Shown here: piece after piece, positions 1 to 64,000 of the stretch
Layout of the letters: each line of letters begins with the position of its first letter
Numbering within the stretch: the first letter of the stretch is position 1
NCBI GenBank assembly: GCA_965113315.1
Contig: OZ220370.1
Reading direction: 5' to 3' (one strand)
Source: Podarcis vaucheri
Lineage: Eukaryota
Length of the DNA: 64,000 nt
Notes under the pieces: model-generated
What the model saw: the letters and a program-made list of their open reading frames with translations, nothing else
The model's database searches: none
What the model was told of the DNA's origin: nothing
Program-made: the position numbers and the translations under genes

Positions 1-27
1 AGACACGACTAAACGACTAAACAACAA
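1..27 (+). mobile_element. 3' tail of a Bov-B/RTE LINE, cut by the window edge
   Basis: GACACGACTAAACGACTAAACAACAA; same tail as the Bov-B pieces at 6176 and 42823. Confidence 0.7.
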
Positions 28-232
28 AAAGGGATGTCCCATTGATATAAATAACTAATTCACTCTGGATCCAACCCAATGTTACAATTCTCAATGTTTG
101 CTATCTGAAGGAAATCCACCCACATGGATTTTAACCAAAAAGTAATAGTAGGTGACAAGGAATTTAGTTCTCAGAGCCTTTCCAAACAAGAAAAAACCAC
201 AGCCAGCACAAGGCACTAAAGGAAGATCACTA

Positions 233-447
233 CAGTAGTACCTCAGGTTAAGAACTTAATTCATTCTGGAGGTCCATTCTTAACCTGAAACTGTGCTTAA
301 CCTGAGGTACCACTTTAGCTAATGGGGCCTCCCGCTGCTGCCGCATGATTTCTGTTCTCATCCTGAGGTAAAGTTCTTAACCCGAGGTACTATTTCTGGG
401 TTAGCGGAGTCTGTAATCTGAAGCATCTGTAACCCAAGGTACCACTG
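233..447. mobile_element. Tc1/mariner-type MITE
   Basis: TA|CAGTAGTACCTCAGGTTA...TAACCCAAGGTACCACTG|TA: imperfect TIRs, TA target duplication; near-identical copy at 20006-20231. Confidence 0.85.
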
Positions 448-692
448 TATTAGCAATGACTGCTCCTTCCCCACTCATTTGTCAAGGTTTAAAAAATGAG
501 TACAGGTATATGGCAGATCTGGAATTCAAGTCCAGTTTCCTGGTTCCACCTTCCGAACTCAACATTTGCTATTGTTCAAGAAATTAAGGGTTTTCTTGTT
601 GGTTTTGTTTTTGCTCACCAGAACGCGAACAGGCTATAAGCACATCGGCAGCAACCAAGTCTCAATAGGCTCACTATTAAGCCACGCAGCAC

Positions 693-830
693 TGGAACAT
701 AGGGAAGGGCCTTTTAGTGGGTCAGATCATTGGTCTACCTAGCTCAGCATTGTCTACACACTGACTGACATCAGCTCTCCAATCGGTCTCAAAACAGATG
801 CTCCGATCCTGAGCTACAGTCTTCCCCCAG
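693..830 (-). mobile_element. Degenerate squamate SINE fragment
   Basis: GTCAGATCATTGGTCTACCTAGCTCAGCATTGTCTACAC resembles the copy at ~25040-25190; boundaries approximate. Confidence 0.5.
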
Positions 831-1373
831 CCTCTGATGCTGAGCAAGACTCTCTTAATTTTACAGATCCAGAATGACTAAAGACATATCATCGAAGCCT
901 ACAAAATGAGTACATGACGTCAGAAAATGAATCTGGACCCACCATCAATGTCTATTTAGCACGTAGAAGAGTAGTTCAGTGCATGCACAGAGTTCATGGC
1001 ACCTGTACTAACAAACCTATTCTTTTCTCAAGCAGGAAGATAAAGGCATGGTAAACAGCACACCTGAGCTGGCAAAAAACTGTATTTCAATTGCCTCCCA
1101 TAAAAAACACAAATTCCCAGTATGTGAGATAAAAAGAATTAGCTCTTGGTTCTGAAAACTTACATAATTACTAACTAAACTTGCATATGCACAACACTTC
1201 ACACCTATCAATACATTACTTCAAAAAGAAAATGTCTTTGTTCCATTATTGCCTCCTCTTTTCACTCATATACCTAGTTTTACTTGCAGCTTGATCCTGA
1301 AAGGAGAGCTTAGGCCTATTGATTCCAATGTTCTTAGGTTTATCTAACATTGAATAGGGTCAAGCTAAATTGC

Positions 1374-1463
1374 TGCAATCTTCTGCACACTTACTTGGGA
1401 GAAAGCTCCATTGAACAAAACAAACTTACTTCTAAAAGAAGAGCATGCATGGAATTAGGCTGT
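1374..1463. repeat. Short palindromic MITE-like repeat (CAATCCTA...TAGGATTG family)
   Basis: Hairpin-like dispersed repeat; relatives at ~1935-2026, ~12749-12800, ~19300-19400, 27857-27933. Confidence 0.55.
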
Positions 1464-2240
1464 TAGACCCTTCCTATACCTGCATTCAGACTTTTCCTTA
1501 TTCTTAGTCTTTATACACATACTTGTTTTTCTTTACCAAATAACTTTTTTCTATCATGAACTTTACATTTTCATCATACATACCTGTTTTAATACTCCTA
1601 CAAACACCGCTAGCTTCTTATGTCTTTGCTAACACAGACAAATTGTGCTTTCTACTACTGCTTCAGTCAGACCTACTATGCCCTTCCCCCCAAGTTTTAT
1701 AGAGAGGATGTTGACCAATGAGGAACAGACAAACAAACTGCTACACAGGCCCCTCAATTAACTCATATTTCCATTTTCCAAATGACTCAAGAGCAACAGG
1801 TGGACACACCAGAGATCTGTAGCACACCTGAGAGCAGAGAATTTTTTGGGGTTTGGGTTTTAAATGGAACAAAACTGCATTGGAGGCAGGCAGAGTGACT
1901 CACCTCTCCATTGAAAACAATAACAAACACAGGGTTGTAATCCTGTGGATACTCACTTGGTTGGGAGTAAAGCCCCATTGAACTCAGAGGCACTTGCTTC
2001 TGAATAAACACTAATAGGATTGGGCTGCACAGCTGCTATATCATTCACTCTTAACTGGAAGCAACTCCCATTGAGTAAAGCAGTACTTACTTCTGAGAAT
2101 CCAAATGTGAGCATGGCAATAACAGGAACACATGGAATGGGACAAGTCCACAACCCTGAGAAGTCCTATGCCTAGGAAGGAGCAAAAATGAGTCTGTGTT
2201 GGCTTGAAACCAAACAGCTGCATAAGATAAGCCATTAAGG

Positions 2241-2379
2241 CAGGGATGGGGAACCTGTGGTTCTTCAGATGTTACTGAACTACAACTCCCATCACCCCAG
2301 AGACTACAGCCATATTGGCTGGGGTTGATGGGAATTGGAGTCCAAGAGCATTTGGTGGGTCGCAAGTTCTACATCCCTG
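2241..2379. mobile_element. Palindromic non-autonomous DNA element (hAT-like, CAGGG termini)
   Basis: CAGGGATG...CATCCCTG terminal inverted repeats and internal ACTACAACTCCCATCA / TGATGGGAATTGGAGT arms; decayed copies at ~2870-2980, ~3849-3950, ~4015-4120, ~26020-26135. Confidence 0.65.
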
Positions 2380-2504
2380 CCTTAAGTCTTGCCACACACA
2401 GAGAGAAGCTCTCAGATTTGAGCAAACAGGATTTCATAAAGCAGGAGGGTTGGAGAAACACTAGATAGAATAAAATAAAGATGAGCTCTGGCCCGCAGAG
2501 GAGG

Positions 2505-2864
2505 GGTAAAGGTAAAGGTAAAGGGACCCCTGACCATTAGGTCCAGTCGTGACTGACTCTGGGGTTGCAGCGCTCATCTCGCTTTATTGGCTGAGGGAGC
2601 CGGCGTACAGCTTCTGGGTCATGTGGCCAGCATGACTAAGCCGCTTCTGGCGAACCAGAGCAGCGCACGAAAATGCAATTTACCTTCCTGCCGGAGCAGT
2701 ACCTATTTATCTACTTGCACTTTGACGTGCTTTCGAACTGCTAGGTTGGCAGGATCAAGGACTGAACAATGGGAGCTCACCCTGTCGCGGAGATTCGAAC
2801 CGCTGACCTTCTGATCGGCAAGTCCTAGGCTCTGTGGTTTAACCCACAGCGCCACCCGCGTCCC
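2505..2864 (-). mobile_element. Sauria SINE, full length
   Basis: Minus strand starts GGGACGCGGGTGGCGCTGTGG (A box), has GGTTCGAATC (B box) and ends in (ACCTTT)n; imperfect flanking duplication CAGAG(G/C)AGGGGTA. Confidence 0.9.
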
Positions 2865-4359
2865 ACCAGAGCAGGGGTAGCCTCCATATTTTCCCATCAG
2901 CCCCAGCCAGCATGGCCAATGGTCAGGGATGATGGGAGTTGTACTCCCAACAGTATCTGGAGAGCACCAGCTACTTCTGTCATAGAGGAACCAACGAACA
3001 AGCTCTGCTGTCTGCTGCTCACCTCTGTTCAGATGAACAGTGTTGGGAGGGCAGACTGTATAATAATATAAAAGGAAATGTGGTGTACACATCCAGGATG
3101 ATGGAGGCTGGCTTGAAGGGTGAGGCAGCAGCAAATAAAGCAGCTTTGCCACTCCTCCTGCCCTCACCAGATCTAAGGAATCCAGCTCAGCATTTCTACT
3201 TATGCCCACTTTACTGACTTTCCAAAGGCATTTCAGAACACCCCTAGCTGTCTGTGCAAACCTATGCCAGCCTCACTTGAAGAGAGAAACACTCTCCCTG
3301 ATTCACTCAGGACTTGGCGTGACACACACATGTGAAGCATGAAGACTCTGGTGTAGTCTGTGGCAGGAAGCATGCTTGCTCTCAACAACCTTTCTCAGTT
3401 TGTTTTGTAACTTGAGAAAATATTTAATAAAAACTAATAAAAAATAAAAACAACCTTTCTCAAATCTCCGTTGGCAGATGGTGGGGTTCAGGACAGGGGA
3501 ACCATAGTGACTCATTGAAGAATGGAACTGTATTTATTATTTAATTTTTTAAAAAATTATATACCACTTGACTGGGAGGGGGGGCTCAAAGCAGTTTACA
3601 TGCTACCCTGCACCCTCTAAGCTCGCCAGTGGTCACCATCATGTCAGTCATGAATTAAGGTTCAGCTGTATGTGGAAGGGAGGAGACACCTTTTTGACCT
3701 TTGACTCAGGAAGGAAAATGTCCTGGGCTGTCCATACCAGACTACAGCTCAAGAATGCAGTGGTGAAATTCTGTTTCTTCTCCATCCTCACTGCCAGAGA
3801 GTAAGCTTGATAATGGTTGTATTCAGTTTTCTGGCACCTGTGTTTGAGCCAGGAGTCGGCAACCTCATTAGGCCTATTGGATTTTTGATCAAGTGATGGG
3901 GCTGCCACCCACTCTGGTCTAGATGTTATTGGACTCCAGTTCCCATCAGCTGTGTCTGCTAGAATCTTATTACTACTATATTTACAAAATATCTCAAGAT
4001 CAGGTACAGTCAATGTGCCCTTCAGATGCTATAGGTCTGCCATCAACTAGCATTTCCAATAGTAAGCAATAAGGGTAGTTGCAGTCCAGCAACATCTGGA
4101 AGGCCACAGATTTTTTGCCCATTTAAAGTTATGCAGGGCACTCCCATATGCCAAGCAGATTATATCCACACAGGAACCTCAACAACCTTGGACAGGCATT
4201 AGAAGCACACATCCCCATTTACTACTGGGAAACTTTTGTCCTGGCCTTCAATATTGCCTCTCAGGGCTTCAATCTGTACCCCACCCACCCACTCTTTGAA
4301 TAGAAAGTACGGTAATAGTGAAACAGGTCTTTGTACTTCAAATACTCACTGGGAACCAG

Positions 4360-4490
4360 AATAGAATCATAGAATTGAAAGGGAACCTGAGGATTATCTA
4401 GTCCAACACCTGCAATGCAGGAATATGCAGCTTTCCCTTACAGGGGTTTGGCGTTACCACCATGCTCTTAACCAACTGAGCTATCCCAGC
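4360..4490 (-). mobile_element. tRNA-headed SINE with CR1-like tail
   Basis: Minus strand begins GCTGGGATAGCTCAGTTGGTTAAGAGCATGG and ends TTCTATGATTCTAT; related copy at ~40520-40660. Confidence 0.65.
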
Positions 4491-4515
4491 TGCCTAGATA
4501 TAGAACTATGAGTTA

Positions 4516-4876
4516 CAGTGGTGCCTTGCAAGACGAAAAGAATCCGTTCGGCAAGTCTCTTCATCTTGCGGTTTTTTCGTCTTGCGAAAGCAAGCCCATT
4601 AGCGGCTTAGCGGATCAGCTGATAAGCGGTTTAGCGGATCAGCTGATAAGTGGCTTAGCGGATCAGCTGCTAAGCGGCTTAGCTGATAAGCCGCTTAGGA
4701 TCAGCTGATAAGCGGCTTAGCGGCTTGGGAAAAGGGGGGGGGGACCCGCAAGACATTTTCATCTTGCGAAGCAAGCCCATAGGAAATTCGTTTTGCGAAG
4801 CACCTCCAAAACGGAAAACCCTTTCGTCTAGCGGGTTTTCCGTCTTGCGAGGCGTTCGTCTTGCGGGGCACCACAG
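4516..4876. mobile_element. Tc1/mariner-type MITE with internal minisatellite
   Basis: TA|CAGTGGTGCCTTGCAAGACGAA...TTCGTCTTGCGGGGCACCACAG|TA TIRs and TA TSD. Confidence 0.85.
4601..4725. repeat. 24-bp tandem repeat, about 5 units
   Basis: Unit AGCGGCTTAGCGGATCAGCTGATA directly visible. Confidence 0.9.
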
Positions 4877-6175
4877 TACAGTTTTTATCAGTTTGACTTG
4901 CAGAGGGCAGGTGATGCAGATAATCTTGACATTACTATTTCCCTATCAACCATGAACTATAGGGATTTCAAAGTTCATCTTGGGTTCAAAGCTGCATCCC
5001 TTTGTTGGAAACCAATGAATGTGTATCTACAGAAAGCATAATCCATGCTGAAAAGCCCTATCTCAGTGTTTTAAAATTGAGGAACCAGACGCCTGCAGAG
5101 ATGCAACAGATCAGAAAGCAGACGCCTGAGGAATGGTATGGCAGAGAGAACTCAATTGTGCAATGCTGCGAACTCTTTAGGATTCAGCTCTCACCATTAG
5201 CTGTAGACTAACTTCCAACAAGCGTTCCTGGAAAAAACAATTCCCCATCCATAATACTTAACCCATCTACATGCATCAATTCTTGACCTGTCCAGGAGCT
5301 GCAGGACCATTCATCAGATGCCCAAGTTTTAAAAGAACCACAAAGGATGCTTTTCAATAGCTTCCACCAGGAAACTATCTTGATAACTTTTTTCAGAAGT
5401 GCTTAATGCTACATTTTGTGTGTTTCCAATGGTGCATAACTTCTTACAAATAAGCAAGAGTAAAATATATATTCCAATGTGGAGGGAAACCCTAAAGGAT
5501 CACCTTTAAATAAATAAATTATACTTTGGGATAGCAAAATAGCCTTTTGAATTTTTATCCACAAACTAGGTGCATGTTCTGCATCTTAAGTGCAGGCTAA
5601 CCAAGGTATGTATTCAGTGTGGATTACTGGAGGTTAAAAATCACCCAAATTGTAGCTAGCTGACTTACCTGGACTTGAGCCTTTCATTGCTACCATCTGA
5701 AGTGTTCTTGTATAAAATAAAAAAACTTTAGAACTTCTCTTGTTGGATAAAACACACAAATGCTACTTCTAAACTGAATGCACACCCTTGCATTGGTGTT
5801 TCACCTTAAACTTACAAATACACACAAAAATACTGTGCTTTTACAATTGCAGCTGTTCTCCAGCAGAGGGCATTAGCAAATGCCTTCTCCCTCATTCTCA
5901 ATCAAACGTTAAGTTAAATGTAGCCCTCTAATTTTCAGCCTCCTACATAGCCATGATTTATTGTAACTCCTTACAAGCACTGGTCCAGGCCTAAAATTCC
6001 ATTTAGCATTCTTGTATATTTTGAATAAAAAGACTTCAGTGACTTTTTACGTCCAATGTGCTATGTCAAACTGTGAACACTGTGTATTGAAGGATGCTTA
6101 ATTTCATGTTAATGTTACTGATTTCCACTTCCTTGTCACATGTAATGAAGTCCAATAAACAAACACTAGATTTGG

Positions 6176-6348
6176 GAAAGATGGAGGGCACAAAAAGAAG
6201 GGGACGGCAGAGGACGAGATGGTTGGACAGTGTTCTCGAAGGTACCAACCTGAGTTTGACCAAACTGCAGGAGGCAGTGGAAGACAGGAGTGCCTGGCGT
6301 GCTCTGGTCCATGGGGTCACGAAGAGTCGGACATGACAAAACAACAGC
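6176..6348 (+). mobile_element. 5'-truncated Bov-B (RTE) LINE 3' end
   Basis: Encodes GKMEGTKRRGRQRTRWLDSV...AWRALVHGVTKSRT (Bov-B ORF C-terminus), (CAA)n-type tail, 8-bp TSD AGATTTGG at 6168-6175 and 6349-6356. Confidence 0.9.
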
Positions 6349-6743
6349 AGATTTGGCTCCTGGAGGCAAGAATGCAACTCCCAAACTAGCCAGATATACC
6401 AACAAACTTCTTGTGATACAAGACTTTGGTTCAAGTGCTACACAGTTAACGCTGACTATATACATGATCAACAGGAGGAACCTAGCACATAATTACATAC
6501 TAAAAACAAGAACAAACCAATAACCCCCTCCCTTAACCCCACCTAGTCTACTCACACTGGTATGCTTCATTTGTTGAATGAGTTCTAAAAATCAGTTTAA
6601 ACAGAGATCTCTTACCTACCTGATAATTACATACTTTGTAGGCTTTTTAATTGTGGACAAGTAGAGGCTTTTGATACTAATCATAATTAAAGCAGGAACA
6701 CTGCCATAAAGCACACAAGAAAAAGTAAAAGTTGATATTAACT

Positions 6744-6749
6744 TTTATT
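6744..6749 (-). terminator. RPS20: RPS20 polyadenylation signal AATAAA
   Basis: AATAAA 18 nt after the stop codon, followed by a U/GU-rich downstream tract. Confidence 0.85.
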
Positions 6750-6767
6750 GAAGCAGATGACAATCAT

Positions 6768-6950
<183 letters not shown>

Positions 6951-7792
6951 CTAAAATGTGAGTAAAATGTTTATTTTATATATTTAGCAAGATTAATTAA
7001 AAAAATGAGGTATTTACATAAAATATTCATTCAAAATAGAGATAAACAGACATTAAAACATTAGGTGTAATAAAATTATCAAAATATACATAAAACCAAA
7101 TAAATATACATATTAAAGGCCTGCCTTTGAGAAAAATGGGGTGGGGTGGGGTTGCAAGCATAAAAAACAATACAACCAAGTACCTTCCCTAATATCAATA
7201 GACAAGGCATTTCAGAGATTAGTTGCTGTCACACCAAAATATTCCTTGAACTCAAGGAATGAACATGATGTGACACTTGCTTAATGCTATGTTAGATGTC
7301 TATAGAGCTTTGCAGAAACTTGCATCCCTGGGGAAATCAAGGAGATAATAGAGCAGTTGATCGACATTGCCTCAGTAAATAGCCTCATTATGAAGGACTG
7401 AAGAGTTTACAAGCATCATATTGCTATGTTGACTTACCAGTAACTACAGACTCATTTATACCACACTACCGTAGCATCTTTAGTTAAAGACAGGTACCAG
7501 AGGTGCTTACCAGATAGTTCCCAGTTCAGGTACTATGTTGCAGCCTGTTTGGTGCGTTTTAAACCTTTACAACATTGGGGGGGGGGGGGTGCGCGCAAGG
7601 AGTTGTATGTACCTTTTAATGTTTATACACCTCTAACTTATTTTAAAAAAACATCTATTCAGTACTATACCACACATTACTATACTAGTTCTATCTCCTT
7701 CTCCATCCCTAACCAATGTATTCACTACAAAGCAAGTAAAATATGATGCAATGATAGGCCTTATTAAGAGGATCTTCCATCTGTAAAAGCTA

Positions 7793-7963
<171 letters not shown>

Positions 7964-8029
7964 TTAGTTTTTTAAAAGTTGTGTGTTCATCAGTTAAAAA
8001 AAAAAAGCACTATAAAAAAGAATTACAAG

Positions 8030-8096
8030 TGTTGGCTCAGAATAGCGTATAAATTAATCAAAGTAGTTCAGTGCACTTTTGTCCTCATAGCCAACA
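8030..8096 (-). ncRNA. SNORD54: Box C/D snoRNA U54 in RPS20 intron 2
   Basis: 8-bp terminal stem TGTTGGCT/AGCCAACA, box C variant ATGAGGA, box D CTGA, guide TATACGCTATT complementary to 18S rRNA AAUAGCGUAUA; ~80 nt upstream of the 3' splice site; RPS20 is the known U54 host. Confidence 0.95.
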
Positions 8097-8613
8097 AATG
8101 TAGATAAAAATTTCCTCCTGTGAAATTGCCAATGCAACAACTGACTAGAAGAGACGACAATTTAGGATAACCAATTTCATTGCTCTCTTTTCTATGTATC
8201 TTAAGGGGCACCATTCTCAAATTTCATAGACATCCCCACTGCAAACATTTTAACTTATGCAACACAAAAATTACCTCAATCAACATAGACTTTATCCCCA
8301 CCCCTGCACTTAAAATATGGAAGCAAACCGGATGGTACAAACATGCAACTCTACCTCAATAAGAAAGATAGCAAACTTCAACAGACCACAACTAATGAGT
8401 CTATAGAAGAGTCCTTAATCCCCCAATTTCAACTGAAATCGTCATTAATCAAGTATGTCCTCACCATTTTTAAACATTAACAGCTCAATACGATGTCATA
8501 AGGCCCAATGAAATCAATGGGCTTAGAAGAACCAAACTGTACAGGATGAAACTGCCAAAACAGAAAATTGGGTGGGAAAGTGCACAGACTCCTGCCAGCC
8601 ATTTAGAATTTAA

Positions 8614-8657
8614 CCACATTTGGAATACTGAAGTGACCACATTTGGAATACTGAAGA
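8614..8657. repeat. Short tandem duplication
   Basis: ACCACATTTGGAATACTGAAG occurs twice, back to back. Confidence 0.8.
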
Positions 8658-8671
8658 CAGATTTGGTCGCT

Positions 8672-9140
8672 TCACCTTAGAAATGATATGGGAGAGTAGG
8701 AAAAGGTGCAGAAAAGGGCAACCAATATGATCAAGGAGAGGAGAAATTTCCCCAAAGAAAGGTTACAGCAACTATGGCTTTTTAGTTTACAAAAAAGGAG
8801 AGTATGAGGCGACATGACAGAAGTGTTTAAAATCATGCATGGCATAGAAAAGGTTTTCTTCATGCTCTGATAACACTAGAATCCACAGGCATTCAATGAA
8901 ACTGAATGGTGGAAGATTCAGGACAGGCAGAAGTATTTCTTCATACAGCGCATAGTTATGGAATTTGTTCCCACAGGAGGTGGTGATGGCCACCCATTTA
9001 GATGCCTCTGAAAGAGGATTAGACAAAGAAGATAAGGCTATCGATGGCTGAACTATGCCTCTGAATATGCACCCAGGTCCTGCCTGTGGGTTTCCAATGT
9101 GAGACCAGGATGCTGAACCAGATGGGTCACTGGACTGATC
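8672..9140 (+). mobile_element. Decayed CR1 LINE 3' end in RPS20 intron 2
   Basis: Remnants of EKVQKRATNMIK / GDMTEVFKIMHG / GHSMKLNGGRFRT...YFF; similar to ~47110-47880; boundaries approximate. Confidence 0.8.
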
Positions 9141-9173
9141 TATCAGGGTTAGATCCTATCAGCTATTTTGCTA

Positions 9174-9314
<141 letters not shown>

Positions 9315-10324
9315 TCATTTGATGCTAGTTTTGCAACCTCAAAAACTAATTCAAATCAATCTTTAAAATCATAAATAAGATCTACCGCACATATTAGACT
9401 CTTTCCCTCCACCATTACTGTACCAAGCAGAAATGAAGCATTTAGCACTCTGCACATCATCAAACAGTAACCACACATGGGAAGGCAATTTCTGTATCAC
9501 CTTTACAACAGCAACTCAAACTCAAGCATTAATTGATGTATCTTGGCCTTTTGTGAATAGGAATAAGTATATTTACACTTTCAGTGCCAAAGAACAAAAT
9601 CCCCAGGATACTCAGTAAAGAGTAACTTTGTAGGCGTACAAGTATTTGTCATGAAAGGCGTCCCATAACCGACATCTCAATATAGGACTGCACAAAAAGC
9701 TTTTACTCACCACTTGGGCTCTTTTAAAAGACCCATGCAATACACCACGTGCCCCTTGCATTTTAAATTGGGATCTAGCAAACCTTATTCACTGACTACA
9801 AAACTGCAAGTTTGGTGACTGAGATGAAGAGCTATTTATTTTCATAATGCATGTCCTGCTCTTTTAACAAAATGTTCCATGTAGTAAGAAACAAAAAAAG
9901 TAAAACAGCAGCAAAAACATATATAACAAGAGCCCCAGTGGACAACGAAATCGAAAGTGTTCAAAGTTAAGAATCTTTGAAAACATCTCTCCACCCCGCG
10001 AGTTAACAGCGAAGAAAGAGGCCTTTTCTCTGTAGCACGTGGGCACAGCCGTCCTACTTGGTTATAAACCTCGGTATAACCAAGCAGCCGCAAATCGCTA
10101 TTTTGCGCAGCCCGATCCTATCTATGCATAAGTATTTACTCGCAAATGCGACTTTGTTCCGCGGGGTTTACTTCCCGAGAGATGCAGCTAAAACGGCATT
10201 AAAGCTTGATCTGGTAAAGATACCGAGAACATCAAAATGGGATCTTACGCGTGCCTCCTAACAGCAGAAGCCCCATCTTTCTCGAGGCGCGGGAATGGTA
10301 ACGTATCATCCCCGCCTATTACCA

Positions 10325-10448
10325 TTATTTATCCAAGTTGTATACCGCCCTTTTTCGTAAGATCGCAGGGCGGTGCACAACATAAAAACTACAAAACGGA
10401 AACAGAAAAATACGTAATAAAAACAAGAACGAACCAATAACCCCCTCC
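10325..10448 (-). mobile_element. L2-type LINE 3' tail fragment
   Basis: Same family as ~58125-58245, ~6490-6530 and the + strand tail at ~50860-50970. Confidence 0.65.
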
Positions 10449-10681
10449 CCGAAAGAGGGCCCGCCTCTACCCACGGAGGGCTTTTAATGAGGCATAAAGG
10501 AAAGAAGAACCGAGGAGAGCCACGACCTCGGAGCAGCTCGTGAGAGCGCACGCGCGAGGTGGGGGGGTTGGGGAGGGGGCCTTAGGCGCAACCGTTAAAT
10601 TCGAACGTCTCCCACATCCATGGCAACCCGTCGGCGCGAGGGCTCTTTCCCGCGCGACCCCTGAGGCCCAGTCTCCCTCAC

Positions 10682-10684
10682 CAT
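10682..10684 (-). CDS. RPS20: RPS20 coding exon 1 (ATG only)
   Basis: GCGGCC ATG|gtgagg; splices in frame to exon 2. Confidence 0.95.
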
Positions 10685-10789
10685 GGCCGCCGCGGAGCCT
10701 TCCTGACCGACTTATTCCTGGCCGAAGCGCGCGAGGCCCGGGGAACAGCGGTGAGTCAGGAAACAAGCGCCTCGCCGAGACACGGACGC

Positions 10790-10825
10790 AAAGAGGGCGG
10801 GTGGCGAGGCGGCGCGGGCTTTATA
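10790..10825 (-). promoter_or_regulatory. RPS20: RPS20 core promoter: TATA box and TCT/5'TOP initiator
   Basis: TATAAA at 10825-10820, pyrimidine tract CCCTCTTT at 10797-10790; 5'UTR runs from ~10795 to 10685. Confidence 0.85.
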
Positions 10826-11696
10826 GGCTCGCCGAGCCACACACGCCCCGCCCCTTTCTCCCCCCACTTCGCCCCGGAACCGATTCGGGTGGATGGATGG
10901 GGAGGAGAAGCGGCGAGGGCGAGGGCTGGGCCTGCGAAGCGAGGCAGGGGCGGAAGTTGTTCTTCAGGGCGGCGGCGGGTCGGGGTAGGGAGGGTAGCCG
11001 CCATGGCTGTGCGATGGGCTTTAGGCTTATGCCGGTAGCCGGGTCCTTTTCCCCGAGGGAAAGCGTAGGATCTCCCTTCTGTCATTTCCCCCTTTATTCC
11101 GGCAAGAAGGAAAGGAAACTCTAAATCCTTCCTTCTGAAATGTGGAATTTCCGATTGATCCAGAATAAGACACTCCCGCCCCCCTCCATCGAAGGGTAAA
11201 CATATACAGTAGTAGTGTACTCACAAGGCGTCTTCTGCTGTGGCTTTTGCTGCTCTGATTTGCTGCTCTGCAGTTTACCCAGGATGCCAAGCCTCGTCTG
11301 TCAAGTTAGAATTTGGCCCCGGAACCTCCCTTGCCCCCTTTTAAACTATTTATCTATATCTCTAGCTCCAGGCTGCCTTCCATTTCAGCAGTGATTGACT
11401 CCGATCAGCCCCGCTCATAGAATCAATATACTGTAATTGTAGAGATGGAAGGCACCTGTGTTAACCACGTTGCTGGAGTTAGGGGGAAGGAACCCCCACT
11501 GAAGCCGATGATGCTTAACGCCCAAACAAGCATGCATGGAATTACTCCATTGAGCGCTGGTTTTACTCCCTCAAATGCTCAGAGACCAAAGCTTTGTTTC
11601 AAAGATACTCTGGGTCAACCAATCTGTTTTAGAGTGATCGAACCCACAGCATTCTTAGACTTGCAGTCTTAAGACTTCCACTTACTTAGATGTAAT

Positions 11697-11926
11697 AATA
11701 AAAAAATTCCTTCCAGTAGCACCTTAAAGACCAACTAAGTTAGTTCTTGGTATGAGCTTTTGTGTGCATGCACACTTCTTCAGATACACTGAAACAGAAG
11801 TGTATCTGAAGAAGTGTGCATGCACACGAAAGCTCATACCAAGAACTAATTTAGTTGGTCTTTAAGGTGCTACTGGAAGGAATTTTTTTATTTTGACTAT
11901 GGCAGACCAACACGGCTACCTATCTG
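11697..11926 (+). mobile_element. Penelope-like element remnant (tail-to-tail inverted repeat)
   Basis: 94-bp arms 11697-11790 and 11799-11892 (2 mismatches, 8-nt loop), tail GACCAACACGGCTACC, perfect 15-bp TSD TTACTTAGATGTAAT at 11682-11696 and 11927-11941. Confidence 0.8.
11802..11839 (+). ncRNA. Minimal type I hammerhead ribozyme motif (PLE type)
   Basis: GTAT-CTGAAGA-A-GTGTGC/AT/GCACAC-GAAA-GCTC-ATAC: helix I, CUGANGA core, helix II, GAAA, palindromic AGCU helix III, CUC cleavage triplet. Confidence 0.7.
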
Positions 11927-14900
11927 TTACTTAGATGTAATCTGCATTGAACTCAAGGGTATTTCTGAGCAACTATACACATTTGGGTGCAAAGCATGGG
12001 GAGGCAATCCGCAGTGGCAAAATGTTGCTGGGAGGGGGGAGAAATAGGATCACTCCCCACTTGCTGCAAACTTACTTCTATTTCCAGACAAAGACAAATA
12101 CGTATGGGATAGATAGTGATGTATTCAACTTTTTGTCCTTAGGGAGACCTATTATGAAGTATTGGAAAGAATGAATCACTTTTCAGTCTTATAATTGACT
12201 GGTGCAACAGTATATGAATATTTACATTTTAAACAGGATGGTTCAAAGGCAGGACACAACCAAGAACACCAATGTTCTGAACATATGCAACTAGGGCAGA
12301 ATAATTTATCTTTGCGGCATTCCTTGTGTTACAGATCTGCCAACTTTTAACTTTATTCTTCCTCACAATCAGACACATTTTGGAATTAGGTTATGCTTTC
12401 TTTGGAACAACTTCACCCTTACATGTATTAACCCCTTAGTCCTCACCCAAGTTCATTTATGATGAGCCTGTTTTTAAGCAACAGGCTTAATAGAACATTT
12501 TACATAATAATGAACTGAATGCCTTCAATAAGATACTATAAAATCCTAGTATGAACAAATGTTCTAACAAGAAATAAAGCAAGAAAAAAATAAAAGTACC
12601 TGTAGTAGGCGACTATACAACTGTCTAATCATGCTGTTCTCCAGTATGATTTCTCCAAAATGGTCAGATGACCATTTTACCACAATTTTGTACCTGTTGG
12701 ACAGCAAAAACCCTCTCTTCTGCTTTGTACAATGATATATCCAACCAACAGTGCAATCCTAACTCTGTTTACTCCCAGGTAAATGGGAATGAGATTGTTG
12801 GGGTGTGGGGAGGTGACAGCTCACCTTGGAACAATTTGGTCATTATTTTGAACAAAAGTCAGAATGCCTTCAGGAATACAAATGCAAAATAGGCATATCT
12901 TACATCGCAGCAATATAGGATTTAATTCCTTGCTTCCATTAGCAGGGCTTCAGTAATCATGTTACTACTCTTACCCATCTAGTAGGATAAAACAGCAATG
13001 GAACCATTTTTATCAGGTATTTGTTCTTATCTCTTATATAAAAGGTTTTGCCTTATTTTAAAAGACGAAGGCTGTAGATAAATTGAAATGGATAATCCTA
13101 TTTCATTTCCACACTCACATTTTTGTTAAGAAGGTTGGGTAAGTGGCTGCAGCTAATATGAATACAAAACAGATTTGATGGATGACAAAGGAGATTAAAT
13201 ATCATTGGTGGTAGTTTTGCAATAAGACGTGTGGAGAATAGGGAGGAAGAAAAGATGCCATCCATATTGAGCTTGAGAAAATTCATTTTTAGTAGGATCT
13301 TAGTATAATAATTATAAAGAATTATTTATGCACAGCAGTGTCAACAGTTGTCATTGGCAATATACATTAGCCTAGCAAAGCTAGGAAAACAATGCTGGCA
13401 GTGGGAGATAGATCCTTGACCTAAATTTAAAATCTAAATAAATAGAATGAAAATTGCTGGAGTTAAATTCTAGTTCAGTGATGTAACACTTTGCATCAGA
13501 TTTGAGATGGGCGTCCCATACAAATTTTTAATGTGGTGGCAAAAAAGGTGAAATAAAAGTCTGTTGGTCTAATATTTCCCCAAACATGATTTAGGTCTTA
13601 AACAAGAAAAGGGCATTCTGTCTCACTACAGGTGTAAAAAGCAACTCAGCAAAGCTAACATGATAACATTGATTCCTGCTGTTGTAAATAATCATTGCAC
13701 TTCTATTGTATTGTACTGTTGTTTGGAAATGTTACGTATCTCTTCCATTCTACAACTTTTTGTGCCCCCCCATTTCCCACACTGTAACCATACATCTGTT
13801 TACTGAGAATAACACTCGATGTGTGAAACCTTTTGTCACAGTAATTTTCTCGGCGTTTAGAGTTCTGCAGCACTCATTTTTTATCCTTTCCTTCTCAACA
13901 GAAGGTGATTATTATATATACCCATTCACTTCTTCTCCATTGTAGATAAGAATTTTCTATCTTTTCCCATCTAGAGAGATGCTAGGGAGTTCACATTATA
14001 GCAAAAAGGAATAACTTTTTATTGATATTGATTCTGTTATGAACCAGGTATAGCTTTCCTCTAGCATCTCTTATAAAGTATACTAACTGAACATGTGAAC
14101 TTCAGTTCAGATCAAAGTTTGGTTACATTCTTAAAACAAACCAAAACTGAAACATAAAACTAAGTCTGTAAGATAAGATACATCCAACTGTTACATCAGC
14201 CCATCTCCAACCGTAATAGGACACTGCACACCAACACAGATGTTTAGGACTAAATCCAGGGGTCTAAGATGCAATAGAAGGAGAGTTGACAAAAGGCAAA
14301 TATACAACAGATTTTGATATATACATTTATATTAATGTGAGCATCTAATGTGAAAGTTAGTTATTATTGTTAAAAAAATATGATACATAGCAACCCATTT
14401 ATGTTGACACACAAGCTACTTCTTTGTAAATAATACATTAAAGTATGTTATGTGTGGACTACCCAGCCTATTTCTGTTCCATGATGGTTTCTCATACGTG
14501 CAAAAATGCATCTGAATACATTCTTAAAAATCCATGGGGTTTTGCTAAAATAAAAGTAATGTATTTATAAAGTGGTCCGAGGACTGCTTATGGAAGCAGC
14601 TATCTTTTTCTCTGGACAATTCCCCATGAAGGGACCACATGCTTTGTTCCCTAGCTGCATTAAACTTTTTTTTTTTTTACTTGCATGTCTACAGTGGAGT
14701 TATTAGCTGCTCTAAGCTAGCTAGAACAAGGATACCTAAAATATAATATCACTCCTTATATGCCTAACCAACAATTAGAGTATGCAGCATAAGGCATTTT
14801 GCAGATACCATATTGCCAGGAAGTCTGTCTGCATGATACTACAATGGGCCCTCTAGTGTGCCAGCACTTGTCTGTTAGACAGGTGCCATATCTCGTCTTT

Positions 14901-16656
14901 TCAGCAAAAAATCGTTTCCTCTTTCAACAAGCCTTCTCAATGGCTATGTATTGTGAAACTGCTTTGAAATACTTCACAGAAAGCAGTTCATAAATGAACT
15001 AATAATTAGTATTGTATGGATGCACATATTGGTTCACAAATTGTGGAGACTAATCCACATACCTATGTCCTGATTTGCACATTGTTGCAGGGGACATGGT
15101 AATATAATTTGTCTCATCTCAAAATGTGGAGAGAATAAAATTTCTCCCGCATCCCTATTGCAGTCTTAGTTCTTAAAAGTGAGTTTGTGTGGACAGGTAG
15201 CTCAGTCTCCTAATTAGCGCTTACTTAAAGTCTCAAGACAGAAATCTGCATATGAGAGGGAAATTTCATCTAATAACAGCTATGAATCCTTGTGTTTTGA
15301 TACCTTCTGGAATTTTTGTTTTATTATAATTGATAGACACTATTCTGGAAAAGCTGTTTCTGGGGTCTAGTAGCTAGATACCGTGTTTTACGATTTTGGA
15401 AACTAGTTTCACAGTGGCAACACAACTGCATAGAGAAATTCTCAGGCCCATGTTTTTGTTCACATACACAGGTTTATAATGAGTGAACCTGAAGGAAACA
15501 TGTTAATGTGGGAGATAAAACTTCTTACTTCTGCAACTGTAGCCATATCCAAGTAAAAGAGTATTTCTGGACCATATGCTATTTCTTCCATACAAATACA
15601 AGCAGGTTTGATCCCAATAATGTTCACTTTCACAGTGGTGAGCATTCAGTTATACTATATTAAAAACACCACTTCTGTATGTTTGTAATGTATGACACAT
15701 ATCCAGTTGTCAAGTTATAGATGCCTCAGACTTTACCATATATATATATAGTTTTAGATGTCGTAACAGTGTCGTTCTGTCAGCCAAACAAGAAAGCTAG
15801 AGAGTTCTAGGCATGAAGTCAGGAAGCATCAGCAGCTGTTCTGTGTTTTTAAAAATACTCTGCTTATTTTGGATTATTGTTTAAATAGATACAATTGAGA
15901 GTGCTATTTTAAACTTCCTTATATCTTAATCAAAACAGACTAACTTGGCAAAACTTGATTCTGCTGGAAACAAGATTTTCTTATTGTGAGAACAGGAATT
16001 GCATTTGCTCCCAGCTGTGTTCCTAAAACAGCCTATCCTATAAGCTTATGTAACTTAAGCCACAGTCTATTCATATCAACAAATTCATAGTCATAATACA
16101 GAAATCAATATGATTTACCCCCTACAAACAGCAGCATATTGTAGCACAGGGTAAGTCTCTTGGAAGTTTGAATGACTGTTTGAAGCAGTTTGCAATACTT
16201 GAGGGGAGGAGAAGAGGACGTCCCCACCATCACCATAAGCCAAAGTCCATAGTGCATACGTGACCTAAAAGAGCTCTCTGAACTGTGACCAGAGTATTGG
16301 GATGGTAGGGAAACTGTTTTCAGAAGTAGCTTTGATTTATAATAAACTTCAACTTGCACTTCTTAACATAAAAGAAAATTGAAGTTTTGTGTGTGTGTTT
16401 TATAAAGAAAATCTGGATATGAGAGCAAGGCTTAAATGTTAAACACAAACATTTAAGAACAAGGTAGCAGAAGACTTGCAACAACCAAAATGGGAACATT
16501 GACATTTGCATGGAAGTAAAATTAAACAAATCATTATCCATAATTCAAAGGTCATCTGAGAGGGTGTTGCAATAAAATAGCAAGGATTTCACCATATCTT
16601 TAGATTCAGTTAGAAAACTATCGCAGTCCTCCAGTCTCCTGCTTCATTATCAATGG

Positions 16657-16797
16657 GGCATCTGAAAGCAGCCCTGTTTAGGGAAGCTTTTAATGTTTGA
16701 TGCATTACTGTATTTTAATATTTTGTTGGAAGCCGCCCAGAGTGGCTGGGGAAGCCCAGCCAGATGGGCGGGGTATAAATAATAAATTATTATTATT
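16657..16797 (+). mobile_element. L2-type LINE 3' end
   Basis: CTGAAAGCAGCCCTGTTTAGGGAAGC...GGGCGGGGTATAAATAATAAATTATTATT; inverse copies at 42355-42797 and ~40260-40327. Confidence 0.75.
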
Positions 16798-17068
16798 TAA
16801 TTAATATACCACACTTCACCCAAAGATCAGAGGATTGCTTGCAGCATAACTCACACACCACATATTAAAAGTACATTGTTATGAATACATATCCAAATCT
16901 TTTTGCAGTACCATTGTTAGAACTTAACTATTTTGTGTTGTTCTTGGTTTCCCCAAGACCACAAATAAGGTTTTATTATTTTCAGAATGCTTGTAATTCA
17001 CATAGGGGCACAAAGCATGGAAACAATCCAAGATCATTCTTTTTCTTTTCCAAACAATACTAATCTGG

Positions 17069-17118
17069 GAGAATAATGCTTGAGTATTCACTCTGGAATA
17101 ATGCTTGAGTATTCATTC
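17069..17118. repeat. Short tandem duplication (~25 bp x2)
   Basis: GAATAATGCTTGAGTATTCA repeated directly. Confidence 0.8.
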
Positions 17119-17920
17119 TAGGGTGACTAGATTCAGGACAAGCTACACCTGCTGAAATTCCGACTTCTACACTATTAAAGGTGCAGGGTCCTGTTTTCTA
17201 TTGTGTCTGGACACACTTTAAAAGCAGTCATTAGATAGTTAAACTTAACATACTCTTACATTTATGACCTTTAAATGACTGCTTGTGAACTGCAGTTGTA
17301 TTTGCCCATCAAGGATCAGTCTCTCTTTTGTCAAGCCTTTTGCTATCTAGGTATAGTTAAGAAAGTATCTTCATAAACTGTACCACCTGGTGATGGACAG
17401 CTGGATGGTTTATCTGAACTGGAGACAAAATAGCAGGCCAATCTATTATTCATCATTCTTATCAGTTCCCCAAAAAAATGCATGGATATGTTACACATAC
17501 TGATACCTTGTTTGTGAGCCTATTTTGACCATTGAAATCATGTCTCTGTGGCTTAGCAAATATTTAAAACAAGGAAAGAAATGATATAACTTATTTGTAG
17601 CTCAATGCACACAGATATATCACCATTTTCAAAGAGAATAAAATAAAAATCACACTGTTACCCCCCCCCTTGTGCAATACTAGTTTGATATATGACACTG
17701 GGATAATTGTTACATTTTTCTTGGTATGCATTCCTATTAGGAAGCTCCATTATCTTCAATGGACCCAATTCCCACCAAAGTGTGCCTAGGATAGCAACCA
17801 AGTCTCAGATTTTGGGCATATTTAACCTATTCAGATGCTTAGGACAAAATAATAAACTGAATACAGCTAATAGCAGTCTCTGAACACCATCAAACCTACT
17901 AGTAATTTCCTGTAATGAAC

Positions 17921-18062
17921 TTTATTTATAGAAAATTGACCACCAGCAACATATATATTTTTAAACTTCTTTTGCATGCAGAGAAGAATCAGAGCAATAA
18001 GATACACAAACTTAGGAAGAGATGATCAACAATAAAAATGAAGAGGGACAAGACAAGGTCTT
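17921..18062 (-). promoter_or_regulatory. MOS: MOS 3'UTR with CPE and poly(A) signal
   Basis: UUUUUAU at 18038-18032 and AAUAAA at 17926-17921. Confidence 0.7.
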
Positions 18063-19082
18063 TTATACTATTAGAGACAGGGACTGAAGATTGTGAAGGA
18101 GAAGTTCTGCACTAGGACGCTCTGCTACATCAGCTCTCCAACAGCTTCCAATTATATTTTCAAGTCTTTGGCCAGTGGTTGATTCTCTAAACACAGCTGC
18201 AGTCAGAGAAGGGCGCAGGTTATAAGCTACAACAGAGTAGAGTACATACTGGCGCTCACCCGAATAAGGCTCTTGCTGTGTAACCATTTGCCAGAGGGTG
18301 ATGGCAAATGAGTAGATGTCTGCCTTGGGGTTGACTCGCTCACCTTTAAGGAGTTCAGGAGCACGGTGGGTGTATGTTCCCCCTTGTTGACAAAGTTGTG
18401 GGTCAGATGCAGCATTCTGTAGCTTTTGGGAACATCCAAAGTCTCCAATCTTGCAAACATTGTGTTCAGTGATGAATATGTTGGCAGGTTTCAAATCCAG
18501 ATGCACAATGAAATGTGAATGGAGAAACACTAAGCCTGCCATAATGTCACAGGAGTAGCCCAGACACTGAGCTATACTCAGCTGATCATCATTCTTTTTC
18601 GCTGTTATACAGCCAGTCCCATAGATAACATGGTCCAGAGTCCTATTTCCTACATACTCCATTATTATGGTGCCCAAACTATCCTGACTGCCAGGGGCAC
18701 ATGTGCTAGCAGCTACTATACGCACCACATTTTTGTGATCAAGGCGTGCTGCATTTAGTTCTGCCCAGAAGCTCTGCCGTGATGCCAAACGGTTCTTACT
18801 GCATTTTTTTACCTGCTTTACAGCCACTGTAGCTCCATGGTACGTAGCCTTGTAGACAGAACCAAAGCCACCAGAGCCTAGGGGGTGCAGCAGGCACAAC
18901 TGATCCCAGTCTATAGAACACCAAGCTACACGAGAGGGTAGCCGACGAGCCCTAGGCAACGGACCTTCCCCCAACTTTTCACGTTTGGCAGGAAACACCA
19001 AGGGACTACTACAGGGTCGTGTTTCCACAGATGGAGAAAATTCCAGATGGAGAAGACGACTATGTGGAAGAGGGGATGGCAT
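18063..19082 (-). CDS. MOS: Proto-oncogene Ser/Thr kinase c-Mos (oocyte maturation factor), single exon, 339 aa
   Basis: MPSP N-terminus, [47 protein letters not shown]; intronless; syntenic between RPS20 and PLAG1. Confidence 0.99.
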
Positions 19083-19190
19083 AATTATTTCAAAAGAAGG
19101 TTAGGCAACACAGTTTCTTCAAAGAGAAAGGATTAAGTAGGTTTTCTTGACTTTGTTCTCCTTTTGCCTCCAAGTTCATGTTTCCTTCTC

Positions 19191-19229
19191 ATAAATAGCT
19201 GCATTTAATCTCACATGACAAACTCCAAT
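19191..19229 (-). promoter_or_regulatory. MOS: Putative MOS core promoter
   Basis: On the minus strand: ATTGG (19229-19225), E-box GTCATGTGA (19219-19211), GATTA, then TATA-like TATTTAT (19197-19191), ~110 nt upstream of the ATG. Confidence 0.5.
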
Positions 19230-20005
19230 CAGCTTCAGATGATTCCAATTTTAATAATTACTCTAGTAACTTTAGCCTGTAAAGGGAATTGATATTGCAG
19301 TCCTAATCCTAAACATACTTACAGCACAATGCTAAACATCCTAAACATGTTTACTTAGCAGTAAGTCTCACTGAGTTCAGTACAAATTATTCCTACTAAG
19401 TGATTTTAGTGACAAACCTTCCATTCATGGAAATCATGAAAGGCTTATTCCTAAGTACACTTGCTAGAAATATTTAATTTGGATCTTATGTCAGGTTCTA
19501 ATGCTGTTCTGGTCCTGTGTATTGCATTTGAAGGCTGTAGCTAAATAGAGCAACTTCTAGTGGAGTTTAACAACTGAATGACAGGTAGAAATTCAATAGG
19601 CACTGTACTCTTGATGCTAGGAAGAGTCATAACTTAAATTTCTGCCCGTTGTTCAGCACATTCAAGACAGAAGGGCTTTCTCAGAGAAAAGTTGCAACCT
19701 TGTGAAGCTATATGGCTCTGAGCATAAAAACCTAAGAGCCTGCTGAATCAGCTAATGGCCCATCTAATCTAGCATCCTGTTCTCCCAGTGGCCAGCCAGA
19801 TGCCTGCAAGCCAGAAATGAGTGCAACAGCACTCTGCTCACCTGTGGTTTCCAGCAACTGGTACCCAGTAGCAATCAAGGTTGATTCAGTCCCAAAATTG
19901 TGCCTGAAACCAGATTGAGGTGGATCTAAATAATCTGTATCCCCCAGGAACTTCTGCAACTGCTCAGCCATTATTCTCTCCACCACCTTGTCCCCAAAAG
20001 GGGTA

Positions 20006-20231
20006 CAGTGGTCCCTCTGGTTACGTACTTAATTCGTTCCAGAGGTCCGTTCTTAACCTGAAACTGTTCTTAACCTGAAGCACCACTTCAGCTAATGGGG
20101 CCTCCCGCTGCTGCTGCACCACCGGAGCACGATTTCTGTTCTCATCCTGAAGCAAAGTTCTTAACCCGAGGTACTATTTCTGAGTTAGCGGAGTCTGTAA
20201 CCTGAAGCGTCTGTAACCCGAAGTACAACTG
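20006..20231. mobile_element. Tc1/mariner-type MITE (same family as 233-447)
   Basis: TA|CAGTGGTCCCTCTGGTTAC...GTAACCCGAAGTACAACTG|TA. Confidence 0.85.
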
Positions 20232-20688
20232 TAATTGCAACTGGGTGGTTGTTATTATAAATTATAGGAACTGGAATGGGCTTCTTCAGGAGTGAACACA
20301 CTGCCACTTGTTTAAGAGAAGCAGGCATCATTCCATCACATAAAGATGCACTCACCACAGCCTGGTTGTGCACATGGTTCATGAGAGCAAGAAGCACATC
20401 TTTGTAAGAGTCTTGTCCAAATCATTGGGTCATGTAAATTGAAACTGATCCCGCAGAGCATGGGAAGGAATTGTATATAACACTTCAGGTGGAACTGCAA
20501 TGACGGTGAGACCCAAGGCGCTATGGAGCTGAGTTACTTTATCCTCAAAGTTCTGTGAAAACTGATCACAGCATGCTGGTGAGTGCTCCAGAGGTCCGCC
20601 TACCACTTCGGGTAATGATCAGTCTTTGGACTATCCAAAACAACTCTGCCAGACAGCTCTTTGAGGATGCAATAGAGGCGGCAAAGTA

Positions 20689-20947
20689 CCATATTTTTTG
20701 CTCTATAAGACTCACCTTTTCTCTCCTAAAAAGTAAGGGGAAATATGTGTGCGTCTTATGGAGCGAATGCAGGCTGCGCAGCTATCCCAGAAGCCAGAAC
20801 AGCAAGAGGGATTGCTGCTTTCACTGTGCAGTGATCCCTCTTGCTGTTCTGGCTTCTGAGATTCAGAATCTTTTTTTTCTTGTTTTCCTCCTCCAAAAAC
20901 TAGGTGCGTCTTGTGGTCTGGTGCGTCTTATAGAGCGAAAAATACGG
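20689..20947. mobile_element. Tc1/mariner/pogo-type MITE
   Basis: TA|CCATATTTTTTGCTCTATAAGAC...GTCTTATAGAGCGAAAAATACGG|TA. Confidence 0.85.
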
Positions 20948-21916
20948 TAATTCTCTTTTGTCACCTTCACTGCTGCTTTACAGGTAGCATTCTGTGACTG
21001 AATAAGCATTCAGTCAGCTTTGGAGTGAGTTTTCCACCACCTGCGCTCTAGCTGTCTCCCATTGTGGGTCTTCAGCATGATCCAGCAGGGCTGATCTTAT
21101 GTTTGTAAGTGTATTCAGGAATGGATTAAGTCATTTGCCCTAGAAAGAGTCTTCTTAAATTAGCTTTTTAAACTTGCCATAGTATTACTATGAACTTGTT
21201 AAGATTCATTCCTACAAGGAGCCCTCATTTTTCAACCCCCCCCCCCGTCTTAAAAAAAATTCTTTTTCTTAAACTGCTTCACTGAAAGTACTTCTCTGCT
21301 TTTCAGCAATTGCTTGCAATTATATCACAATGAGAGGTTATGGAATGCCACAGAGAATTCATTATCAATCAGAAATTTTACCTTGCTATCACACTGCACC
21401 CAAGGAAGTACATTCATATTGGGCTCTTTCACAAAGTGTTGCTCCATGCAGATTTCACCACACCATGAGCAACAAATATAATTGTGGGTTGATGACACAA
21501 TTTAGGTGTCATTTTGTGATTTTCTAGATCAACTGCTACAAAGCTGTGTATATTCAAAATGCTTACTTGGGACTTTCAGATGAGCATGAGCACAAGTTAA
21601 ACTTGTATGTGATATGACACAGGCATAAGTAAATGCCTGGTCTTTATAGATGAATACAAGTTTCAGTTTCTGATGTTACTTTTGAAATGACAAGAGATTG
21701 TGTGTACTGTACTTTTCAAATTGCTTTCAACTTTGCTAAGTAACAATTTGTTTTATTTTTTCTTAATCACACGAGGCTTCTCTAAGGCCAAAGCAGAATT
21801 AGAGCTAGAGAAATGTGTGGCAAAAAATAGTCAAAAGATTGCAGCATTTTAAAGACAATATGCAATTTCAGTAGATCTCCCAGAGTGTTGCACAGGATTC
21901 AGTTGTTCTGTTACCA

Positions 21917-22090
21917 GAGTGTAGTAGCTAAGCGTGTGAGCTGTGTGCTGTGAAGTCTTTAGGTCATTCTCACTTCTGCAATATGTGGTCTTGGGTGAGT
22001 CACATTTCCTCAGTGTCACCCTTCTTCCCTTACACCTGTCATTATAGGATAACAGGGCTGACCTATCTTACAGGGCTCTTGTAAGGATGC
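21917..22090 (+). mobile_element. Old MIR/CORE-like SINE
   Basis: Degenerate A box, TGTGGTCTTGGGTGAGTCACATTTCCTCAG core-like stretch, ACCTATCTTACAGGGCTCTTGTAAGGAT tail. Confidence 0.5.
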
Positions 22091-22844
22091 TGCAGTCTTG
22101 TGCGCACTTAGTTGCGAGTTCCTTTGAAATAAGCGGAGTCAACAAAAATCCAACCCGGCTGTGGGATAATGCACCTGAATCTCTTCACCCACCATATATA
22201 TGTATGGTAAGCAAAATGCATGCATATTAGAAATGTACACATAAATCAGTATTTTGCTGCTTCAAAACCTGCCTTGTTGAACTGTATAAAGGAGGCTGCC
22301 TTACCTGGGAACGACACCACACACCTGATCAGGTCCTTTTTCTGTGCGTTGCCCCATCTTTCTCTCTTTCTCTGCCAATCTTTCTCTATGGGCATATGAA
22401 ATTAAGGCTAATGGGCTTAATACTGAAAGCACTGGGGTTTGGGTGCTCACACTATGCTGCTGAAACCCACCTCTCCCCTTTCCAGCTAATGTCAAGAAGG
22501 CAGTGAAGGTTCCAAAGTTTATGTCTAGGTACAACGATTGACTGGATATGGCAATACAGAGGTGTTATTAGGCATTAGGAAAGCTATTCTGGCATGAGTT
22601 GTAGACTGGATAGAACTGTATTCTCTTTGAGACATCCTTTTGGCAGTTCAAGGGTACCCCTGGATAAAGTAAAATTGGCTACTATCATGTATGGTTGAGT
22701 TTATCAAAAAGTTCTCAAGCCAACCTCACCTTTTTATTTTTTGACAGTTACTAGTTGCCCAGATCATGGCAATGCCATAGACCAGGATTAGCCAATTTGT
22801 TGCCCTCCAGAAGTTCTTGGACTAAAATTCCAAAAACATTTGCC

Positions 22845-23260
22845 AGTAGTTGACAAAGTTATGATTTCCTCATTGACAAGCTGGTAAAATATGGACTGGG
22901 CACAACTACTGTTGGGTGGATCTGCAGCTGGTTGAAAAACTGACTGCCCCTTAAATTTATTTAATATTCTGTAGCAGCCTGGAGTTCCACAGGGCTTTCT
23001 TAGGCTCTGTGCTATTCAGTATTTTTTTATAAAGACATATAAAAGACTTCGAAGGTGTTGAGGAGATGCTTTTAAAATTTGTAGACACAAATTGGGAGGG
23101 GTGGCCAACACCATAAAATCAGAATCAAGATTTAATAATACGTTGACAGGTAGGAACATTGTGCCAAAACCAGCAAGTTGAAATTCAACAGAAAGAAAAG
23201 CCCTGCATTTAAAGCATCAAGAATTTATGACACAAATATAAGTTGGGGGACAATTTGCTT
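22845..23260 (+). mobile_element. Decayed CR1 RT fragment
   Basis: Remnants of KLVKYGL...VGWICSWLKN, GVPQG.LGSVLFSIF, KF..TKLGGVANT. Confidence 0.7.
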
Positions 23261-26200
23261 TAAAAATAGGTGTGTCTTCACCTTAAATTTTCAATATTAT
23301 TTTAAAAACTCTGCTTTTTTTGAGCACTGTATTTGAGGATTGCCTCCTACCATGTGAACATGCCTGTCCAGTACGTTCATAATCTGAGGCCTTACAACAC
23401 ATCCTGTAACTTTCAGACGTTTGGCTAGGTGGGTTGCAGCAGAGGGTCTTTATCGTTAAGTCATGGAGTTTGCAGAACTCCCTTTCTGAAGAGGTTTGGT
23501 TGGTCTCTTGTGGTTTTTTAGGCAGGCTGAAAAAAATTCTTCCAATGTATATTGATAGCTTTAAAAAAAATGCTATTTTTGATGTATTTGTAAATATATA
23601 TTATAGCCAGGGGTACTTTTTATGGATAAAAGGAGAAACATAAATATACACACAGTGCTGGTGTTAACCTTTAAACGGCTTGTGGTCAGGTTCCGAAAAG
23701 CCAATCTCCTCACATATGTATCTGCCCTGACCCTGAGATTATTTTCTGAGGCTGAGGCCCTCCTCTGTGTACTCCCCCCCCCATATAAGGCAAAATGAGT
23801 TGCTAGTAAGCAGCAGATACTTTTGAAAGGATACCTCAGTTGTGGAATGTTCTCCCCAGAAAGACTCACCAGACCCTTTCAGTGCCAGGTTTTATTTTCC
23901 AGGCTTTCCAGTTAAAACAAGCATGTGCTCTTTGTTTCTGGTGCTTTTATACTTATATATGCTTTTTCTGTGCACCAGAGAACTTATTTAATGGGTAGTA
24001 TTAAAATGTGGTTCATAATACATAAATGTATATAATGAGACTGGATATTTGCTTCCTGAGTCTTCTGAGATCTTGCTGTCATAGTCAAAAGTTAGCTAGG
24101 AGAAATTATATAGTTACATTTAATTTCACTTATTAGTGGCAGAAAATGTGTTAGAAAGTAGCTACGAGTTCAGATGTCAAAGATGGCTAATAAAGAATTG
24201 GGACTTTAGTTATAGGAACAGATAAATTTTTTAGGAAGTAACACTTTATACAAAAAGTGGTATTAACTAATTTGGACTTATTATAAATAAGCTTAAATTA
24301 CTGAAAAAAATGTGGCCCATACAGATAATATGTAGCATGCTGAAAGCATTGTTAGTTAAAAAATGGTATTGAGCAAGTCACTGTAAGACTTATTGCGTGC
24401 TTAGTAATGTTAACAAAAAAGACTGATACAATGTATCTACACAAGGGGGCAACCTTGTATTTTGTCTGGCTTGAATTTTTGATGAAACCGATTGATGAAA
24501 TCAACCATTTAAAAGAACTATACGATTCCCCAGTATTTTAGTACTCTTTTCATCAGACATGAAAAAATCATGTATAAATTTGTATTCTAGGAATGATAGA
24601 ATACAACCCCACCCCATCTCAATATGGTTACATCCAAGCATTGGATAGTTCTGAGGTTTTATTCAGAAATATTTTAAATGGACTGCTCTGTACAACAGGT
24701 GATGTGAGAACCACCAAAACAAAAACAAAAGAGAACAAAGTTTATAAGTACTATATTAAACATTTGCTATGGTGAAATACAATATAGTTTACTCTGTCTA
24801 TTAAAACATGTATTCAAGTCATTTGCAAACAGCAAAAGGGCTTTGAAACTGCTGCAAGTTCCCAAACATCTGACCACTAGCACTTCGAAACCCCTTGCAA
24901 GGGATTTTGATTGGTGGGCAGTGGTGCCCACCTGCCAATCATCTGGTGTCATGTAATTAACAGGTGGACAGCTGCACTCACCTTTCCAGTCTCACCTGCG
25001 AAACTGATCTTTTAAGGATTGTTATATCCATTTGTCAACATAAATTGCTATATACTATGTCAGACCATTGGTCCATCTGGCTCAATATTTTCTATACTCA
25101 CTGGCAGCAGCTCTCTTTCACTCCATCCAAAGATGCTAGGAACTGAATATGGGACCTTCTGCATACGGAGTATTTGTTGTACTACTAAGCTCCCATCTTC
25201 CCTGTATCTTCAGCATGCAGCTTTTGCAGACATTAACAGATTTGAGCAAATGGTTTTCAGGCTGTGTCCTGGGGAACTGTTTCTTAAAATGAGATGATCA
25301 GTTGCTGAAGTAGTCTACCACTACTTCTCTTCCTGTATAATGCATGGCTATATGAGTGTAGAAAGTAAGTTACACAGCAAGCCTCCGCAGACCTGACTTA
25401 GTACTACATTATGTACGGAGTGGGTGTTCTACCATAATCTTTGCAAAGAGAAAGTCAATATGATTTCAATTCAAAAAGTCCATGCTTTCTATAGGGAATT
25501 AAAATGCTGCAAGCCAACATGAACAGTATCTGTGATGGTTAGTTGGAGAAATGCAGTACTGCAAATGGTGGCTACTGTTGTTTCTGCTAGGAGGCAGTGG
25601 CATATATATTCCAGTGATAAGGAAAGAAAGTTGAGAAATGGTACCAAGCATTACAAGGAACTTTGTAATGAACTTTGCTGGGTTTCCTCATTCAGCACAC
25701 CAGACGGATGTTGCTATTAGCAAAAAATAAGGTAGACAGGCCTAAATGTTAACTGTTGTCCCATGCTTACTAACTGCAAGAGTAGGTATCTGTAAGCACT
25801 ATACAGAAAACCTGTGTTTAGGAAGCATTTCTGGCAATGCACTCAGGAAGGTAGCTGTGACTTTGTCACCCAAGGAAACCTATAGCTACACTACTGTTAT
25901 GGCTTTGAAGATTACTATGCACAGCATGGTTCCATTGCTATAAAATGATTCATAATCTATATTTAAAAGGGTAATGTTTTGTAGCATAATTCAAATCCTG
26001 TAAAGTATGGGTGATTAATTTGCAACCCTCCAGATTTTTTGGACTCAATTCTCATCAACCTCAGTCATCAAGGCCAATGGCCAGGGATTATGGAAGTTGT
26101 AGTATAACAGCATCTGAGAGGGCCACAGTTTAGTTACTCATATTATAAAGAATTACTTAAAGCAACAGTAATTTTAACCAATGATATGATGAATTTGAAA

Positions 26201-26486
26201 ATGGTGAAAATGGTTCAGATAAACCTGTCAGCTCCAGACACAAAATCTTGATACTGCCTAAATTTAGAGTGATATCACTACTTTGTCAGAGACATTTTTG
26301 AGACTTGTAATATAACCAAATTTTGAACTGAGGGTACCCATAATCTTCCATTAGCTGTCAATTTACTATCTGCAAATAAGAAAGGTTGTTGGAATATGTT
26401 AAGTTCACAGCCTTTTGCATAATCACACACACACACCATCATACTTAATTCCAGGCATATTTTGTACATAACTAAAACCATTCTGT

Positions 26487-26492
26487 TTTATT
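26487..26492 (-). terminator. PLAG1: Probable distal PLAG1 poly(A) signal
   Basis: AATAAA at the end of a long AU-rich, repeat-poor tract, with GU-rich sequence downstream; gives a ~5.1 kb 3'UTR, similar to mammalian PLAG1. Confidence 0.65.
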
Positions 26493-27856
26493 GATATTTT
26501 GTGGAGTTCACATATTTTTGTACAGCAAACATAACACTGTAGGCCACAAGAAGCTGCAGCACTATTGTTTAATAGCAGCAAGTTATATTTTTATCAGGGT
26601 ATGTGGACAATAAATAGTCTGTTTCTTTGGATATGAATGTCTAAAATGAATTTCTGCTGCAGCTTCATAATGTGATAGCTATTTTACAGAGCTTATACAC
26701 AAAAATATATATGCAATCTTTTGTCTATATTTTATACAAATACAACAGTAGTTTGTGAATACATTTTAAAGTACATATACATGATAAGCAACTCAATTTC
26801 CCATATCACAGGATAGTAATTTTAAATGAAATACACAAATTCAGTCTGGAATGCATTTTTCTATTTTGACTCAAAATCTGTATCATTAAACATTTTATCA
26901 CACAAGTCCAAACATTTCTCACTATCTAAAAATATAAGTTTCAGCAATCCAAGTCAGGTTCAGGTGTCATTCTTTTTATATTTCCCCCCAGTTTGTTAAT
27001 ATTCAAAGGGCTCTTAAAAACAAGTATGTTCTTCACTTCACACCATATCAAAAGCCCCTCATTTCATCTATCATCTTCTAGTTTTGAGAATAGGTTCATT
27101 TGGGTACAAATTTACATGTCCAAGTTTCTCCTTTTGCAAGTGCATATGAATACATGGTGGTGTACAAAATTCATTAATGACAAATTAAGTCACAGTATAA
27201 AAATATATCATACATCTATAAATCTAGTATAGGCCTTTCTCTATGGATAAAAATACATCAGTCTGAATGAGACAGGGAGGTCTGTAGCACCATGAGAGGA
27301 GTTGTATCCCAAGTTATATTAGCAGCATGATCCACTATAATATATTTGCATGAGTGTTTCTGAGAAAATAAACATTCATTCTGGTTCAACTGTACCACTG
27401 AAGCTTATACTGAAAAGTGTTTGCATGCAGTTAGCAATAGTTCTGTGTCAATTTTAGGGTTAAATACTTACAAAAAAAACCATGGCCTTCCAGCACATGA
27501 CCACCCCTTTAAGAGTTAGGGGACTATAAACACTCTTTTTTATTACTGTGACATCACTTTAAATTGTTTTCCTCTATATTATCAAATAAGTGGCTGTTTT
27601 CATTGTAATATGACAGAATGCAGATAGGCAGCTGAACCTACATGGCATACTTCATAGCAAACAATGTATAGACTTTATTACTAAGAGGCACGTTATTTTA
27701 AGCTGCTAAACCAGTGTATGAGACAAATAATTAAGAGCTTAAGTCTTCTCTTTATACTAAAAGGCACAGGATCAACCCTATGTTGAATTCCAGCAGCAGC
27801 ATAGCTATGGTAGGACATATCTTTCCAATACTGCATCTTAAATGTTCTGAAGGTTA

Positions 27857-27933
27857 CAATCCTACACACACTTACTTGGAAGTAAATTCCATTGAATTCA
27901 GTGGGTCTTCCAAGTAAAATACACATAGGATTG
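27857..27933. repeat. Palindromic MITE-like repeat inside the PLAG1 3'UTR
   Basis: Ends CAATCCTA / TAGGATTG; inner TTACTTGGAAG / CTTCCAAGTAA arms. Confidence 0.7.
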
Positions 27934-30900
27934 AGCTATAAGGCTGTGCTCCTGTGCCTAATTTCACACATGTAATTCCCACTGAAATGTATGGGACTTA
28001 CTTAGCATTAGTGGGCACATGACTGCAACCTCTAAGATTTCAGAGTATACACTTAACTATTGTTGACTATTCAATTTTTGGACTGGTATGAAATGGCAGT
28101 AGAAGACTGCAGTAGAAACATGTAAACCTAGGAATCCACTGTAAAACCCTTTAAAAAGACACACTGGTTTTGTGCAATATAGCAAATTGATACAAAAACA
28201 CTTTTAAGATGTACCTGTTAAAAGTTACAATGTTTACCATTCTGTACCCAAAGCATTATACCAAAAGGCCCACGTATGTCATCTAATGGCACTTGAAAAA
28301 TTATAATAAAAGTTTTTTTTAATAATAGAAAGCATAACCTGTAAGAAATTCTCTTTTATAAGATTTAGGTTTTCTTTTTGAAAGTGCTATATCTTGTATT
28401 ATGTGTAACACAGAAGTTGATCGAGCTTTAGTTAAAAAACAACAACAAAAACAGCCTACAATACATAGAGCTCACTAGGCAAAAATCCTGAAAATATGTA
28501 CTCTTAACATTCATTATTAGCTTAATAAAGCAATCAGGTCTGGCTCATGTTTTTAGTCAGTATATGGTTTTTGAAAACCTCTACTGCCAAATGAATAAAT
28601 CACTCTATTCCACAATTCACTACTAATAAACACAAGCAAATTATATATATAATATTTTTTTAAATCCATAGCAGAAGTTTAGAAGTTGCACAAAGCGTGG
28701 TGCATGATCAGCCAGCACACACCACACTCCACTCTTAAGAATTAACCTGGTAACTACAAAATAGGCTTTAACATTGACAGTTTTAAGTTGCCAATAATGA
28801 CTTTGCCTAAATGATAGTCATAAAGCACTAATGTGTAAATATTGCCTACGCTGTCATTCTGCTTCCATATACTCCCACACCTTACTTCAGTGACAGAAAC
28901 ACAAGGTGTAGCCATCTGCTGAAGTACTAACTGAATGAGGTTCAATATCTTGTCAGAGGTCCCTACTACTATAATTTGAAGTGCACCTGTGTCTCTAATT
29001 AAAACCATCTTACAACCTGAGGGAACTGCCGTAACAACATGGAGCCTTCATATGTATTAAGGAGTACTGGAAAAACTAGTTTTTTATTTTATTTTTTTTA
29101 AAAAACAAGTTAACCAGCAACTAACACTGAAAACAGATAATATTGTCGTGACATGCTTTGTACATACCATCCCTGTCAAACACCATAAGCAATGTAGTGG
29201 TAAGCCTCTATTAGAAAATGAAAGGTTAAAACTAGTTCAACTCACTTCTGAAATGGGTGAACAGCTTTTTCAAATAGTCACCTGCTGGTGTTTCCCCAGT
29301 AACACATAAAACTACTGAGTGTGTGAAAAAAATGGGACAGAGAAGGCCAGTCCCTCAGGTACCGATTCTGAATGGTGTTGAATTCCTTCAACATCTACCA
29401 AAACAGCATGGAAGGAGGTATACTTTTCTCATAGGACATGACTCCTTTCAAGAGATAGTATTTCCATCTTTTCTACTACTATACTACTACTAATCATAAT
29501 CACAGTTAAACAATTTTCTATTTGCTTTGTCATTTGGACATAAAGTAAGTTTGTAATATTTCCAATTTTCTTCTGATGTGTTCCTCTCCCCTCCCTTAAA
29601 ATGATGGTGCTAAAAGGCTGGAAAGCAATATTGAACAAGTCATTCCACTGAAGCTGTATTTAAGCAACCTGTTTCATAGAAACTAAAGGAAGCAATCATG
29701 CAGCAGAGCTAAAGTCTACTTTGAGAAAGTCTTCTCCCAGCATATTGGAGCAGCTTGCAGAATTTTGAAACTGTATTTTCCTTATTAATACACCCCTTTT
29801 TAATGCCTTTGGAACATAAACATTTATAAAAAGTTACCATTCAGTAATAAAATTTAAATACATCAGTATAAAATAGTAAAATCACACCTGCATATTGTTC
29901 CTACGATAAAAAAGTAGGAACTAATGATACAAATATTGGGAGCCAAAGCTCCTTAATGGGAGCAACTTTTGTTTCTGTGAAGTATATTAAGGTCAACCAC
30001 TTAAAACCTTGTATTCATTTACACAAATGATTGGAGATAATTATGCCAAGGAATAGAATTTTACCAAGTTACAGCAAAACTACATTTTGCATTTATATAT
30101 CACAGTTTTTCCCTCTTTTGGTTATTGGGATAGGAAATATAAGAGGGCATTTTGAAAAGCAACAGCACTTTGACATACAGCATGAGTAGCCATTTTGTTG
30201 TTAGTTTCCCCAAACACCCTTTTATATTAGGTAAAAGTGGCATAAGCAATATGCTTTTACTTCACTCCTAAGAGTCCTGTTATTAATTATTGGCAGTGAG
30301 AAAAATCACTAGCCAAATACCCAGGCGTGGTAAGTGTGATTACCATCTGCGTTGTTACTTAGGGTGACATTACACACCATGAAATATAACTCAAGAGATC
30401 CGCTCCAATGATAATATGGAAAAATGTATTTGCCAGTTTACATTCATTTTTTGACTGCAAACTAAACATCAAATTGACATCATATAAAAAACTTTCTGTC
30501 TCGGCTTCACCCCATCTTTCTGATGAGACTGCTAAAAATGATTATGGAAAAGGTAACGTTAACATGGATTTTATTTGATGCTTTCTGCTTACTTACTGAA
30601 GGAATTAGTCAGCAGAACTGGAAGAAGGCACTTGTTAGCAATTCCTCGTTCCAGTGCAGCTTCGCTGCCCCACTATGGTTGCTGTAAATCTGGTCCGGAG
30701 GGTCTGGCACAGATGGTGGGGGGTGCAGGGGAGTTCAGGGGAGAAGGGAAACTGCCACAGATGCCTCCCTCCTCCATTCTGCTGATGGATTTCTTTCATC
30801 AGTGAGTGAGCAGAAAGCATTAGATACGTAGGATACTCATTGGATACCCAGCGAGCAGTATTCAACCATGTTTGACTCAGAATAGTCCTATTGAAATTAA

Positions 30901-31635
30901 TAGACCTAACTTAATCATGTTCTGTAATTTCAAAGAGTCTACTCTGAGTAAAAACTTAGTTGAATACCACCCAATATTTTTATTTGAAGGTCAGCTCTTA
31001 CATTTTGTCTCTTTTAAAACTTCCCAATCAGGCATACCTTTCTTACCAAATTATAATACTTTGTAATTGCACTTAAGTGAGAGGTTTCTTCCTCTCTATT
31101 CTTGTGAAGTTATTTAAGCGTAAGTGGTAGGTCCTTCAGACCTTTGAAGAAGACTACACATAAAAACTTTCTCATACAAGAGTAACACATTTCCTTATTT
31201 ATAAATCATGATTTTTAGTTCATGAACAAGGCAAAAATATTCTGAATTTTTCACAGACATCTGTATTAACATGTTTTGTTCCTAGTCTTGAAAGTATCAA
31301 AATAGCCACAATTCCACTGACAAAGTGAATTATCAGATCTTAATGAAATTTTAAACAAGGGATACATAACGTTTAGTGGGAATGGTTTCCTTTTCCTTTT
31401 TTAAGTGTGGGTCTATTGGCAGTGAGAATACAGAGACTTAAAAAAAACACACAGAGTAAACAACTGTGAATGAACACATTCAAAATATTTTAAAAGTTAA
31501 TTTGAATTTCATACTGGCTTAATGAGATTGGTACTGTACAAAAGTAGATTTACAAATGACATAGTAGGCACTACATTAATAATAGTAATCTAAGGCATTT
31601 CTACAAATAAACCTGTCACAAGGCAATTTTTCACC

Positions 31636-32899
31636 CTATTGGAAAGCTTGATGAAAACGTGGTAAGGTTGTGGTTGTGTTTAAACTGCTTGTGAAAGCTG
31701 CTGATAATGAATGCAAAGACCCAAGACCTATACCATTACCAGGGTCATGTGGATCTTGTGCCTGTGGAGGAAGCTGCGTCATAGATGAATGTGCTTCCTC
31801 TTGCGTGTAACTCATTCCAAGATTTCCTACAGAAACAGAAGGATTAAAAGGAGGTCCATTTACAGGTATAAAATTGAATAACTGAGAGAAGTCCAGTGAT
31901 GGGGTGCTTAGAGGTTCACTAATAGAAACTGAACTTTTCGAAAGGGAAACATCCCCAGATCCATCATCTAGTGGTCCTACTTGAGGATCCAACCCTAATT
32001 TAGATGAAGATGCTTGAGAATCTTGGGATGAAGAAGGCATACCACTTTGCAGTTCCATTAAGTAACTTTCAATTTCCCCTTTCAATGGCTGCTCTTTATC
32101 AGTCATAGAAACTGTATATGAGGTAGAACTGAGTGGATATTTTAGAGAGAGCTGGTGAGAAGGATGGACAGATTCCATATCTATTGGACAAGGCATTCCT
32201 AAAGGTAATGATGTGGCAACCATTTGGTGTGCAGATGTTGAGCTCTGCATGGACTGAATCTGAGTATTGTAGAGATTTAATTGCAAAGTGTTTGTAAATG
32301 GCTTTGATGTCAGTTCACTGGAAGATAAAGACATCACTGGAAGTAACTCGTCCTTTATAGGCACAGAAACATTGCAAGGAAATGGGTCTAGTAGATCCAT
32401 TGGCTCCGTTTTGACCTTCAGAAGTTCTTGGTTGTGACTTTTCTTCATATGCCGTGTTAGGTGATCCTTCCGGCCAAATCTCTGTGCGCAATACTGACAG
32501 AGGAAGTCCTTTCTTCCAGTGTGCACTACCATGTGTCTCCGGACATCCTTTCGGGTGTAAAACCGACGATCACAATGTTCACACTGGTGCTTTTTCTCCT
32601 TCACTCCACCTGATGATTTGCCTGCATGAGTTTTTAGGTGCTCCAGCAACACCCCTGTGCTTTCAAATGTCTGCAAACATACTTTACAGGTGAGGTCACC
32701 ACTTGTTGCAGCATGCAAAGCCAGGTGACGCTTAAACCCAAGCTTCGTGTTGTAGTTCTTTCCACATTCTTCACACTTAAAGGCCTCTTTATTGGGATTA
32801 TGTGTATGTAGGTGATTCTTTAGGTGATCTTTTCGATGAAACATTTTCTCACAATAATTACACTTGTGGGTTTTCTCAGGAGAATGAGTAGCCATATGC
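31636..32899 (-). CDS. PLAG1: PLAG1 zinc finger protein, last coding exon
   Basis: ttcaag|G CAT ATG GCT...; five C2H2 fingers (ZF3-7), SUMO motifs VKTE, IKDE, LKGE, Ser-rich activation domain, C-terminal TTTLPRFHQAFQ*; synteny with MOS. Confidence 0.98.
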
Positions 32900-33426
32900 C
32901 TTGAAACACAGATATATTCTGTAAGTAATTATTTTGATCAAAAAGTACACGTGTTCATTTAATGGCAGCTAAATACTAAACTATTTTTTTCAAACAAATA
33001 TTTTGCAAAAGACATGTCACTATAGACATTAAATGCCATACTTAAATATACCAAATCACACATTACAAGCAATTTCATTTCAATTGACATTTTAGTTTGA
33101 TGTTTAAGTTATTTTAATAATATATTTCATTATATATGAATATTTCAATTATGCCCATAGCAAAAATGCTCAATTCATACACTTCTTTGCAACATGTTTA
33201 TACAACTGAAAAAAGCTTTAAACTCCTCTTTGAAAACACACACAAAGACTGAAAGATATTAGCTTGTAAAACTATGCACTATAGTTTATACTTCTACAAT
33301 CTGATGTCTAAATTAACTAACATTTCCTCCCTGCAAATCAGCTGAAGTGTACACAGATATATACGTTTACAAAGCTTAAAATGGCCAACAAATGATAATA
33401 TAATCTGAAAAATAAATAGAGTTTAA

Positions 33427-33718
33427 NNNNNNNNNNNNNNNNNNNNNNNNNNNNNNNNNNNNNNNNNNNNNNNNNNNNNNNNNNNNNNNNNNNNNNNNNN
33501 NNNNNNNNNNNNNNNNNNNNNNNNNNNNNNNNNNNNNNNNNNNNNNNNNNNNNNNNNNNNNNNNNNNNNNNNNNNNNNNNNNNNNNNNNNNNNNNNNNNN
33601 NNNNNNNNNNNNNNNNNNNNNNNNNNNNNNNNNNNNNNNNNNNNNNNNNNNNNNNNNNNNNNNNNNNNNNNNNNNNNNNNNNNNNNNNNNNNNNNNNNNN
33701 NNNNNNNNNNNNNNNNNN
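33427..33718. other. 292-nt run of N (assembly gap or masked sequence)
   Basis: Directly visible. Confidence 1.
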
Positions 33719-33788
33719 CTCCACTAAATGATTTAGCTTTAGATGGCTTCTCAAGTTTCATGTGGTCGTTAAAGAAAGCAAAAGGGGA
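33430..33788 (-). CDS. PLAG1: PLAG1 first coding exon; only its first 70 nt (5'UTR) are visible, the start codon and ZF1-2 lie in the gap
   Basis: Strong acceptor ttttttttttccag|TCCCCTTTTGCTTTCTTTAACGACCACATGAAACTTGAGAAGCC matches my recollection of human exon 4; the lower boundary is inferred from the human exon length (~359 nt), not seen. Confidence 0.75.
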
Positions 33789-36700
33789 CTGGAAAAAAAA
33801 ATAAGAAACAACTATTTGTAACTACACTTAATTTTGAAGTTTACTTGCTATGTGATGTTTTTGAATAAAGCTTATATAAAATTAGGTTCAGCTGGTCTAA
33901 TGTAATATATGTAGGCTCATTTAAGCTATTTATCACAGCTCATAATTCACTGCTCAGGATGGACAGAACCACATATGTGCTGAAACTACATCTTGCCATT
34001 CTTTTGAGGTTCTTGAGGCAATGTAGTAGTACTGCAAGAATTTATCTAAGCCTTAAATAAAAGTAACTGTTCCTATATTTCAGTAGAAAACAGTTTCGTA
34101 TCTTTTATCAAATCAAAGTGATATTGCTAAGTGAGTGCCATCTACTGAAGAAAAAGAAGCACAATTCAAAAGGAATCTAGTCTGAAGCAGCAGCACTGTA
34201 AACTGGACTAAAAATAATGGTGCATGATACAGCACTCCCATGACTATACTACTACAGAACTTTGGGGGAAATGCAAGTATGAATAGCCTTATACAATTTT
34301 TTTTATTGCCTGTGGAATACAAAATGCCAAGGAAAAGTCCCAGTGAACAGATAACTATAATGTCTAATCTAACTCAGCGTCTTCTGACCTTATAGTTATT
34401 TATGCACAGAGACTTCAAAATACAATGATGATGATAATAAGAGTATTCAATCATGCAAATCCTCAAATTGCATTTCAGAGTGCTATAGTCCTGAATGGTC
34501 TGTACCATGCAATTGTTCTTCATGTGTAGAAGACCCTAATATTAGCCACATAAGGATCTGACTGACAGCCAAGCTGTGGTGATTTAGTGCTCAGGAATTA
34601 TATGGGCACAAGTATGTCAACATCTACAAGAGTTATCTAATCCTTGCTTTTAGTAACCATGAGCACTCTGCAATCCTCTATTCCTAACAGTACTGTTTTT
34701 CAAATATTAAAACTAAGCTGAGATCATAGATAGCAAGGCCCAAGAAGCTATTAAGGAAACAGATTGGAGGCTAGATATGCAACTGACAGATACTAAAGGT
34801 TTATAAGGAAAGACAAGCATAAGCATAGAAGGTACCGTAATAAGATTCACTCAGTGGTGTAGTTTGCATGTCATGGTAAAGCAAACTATGGCTTACTGAA
34901 ACCAAGTGAATGTGACGGCTCCTGGAGAGAAGCTCACACCTGCTTTGCTCCTCCTCAAGCCTTTTAGCAGTATGGAGTGGCATCCCAACCCAAGATCATG
35001 ATGTCTCCTCAACCACGATCTGTAACCAAAGGACAAATCCCAGGTTCAGAAGACACACCAAGCTGAACCTTGACTTAGCTGTTGCACCACACTGTGCTAA
35101 AAGGTTGGGGGAGGAGCCAGGCTCTTTTTCTGGAGCCAACATGTTCATGCAGTTGCAATAAGCCACAGCTTGGGTTACAGTGATATGCAAATTAGGCCAG
35201 TTCCTCCTAACTGAACGATTGTCCGTAAAATCTTTGGTGCTTTCAAACAAACCATGTATTCTAATGAACACCTAGTTACCACCCAAATATTTAATCTGTA
35301 TATAAACTTTTGAAAAACCTGATATTGTTTTAAAAACATCTATCAGTGGATAAAAAAAATAAACCTACTTCTTGGGGGACTGGGAATGGCAAAATGTATA
35401 GATTAGCCTAGCATGTTTTTTCTTGTTTTATTGATTTCTGCACTTCACACTGTAAAAAGAAAATGATTTTGCTATTCATAATTTGTGCCAATGTCTTTCT
35501 AAATGAACTAGATAAATGATATAAGAAAAAAAATACCTCCCTTTGGGAAAAGTGGTAATAATTATCTCCAGGATGTTTTATCCACATGCTAAAACCTGGT
35601 AGTAGCAGATTCAGCTGGTTATTTGGGGAGCAACCCTCTACAGACATTAAATTCTAGATTTTTAGGCTTGGCTACCACTACACTTTAACATAAGGAAGTT
35701 CGCAGACAGCAAGTTTCCTGTCCCTTCCAACTCCCTTGCAGCCACCTGCCCTTCATGAAAAGCCTTTCTGGAAGTCATCGAAGCGGTGGTGTTCATCTGA
35801 ACGCCCCTGTTGTACAGCAGCCTCATCATGGCTGTATAGTCAGGACCAGAATGCAAATTTGTGTGCTCCTGTCCTCCCGAGTGAGCATCCCTAGCCTCTG
35901 ATATTTAGGGCTTGCTAAGATTGATATTATGCCTGCATCAGCAATTTCATTAACCACACTTAGCATAAACCACAGTTGATTTTTTAATAAAGTGACTATT
36001 GAATATGTTGGTGCAGTTGCAATACCAATAGTTAGCCCAAAACTGATAGAGGGAGCCAGACCCATCTGAGAAGGTTCAAACCTCAGGGTTCAAGTTCTCG
36101 GGGAACTGCTGATCTCTCATGTACTCATGATTAGGCCACTGGGAAAGCCCAAAATAGTTCTAAGAGCTTTTTAACAGCAGAGAGGAAAGGGCAACTATGA
36201 AACTCACAACTGACACACTATCTGGGGGTGGGGTGAGGGACTACATTTTTTGATAAAATGGTACATTTTAATGCATCTTCCACAACAAACTGAATAACAT
36301 ACCCCTATTTGTTGTGCCAGATACTGATACTCTGAGGACGTCCTAAGTGAAAAGGAACTGAAGCTGTTCCAGTGACCAATTGTTGTGTCCCTCAATTAGC
36401 AACAAAAGCAAACAAGTGCAAGTCAAACTACAAATGAAAAATAAAGCACATTTAATTATTTGCCTGCCATCTTTCTAACCTTTCCTTATTGGTACCAATA
36501 ATGTTTAATTAAGGAAATATGATTAAGTAGGAACTGGGAAGCAGAACATGCATTCCCAAAATTCAGTTGTGGGTCCCTATAAAAGCATTAAGCGAATGAA
36601 CTGCAAAACCTAAGTGAGCACAAAAAAATAATAAACTACAAGAAGTGTTTATGGAAATACTTAATGAATTCAGAAAGAAAGCATAACATCTCATGGTGAT

Positions 36701-38148
36701 TCCTGCTTCATCATAATTCCGTAGCCTTATGGCATCTTCAAGCCCTATAAAGGAAGCTACACCTATAGTGAACTGCAATTTTATCTACCCACATAGATTT
36801 AGTGGTAAGATTTTCAAGGATTTGTCTCAATACAGTGATGACATTGAACAAATTGTAAGGCCTTAGAAGTACCTTGGAAAAGAACTAGAACTGCTGCCTT
36901 TTGCTGTCAGGAAGTTGTGAGTAAGCTCAACCATATATGTTTGTGCATGTGTGTGTAATTGCTATACTTAAAAAAAAAAATGGGTGAGACTATCTCAAGA
37001 CCCTACATATAGCACAATCACCTGCACCGTGGATCACAGGTAGTGGTGTGTCCAGCTTTACAGCAGGAAGGGTATGACTGAAAGAGAAAAACCAGTACGA
37101 GAAATGCTGAGCCCTTGCCCCAGCAACAGGTTTTTGTTCTTATTTTTGGCGACCAAAACCAGTTCCCCTAGCCACGTTTCATTTTGGTCTATGAGTTCAG
37201 CTACATGTAATGGATTGTGGGGCTCAAAAGCTAGGGACAATGAGTTCAGCAATCCTCTTTCACCACCTCTCTTTCACTTTAAATATACTGTGCTTTAGAG
37301 TTGCACTGCAGACCCATGTTTGAATGCTCAAGTCTACTGCTACTATATCTAGATAAGGCCTCAAGAACATTTAATTTAAGGAGTTGAAACTATGTGCTGA
37401 ATAAGAAAGATCTTTATTGCTCTGGAATCTAACCACTGAATTCATTACGATGATGCAAATGCTAATAAATTAAGTGCAGCTATGTCCTCATATAAAAACA
37501 GTTTCAGCAGGCAGGATCCAAAGAGGCGTGTGCATGCATGTACAGCACTTCCAAGAGTACCGGGGTGGGGAAGTTGATCTTCCCTTACAACTGCACCACC
37601 TTGTGCTCACTGAATTCTCTCCAGAGTGTGCCCTAACCGTTAGAAGCAGCTGGGAGGAGAGAGAGGGAAAGGAGAGGGATGCACGCAAGGAGCTTCAGTA
37701 GAAAGGGTGGATCAGTAAAGCCCTAGTGCACACGTAGAACATTGCATATGGTCCTCTGGAGCCCAGCCATTTAAATTTGGTTATGCTAGTCCTGGAATAA
37801 ATTTCTGATTAAACCACTCACTGGCTTATTATTTCTAGCTATCTAGATAAGCTAATTCAATTGTGGATGTACAGGCTGAGCAATGCAGACAGGATTTTAA
37901 CATTAATGTTCAAATATTACACTTCTCAAAGACCAGCTGAAAAACTTTTGAGTCACAATGCCTATTTTCAGCTTCAGTATATTATTACTTATTCATATTT
38001 GTTCTTTCACAACTATAGGATGGATGATACAGTTATTAGAAACCATTTAAAATCTACGTTAAAAAACAATACTTTTATATATTTTGTACCATTTTAAAAG
38101 GTGTTCATACTCAAAACAGATTTATGGTAGCCTCTGTTCAGTGCACAC

Positions 38149-38250
38149 CTGGTGATGGAACGAAGAAAAACCTTCAGATTTTGGTCTTAACCAGTTCCAC
38201 TGACATGTCTAGGAGCAAACCAGAATCCAGTGCTTCCCATTTTTGCTGAT
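38149..38250 (-). other. PLAG1: PLAG1 non-coding 5' exon (human exon 3 equivalent), 102 nt, contains a uORF
   Basis: tttgtttttcag|ATCAGCAAAAATGGGAAG...CACCAG|gtgtgc; resembles the recalled human leader ATTGGCCAAAATGGGAAGGATTGGATTC. Confidence 0.8.
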
Positions 38251-40881
38251 CTGAAAAACAAAGCAGAAGGGGCTAGACATTAGTGAAGAGGTTGACTTCA
38301 GAAAACTAGATATCAATGGGAAAGAAAAATAGCCTGTGCTCATACTTTTTATGTTATATAACAATAATTAACAGTAATCATGATCCAGATTTTCTGCATG
38401 CAAAGAACAACATATCTTTTCTCTAGACAGGACTAGAAGACAGCAAGTCAGAAGAGGAGATAAGCTAGAAAGCTAATATAGTCTTCTCCCACCCTTGGTG
38501 CTAAGACAACAGTGTTGCCCAACAGTAAACTCCTCTTTCTGGCTGCATGCAATCTTCTAGTCTTCAGCAGACTAACAGAACCAGGAGCAATTCTGCACAT
38601 AGGATCCAAGTAACTGAATGTGCCCAGAGGAAGAATGTTCTGTGAGACACTGCCATTACATGAGAACCAGGAGGGATGATAAGTCAGATGTAATCAATCT
38701 TCACTACTCTTCTTGTTTGCGTCCTCATTCCCTGTTCTCTTCCTTCCCCTTGATTCACTCACTTGTTTCCAGTCCTTTGCACATGGAATCAGCATGCTTT
38801 ACAATGGTCAATGCATACCAGCTTACCATTACTTTTTCATTTAATGCACGTAACTGATAATGGTGAATTACAAAAGGTAGTAATTCCATAAGCAACGGCA
38901 ATACCATAAGCCAAATAACTCCAAAGATGAGAGTACAAGTGTTTGAGTTCCACTTTGAGGTGTGGGTGCATGCATGCATATGATTTGAATGAAGAAGTAT
39001 CAGTTAGAAGAATAGTTAAGCACTCTTCCCCCATCCTGTCTCTTCACTAATCATACATGTCCCTGAAGTGGGGCTTCCAGTTATGAAAAGGGATAATGGA
39101 CAGCCATTACACGCACTTATCCATAACTTGCTCCATCGTCTGCAAGTATGAATTGCAATATGGATCAAATTCAAATTCTTTTTTTAAAAAATAAGGATCC
39201 ACCTTATTTCTTTAATTTTAAGTACTGTTAAACTGTTTTAATACTGTGTTTTAATTGTTGTAACCTGCCCTGGGACTTTGGGTGAAGGGCTGCTAATAAA
39301 CTGTAGCAATAATAATACAAACAAAACAATTTCTCAATCCATTTACATTAGAGAGAACAAATTGACAAGACAAACAATGTTACTTTTGATGTGTTGGACA
39401 AAGATTAGCTTTAAAATGAAAAGATTACTGTATTAGTTTCTAAGGCCTATTCACATATAACACTAAGCCATGGGTTATATAGGCAAAGTGTGATTTGTTC
39501 AGCCATCCGAAGCATGCCCAGCAGACTAACTATGGTTAGACTAACAAAGCCATGGTTTGTTGTTGGCATATGAATCATGATTTGTTTTTAACTATGGTTT
39601 GTCATTATGTCTAAATCCTGCAGCCTCACCTAACCATGGTTTGTTTGACAACCCCACCTCAGACTCTCACCAAAAATGGTCATCCCACCATAGATACAAT
39701 AATAAAATATAAAACTATAACATGCAATCTAAACAGTTTTAATAGGAAGCAACAAAAAACAGAGCAGACAATGTCTGAGAAATGTTAGAAGTACTAGAAG
39801 AAATAACTTATTTATTTCCACTGGGGATGGGCTAGGAAATTTTAGAATACAATCAAGAAAACAAATCAAAAATATAGTTACTGTTGAATTCACTATTGTT
39901 GTTTACTTTATACAAAAGAGATACTGTTCAACATTTATGCATTGATATTGTGTATGATTGACTCAGGAATAAGTTATGCACACTATTAGAGAGTATTCTC
40001 TCTTCCCACAACTTAAAATAGAATGAAAACAACACTTATCAAAGCGAACACTTCCATTCAGACAGATGTTCCTATTCTAGTTGGCTTCATATAAAAATTG
40101 TTTAATTAGGGTGAACACATGAAGACCAAAATGTAATACTTAGTCCAGTACAATTTTTATTAATTATTTACAAAAAAGTTTCACACATCAGATACAATTT
40201 ATATGTTCAAGTTAGCAATGTATTATTGTTAATACATTGCACATATTTAGTGTACTTAATAATAATGATAGTAATAATAATAACAATTTTAATATTTATA
40301 CCCCGCCCATCTGGTTGGGTTTCCCCACAATGCATCAAAGCCAACATTGAGATAATGGCGAAAGGTCATCAACACACACGTGTCTGTGATAAAAGTCTTG
40401 ATTTTTTTTAGATTTTTGCAGGTGTAGTACTACTATCTGGCACCAGCACAGCCTGCAAAAAGCAATCTCACTGAAGCTACTATTCAGGAGACACCCCAGT
40501 CCTCTGGACAGGCTTTTCAGAGAATCATAGAATTATAGAGTTAGAAGGGATTGTGAAGGTCATTTAGTCCAACTCCTTGCAATGCAGGAATCTTTTGACC
40601 AATGTGGTGTTCAAACCCACAACCCTGAGATTAAGAGTCTCCTCTTCTACCAACTAGCTACAGTAAGGAACTACAGTGAGAAGAGGAAAAAGAAAAACTC
40701 TGTTTTGTGAGGTTCCTCCCACATTTGGTTATCAAGATAAAAACAGTGCCCTTTTCTCTCTCTCAAAATGATAACATTGTAAAATGAAGTGTATAATATC
40801 AAGTTGTGATTTTATATCTAAATAATCATTTCCCTCACCCCAATGACACTTGCACTTTGTTTGGATATAACTTTTAAACTA

Positions 40882-41032
40882 CAGGGGAATCCCCACTTAC
40901 ACGGGGGTTCCGTTCTGGGACGCACACAAGTGGGGATTCACCCATTCTGCCCTGCCCTTTTTTATTGCCATTTTTGGCACGTGTGTCAGCAGGAGCACAC
41001 ATGCTGATTGTACGCAAGTTGGGAGACATCTG
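40882..41032. mobile_element. Degenerate Tigger/mariner-like MITE
   Basis: TA|CAGGGGAATCCCCACTTAC...GCAAGTTGGGAGACATCTG|TA, imperfect TIRs. Confidence 0.55.
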
Positions 41033-42354
41033 TATATTACTGAAGTTGCTTCTTAATCATATATTTCAGTTTAAATTTTTTTGGACATATTTATTAAGGC
41101 ATATTTCTGCAGGTTTTTTTTGTTTTGCTTTTAACAGACTGGATCAAATGCCAGTAAGTTTACAGAACCAGAAGGTTTTCCTGTTCAAAATATTACAAAA
41201 CAACCCACAACACTGGGCATATAAGAGTATGAACAGACTTGTTAGATCAGATGAAGTTCAGTGCAGCTTTGTTTTCAATGGTGAATAGCCAGATGCTTCT
41301 GTTCACAATCAAGACATGAATATGATTCTATTTCCCACCTGCAAGTGTCCCTAGCATCCAGTATGGAGAGTTATACTGTCTCTGAACGTGGGTTTAGATA
41401 TTATGGTTGATAAAAAGTACCTTCAATTCGCAGAGCTGTGGTAGAATACTAAAAAAGATCCATGTAAAGGTGTGGTTAGGGGTAGTTTGACAGGACTGGT
41501 AGGGTTTATAGAATTCCCACTTCTGGGAGGCATCAGCCATCCCTGCTTGTTAACGTGGGAATGCACCTATAATTATAAATGTGAATAAAAGTCAATGTAC
41601 AACCTAACTAAGAGCTCGTCCACTTGTTCTGTGTCTAAAAAAAATGGGGCCGGTCTGAGTGGTATTCTGCTGGTCCCGTGCTTTCTAGGCCTGGGCCTGA
41701 ATGGCTATGTGTTTGCCCCCCCAGCCTTCGCCTAGGAAAGACACTCTTGACTGCTGAATAGGAAAAAAAAAAAACAATCCACAGAAAACCCAATTGCAAT
41801 TTGGCCTGATTCAGTGGTAAACTGGGGGTTTCTCTGGGGAAAAGCAGCGGGACAAATGGAGGTGTGGATGAGACCCTAAAAGGCATCATGATATGACGCG
41901 TCATGCTTGGACGAAGGAGACCAGAATCCTAAATCAGTTCTGTAGTCCATTTAAAGAATGAAATATTGTGCCCATTTTTCAGTCAAACACACCTGACCAG
42001 ATTTTTGTAAGCATAAAAGGAATAATCCTCAGGAATACCGGATTACATATGTAATAAAAGATTGTTAAAGCAAAAACATAAAAAATAATTTTTAAAAAAC
42101 CTTCACCCACCTTTCAAGCCAGACATGTAAATAACCACTTGCCTAGATATGTAGCAGCTCACAGGCAAGTGGGAACTCAGAACTCTTGATCTGCAGTACA
42201 TCCACATCTCGTGTCTAGCCCTTTAAAAATAAAATAAAATTCCATCGCAGACGGCTGAGGAAACTTTACACTTTGCAGGTATCAGAACCCAAAAATGCCT
42301 TTTACCAGTTCTGTCTGGTTCACCAGCTACAGCTTTTCTTGCACAGTGATAAAT

Positions 42355-42797
42355 AATAATAATTTATTACTTATACCCCTCCCATCTGGCTAGGTTTCCC
42401 CAGCTACTCTGGGCAGCTTCCAACAAAATATTAAAAATACAATAAAACATCAGACATTAAAAACTTCCCTAAACAGGGTTGCCTTCAGATGTCTTCTAAA
42501 AGTCAGATAGTTGTTTATTTCCTTGGCATCTAGTGGGAGGGCGTTCCACAGGGCGAGTGCTACTACCAAGAAGGCCCTCTACCTGGTTCCCTATAACTTT
42601 GTAGTGAGGGAACACCCAGAAGGCCCTCGGTGCTGGACCTTGAACGATGGGGGTGGAGATGCTCCTTCAGGAATACTGGGCTGAGGCCATTCAGGGCTTT
42701 AAAAGTCAGCACCAACACTTTGAATTGTGATCAGAAACGTACTGGGAGCCAATTTAGATCTTTCAGGACCGGTGTTATGTGGTCTCGGCAGCCACTG
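42355..42797 (-). mobile_element. L2-type LINE 3' end
   Basis: Reverse complement of the 16657-16797 tail plus ORF2 C-terminal remnant (..QFKVLVLTFKALNGLSPVFLKEHL..). Confidence 0.8.
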
Positions 42798-42822
42798 CTG
42801 TTATATGTGTTGGTAACCTAAA

Positions 42823-42935
42823 ACTACGAACATGAGTTTGACCAAACTGCGGAAGGCAGTGGAAGACAGGAGCGCCTGGAGTGCTCTGGTCCATGGGGTC
42901 ACGAAGAGTTGGACATGACTAAACAACTAAACAAC
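42823..42935 (+). mobile_element. Bov-B 3' fragment nested in an older L2 piece
   Basis: Matches 6250-6345; TSD AACCTAAA at 42815-42822 and 42936-42943; flanks rejoin as LVT.RLDYCNAFYMGL. Confidence 0.85.
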
Positions 42936-43374
42936 AACCTAAAGGCTGGATTACTGTAATGCATTCTATATGGGGCTTTGGAAGTTCCTGATTTGGAAGC
43001 CCATACAGATAGGGGTGCATGGCCGACACCGTGACACCACTGTTAAAACATTTTCACTAGCTACCCATTTACTACTACGTCATGTTCATTGATTCGCAAA
43101 GCCCTGAAAAACTTGAGAGATCCAGGGTACCTTATATTTCAGCTCAATCACTGAGTTCATCTGCAAGAGCATTGTTAGTCATCTCCAAAAGCTGGTAAAG
43201 CTCACCTGACAGCAATAAGAAATTGCACTGACACAGTTCTAGAATGCTCTGCCAATAAAGATTCAGCAGACATCTTCTATTTTAATTTTTACATTTCCAC
43301 TGAAAAGCCCCCTGCTTTCTTTTGCAAATAGCACTGCCACTTTATCTTTTTTGTACCTAATGGAGACCTGGTAA

Positions 43375-43737
43375 AGGTAAAGGTAAAGGTACCCCTGCCC
43401 GAACGGGCCAGTCTTGACAGACTCTGGGGTTTGTGCGCCCATCTCACATCTATTGGCCGGGGGCCAGCGCTGTCCGAAGACACTTCCGGGTCACGTGGCC
43501 AGCGTGACAACGCTGCTCTGGCGAGCCAGAGCCGCACACGGAACGCCGTTTACCTTCCCGCTGGTAAGCGGTACCTATTTATCTACTTGCCCCCGGGGGT
43601 GCTTTCGAACTGCTATGTGGGCAGGCGCTGGGACAGAGCAGCGGGAGCGCACCCCGCCGCGGGGATTCGAACCACCGACCTTTCGATCGGCAAGCCTTAG
43701 GCGTTGAGGCTTTAGCCCACAGCGCCACCCGCGTCCC
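43375..43737 (-). mobile_element. Sauria SINE, full length, CpG-rich subfamily
   Basis: A box, B box GGTTCGAATCC, (ACCTTT)n tail; perfect 13-bp TSD GGAGACCTGGTAA at 43362-43374 and 43738-43750. Confidence 0.92.
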
Positions 43738-43931
43738 GGAGACCTGGTAATTGACCACAAAAATGCAACAACATGTACGCTAAAGTTCACAACTTACACA
43801 CTTTTAACTTGTGTGCATTCAGCTTTCCATACTTGGCAAAAAAAAATAAAGAATAAATACCAAGGGGGTGGATATCCAGAAAAGACTTTGGCAATGCCAC
43901 CTGTCATTGAATGTGATGTGTTCTGACTATA

Positions 43932-44133
43932 CAGGCAGTGACCATTTTAGGAATGTCCAATATGTGTGTGACTGCGCATGCACACATCACGCCAAACTCA
44001 AAGTGACCCAAAAGTCACAAAAAGGAGTAGAATAGGGAGTTTGCAGGCTTTTTAAATGGGTGTTCTGACTATACACAATTTCACGTAAGCGTGCAGTACC
44101 TCAGAAAATAACCCCTGCACAGGTCACTGCCTG
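43932..44133. mobile_element. Tc1/mariner/Tigger-like MITE
   Basis: Perfect 12-bp TIR CAGGCAGTGACC / GGTCACTGCCTG, TA on both sides. Confidence 0.75.
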
Positions 44134-47109
44134 TATTTAAAATGTAATTGAACTTAAAGGAACCCAATGTTGTAAATTAAGATTTATAAGCAAAAGTAAT
44201 AAACTGGTTTGAGAAATATAACTGATTGATCGATAAGAATGATTGTTAGGTGCTTCAAAGCCTATTTAGTTAGCTTGTCAGCTACAAAGTTTCAGCATAG
44301 CTGATCACAGATAAAAATTACCTTAACAATCTAGTGTTAGGAAATATAGAAGTTAACATGTGAGAAACCTGCTTAGGAACTGTAGGAAAAGGTCTGGTAC
44401 ATGTGGGACATCTGTGTGCAGATCGGTGTCCCTATGGGCTAAATATTAACCATTTTTAAACGTCAATCTCTGTAGAAAAACAAATTCTGAGTACCCGTAT
44501 CAGTCAGTGCCTGTAATGCTGGGATAATATTCCATAGGTTAAAAGAATTCTAACATCAACTAGTACATTGCAACAATGAGCATGCTATATATACCTCATT
44601 CTAAATAAGTATTTGGTCGTGCCACTTCTGGACTTCTTGCTATGCCCATGCCACCTCCTTTCTTAAGGTTCTGGGAGTAAAGAGGGAGTGTCTAAGTTTT
44701 AGATGCGTTTGGTTACTGAAGAAGCAGGCAAATTTCTTTGGGGCTAGGAATTTGGGCAGGTCTACTGTGACACTGGGTTCTTTGGGGTCTGCAACTGGTA
44801 GTGGCAACATTGCTTGCCCACTGGTGGGTGGAGGGAGTCCTGCCCTTTTTGCAGTGAACATAACAATTTGTGCACCCAGATGCTCCCCCAAGTTGCTGTA
44901 TGGCTAAAAGAGTGCGGCTAGAAGGGGGCCAGTTATGAGAATCATAGAGGAAGCAGCATTGTTATTTGCATGTCAAGGTCCAGCAAGGAGACCTTATAGA
45001 AGGGGACCTGATGAAGAGTGTGTGTAGCAAGTAAGCACATATCCACAGGTGACACTATTGGGGCAAGGTAGGTACAGTGCACTTAAGTTCTCAGGATGCT
45101 GAGTCATAATGTGAGTGGAGTTCATGGGCAGAGGTGGTACAGTTCATTCAATTTCCATGGGAGAACTCTTCATACAGACTTCAGAGCAGGGCATCTGCTA
45201 CTTGCAAAGCCATATTCTTTGCAAAGTGTCACACTCCTCCATGCTTTGGGCCATCTCAGGTATTTGCATGTTCCCTGCTTCTTTCTTCCAGGGCTCACAT
45301 GCTCACTTTGCCCTACTCTGCACATGCAAACCCCATGAGACTCTCAGAGGACACCGCTACCACTGGTCTACATGTAGCTGATCGTTGGATCAGAAGAGGG
45401 AAACCCACTTAAAGAATTGAAAAACTGACCCTAAAGAAGGCAAATTGCTGAAAACAGAACCCTGGATGACCGCAGCGGAAAGCAGAAGTGTAAGTGATAA
45501 CAGAAAAGAAGTACAGAAATAAACAGCACTCAGGTGGGTGGGTGAAAAAAGAGAATGGTGGCCAATAGCATCAGAGGCTAGTTATAAATCAATAATGGGG
45601 AAAGGTGTCAAATGTCATAGGGAGCACTCACCCTCATGGCATAGCTATCTTAATTTCTCCGGCTTTACCACTGTGTGTGAAATAATTTCCTCTGATTTAG
45701 AATGCAAACTCTTGTCTCTGTTTTAGCACAGAGCAGAAATCTCCACTTGTCACTGCCACCAGTCTCTGTGATTACTAACTCAGATCAGGCATACCCTGGG
45801 TCAATAGACCAATTCCTATACAGAAAACCAAGATCCTTTTACATGAGATGGAATATAAAGTCAAATGACTGAACCAGCACCACACTTAAAAGTTTTATAC
45901 CATTAGATACTATTACATCTTCATGATCCCAAATAATCTTTCTGACTGCTTACTGTCCCCACAGAGCTTCAGCATAAAGTAACTGGACAATATAATGCGA
46001 TCTCCAGCTGTGCTTTTAGTTGGCCAACCAAATGACAAATATAGTGGTTTAGTGTGAAATTCCTTTTGATGGATGAGTTTTGGCAGGTAAGCTGTTCCAT
46101 TCAATAGGCTTCCTCTCAAAAAACCCACAATGCGTTTAATTTGCAGGGGAATTGTACAGCTCTATTTTAAAAACTGGTGCACATAAAAGTAAATATGGTA
46201 TCAAGCCCATATTTTCTATGGATGTGTCGTCACAACTGTCAAATAATTTGCAATTAGCAGAAAGGTATGTGATTTTATTTTACCCCCGATGTTTTATACA
46301 TTCCCTGCAGAATGCAAGTTCAAATACATTTTAAAAAGATACTGATGCTTACTTAATATTTGCATCCATAGATCAGAATCAGTTATGCTAGGATGGTATA
46401 GCCTTCAGTTTCAGGAAAGAGCCATGGTGCTTATACATTCACTCAAGCGTGGAAATAGATATGACACCTGATGAGTGCCATACCCCATAGTTGCTTTTGA
46501 CTGGACTTAACCATCCAGGGGTCCTTTACCTTAATTCCATACTACGTAAGTACTACACTTTCCTACAGTCTCATATTGTGCTTACATACAGCTCAGTATT
46601 TATGCATCCACATTTTCCCTTGATCTGTGAGCAGACTAGATCTGCAGGTCAAAGTAACCTAATGAACTAATCCAGAGGCTGAAAATCAACTAAAATTATG
46701 GCAGCTGCTATCCTATATACCCCGGGCTCTCACTTTTTCACACAAGCACAATACTACATTAAAATAATGTGGTATAAGTTTATTGAAAGAAGCTTGTGGG
46801 AGTTAGATTTTAAGAACTCCTAAAATGTACATGTGTGCTAATAATCTAAAAAGCAGTACCACAGATAATACAGAAAACTGCAGTGCTTTTCTTTCAGAAG
46901 ACTCAATAACAGTGCCAGGAGAATTGTCAAACGTGGTATTTCATTCAACTTGTAATTTTAATTAGATAATCCTCACAAGTTATACTATTGCTAGGGAAGT
47001 GGCAAAGAAATCTTAACTAACAGTTCCTACTTTTAAAAACACTGGGTGGAATGCAGCTAGTGTCTCAGCAGAGGAACCCTTTAATGGTTTAATTAAAGCA
47101 AGAAACTGC

Positions 47110-47880
47110 TAGGAGCTCCAAAATGTTCTCTCCAATCTGGAAGAATGGGAATTAAAATGGCAAGTGCAATTCAGTTTAAGTGTAAGGTGATACAAAATTC
47201 CTAACTTATATATGCTAATGACATCTGAATTGCTGGCAACTGATCAGGAATGAGACTTTGGAATGAAGTTGCCAAACCAGTGTTCAGTCGTTATGAAAAA
47301 GGGTGAATTCCACCTTGGAGATAATTAGGAAAGGGACTGCTAATATCACAGTCTATGGTACAACTACACTTGGAATACTATATACAGTTCACCTCAAAAA
47401 AGATATTGTAGAGTTGGAAAGGTTACAGATAGGAGCAACCAAAATGATCAAGGATCTAGAACTACTAACAAAAGGTATAAAGGTGAGTAAATAGGGACAT
47501 AATAGAAGTATACAGATTTATGTATGTTGTGGAGAAAGCGGACAGGGAGAAAGACCCTCTCTTTCATAGTATCTAAGGCCATCCAATGAAGGTGAATGTT
47601 AGAAGATTCAGGACAGATGAAAGAATGCATGCACTTCTTCACACAGCGCACAAGATGCAGTGATGTCTTTTAAATATTAAGCACATTCATGGAGTATCAA
47701 CAGCTACTAGCCCTGATGGCTATTTACTGCCTCCAGAGGCAGAGGAAACATGCCCTGAATACCTGTTGGTAGGGAGCTTAAGTGGTGAGTCCCACTGCAC
47801 TCAGGTCATGCTTGCAGGCTTCCCTTGGCATCTCATTGACCACTACAAGAACAGGGCGCTGGATCTGATATGCCTCAGGT
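47110..47880 (+). mobile_element. Decayed CR1 LINE 3' end
   Basis: HLKKDIVELERLQIGATKMIKDLE remnant; same 3'UTR as 8672-9140. Confidence 0.8.
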
Positions 47881-49629
47881 CTCTTACATTCTTCTATTTA
47901 ATCACTATTGGTATTATCAGACTAAGTCACAGTCGGAGTAGAGCTATTGAAAACAACTGGCTTTAGTTATGATGAACTTAAATCCATTGATTTCAACAGG
48001 TCCATTTTAAGTATGACTTATTCTTATATCCCCTATTTCTCAAAACTTACAAATACACACGGGAAGCAACACCACTTACCATTCCATAAGCAATCCTGAG
48101 ACCTCAGATCATTTCAGCTCCTCCTTTTCTGGAACTGCTTCCATCCCAGCCAGGTTGGGTTTTAATTTAAGTTTTTTGGTGGGGAGGGGGAACTCTTAAG
48201 ATGAAGGCGTCCTTCGGTTTGCTTTTTTACCCTCTTTCTCATCCCCCTTCTGTGCTACATTTTCAAGACTGTAAGCCTGAATTTTTTTATTGATCTGTAA
48301 GCTCTTTTGGCTGAATATCTGGTTTTAAAGATGCTTTAAAGAAGAAATAAATATTAGAGAACAACACTAGGGAGGATGACAACCAGCAGCTATCCAGGCA
48401 CAAAGCATGGCAAGCATCAGATGTTGACACCACCACTCTCAATGAAGCAATTATGGGAAGTAATGCACAAAAGTATTGCCATAAATAAGTTGACTGTAAT
48501 TTGTTTATTGAGCTAACTACAGTATCTACAGTAGATACTTCTGTAAGATGTTATGGTGCCTACATGCCAAACAAGGTATCTGGTCTGCAAGGTCCTTTGA
48601 TACCCCAAACTACTATCACACTTTCTTTCCATCACCCACCTAGAGATTTATAAACACCACTAGTCAAAGAGTTAATCTACATTTCACCACTCCCCACCCC
48701 CATCCCATTGTTGTTACTTTTCAAGGTAAGTGGTGAACTGTAAGCAATAAGAAAAAACTTGGCTTTTGTTAACATGCCCACATTTGTTGTAGCCTCTAAA
48801 AAAACAGCAAAGTGGTACACAGTCATAAATAAAAATAAAGCCATCTTTAAAAAAAAAGAGATTTTAAAATTAACAGAACTAGGCAATATTCCATACAAAA
48901 TCAAGGATACATAGCAGTTTTCAGACATCAGTAAACACTCTCAATAAAAATTTAGCCCACCAAGAGAAATCTAACAGAGATGAGGACAGGTATACCTTAG
49001 CTGGCAAAGTGTTCCACTACGTGGGCATCACTGTGGAGAAGGTGCAGCCTCATGCCCTTGCAGCACTCACATCTGTAAAAGACAGGGCATGGAGGTGCTT
49101 TTAGCACTTGCTATTCATATCAGCAAGTTCCAAGTGTGCATTTTGCTTAAATGGTACAAGCTTATCAAAGCAACTAAATAGGCAACTGTCTTGGCAGCTG
49201 TTTTAGAAGCCTTGAGCATATGCTTCGTTGGCAGAAACTATTTTGCAAGTTATGTTAATCACAAACTTTTGTAATCAAGTACCAACCCCAGTCAGATACT
49301 AGCCCACAAAATGTTGAAATATTATCAGATTGCAAACTAATAGAACCATTTTAACATTCTGTGAGCTAGTTTATTCCATTATTGAGAGGTCAGTGGCAAA
49401 CATTATCTGACTTGAATTGGTCCATCAACAAACTATGAAGCACAAATTAAATTCCTGTATATTTTGTATGTGTAAGACAGGATGGTGATCAAATGGTGAA
49501 ACAGCTGGACTTCAGCTGCTCTGCAAAACTCCAATCAACTATCTTATTTGAACCATATAGTCTCAGTAGCACTTGGCAAATTCACAGTGCTTGGCAAATT
49601 TAGAGACAGAGCTATGAAATATTCTGTAA

Positions 49630-50970
49630 GTTTTATAACCAAGTCTCTAACTCAGGAGAGTTCATCTGTAAGGCTCAAGAATGTGGACAAGGGGCTTGGA
49701 ACAGTCAGTGCAACCATTTGCACTCTGGATGATGCTTATGGAGTGCTCTTCGGCCCCATGAAACTTTCAATGTGGAGTTCCTCAGGATTCAATCCCCACC
49801 CTTAAACTACTGAAAACCACTGAGTGGGATTATCCAGAAGTTTGGAGTACATTGTCAGCAATTTGCTGATGACACACAGCTTTACTTCTCCTTTATATCT
49901 GTAGGTGCGACTGTGGATGTGCTGGACTGCCTTGATAAGGGACTGGGTAAGAGCCAACTTACTGAAGCTCAATCTAGATAAGACCAAGGCAATGTTAGTG
50001 GGTGGTTCCCTAGACCAGATGGAAGCAGTGGACACACCGCTGTCACTTGAGGCTCAGGTGGTCTTGGAGTGCCTTCCATCAGTTTCAGCTAGTGGCCCAG
50101 TGCACCTCTATTTGGACAGGAATAGCCAAACTTCTGTTGTCTATGCTCTGGTAAACTCAAGGTTAGATTACAATGGGCTGCCTTTGAAGGTGAATTGGAA
50201 ATTTCAGCTGGGGCAGAATTTGGTGGCTAGGTTGTTCACCAGGGTAAGAAGGTCTGAGCATGTTACAACAATCCTGTCCCAACTGCACTGGCTGCCAGTT
50301 AGTTTCCCAGCCCATTTCAAAGTGCTGGTTTTTACCTATACAGTCTTACCTCGGGCTGAAGTAGCTTCGGGCTAAGTATTTTCAGGTTACGCGCTGCGGT
50401 GATTTGGACGTAACAGAGCGTGTTACTTCTGGGTTTTGCCGCTCGTGCAGACGGTCAAAATGATATCACGCGCATGCGCAGAAGCGGCAAATCGCGCGCA
50501 GCCCGCAGGTTGCGTCCGCTTCTGGATGTGAACGGGGCTCCGGAACGGATCCCATTTGCATCCAGAGGTACCACTGTAAAGCCTTAAATAGATCAGGACT
50601 GCAATACTTCAAAGACCACTCTCTCCCCATATGAACTGGCATGGACCCTGAGATCATCCTCTGATGCCCTTCTTCATGAGCCTCCTCCACGCAAGGTCTG
50701 GAGAGTGGCAACACGAGAACAGGCCTTTTCTGTGATGGCTCCCCATTTGTGGAATGCTCTTCCCAGAGAATCTGGCACCTTCAATACATTTCTTTGGACA
50801 CCGGGCAAAAAAGTTTCTCTATAACCAGTCCTTTGGGTGATTAAATGTGTTTGTGGAAGGCAGAATTATTGGGTTTTAAAAATTATGTATTGTTGTCATT
50901 TTGTATTTTTATGTTATGAACCACCATGTGTTCTTCAGATGAAGGGCTGTATACTAATAAAATAAAAACA
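49630..50970 (+). mobile_element. Decayed L2 LINE (RT C-terminus and 3'UTR)
   Basis: GVPQ(G/D)S, QQFADDTQLYF, LKLNLDKTK, ALVNSRLDY, LHWLPV...FKVLVFTY|KALN; boundaries approximate. Confidence 0.88.
50341..50576. mobile_element. CpG-rich mariner-type MITE inserted in the L2
   Basis: TA|CAGTCTTACCTCGGG...CCAGAGGTACCACTG|TA; removing it restores TTT ACC TAT AAA GCC TTA AAT. Confidence 0.85.
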
Positions 50971-53900
50971 TTAAAAATAATATCTCACACTAGTCAGAAT
51001 TAGCATGTATACCTTTTCTGTGAATAGGCTCACTATTCAACTAACATTAGTTCTGGCATTAAAATCTAGTAATTGAAGATGGAAACATCTGAGCAGGTAA
51101 CCACATGGAAAAGGTTGCATAGATATTTGATCACTCTCTTATCTAACACTTAGAATGGTACGAAATTACAGTGTATTTCTACAAATGCATAGACACATGT
51201 ATACTTTTAGAAGGGCTATAAGTACCAGATTCCTTTAAATTCTTACTGAGGCATGTGTTTGATGAAACTTGGATAAAAACAATTGTTTCTGTTGAAGTAG
51301 CGGGTTTCAGTTTATTTAGTGAATCTGGTGGTGAATGTTGAACTATTTTCTTAAACGCAAGTCCCATTCCTGCTGAAAGACATCTAGGATTTCAGGTTTT
51401 TGTATGCATACATGATGTTATCACTGTCCTTGATTAAAAAGCATACAAGTTAGAAAGCACTTGGAATAGTGTGGCATAGCTGAATAATCTAACAATAAAA
51501 ATGCTCTGTAATGAGCTTCTTGATAAGTGGGAATGTCAACCCAATTCAGATTTGTCACTTAATTTCAGAATGCTGGGCCCCAAATTCATTTATCCTCAAC
51601 AGAAACATTTGACACAGGTTGAGAGGAAAAACTTGCCTAAGTTAACTTAAACAAGCTTCATGACTTTGCAGGACTTCAAGCCTTGGAAAACCCACTTTAT
51701 TCATTTATTACACAATACCAGTCAAAATTATACACATTTCTTTGATCATAATGAACACATCAAAATTATTTGCCTTAAGACTGTGTACTATTGTAGACAA
51801 TCTTTCATCAGGCAAAACAGGGACTCTTTCATCATCAAGTGAAAGGGAGGGGCACCAACTGGATTCCAATTCATGGCTTCAACCCAACTAAATCACTGCA
51901 AAAATGAAACAATTTCTGTTAGTGCAATGACAGTTCCCTTCCCCTTCATCCAAATACCTCCTAAATCTGCTCTGTGGGGTTCCCTCAGCCCTCTGGAGCA
52001 GATTAGAGGGTGTTGTAGGGGGGGAGGAGAGTGAGAAGTACTGTTGCACTTGTGGAAACCATTTCACCTGCACAATGATTTAGTTGGTTTTTATGACCTA
52101 TAAAATGTAAGAGATCATATTGCAAAACGGAGTTATTGTGCACCAAAATAAACCAATTCCAATGGAATTTGGGACTGAATTCACTGGACTGTAACAAATA
52201 TTTATAGACCATCCAATCAATATAATTGTGAAAAACAATAGGGCACCTGTTCGATCTCAACTAGAAGGGAGTTCTACAAAATTGGCTTTACAATACTGAA
52301 TGCACAGTTCATGGTGGATAAAAACCATGCATTTGGGGACTCATTGGGCTGAGGTACCTCTAGCTGCACCATGGATCTTAATAGGGTCCCATCGTTGAAG
52401 GGGGAACTGGTAATATAAGATCAAAGCTTACCAAGAAATGGTCTGACCATAACAATGGGGTTATCAGGACACCTTTCTCCATTTCCAGACTCTCACTCCC
52501 ACCTGCCCTGAATCAAACACAAGATTGAGGGTGTGATCATCTCTGTTTGCCAATGACAAACAGACAGTCATGGAGGTTATAAAGCCAGCATGGATGTTTA
52601 GTCCTCAGAATAACAGTTCTTCAACACCATCTTAGCAAACTCAGTCCAGAAGGGTTAGGGGTACACAAGCAACACTCCCAGTCTGTCTTGATGGCCAAAT
52701 AGTAAGCTCTCAAAGCCCATTCCAGATCAGGGAGGTTTATTAGCCAGATAAATGAATTATATGGACTATAACAACTCCAACTCGCACATGTGTGTTTATC
52801 CAATTCAGCTGGTGCTGTAGAAAGCACAAAGGTGAACACACTTTCTTGATATCTAGCCCACATATGTCTCAGAAACGCATCCCAGAATGGCTCCCTCGTG
52901 AGTATGGTGTTATTGCGAACTGAACTGGTGTTAAACAGCTTCATTGTCAGAGCAGAAGGCCCAACAACGAAGCTACTAGCAGACAAGAGACAAGGGAAAG
53001 ATCAGAAAGGGACATAGTCTGTACATGGCTGTGTCCCTTTTTCTGCAAATGGTATGTTTGCTCTCCAGTGTCATAACTTCTTCTGCCTGTAACCAATGGA
53101 ATCAAGGAAAGCCTACTGACCTCCCCAGGCACATCCCAGAAAACTATCATGACTCTGCTCCATCCACCCTTACAATATTAATTCTCAATATCCAGTTAAA
53201 CACATACAGGATTTCCGTACCAACATAAAAACACTCAACACAATCTCATCCAACCACTACCAGCCCATAATCCCCAAGCCAACTTTTCATCAATCACTTA
53301 CTACCACCACCTAGCAGTCAATGCATCAAACCTATTCCTATCCCATTCTATTTCCACAACCGCCACACATAGTCTCAAGCCACCCAGCACTCATACTGTA
53401 AACAGATCCCAGTTGAATCCTCCACCCTAGCTGAAGGATTCCATTATCAAGCTTTCACCTGGTCATAGGTGTAGGTCCTATCCCAACACTCAGAAGATTT
53501 GTATTCCAACTCAGGAATCCTTCAAATGGGCACATGCAGCCACTAAAACCGAAAGAATAGTGCCCTTGCACCTTCCTAAAGCAGAACCCTTGCTTTGGTG
53601 TCATACCCTTTGGGGTTGCCTCTGCTGCAGTACCCCACCACTGCAACTCACTGTTTTATGGAAGTGCCGCTTATATCTCCATGGGTCCAATATTCACCAC
53701 TGCCACCTCTGCTTGGTAGTTCTCTGGCAAGCGTTGCTATTTGGCAGATGGTCTCAATCAAGAAAGCAATGACGGTTATCAGGAGCTAGGGTGGTTAGGT
53801 GTTTAAACAAAATTAGGTTACTGAAACAAATCAGTAAGCATATTGGATACAGTTGACCTTTTTATTAAAGTAATTTATTTTCTTGTTTCAAACTAATCTT

Positions 53901-56900
53901 TACTTGGTAATGGATCTGGACTTTAGTAGCAATCAGCCCAGCCACAGACTCCTTGAGTAACTGTGGGAAATCATTTAGCCTTCTGTAGGTTTGAGAATCA
54001 AAAAGATTTCTTCTCCACTCCAAGTCTCAGGATCAGAGCATGCTATAAAATCACAGTTTTTATTAATGATAACATTAAAAGGCAACTATCAAGCTATATG
54101 TATCTAATTCCTATTAAAGTTGCTTGTTTGCTTGCTCGCTTGCTCAAACAACAACAGTATCCTCTCCCAATGGATTGAAATGCATTTTCTATCTGTTTAT
54201 GGGAAAGTTCTTACACTTCAGTCTATACATATTTCTAATGTGGACACTGAAAAAAATACACGTTCCAACTGAACTGGCATTTTCAATAAGCATGCAATGC
54301 TGCATCTGCTCTTTAGATGCATGGTTCATAGTTTCTTAAAAGTCCCCTAGAGGAAAGCGATTAAACCTGCATCAACTACACTCTCTTCCAACAAGCACAA
54401 TCAGCTTTAACAATATCTGTTTGACTTGACAGAAAAGTTTAGTTCCAGAAAGTTTTTTAAATTGTTTGTACTTAGTAATGTTACTATTACTATGACTAAT
54501 CTATTCTGAACATGCAAATAATAGTTTTGTGCTAGTTAAGAATACTAAATGATTTGCTGTGTAACCTCAATCAAAAATGTCAGCATTTTAAAGAAACCTT
54601 TTAGTATCAAAATATATACAACTATTTAATACCCAAAGCATATTTTAAACAATTATTTACACTCCAAGTAATATTTAGAACATGATTTACCAGTTGTAAA
54701 GTTAACAACTGACATTTAATATTAAGTATAAAAATATTCCTACTCTTTTAGAACAAAAATGTTTTGTATGATTTTCTATCTATCTACACACACAAACACA
54801 CATGAATGAGGTTCTCTTGGCTGAACAAATCTTGATCACCAGTACGTAACTAAAATATCTTTAAGAGCCTTATGATAACAGTAGCATAGTATATTCAGGA
54901 TACATTATATGGTATCATACAATACATATAACTTTATAACATATAATATATATCTCATACGCTAACATAACAAAACAAGTTTCTTTCACTTCTCAAAATG
55001 TAATTGCAGAACATTGCAGCCATCTCCCATTAAGGATACACACTGAAGAAAGAAACAACTATTCAATAACATATTTAAATAAGCTTGGACTATCCCTATT
55101 GCACTTGTCAAATGGAAAAAATACATTTTGTAACACAGTACTTTATTAGTTACTTGACCAGCACTTTGCAAAATTAACATAGTAGCTACAAATAAGTAAT
55201 TGCTTTTGTAATTAAAATCAGAGATCCATGCTTAAAATCTGCTTAAATGGCAGAAATTCAATGTAACCATAGTAATTTTGAGTTTGATGTTATTGTGGGA
55301 GGGACATTATCACAGTATTCAAGATTAAAGATATGTTAAAAATTAATGAATCCAGTTCACCTTGTCAACATATGAATCAGATCTTAGCTTTTATAAAAGT
55401 AGTATTTGTCCATAAAAAAGCTGATAACTAATTCCCATTAAACACTTTCTAATCTGATTTCTAGGGATATTCTCCACAAAGCGACACTTTTGGCTCAACA
55501 AGTGCAAATAAGATTATAACAGTTTATGGCCAGACACTTTCTCCCCATGCTGAATTTCCTAATTTTTCTTTAAAAGTATATTTTCCTTAATTCTCTTTCT
55601 GTTTTCTTGTTAAGTTCTTAATACTTCATTTATTTAATGCAAGATATATGAATTCCATTTTGAATATTATAGCTTAGTCTTAGAACACATTCAATTTAAA
55701 AAGAGCTGAATTAAGAAATTATGCTGTCTTGCAAATAACCTGCTTCATTTTCTTCTTGGAAATTATACCAGTTATTACTATACTCACACATTTTAACATT
55801 TAATGGGATATAGATCTGGCAAGAGATATGCATACATATGAAACATTCTGCTACTATGTACATTCTTTAATACAGCAAGTTCAGAGAATATATATTTAAA
55901 CATACTGAGATAGGTAAAAAAATCTGTTTTTATAAACTAACTAATGTTAATATGACTGCATCATCTTTCCTACTTGAATTCAGCTTACATATAAAAAATC
56001 CCAGCACTCACATTAACTTTGATAACAATTTTGAAGCAATTTAAAGCACAATCCATAGATTATATGAATTCTAACAATTGTTTTGATCAAAGAACATGGC
56101 ACTTTCAACTGATATAAACACTTTTTGGAAACTGAATTCTTAGGTATGAGATTCCAAAAGTTATTTTTGCCAAGTCCTAAAACATACTGACAAATATATA
56201 TGGAAGGATAGGTAGCTAGTATATAAGATACCAATCAAACAATTATGTATAAAAACAAACATTAACATTTTAAAGGCTGACTTAGTGCTGGGTAAGACAG
56301 TGCACAGAATATTCTAATTGCTACTTATGCAATAGCAAATGAAATCTTTGCAATAGCAAAGAAAAATACTAAAATTTCCAATAAAGATGCAACAGATTCA
56401 GTCTACTGATTCTATTCACAAATCCATGACATTTCCAAATCAAGAACTGAACTACAATTGTATATATATGTTTTCTTCCTAATATATTATCTACTACTGA
56501 AATGTTTTACTTGCTTAATGCAGCAACCATCCATCATGTGTTAGATTTCAAACACATTTTGTATGTCAGATCAGTACAAAATATCACGTTGTTCACATAT
56601 TTAAATTATTTTACATTGTTCTGAAAGGCTTTCTAAATAGTTAGAAATTGGTTAAAGATGGCCAACAGCTCATTTGGACAGCTATTAAATCTTTCTACTA
56701 AAACAAATGAATGGTGTCTGCAGATATTTGCTTTCAGAAGCATACCATCAACATATATTCAGATTTTCCTTTTAGCACTACAGTATAGTGAACCACAAAA
56801 GGGGTTTGAAGACTATACCCCAAAATATAAGTTTCTTATAATCAAAGTAATGTTTCAGTATGCTTTTATGGTATATCATTAAGTGCATAAAATTATTAAA

Positions 56901-58124
56901 TTGTCACTATTAGTGGCAGAGGATTTTACCACTACAAGGTGCTTTTCTAAGAGTACTCCAACTCCATAGCAAACTCTCAACATGAATAAATCAGCTGAAT
57001 GCACTGAAGTGAGCAACTTCAAATATATGTATTAACAGAGTAAAATTGTGGTGGTGAGTCACCATTTTGACAAAAAAAAAAGCTTAATAAGAAGATGACA
57101 ATTAATTACAATTATATTTATATACACCAACATTTAAAACTTACAATGAAAAGCTCAAAAACTACTTTAGACTTCAAAGGTTTTGCTTAAGGCAAGTAGT
57201 GTCACCAAGTAGTTTGGCCAATAAGATTCACTCAAGACACCTTGGAATCTGTCTGCAAAATCTATAGTATATAATAATGGATCTACATTATATGAATTAT
57301 AAGAAATTCAACTAATTTCATAGAACATTGTTTTAACCAATCAACTAAAATTATATGCAAGTGCTCCATAGTTTTAACAAAATAGTTCTCAAAGATAAAT
57401 ACAGCTTTATCAGCATCCATAAATTCAATGTTTCAGGCTATTTTTCTACTAACAGTTACTTTTCTCAGTCTCCTTACTGTTAAATGTATTACTGGAATGA
57501 GTATTCAAACTTAAAGGCATTAAATTTGCATATGATGGAGAACTTTCATGACAGAGGAAGAAAGCAAAATTGTAATTTGTGCTTTCAGAAAAATGTATTT
57601 CTTCCACAATGCTTTTACCATGATACTTAATAATTGTACAGCAGATCTGTATATACATCTAAAGATACAAATGCAAGTTTTGTACTTCTGCATATCTACA
57701 AAATAGCTTTAAAATTTAGATTAGGAAAAGCCACCAGACTTCATGTGTTCTGACTTCTGAGCTTAACAATTCATGCCACAAACTTATTGTTATGGTTAAT
57801 GCCTGTGATAAAACGTGCATGCTGTATCAAATGTATTTAGGATAAGAACTGACTACAGGCTAAATTTCTGCTTATTATGCTAGGTGCACTTATGAACCTA
57901 GTATCTTAACTGGTAGATGAAAATGATCTACAAACACTAGTAATTCATGTGACATTCTTAAACCATATGGCATGCATCAGCCATTTACCAAGTTTGCTTT
58001 CAGATATTTTCTATTTTGATTTAAATGATAACGTTTATGCCAAAAATAGAGTTGTTTTCAATAAAAATAAATGTGTATACAACTCCATGTTAACAGATCA
58101 ATGTTCCCCTTATGAGCTGATTAT

Positions 58125-58245
58125 TATTATTATTTATTAAACCTGTATACTGCCCTTCATCCAAAGATCAAAGGTGATTCACAACATAAAAATACAAAAT
58201 GAGAACACAAAATACAATAAAAACAAACCAATAACCCCCTCCCAC
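58125..58245 (-). mobile_element. L2-type 3' tail fragment
   Basis: Same family as 10325-10448. Confidence 0.65.
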
Positions 58246-60822
58246 AGACACATTATTATTACTATACAATTTGTATAAATCCATTCTCTAAGAATAAATG
58301 ACGCAGTTTAATTTTGGAGACTGTGTCATTGGAAAACAAGGTGCTTTCACCTGAAGCCACAGGATTATCCAGGACAATAGTCCACTACATAATGCAATAA
58401 AGGTACAAGACATCTATGATAACAAATGATGAAATCTTATGTACACTGGAGAATCAAGCCCCTCAACACAGTGAGACTTATATAAAAGTGAATAGAAACG
58501 GGTTACACATTGAGCAGAAAATTGATTTGGTATATAAAGAACAAAAGAAAGTATAACTGATGGAGTTTCTCTCAAGATTTGGTCCATCTCTTTGAGCAGA
58601 ATACGTGCTAGCAAGAGTTTAATTTCGATTTAAATCAAGACAGTGAAAGAGCAAATCACTTGAAATGAAAATGTAATTGTGCATAAGAAACACAAGATCT
58701 GAGACAATAGATTTCCGAAATACCATTCTACTACCCAGCAGCATTTTAAACATTTAAGCTAAGTCTTTATAGATAACATTTCTTATCATGGAAGTCACAC
58801 ATTTATAAGTTAAAGATACAGCAACATCTATCATAGATGCTTTCTTGGAATCTGTTTCAATTAACAAACATTTACTGTCCAACAAATAATAAAAGCACAA
58901 CTATGTAAGATTTAACCTAAAATTAGAATGTATTTCAATAAAACCAAATCTAGAGACATTACACAAAACTGTAATAGCGCAATTTACAGTAGAACACTGC
59001 ATGTATTCTAACCCCTTGAATATTGCAGGTTTGAAATATGAACAGGTTTGTATTTTAAATCAATGGAATGAAACAGAAGATATCCAAACAAGTTGTCAAT
59101 GTCTGCAAAATGGCTTTAAAATTATACCATAAAGTCCACTATATGTCTTGTGTTCTTCCAGCGACTTGAAAACTAGCAGAACATTATTATAATTTAGGCT
59201 ATCTCTACACACACCATTCTAAATCCAAGACACAACAATAGAATTAAAATTCAGCCACCATACCAAAATCTTGAGTTGCATCACAGATAATAAATGCTAG
59301 GTCCAAACAATGTCCACCAATTTCTCCTACAAAAGGGGTAAGCCAATCACTGTTTACACCTCAACAGCCCCCTTGGATTTAATGCAATCCACCAGAATAA
59401 GTAGCCACTGCCTTGCCTTCAGAGTTTGATTTATGGTTTTACACTTTAACAAATCCAAGCCAACTTTAGCCAGAACTTCTGCATAGGTGAGCACAGCTAG
59501 AAGAAAAGAGGAGCTGTCTCTTTAAGATACCATGCTCTGTCCCTGATCCCACGTGGAAACCAACATCAGCAGCACTTTCGCGTTCAGTTCTATGTGATGC
59601 AAGTTGAGGCATCATTTTTTAATAAACATGAGAAAATTGCAGAATACATTCTTCCCCGGAATACAAAATTGGTGAAAAAGCATGCTAAAGTAAGCCCCGG
59701 TTCTCCTCCAAAAGTGTAGTCTCACTATGTGTATTTTTCATTTTTTTCTACCGCACGTTGCTTCCAGTCCATACTACTCTAACAGAAAGCACTTCACAGA
59801 CAGTGGACACAAACACCGGGATCCATAGGCAACGAAAAGGTACTCCATAAATCGGAAATATTTGCTCTTTTGCATTACATATCATAATTGGGTCGGGAGA
59901 AAAGCAATGCATAGGTATTACATTTCGCGCCACCTCCCCCCTTTCCCCCCACATGTGCCCCCCCAACAAACAAAGGGCACGAAAGCGAAGGTACAAAGTT
60001 GGCAAATGCAGCATTTATCTCCTGTGCAATCGCTCCTCGTTGCCCCAAAGTTGTGCAGCTCGTGCATTCCCACCTCCCACCACCATTCAAGGGAGAAAGG
60101 GGATTTTCACGTTCTCGCATTGTCGGGAACGAGCTGTAAAAGAGCTTTTGCCTTTCCAAAGCAGTCATCAACAACAAAAATAGGCATCAGTTTTAACTCC
60201 TTGCTCTCTGAGAGCTGAAACCCCGACGTGAGGGGACGCGGGGTTAAACCTGATCTCTTAGGGGAGAAATCGGGGGACGGAGACGATTTGGGGCATTTTT
60301 TAGGATTTTTTGGGGCTATTTTTTATTTTGTTATATGCCTCGGTTCTCCCTCCATTTTGGTTGTTTATGATACTGACAACAAGCTGTCCCTGCTCTCTCT
60401 CCAGATCTCTCCTGCTTCCAGTTAGAGACACCCCCCCACCTCCCCAATACAACCCACCCTCCAAACGCCTTCCCCAAACTCCCCTCTCGTACCCACGCAA
60501 GAAGGGAAAGAAAAGCCTCCGCGGCCGGTCCAAGTCAGGCGGGAGGCAATCTCGTCTCTTGATGGGGTGGGGGGGAAAGGAGAGGAAAAAAACTTTTGTC
60601 CAATAAAAAGCGGGAGGAGAAGGGCGCTGCACGCCCCAAAACGACTCGGGAGCCCCCTAAAGCTTTGGCTGCGGGGTCCCCGCCGCCCCGTCCCGAGAGT
60701 GCAACCCGCCCGCGACATTTCTGCGCAAAATGTGGCCGCTTTGGTGCTACGGCTGAATTTATATTAATTTTCTCTCATTTTTTGGGCACCGCGGGCTCTT
60801 AATGTCTTCCGCTCCCTCCTCG

Positions 60823-60849
60823 CTGCTGCTGCTGCTGCTACTGCTGCTG
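60823..60849. repeat. Interrupted (CTG)n microsatellite in PLAG1 intron 1
   Basis: CTGCTGCTGCTGCTGCTACTGCTGCTG. Confidence 0.85.
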
Positions 60850-61322
60850 TCACTATATTCAAAGCACAAGCTCCGGAGCTCGGGGGGGGGGGGGAGAGAG
60901 AGAAGAGAGAGACTCCGAGCGAGGAAAGCGAGGTTGGGGGGGGGGCTGGGGGCTTCTCAAAAAAGTTTCTGCCTCCCCGTTTGTATAACAAGAAACGAGG
61001 GGGAAGAAGAAGGGGGGTGCGATCCTCTCAGTGAAAACCTCACTGAAGGAGTTGGGGGGGGGAGCGGAGGAGAGGAGAAACTAAGTCCGAAAGCTGAGGA
61101 AAGCGAGGCTTTCTTTCGAGGGGCTGCTCCTGGGGACCCCCGCGAGAAGCGCGACGCAGCCCAGGAGTGCAAGGGAAGGAGATGAAGCCGCACAAACTTT
61201 CCCTCATCGCTGCCGCTCCGCTCTCCCCCCTTCTCCTCCTCCTCCCCCTTCAGAATTTAAATAACCCTAATATTTCCCTGCTGAACCCCGGCTCCTGACC
61301 CCCAAACCCGCAGCAGACTCAC

Positions 61323-61490
61323 CGCGGGAGCCTCAGCATCCCCTCAGCGCCCTCTTCCCGCCTTTTACAGGGTTCTCCGATTTTTCTGTAATTTTTTCCC
61401 CATATTTCGGGCTGGACGCGGCGGGCCTGGAAATTGTTTGCTTTCCCCTCTTTCCAGCAGCCATTGTAGTGTATGCGCTGCGGTGCAGCT
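61323..61490 (-). other. PLAG1: PLAG1 exon 1 (leader, contains a 43-aa uORF); TSS approximate
   Basis: GCAGCGCATACACTACAATGGCTGCTGGAAAGAGG...CCCGCG|gtgagt; matches the recalled human PLAG1 exon 1; canonical donor. Confidence 0.88.
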
Positions 61491-61819
61491 CAGCCTGCCG
61501 CACACGCCGCGCCCACACCGCCAGCCGCCCACACGCGCCGCGGGTTGGACACCTCCCCCTGTCACTCAGCCCTTTGGCCGCACCCTGGAGGCGGCCACTT
61601 CGGGACTCGCGGCTCGCCCCGTTGGTAGGACGGGACGCCGCTCCGGGAAGGGAGAGGAGGAACCGCGCGCGGATTGGCCCGGCGGCGGCGGGCTCCGAGC
61701 TGTCTTTCAGAGCGCCTCGGCGAGAGCGATTGGGCGCCGGGCCTGTCAGTTTCGGCAGGGCTGCGGGGCAGTAACGGGGTAGGCTGCGCCGCTTATAAGG
61801 TGGCTGCCCAAGCCGCTGA

Positions 61820-61880
61820 CGTCTTTCGAATTGGAAGCGAGTCCCGAGCCCGCGAGTCGGTTTCCCTCACGGCGGCTGAG
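61820..61880 (+). other. CHCHD7: Probable non-coding exon 1 of CHCHD7; TSS approximate
   Basis: GGCTGAG|GTGAGT donor at 61880/61881, head-to-head with PLAG1. The name rests on synteny only; no CHCHD7 coding exon recognised in the window. Confidence 0.6.
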
Positions 61881-62485
61881 GTGAGTGTCGCCTCCCGAGG
61901 AGCCGCCTGGTCGCCGGGCGCCTGGTCCGGCCTCGCTGTGGCAGCGCCAACCTCCCGCCCGCTCTGAAGGGCAGCGACAACGTCCCGCCCGCTCCCTCCG
62001 GCGCCTGGCTTCGTTGCCGGGCGTGCGAGGCGGGAACGGAGCGCGGCGTCAGGCCCCGCGGCTCCACGCGGAGCAGCCCCCGAGAGCTGGCGCTAGGCTA
62101 GAGGCTTGTGGAGGGCGGGCCGGGGCGGCGGCGGCTGCAGGCCCGTGCAAGGCGCCCGTGGGTGCGCCCAGGTGCGCCTCCTGAGACTGCTCCGCCCATC
62201 GCTGCCCTTTCTGTGGCTGGGCCAGGAAGCGCTTCCTTCTCCTTTTTGCCCTCGGTGGCTCCCGACATGGCAGCTGAAGTGGGTGCGCGGGTGTGGGTGT
62301 GTAAGAGACATGCGGCATGTTGTAGCTCCCATCCCTTATAGCTAGCTGCTGCTCCAGGGCTCGGGGTGGGTTGGGCGCTGCAGCATCCACACCCTCCAGC
62401 CCACCCGCCGGGTGAGACTGGAACTAAAGAGATAAGGATGGGGGGCTTCGACGTCAAATCTAAAGCGGTTTGGCTCCCCCGCCCC

Positions 62486-62511
62486 TTCATTCATTCATTC
62501 ATTCATTCATT
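62486..62511. repeat. (CATT)n microsatellite
   Basis: About 6 units visible. Confidence 0.9.
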
Positions 62512-62754
62512 TTTCTTTTTGCATCTTATGTTGCATCGACTCTTTTCTGTTCCAACTCTGGCATCTGTAGAGACTTGAGTTCTACTGTTTCAGTAAATGG
62601 TAGGGAAAGCAGCTTTGCTGAGCCTGTGGGCCTCCATGAAAGCACTTGGTTGGAAAGGGACAGTACTTAGATTGGAGGGGGGGGGATCCTCCAGATTGGC
62701 AGTCTTATTTTATATGTATTCTGTAGCATGATGTTGATACAACAATAGTGCATT

Positions 62755-63027
62755 AAGGTAAAGGGACCCCTGACCATTAGGTCCAGTCGCAGACCTTGCT
62801 TTATTGGCCAAGGGAGCCGGCATACAGCTTCCGGGTCATGTGGCTGGCATGACTAAGTCGCTTCTGGTGAAACCAGAGCACCTCATGCAAACGCCGTGTA
62901 CCTTCCCACCTGAGCGGTACCTATTTATCTACTTGCACTTTGATGTGCTTTCGAACTGCTAGGTTGACAGGAGCTGGGACCTTCTGATCGGCAAGCCCTA
63001 GGCTCTGTGGTTTAACCCACAGCACCA
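62755..63027 (-). mobile_element. Sauria SINE with internal deletions
   Basis: Aligns to 2505-2864 but lacks the B-box segment and the extreme 5' end. Confidence 0.88.
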
Positions 63028-64000
63028 TTCTGTGATGCTTCTCCAATGCTACTGTATTATTGTTGCCCATAGGGGTTATTATAGTGCAACAACAGCAACC
63101 CAAATTTTGAATAAATGTTTTAATTGTTAGTGTCTTGGATTTTATTGTGTTGATTCTTCTTCTTAGTGGGTTGTGAAAAGTGCTATTCTGAACAATTTAT
63201 TTGTAGGGTAGAGGGCACTGTGAATGAGGTTAAGAACCAAGAGGGTGGTGTTCCAAAAAATTTGGGAACCACTGTTCTAGATTAACATCTAGGCTACTTA
63301 AGCTATCGGTACCTTGGGTTGTGTGTGGTCTTTCACTTTCAGGAAACAATCTGATTGGTGTTAAAGTGTGGCAAGTTCTTTTCTCCAACCTTCTATATAA
63401 GACAAACTTGTCAAAACCACATTGAGTTGTTTTTTTTAATTGACATGGTTTTGTACTTAGCACATTATTTTTAGGCTTTCCCCCATCCTTATGAGAGACA
63501 GAGACCTTCACTGTAATCTAGAAGAACTTGGGACAGTTATCCAACAGTTGAAAAAGTTGCTTGTGAGAGAGAACTAGACAGATAGCATCATTTTGATGCA
63601 ATGATAAACTAGAGTTTCACACTCCAGGAATGAGCCTTTGCCAGCTTTGGACTTAAGCACACTCCCATCTCCATTGCAGCCACAAGGAAGAGATCAAAAG
63701 CATTTGCTTCCTGTCATAAACTAACCAAGATTTGTCAGTATGCACTGGGATACACTGGGATTCATTTTAACTTCAAATCGAGGCTTTACAATCCTTGCTT
63801 GTTTGGATTTGGATAGAACACAGTTAAAACTAGCTTCAGTTCTTTGTATGGATATAACAATGCACAACAGTTGAAAATGAAAGCAAATTCTTCTGAACTG
63901 GGTGAGATACAACTCTGAGGCTCATCAAGGTCTGTTTCCATAGCACAGAACTATGGTTTAGGCCTTTCATCCAAATAAGGGCAGGGTCATGTACCTTGCC

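What the first reader, a model, noticed from the sequence alone, without database searches (positions are those of the whole stretch)
11802..11839. Minimal hammerhead ribozyme ~1 kb upstream of RPS20, oriented with divergent promoter transcription
Seen: helix I GTAT/ATAC, core CUGAAGA plus one extra A, helix II GTGTGC/GCACAC, GAAA, self-complementary AGCU helix III, predicted cleavage after C11835. Established: Penelope-like retroelements carry minimal type I hammerheads with a palindromic helix III that are thought to act as dimers. The mirror copy in the left arm (minus strand) has GAAA changed to AAAA, so only the + copy keeps the core. Inference: + is the direction of upstream-antisense transcription from the highly active RPS20 promoter, so this copy may be transcribed.
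Basis: partly seen in the sequence, partly recalled or inferred. Interest (0 to 1): 0.7.

Follow-up and report, generated by a model that had tools for sequence, protein, structure and literature searches.

The report
Penelope retrotransposon stub with passenger hammerhead
This small ribozyme motif is real but ordinary: it is the standard end-piece of a jumping gene with over ten thousand copies in this genome, it is missing at this spot in related animals, and it is predicted to be zipped shut by its own mirror copy, so it likely has nothing to do with the neighbouring ribosomal-protein gene.

Summary
The minimal hammerhead at 11802-11839 is real. It is the pLTR ribozyme of a young Neptune-type Penelope-like retroelement (PLE). 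It lies in a 230-bp head-to-head insertion (11697-11926) with a 15-bp target-site duplication. The genome holds 11,623 exact copies of the motif. A tandem copy encodes a 910-aa RT + GIY-YIG protein whose first codons are this insertion's 'tail'.

The RPS20 link is not supported. The site is empty in two related species and probably in another individual of the same species. The left-arm G>A is a common CpG transition (9 of 100 listed copies). Any RNA read through from the RPS20 side is predicted to form a 94-bp hairpin in which helices I and II have probability about 0. Expression is untested.

Side result: family junctions suggest that both target strands are primed on an uncleaved, capped sense RNA starting at the hammerhead's first bases; the cleavage site shows no junction excess. 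The scan noted such PLE hairpin stubs before in other genomes. Verdict: new member of a known kind, low interest.

The parts
11802..11839 (+). Minimal type I hammerhead motif (element positions +4 to +41, with +1 = 11799); predicted cleavage after C11835
   Evidence: 11,623 exact genome matches of its 34-nt core
11814..11827 (+). Helix II region, a perfect 14-nt palindrome (5-bp hairpin with CAUG loop, or 14-bp intermolecular duplex)
   Evidence: hairpin -4.1, duplex -25.2 kcal/mol
11799..11926 (+). Right arm: 5'-truncated PLE end, element +1 to +128, tail-bearing
   Evidence: 95.5% to the pLTR/ORF junction of full element L031 4282-4414; 100% matches elsewhere in G000
11899..11926 (+). 'Tail': first codons of the PLE ORF (ATG at 11899), not mirrored in the left arm
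   Evidence: same sequence starts the 910-aa ORF L031:4382-7111
11697..11801 (-). Left arm: inverted, tail-less pLTR copy from about -10 to +94; carries G12>A (11761); overlaps the right arm by a 3-nt microhomology (11799-11801)
11682..11696 (.). Target-site duplication, left copy (15 bp)
   Evidence: single copy at the empty site in X4 and X11
11927..11941 (.). Target-site duplication, right copy (15 bp; first T could also be element-derived)
10682..10797 (-). Bystander: probable first exon of RPS20 (pyrimidine run to ATG)
   Evidence: snoU54 in an intron; start site inferred

Best explanation
The motif is the standard pLTR hammerhead of a young, very abundant Penelope-like retroelement, carried as a likely inert passenger in a 230-bp inverted insertion that landed about 1 kb upstream of RPS20, most likely by chance. 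Shown: insertion limits, duplication of the target, membership of the repeat family, the encoded RT and endonuclease of the full element, the empty site in relatives. Inferred mechanism: the element's GIY-YIG endonuclease cut the two target strands 15 nt apart; its RT primed on both cut ends, once at the far edge of the tail (about +128) and once at the near edge (about +94), copying uncleaved sense RNA; the two short cDNAs were joined head to head through a 3-nt microhomology. In the parent element the ribozyme sits at the inferred RNA start (+4 to +41) and would cleave weakly, as a dimer or with help from the element's protein. In this copy any read-through RNA is predicted to fold into a 94-bp hairpin that hides it.
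For: 15-bp duplication and arm map. 60 matches listed from 40 scored of 296 candidates, many 98-100% identical; 11,623 exact motif matches, control 0. L031 is a partial tandem, ORF end-pLTR-full ORF-pLTR, with RVT_1 (E 3.3e-12) and GIY-YIG (E 3.3e-5). One contig runs across the site without the insert in X4 and in X11; X3 is consistent with an empty site; X1 is filled. Helix I and II pairing probability 0.000 in 3 of 3 folds that include both arms. One-sided tail and inverted 5'-truncated pLTR are the described PLE layout (PMC8557442, PMC3846280, passages). Both-strand extension and two RT start sites flanking the tail were shown in vitro for the anole Poseidon element (PMC11167929, main text read). 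In 9 of 26 arm pairs, this one included, the tail-less arm reaches more than 5 nt further 5' than the tail arm, which a simple fold-back of one tail-bearing cDNA cannot give.
Against: No RNA data for this locus. Folding is equilibrium prediction; an RNA starting inside the insertion at +4 would keep helices I and II (P 0.53-0.61 and 0.93-0.95), and D. virilis Penelope has an internal TATA-less promoter (PMC2377424, passages), so such an RNA cannot be excluded although the insertion lacks the family's TATA-like box. X3 has no single contig across the site. The priming model rests on junction patterns from score-selected loci. In 6 of 26 pairs the tail arm is the longer one and 7 are within 5 nt, which fold-back could also give.
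Confidence: 0.92

Rival explanations
1. The ribozyme was co-opted or is at least active here: upstream-antisense transcripts from the RPS20 promoter reach it and are cleaved at C11835.
For: Core intact on +, the direction of divergent transcription; about 1 kb from a GC-rich promoter.
Against: Empty site in relatives; the left arm is transcribed first and is predicted to sequester the core; the AGCU duplex needed for helix III is only -2.5 kcal/mol and no second intact + strand copy lies in the window; single PLE motifs showed no cleavage in vitro (PMC4209133) and the anole one needed protein (PMC11167929); the mirror arm's change is a common CpG transition.
Confidence: 0.03
2. The insertion matters as a hairpin, not as a ribozyme: divergent transcription makes a 94-bp double-stranded RNA that feeds small-RNA silencing of the family or dampens the RPS20 allele.
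For: Near-perfect hairpin, -170 kcal/mol; about 900 nt from the promoter.
Against: No expression evidence; many family copies have the same layout, so nothing singles this one out; the microRNA-family hits are all below gathering score.
Confidence: 0.04
3. The 230-bp hairpin is itself a self-copying non-autonomous unit (MITE-like or retrozyme-like) that uses the hammerhead.
For: Many short ORF-less hairpin copies with shared outer ends.
Against: Inner junctions differ from copy to copy; the same layout continues without a break into copies whose arms run more than 900 nt into the ORF.
Confidence: 0.02

Closest known systems
[quoted passage not shown]
   Same: Short helix I (4 bp), unpaired nucleotide between 9 and 10.1, G10.1-C11.1, palindromic 15.2-16.2, place in the pLTR, most copies single or in opposite strands near each other. 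The supplement's turtle and snake rows carry the same CUGAAGAA core.
   Different: This lizard-type family is not among the rows found (no 'Anolis' or 'lizard' hit; one supplementary file could not be searched). Helix II is a perfect palindrome with a minimal loop, unlike the rows seen. Copies are highly uniform, as reported only for D. virilis.
Neptune-clade EN+ Penelope-like elements with inverted 5'-truncated pLTR and one-sided tail (PMC8557442, PMC3846280; passages)
   Same: RT, CX4CxxC linker, C-terminal GIY-YIG with CCHH; partial tandem; tail equal to the ORF start; TATA-like box and Inr-like site in the pLTR; target duplication.
   Different: This copy is an extreme stub without ORF; clade assignment is by linker motif, no tree was built.
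Poseidon_Ac (PAc) of the green anole (Frangieh et al. 2024, PMC11167929; main text and part of methods read)
   Same: Hammerhead at the pLTR-ORF junction; 3' ends of insertions fall at two sites that bracket the tail; uncleaved RNA is the template.
   Different: PAc is Penelope/Poseidon clade and its ORF starts inside stem II; here the ATG lies 60 nt behind the ribozyme (+101).

Membership tests
PLE minimal type I hammerhead | Core C3 U4 G5 A6 N7 G8 A9 and G12 A13 A14 A15.1 ... U16.1 H17 | tested here: met
   95 of 101 family segments intact (sample leans to query-like copies)
PLE minimal type I hammerhead | Extra nucleotide between 9 and 10.1; G10.1-C11.1 pair | tested here: met
   A11813; G11814-C11827; features from PMC4209133
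PLE minimal type I hammerhead | Palindromic, non-self-closing helix III; helix I of 4-5 bp | tested here: met
   AGCU palindrome, 4-bp helix I
PLE minimal type I hammerhead | Located in the pLTR of a PLE | tested here: met
   both pLTRs of L031
PLE minimal type I hammerhead | Self-cleavage as dimer or with protein | not testable with these tools
   needs in vitro assay; predicted MFE dimer pairs through helix II, not helix III
Rfam hammerhead families | Covariance-model match | tested here: not met
   0 hammerhead families among 19 matches at E<=10; not filed under an Rfam family
EN+ Penelope-like element | Single ORF with RT and C-terminal GIY-YIG bearing CCHH | tested here: met
   910 aa, PF00078 and PF01541; two cysteines between the GIY and YIG halves seen in the translation
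EN+ Penelope-like element | Partial tandem forming pLTRs; inverted 5'-truncated copy; 30-40 bp tail on one side | tested here: met
   L031 tandem; 10 of 10 readable inverted pairs in L031-L050 have exactly one tail
Neptune clade | CX2-5CxxC zinc-finger linker between RT and EN | tested here: met
   C-X4-C-X2-C before the EN; definition from PMC8557442 passages
Neptune clade | RT phylogeny | not tested
   no reference PLE set on hand; Nematis not formally excluded
Host-co-opted (ultraconserved) hammerheads | Conserved at the orthologous locus across species (criterion recalled) | tested here: not met
   empty site in X4 and X11, probably X3

The most novel reading that the evidence does not exclude
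The thousands of hairpin stubs of this family are a genomic record of the PLE insertion reaction: the element's RNA is capped and begins at the hammerhead's first bases about 30 nt behind a TATA-like box, its RT runs to the cap and adds a G (17 of 20 junctions at +4), both target strands are primed separately at the two edges of the tail on RNA from the same source element (10 of 10 pairs agree in subfamily), and the ribozyme is not cleaved in the templates used. The perfect 14-nt palindrome in helix II would serve as the RNA dimerisation signal that brings two templates together. I found no paper stating this for PLEs in two searches; the scan's own notes describe the twin-priming part in other genomes.
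Probability: 0.4. Interest if true: 0.45.

Novelty: new member of a known kind. Interest (0 to 1): 0.13.

Why it matters
As a finding about RPS20 it does not matter: it is one of more than 11,000 copies and is not conserved at this site. The family is of some use to PLE specialists. It is young, uniform, has an intact tandem element and thousands of junctions, so it could test how PLEs prime, where their RNA starts and whether their hammerhead ever cuts in vivo, which remains open (PMC11167929).

Tried and rejected
1. Rfam scan: no hammerhead match; microRNA hits are hairpin look-alikes below gathering score.
2. A C/T difference at +52 between arms first looked like a marker of two different template pLTRs (T on the tail arm and C on the tail-less arm in most pairs). 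Rejected as selection bias: the query carried T and the tail, and 0 of the 140 matches listed by patterns that allow either letter show T (read by eye).
3. Footprint of in vivo cleavage: junctions at +38. 40 matches; 9 of the 20 inspected are joins through the helix I complement, i.e. microhomology. In the first 100 listed of 466 junction matches between +32 and +45, +38 had 11 (5 by that microhomology) against 14, 14 and 12 at +32, +33 and +43 (my tally by eye). No excess.
5. A 3' splice site just before helix I (as in D. virilis) was considered; junction letters upstream vary, with no constant exon, so a transcription start is preferred; not excluded.
6. Lunse et al. (dimer cleavage) is not held; seen only as a reference and a summary sentence in PMC6765202.
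7. Paper searches for lizard PLEs and twin priming in PLEs gave nothing relevant (listings only).
8. No earlier scan note by sequence.

Full report
Observation. The motif is present exactly as described at 11802-11839, and a minimal-hammerhead descriptor finds it once in the window and never in 200 random windows of the same dinucleotide make-up. Helix II is better drawn as 5 bp with a CAUG loop; its 14 bases are a perfect palindrome. Rfam has no matching hammerhead model: none among 19 matches at E up to 10. The neighbouring gene is RPS20-like on the minus strand (PF00338 on 1 of 2 exons scanned, just under the curated cut-off; exon translations; snoU54 in an intron). Its likely start near 10797 is about 1.0 kb away (inferred).

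What it is part of. The motif lies in the right arm of a long inverted repeat. The whole unit is an insertion, 11697-11926, between two copies of a 15-bp target. The right arm (11799-11926, here +1 to +128) matches dozens of places in the genome at 95-100%. Longer copies run upstream into a reading frame with a GIY-YIG domain, and a protein search had 7,294 first-look candidates, of which the 150 scored were 96-100% identical. Locus L031 is a partial tandem: an ORF end, a pLTR, a full 910-aa ORF with RT and GIY-YIG, and a second pLTR. The ORF begins at +101, so the last 28 bases of the window's right arm are the ORF's first codons, the PLE 'tail'; the left arm lacks them. A C-X4-C-X2-C linker before the endonuclease points to the Neptune clade (definition from passages of PMC8557442); no tree was built. 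The 34-nt motif, allowing two variable letters, has 11,623 exact matches in the genome, control 0. The host looks like a lizard, from recalled repeat types; this was not tested.

Is RPS20 involved? Four results speak against it. First, the site is empty elsewhere: in X4 and X11 (two other species) one contig runs from 11681 straight to 11927; in X3 (same species label, other sample) two contigs meet in a way that fits an empty site, though none bridges it; X1, which may be the window's own source, is filled (4 of 24 listed runs were laid). Second, the G12>A change in the left arm is a CpG transition: 14 of 244 CpG positions against 83 of 9367 others in 76 loci, and 9 of the first 100 listed genome matches carry the same change (counted by eye). 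Third, a transcript coming from the promoter makes the left arm first; with both arms present, helices I and II have probability 0.000 in all three such folds, against 0.64-0.73 and 0.97-0.98 for the isolated motif. Fourth, at one copy per 139 kb, a copy near some promoter is expected many times. The insertion also lacks the family's TATA-like box, which lies at -30 in L031. Against over-reading this: no RNA data were obtained (no RNA holder listed), and an RNA starting at +4 inside the insertion would keep the helices.

How it likely arose. Outer ends of family copies cluster at about +91 to +101 and +120 to +141, the two edges of the tail, as shown in vitro for the anole Poseidon element, which also extends both target strands (PMC11167929). 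Inner ends cluster at +1 to +8: 47 junctions there against 5 in the 35 positions upstream, with 47 segments running on, among 99 segments from 75 loci (both DNA queries began at +1, which penalises later starts but not earlier ones). Loose ends at 11802 (+4) appear in all 4 runs laid. At +4, 17 of 20 junctions have an extra G, and at +2, 11 of 11 an extra T; of the 17 G, 3 are explained by the upstream piece, 5 are not, 9 have no traceable source. A cap copied by the RT is my inference, by analogy with L1 (recalled); the T at +2 is unexplained. In the 20 protein-selected loci, 10 inverted pairs were readable on both arms: all 10 agree in subfamily (6 and 4) and have exactly one tail. Of 26 arm pairs, the tail-less arm reaches further 5' in 9 (this copy included), the tail arm in 6, 7 are within 5 nt and 4 are unresolved. 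The first group does not fit the self-priming suggested in PMC3846280 (passages) in its simple form and fits two priming events on sense RNA. Junctions at the cleavage site (+38) show no excess over neighbours, so the templates look uncleaved, in line with PMC11167929.

Comparison with what is known. Every structural feature is that of the PLE min-HHR of PMC4209133, whose supplement lists turtle and snake examples with the same core (one of its files could not be searched and may list closer ones). It works like, and is a member of, that class on all features that could be tested; cleavage could not be tested. Published data give no cleavage for a single motif and low cleavage for dimers (PMC4209133), and protein-assisted cleavage for the anole element. 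The inverted, one-tailed layout is also described (PMC8557442). Eight earlier scan notes on other genomes report similar PLE hairpin stubs; I saw them after reaching this reading, and they are not independent support.

Verdict. Real motif, known kind, bystander to RPS20. Interest 0.13. The only part worth a specialist's time is the family's junction record.

Noticed in passing
L031:2833-7400 (G000:C25): Partial-tandem PLE with an uninterrupted 910-aa ORF and two pLTRs 99.8% alike, inserted into another retroelement's ORF.
   Followed up: partly
L031-L050, element +37 and +76: Two subfamilies; in one the cleavage-site base is U instead of C, which extends the helix III palindrome to six bases.
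   Followed up: partly
L090 and L091 (G000:C18): Two nearby opposite-strand copies share the same 3-nt deletion at the cleavage site, which suggests both arms came from one mutant source RNA.
   Followed up: no
L053, L055, L056, L061, L064, L068-L070, L072, L074, L076, L077: Complex inserts in which the RT seems to have jumped repeatedly: an ORF-start piece followed by a new piece starting again at about +2 to +4.
   Followed up: no
window 8030-8093 (-): snoRNA U54 in an RPS20 intron, above Rfam's gathering score.
   Followed up: no
window 4585-4726: Tandem array of 8-nt units with palindromic character.
   Followed up: no
window 6486-6532, 10403-10449, 58197-58243: Short repeat with very high depth in all four runs laid; one copy lies in RPS20 intron 1.
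   Followed up: no
window 20684-20952: Element with 33-bp terminal inverted repeats and an inner 35-bp hairpin (20784-20862), probably a non-autonomous DNA transposon.
   Followed up: no
window 2505-2854, 43370-43726, 62755-63027: Three copies of a SINE with an inner hairpin, recalled as Sauria-type; not tested.
   Followed up: no

What the first reader, a model, noticed from the sequence alone, without database searches (positions are those of the whole stretch)
61333..61464. 43-aa uORF in PLAG1 exon 1 that looks conserved from lizard to human: candidate microprotein or peptide-dependent translational switch
Seen: an ATG in strong Kozak context (ACAATGG) near the 5' end of exon 1 opens MAAGKRGKQTISRPAASSPKYGEKITEKSENPVKGGKRALRGC*, which stops 9 nt before the donor. 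From memory, the human leader encodes MAAGKRRKETISRPAASSPKYEKKIIRNSAGGVEAADGPEGGC*: also 43 codons, near-identical first 21 aa, and the same GC-stop ending despite a diverged second half. Inference: frame and length preservation suggests selection on translation. Established: exon 1 is replaced in PLAG1 promoter-swapping fusions (e.g. CTNNB1-PLAG1), so those would also delete this uORF. The ATG overlaps a YY1-like motif, an alternative cause of the conservation.
Basis: partly seen in the sequence, partly recalled or inferred. Interest (0 to 1): 0.82.

Follow-up and report, generated by a model that had tools for sequence, protein, structure and literature searches.

The report
Conserved upstream ORF in PLAG1 leader
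The first, non-coding exon of the growth and tumour gene PLAG1 carries a short upstream reading frame whose start and first ~27 codons are conserved across distant vertebrates, but the pattern looks more like a conserved leader element with a translational brake than a conserved small protein.

Summary
The ORF is real. On the minus strand an ATG at 61464 (context acaATGg) opens 43 codons ending at TGA 61333, 10 nt (not 9) before a GTGAGT donor. The locus is PLAG1: snoU54, MOS, PLAG1 zinc-finger exon, and a CpG-island divergent promoter. A 43-codon ORF is not unusual here by itself (12% of shuffles), so the claim rests on conservation.

Database ORF translations from other organisms keep the ATG and about 27 N-terminal codons. 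Two lizard-like and two mammal-like sequences are also 43 codons. A third lineage of seven sequences has 29, 32 or 53 codons, with a compensated frameshift among sequences that are at least 90% identical. Length preservation is therefore not general.

In-frame conservation also runs about 7 codons upstream of the ATG. Replacements are no more conservative than random single-base changes. GC3 (0.55) does not follow the flanking GC (0.74). The variable part is the C-terminus, the opposite of arrest peptides.

Best reading (0.45): a nucleotide-conserved leader block whose strong uAUG opens a peptide-independent repressive uORF. It is removed, with exon 1, by promoter-swap fusions.

Transcription and translation were not tested. 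This is a new member of a known kind, of moderate interest.

The parts
61333..61464 (-). uORF1: ATG, 43 codons, TGA, with strong initiation context acaATGg
61384..61485 (-). Conserved block: about 7 in-frame codons upstream of the ATG plus uORF codons 1-27. 18 of 27 columns are invariant in 10 non-mammal-like sequences, with no indel inside the ORF part and one 3-nt indel just upstream of the ATG.
61333..61383 (-). Variable tail of uORF1 (codons 28-43 plus stop). Sequence, frame and length are not kept in the third lineage, and the tail evolves fast among close relatives.
61317..61322 (-). Predicted exon 1 splice donor GTGAGT; the exon ends at 61323, 10 nt after the uORF stop
   Evidence: sequence only; no RNA evidence
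61465..61790 (-). Promoter and untranslated 5' part of exon 1 (GC 0.74). The TSS is not mapped. CCAAT boxes in minus orientation lie at 61673-61677 and 61729-61733.
   Evidence: read by eye
61793..61880 (+). Divergent first exon on the other strand, in the position of CHCHD7. It has TTATAAG at 61793-61799, TGACGTC at 61817-61823, and a GTGAGT donor after 61880. It has no ATG.
   Evidence: The head-to-head PLAG1/CHCHD7 arrangement comes from PMC9405559 and PMC5359603. Gene identity here is inferred from position only.
38149..38250 (-). Predicted 102-nt leader exon 2, with a 17-codon uORF2 (38240-38187, context aaaATGg). By coordinates its ATG lies 20 nt after the uORF1 stop in the spliced leader.
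   Evidence: note s1-850625
33719..33788 (-). Start of the next predicted exon (acceptor AG at 33790-33789). It runs into the N run at 33427-33718, which was left as it is. The third uATG lies at 33761.
   Evidence: note s1-850626
31636..32895 (-). PLAG1 last coding exon (C2H2 zinc fingers plus C-terminal part)

Best explanation
The 5' end of PLAG1's non-coding first exon holds a block of about 100 nt that is conserved at the nucleotide level across vertebrates and contains a strong-context uAUG. Scanning ribosomes would start there, translate a short basic, disordered-looking peptide of no selected sequence, and stop inside exon 1. This lowers initiation at the PLAG1 start codon. Two further uATGs in exons 2 and 3 would add to the effect, and a stop upstream of several exon junctions may expose the mRNA to NMD. 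The conserved features would be the AUG, its context and the surrounding RNA or DNA, not the peptide. Shown here: the ORF, its context, conservation of the ATG and first ~27 codons, and variability of the end. Inferred: that the ATG lies in the mRNA, that it is translated, and that it represses. Fusions that replace exon 1 would lose this brake.
For: The ATG is kept, in strong context, in all 11 related ORF translations. The ORF always closes after 29-53 codons. The end is variable and the conserved part is not bounded by the ATG. Replacements are not conservative. GC and GC3 of the ORF (0.53, 0.55) lie far below the surrounding CpG island (0.74), as if all codon positions were held. A consensus donor follows 10 nt after the stop, and two more uATGs sit in the predicted leader exons. 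The divergent exon about 330 bp upstream places the PLAG1 TSS between 61465 and 61790, so the ATG should lie in the leader (PMC9405559). Fusions join the partner's exon 1 to PLAG1 exon 2 (PMC9405559).
Against: No orthologous DNA could be fetched (closed; empty), so synonymous and non-synonymous rates were not measured. The ATG overlaps a YY1-like core (ATGGC), which could explain its conservation without translation. At 43 codons the uORF is rather long for efficient reinitiation. The taxon of the third lineage is unknown, and a leader of a paralogue is not formally excluded.
Confidence: 0.45

Rival explanations
1. It is purely a DNA-level promoter-proximal element, for example a YY1-like or other factor site just downstream of the TSS of the PLAG1/CHCHD7 bidirectional promoter. 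The open frame is incidental and has no translational role.
For: Conservation crosses the ATG upstream. Replacements are as radical as random. GC3 is not relaxed towards the flank. A 3-nt indel occurs just outside the ORF. The ORF length is within chance for this leader. The promoter is known to be bidirectional and to carry functional variants in cattle (PMC5359603). Many small libraries from 13 studies hold the stretch, which might mean it is a capture target; this is a guess.
Against: In the most divergent sequence (P0005) upstream similarity almost stops at the ATG while the 27 codons downstream stay conserved. No stop or frameshift occurs in codons 1-27 in any of the 11 sequences. A strong-context AUG in a leader is normally used by scanning ribosomes (established knowledge).
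Confidence: 0.28
2. The peptide matters. Its conserved N-terminal ~27 residues act either as a microprotein or as a nascent chain that tunes ribosome progress and so PLAG1 translation.
For: 18 of 27 N-terminal columns are invariant across lizard-like and third-lineage sequences, and 16 of 27 when the mammal-like sequence is read by eye. No indel occurs in that part. Lizard-like and mammal-like ORFs have the same 43-codon length.
Against: The length is 29, 32 or 53 codons in the third lineage, with a compensated frameshift among close relatives. Known arrest peptides conserve the C-terminal part near the stop, and here that part varies. Replacements such as S12F, P19K, G22E and T26I are radical. 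The composition is 11 basic and 3 acidic residues, rich in G, A, S, P and K with almost no hydrophobic residues, which suggests no fold. There is no Pfam family and no paper on it.
Confidence: 0.15
3. It is a chance ORF in a GC-rich leader with no function, and the apparent conservation comes from a few database ORFs.
For: 12% of shuffles give an ORF this long. Only 11 related translations were found, from about three lineages.
Against: The HMMER hits have E-values from 6e-21 to 4e-4 against 1.84 billion proteins. They share the ATG position and a gap-free 27-codon block. That is far more than chance for non-coding DNA of distant lineages.
Confidence: 0.07

Closest known systems
Repressive uORFs in leaders of proto-oncogenes and transcription factors (generic scanning-model uORFs, for example in the MDM2, HER2 and CEBP leaders; from my own knowledge)
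   Same: It has a strong-context uAUG near the 5' end and a stop within the leader. There are several uATGs before the main start. The host gene is dosage-sensitive, and the start codon is conserved.
   Different: The first ~27 codons are unusually conserved and the conservation spills upstream of the AUG. No translation or reporter data exist for it.
Conserved-peptide uORFs and ribosome arrest peptides (AMD1 MAGDIS, fungal arginine attenuator peptide, plant CPuORFs; from my own knowledge)
   Same: It is a short uORF with a peptide that looks conserved over long evolutionary distances.
   Different: Those conserve the C-terminal residues next to the stop or stall site and keep their length. 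Here the C-terminus and the length vary and the N-terminus is the conserved part.
YY1-type motifs just downstream of the TSS that contain an ATG (consensus AAnATGGCG; from my own knowledge)
   Same: The core ATGGC sits at the uAUG, inside a CpG-island bidirectional promoter.
   Different: It is only a partial match (acaATGGCt), and the conserved block of about 100 nt is far longer than one site. Binding was not tested.
uORF-encoded microproteins (for example MIEF1-MP, ASNSD1-uORF; from my own knowledge)
   Same: It has an AUG-initiated uORF of tens of codons with cross-species conservation.
   Different: There is no evidence of a stable product. The composition looks disordered, and only part of the ORF is conserved.

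Membership tests
uORF (upstream open reading frame of an mRNA leader) | AUG lies in the mature 5' leader, upstream of the main start codon | tested here: inconclusive
   The ATG is 142 nt upstream of a consensus donor in the CpG-island first exon of PLAG1, and the divergent exon lies about 330 bp further up. The TSS is not mapped and no RNA reads are available.
uORF (upstream open reading frame of an mRNA leader) | In-frame stop before the main coding sequence | tested here: met
   TGA at 61335-61333, inside predicted exon 1
uORF (upstream open reading frame of an mRNA leader) | Ribosome initiation or occupancy at the uAUG | not testable with these tools
Evolutionarily conserved uORF | Start codon kept at the same position in orthologues | tested here: met
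   All 11 related ORF translations have Met at the aligned position
Conserved-peptide uORF / arrest peptide | Length and frame preserved across orthologues | tested here: not met
   43 codons in the lizard-like and mammal-like sequences, but 29, 32 and 53 in the third lineage, with a compensated frameshift within one cluster of at least 90% identity
Conserved-peptide uORF / arrest peptide | Conserved C-terminal residues next to the stop or stall site | tested here: not met
   The C-terminal 13-16 residues vary even among the three lizard-like sequences and are unrelated in the third lineage
Conserved-peptide uORF / arrest peptide | Purifying selection on the peptide (dN/dS below 1, third positions faster) | not testable with these tools
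   No orthologous DNA was obtainable (closed, empty). Indirect signs point the other way.
Microprotein | Stable translated product detected, or a foldable or membrane domain | tested here: inconclusive
   No Pfam match. The composition is 11 K/R and 3 E with few hydrophobic residues. No structure prediction or proteomics was done.
YY1 binding site | Match to the consensus AAnATGGCG and occupancy by YY1 | tested here: inconclusive
   The core ATGGC is present and the flanks match partly (read by eye). No matrix scan or ChIP data were available.

The most novel reading that the evidence does not exclude
The first ~27 residues encoded by the PLAG1 exon 1 uORF form a vertebrate-wide functional peptide, either a nascent-chain regulator of PLAG1 translation or a small basic nuclear microprotein. 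Every promoter-swap fusion in PLAG1-driven tumours would lose it, so those fusions would deregulate PLAG1 in translation as well as in transcription.
Probability: 0.12. Interest if true: 0.72.

Novelty: new member of a known kind. Interest (0 to 1): 0.4.

Why it matters
PLAG1 is a dosage-sensitive growth regulator. It underlies stature QTL in livestock and acts through IGF2. It is also an oncogene activated by promoter swapping that always discards exon 1 (PMC9405559, PMC5359603). If the conserved uAUG in exon 1 is a translational brake, fusions would remove a layer of post-transcriptional control, and variants in exon 1 could affect growth traits. No paper in the searched library links PLAG1 to a uORF. 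The evidence here shows only conservation, not function, and it argues against the more exciting microprotein reading.

Tried and rejected
- **Contig look-up.** No dN/dS or codon-position test was possible.
- **Metagenome DNA scan.** A pattern for codons 1-11 with free wobble positions found 0 matches.
- **Reads.** For the same reason protein-atlas search, structure prediction and PDB searches of the peptide were not run.
- **Flank-only word search** (window:61444-61695:-) found only P0001 again.
- **Rfam** on the promoter and exon gave nothing above noise. The leader RNA fold has z = -2.0, which is weak.
- **Bacterial promoter/terminator scan** is irrelevant for this genome.
- **P0004 and P0008** are repeat proteins and spurious hits.
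- **P0002 and P0003** I take for human or primate. They were seen in tool output and compared by eye only. They were not searched, aligned or used further.
- **Literature.** Searches pairing PLAG1 with uORF, upstream open reading frame, Ribo-seq and microprotein found nothing specific.
- **No spliced leader was joined or searched.** Distances across introns were computed from coordinates only. The N run at 33427-33718 was left unfilled.

Full report
**1. What is there**

On the minus strand an ATG at 61464-61462 opens a frame of 43 sense codons (window:61336-61464:-). It ends at TGA 61335-61333.
- The context is acaATGg, with A at -3 and G at +4.
- After the stop come 10 nt (61332-61323), then a consensus donor GTGAGT (61322-61317).
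- Two other ATGs in the putative exon open only 12 and at least 5 codons.

**2. Which gene**

- The minus-strand exon at 31636-32895 carries C2H2 zinc fingers.
- Its best named relatives are 'zinc finger protein PLAG1': 91% in echidna and 85-87% in frogs, mammals and coelacanth. PLAGL2 reaches only 54-65%.
- MOS lies at 18063-19082 (-). snoU54, hosted by RPS20 in mammals (my own knowledge), lies at 8030-8093 (-).
- The region 60.2-62.5 kb is a CpG island with GC up to 0.72.
- About 330 bp upstream of the ATG, on the other strand, a short ATG-less exon ends at 61880|GTGAGT. It is preceded by TTATAAG and TGACGTC.
- This fits the head-to-head PLAG1/CHCHD7 pair, about 500 bp apart in human, with a shared bidirectional promoter (PMC9405559; PMC5359603). 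CHCHD7 coding exons are outside the window, so that name is inferred from position only.
- The label 'lizard' was not verified.

Predicted leader exons, from sequence only:
- Exon 1 ends at 61323.
- Exon 2 is 38250-38149 (102 nt) and holds a 17-codon uORF in context aaaATGg (note s1-850625).
- The next exon starts at 33788 and runs into an N run at 33427-33718, which I left unfilled (note s1-850626).
- By coordinates, the uORF2 ATG lies 20 nt after the uORF1 stop in the spliced leader.

**3. Is the ORF more than chance?**

Not by itself. 12% of shuffles of the 238-nt leader contain a closed ATG ORF of at least 43 codons. The case rests on conservation.

**4. Relatives**

Pfam gives nothing for the peptide. 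The word search found two ORFs:
- P0001 is 93% identical, from a Logan assembly.
- P0002 is 58% identical, ungapped over all 43 codons, from metaclust.

I therefore take it, and its near-twin P0003, for human or primate. I did not save, align or search them further.

The HMMER search of 1.84 billion representatives used window:61336-61482:-. The cluster look-up followed. Together they added:
- P0009, which is lizard-like.
- A third lineage of unknown taxon: P0005, P0010 and P0007 from Logan contigs, and P0006, P0011, P0012 and P0013 from NCBI genome contigs of 200-500 kb.
- P0004 and P0008, which are repeat proteins and spurious.

**5. Pattern of conservation**

| Group | Sequences | Codons from the ATG |
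|---|---|---|
| Window and lizard-like | window, P0001, P0009 | 43 each |
| Mammal-like (by eye only) | P0002, P0003 | 43 each |
| Third lineage | P0005, P0010, P0007, P0011 | 32 each |
| Third lineage | P0013 | 29 |
| Third lineage | P0006, P0012 | 53 each |

- (a) All sequences have Met at the same position. The first 27 codons align without gaps, and 18 of 27 columns are invariant among the 10 non-mammal-like sequences.
- (b) After about codon 28, sequence, frame and length diverge. P0006 and P0012 differ by a locally compensated frameshift, and P0006, P0011, P0012 and P0013 belong to one cluster of at least 90% identity.
- (c) Among the three lizard-like sequences, 4 of the last 13 residues vary and none of the first 30.
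- (d) The in-frame translation upstream of the ATG is also conserved for about 7 codons in 8 of 10 sequences, with one 3-nt indel. In P0005 and P0010 this upstream similarity is mostly lost.

The conserved unit is therefore a block of about 100 nt (about 61485-61384). It is not bounded by the ORF at either end.

**6. Peptide or nucleotides?**

A dN/dS test was therefore impossible.

Indirect tests all point away from selection on the peptide:
- The 10 replacements seen in codons 1-28 have mean BLOSUM62 -0.8. All possible single-base non-synonymous changes average -0.47, and 79% of random draws are at least as conservative.
- Nine of the ten replacements need only one base change, and five of those nine hit second codon positions.
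- The ORF has GC 0.53 and GC3 0.55, while the 236 nt upstream have GC 0.74. Third positions have not drifted to the local composition.
- The peptide has 11 basic and 3 acidic residues, is rich in G, A, S, P and K, and has almost no hydrophobic residues.
- In known arrest-peptide uORFs the conserved part is the C-terminus next to the stop (my own knowledge). Here it is the reverse.

**7. Expression**

- 20 runs from 13 studies and several organisms hold the stretch, but none is on record as RNA.
- So there is no evidence on the TSS, splicing or translation.
- From then on no letters of 61399-61443 were sent to any search tool. Later searches used other coordinates. Local scripts ran on the closed machine only.

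**8. Literature**

- No full-text paper links PLAG1 with a uORF, upstream open reading frame, Ribo-seq uORFs or a microprotein.
- Promoter swapping breaks in the non-coding 5' part and joins the partner's exon 1 to PLAG1 exon 2 (PMC9405559).

**9. Reading**

| Reading | Confidence |
|---|---|
| Nucleotide-conserved leader block with a strong uAUG that opens a peptide-independent repressive uORF | 0.45 |
| DNA-only promoter-proximal element, for example YY1-like (the core ATGGC overlaps the ATG) | 0.28 |
| Peptide-dependent switch or microprotein | 0.15 |
| Chance | 0.07 |

In the best reading, two further uATGs add to the repression, and NMD coupling is possible because the stop lies upstream of later exon junctions. 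That the ATG is transcribed, translated and repressive is inferred from the scanning model and the gene layout. It is not shown.

**10. Verdict**

This is a new member of a known kind (a conserved uORF in an oncogene leader), of moderate interest.

Noticed in passing
window 8030-8093 (-): C/D-box snoRNA snoU54 (Rfam RF01277, 66 bits). In mammals it sits in an intron of RPS20. The GC-rich ORF-dense stretch at about 10467-11124 may be the RPS20 promoter CpG island. The gene order RPS20, MOS, PLAG1, CHCHD7 appears to be kept.
   Followed up: partly
window 18063-19082 (-): An intact single-exon MOS kinase ORF of 339 aa (Pkinase, E = 2e-45).
   Followed up: partly
window 33427-33718: A 292-nt N run covers most of the predicted exon that should hold the PLAG1 start codon. 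The third uATG at 33761 (note s1-850626) cannot be judged because its frame runs into the Ns.
   Followed up: no
window 38149-38250 (-): A 102-nt leader exon with good acceptor and donor sites and a 17-codon uORF in strong context. Its ATG is only 20 nt after the uORF1 stop in the spliced leader. Ribosomes that have just finished uORF1 would probably skip it, a layout reminiscent of delayed reinitiation.
   Followed up: partly
window 61673-61677, 61729-61733, 61793-61799, 61817-61823: Two CCAAT boxes in PLAG1 orientation lie 56 bp apart. A TATA-like TTATAAG and a CRE-like TGACGTC sit just before the divergent plus-strand exon. These are motifs read by eye, untested.
   Followed up: no
window 49905-50375 (+): A 156-aa ORF that looks like the C-terminal part of a retrotransposon (LINE-type) reverse transcriptase ORF, inside PLAG1 intron 1. 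It was not searched.
   Followed up: no
window 62484-62512 (+): A (TTCA)n microsatellite at the edge of the CpG island.
   Followed up: no
(runs X1-X14): Fourteen small libraries (41-296 million letters) from ten coded organisms hold 56-78% of the sampled words of exon 1. This looks like target-capture data and would fit an ultraconserved-element-type locus, but that is a guess.
   Followed up: no
No squamate, bird or turtle PLAG1 appears among the 120 best named hits, although squamate PLAGL2 does. The closest named PLAG1 is from a monotreme (91%). This is probably an effect of clustering or withholding in the database, and it left the window's taxon unverified.
   Followed up: no
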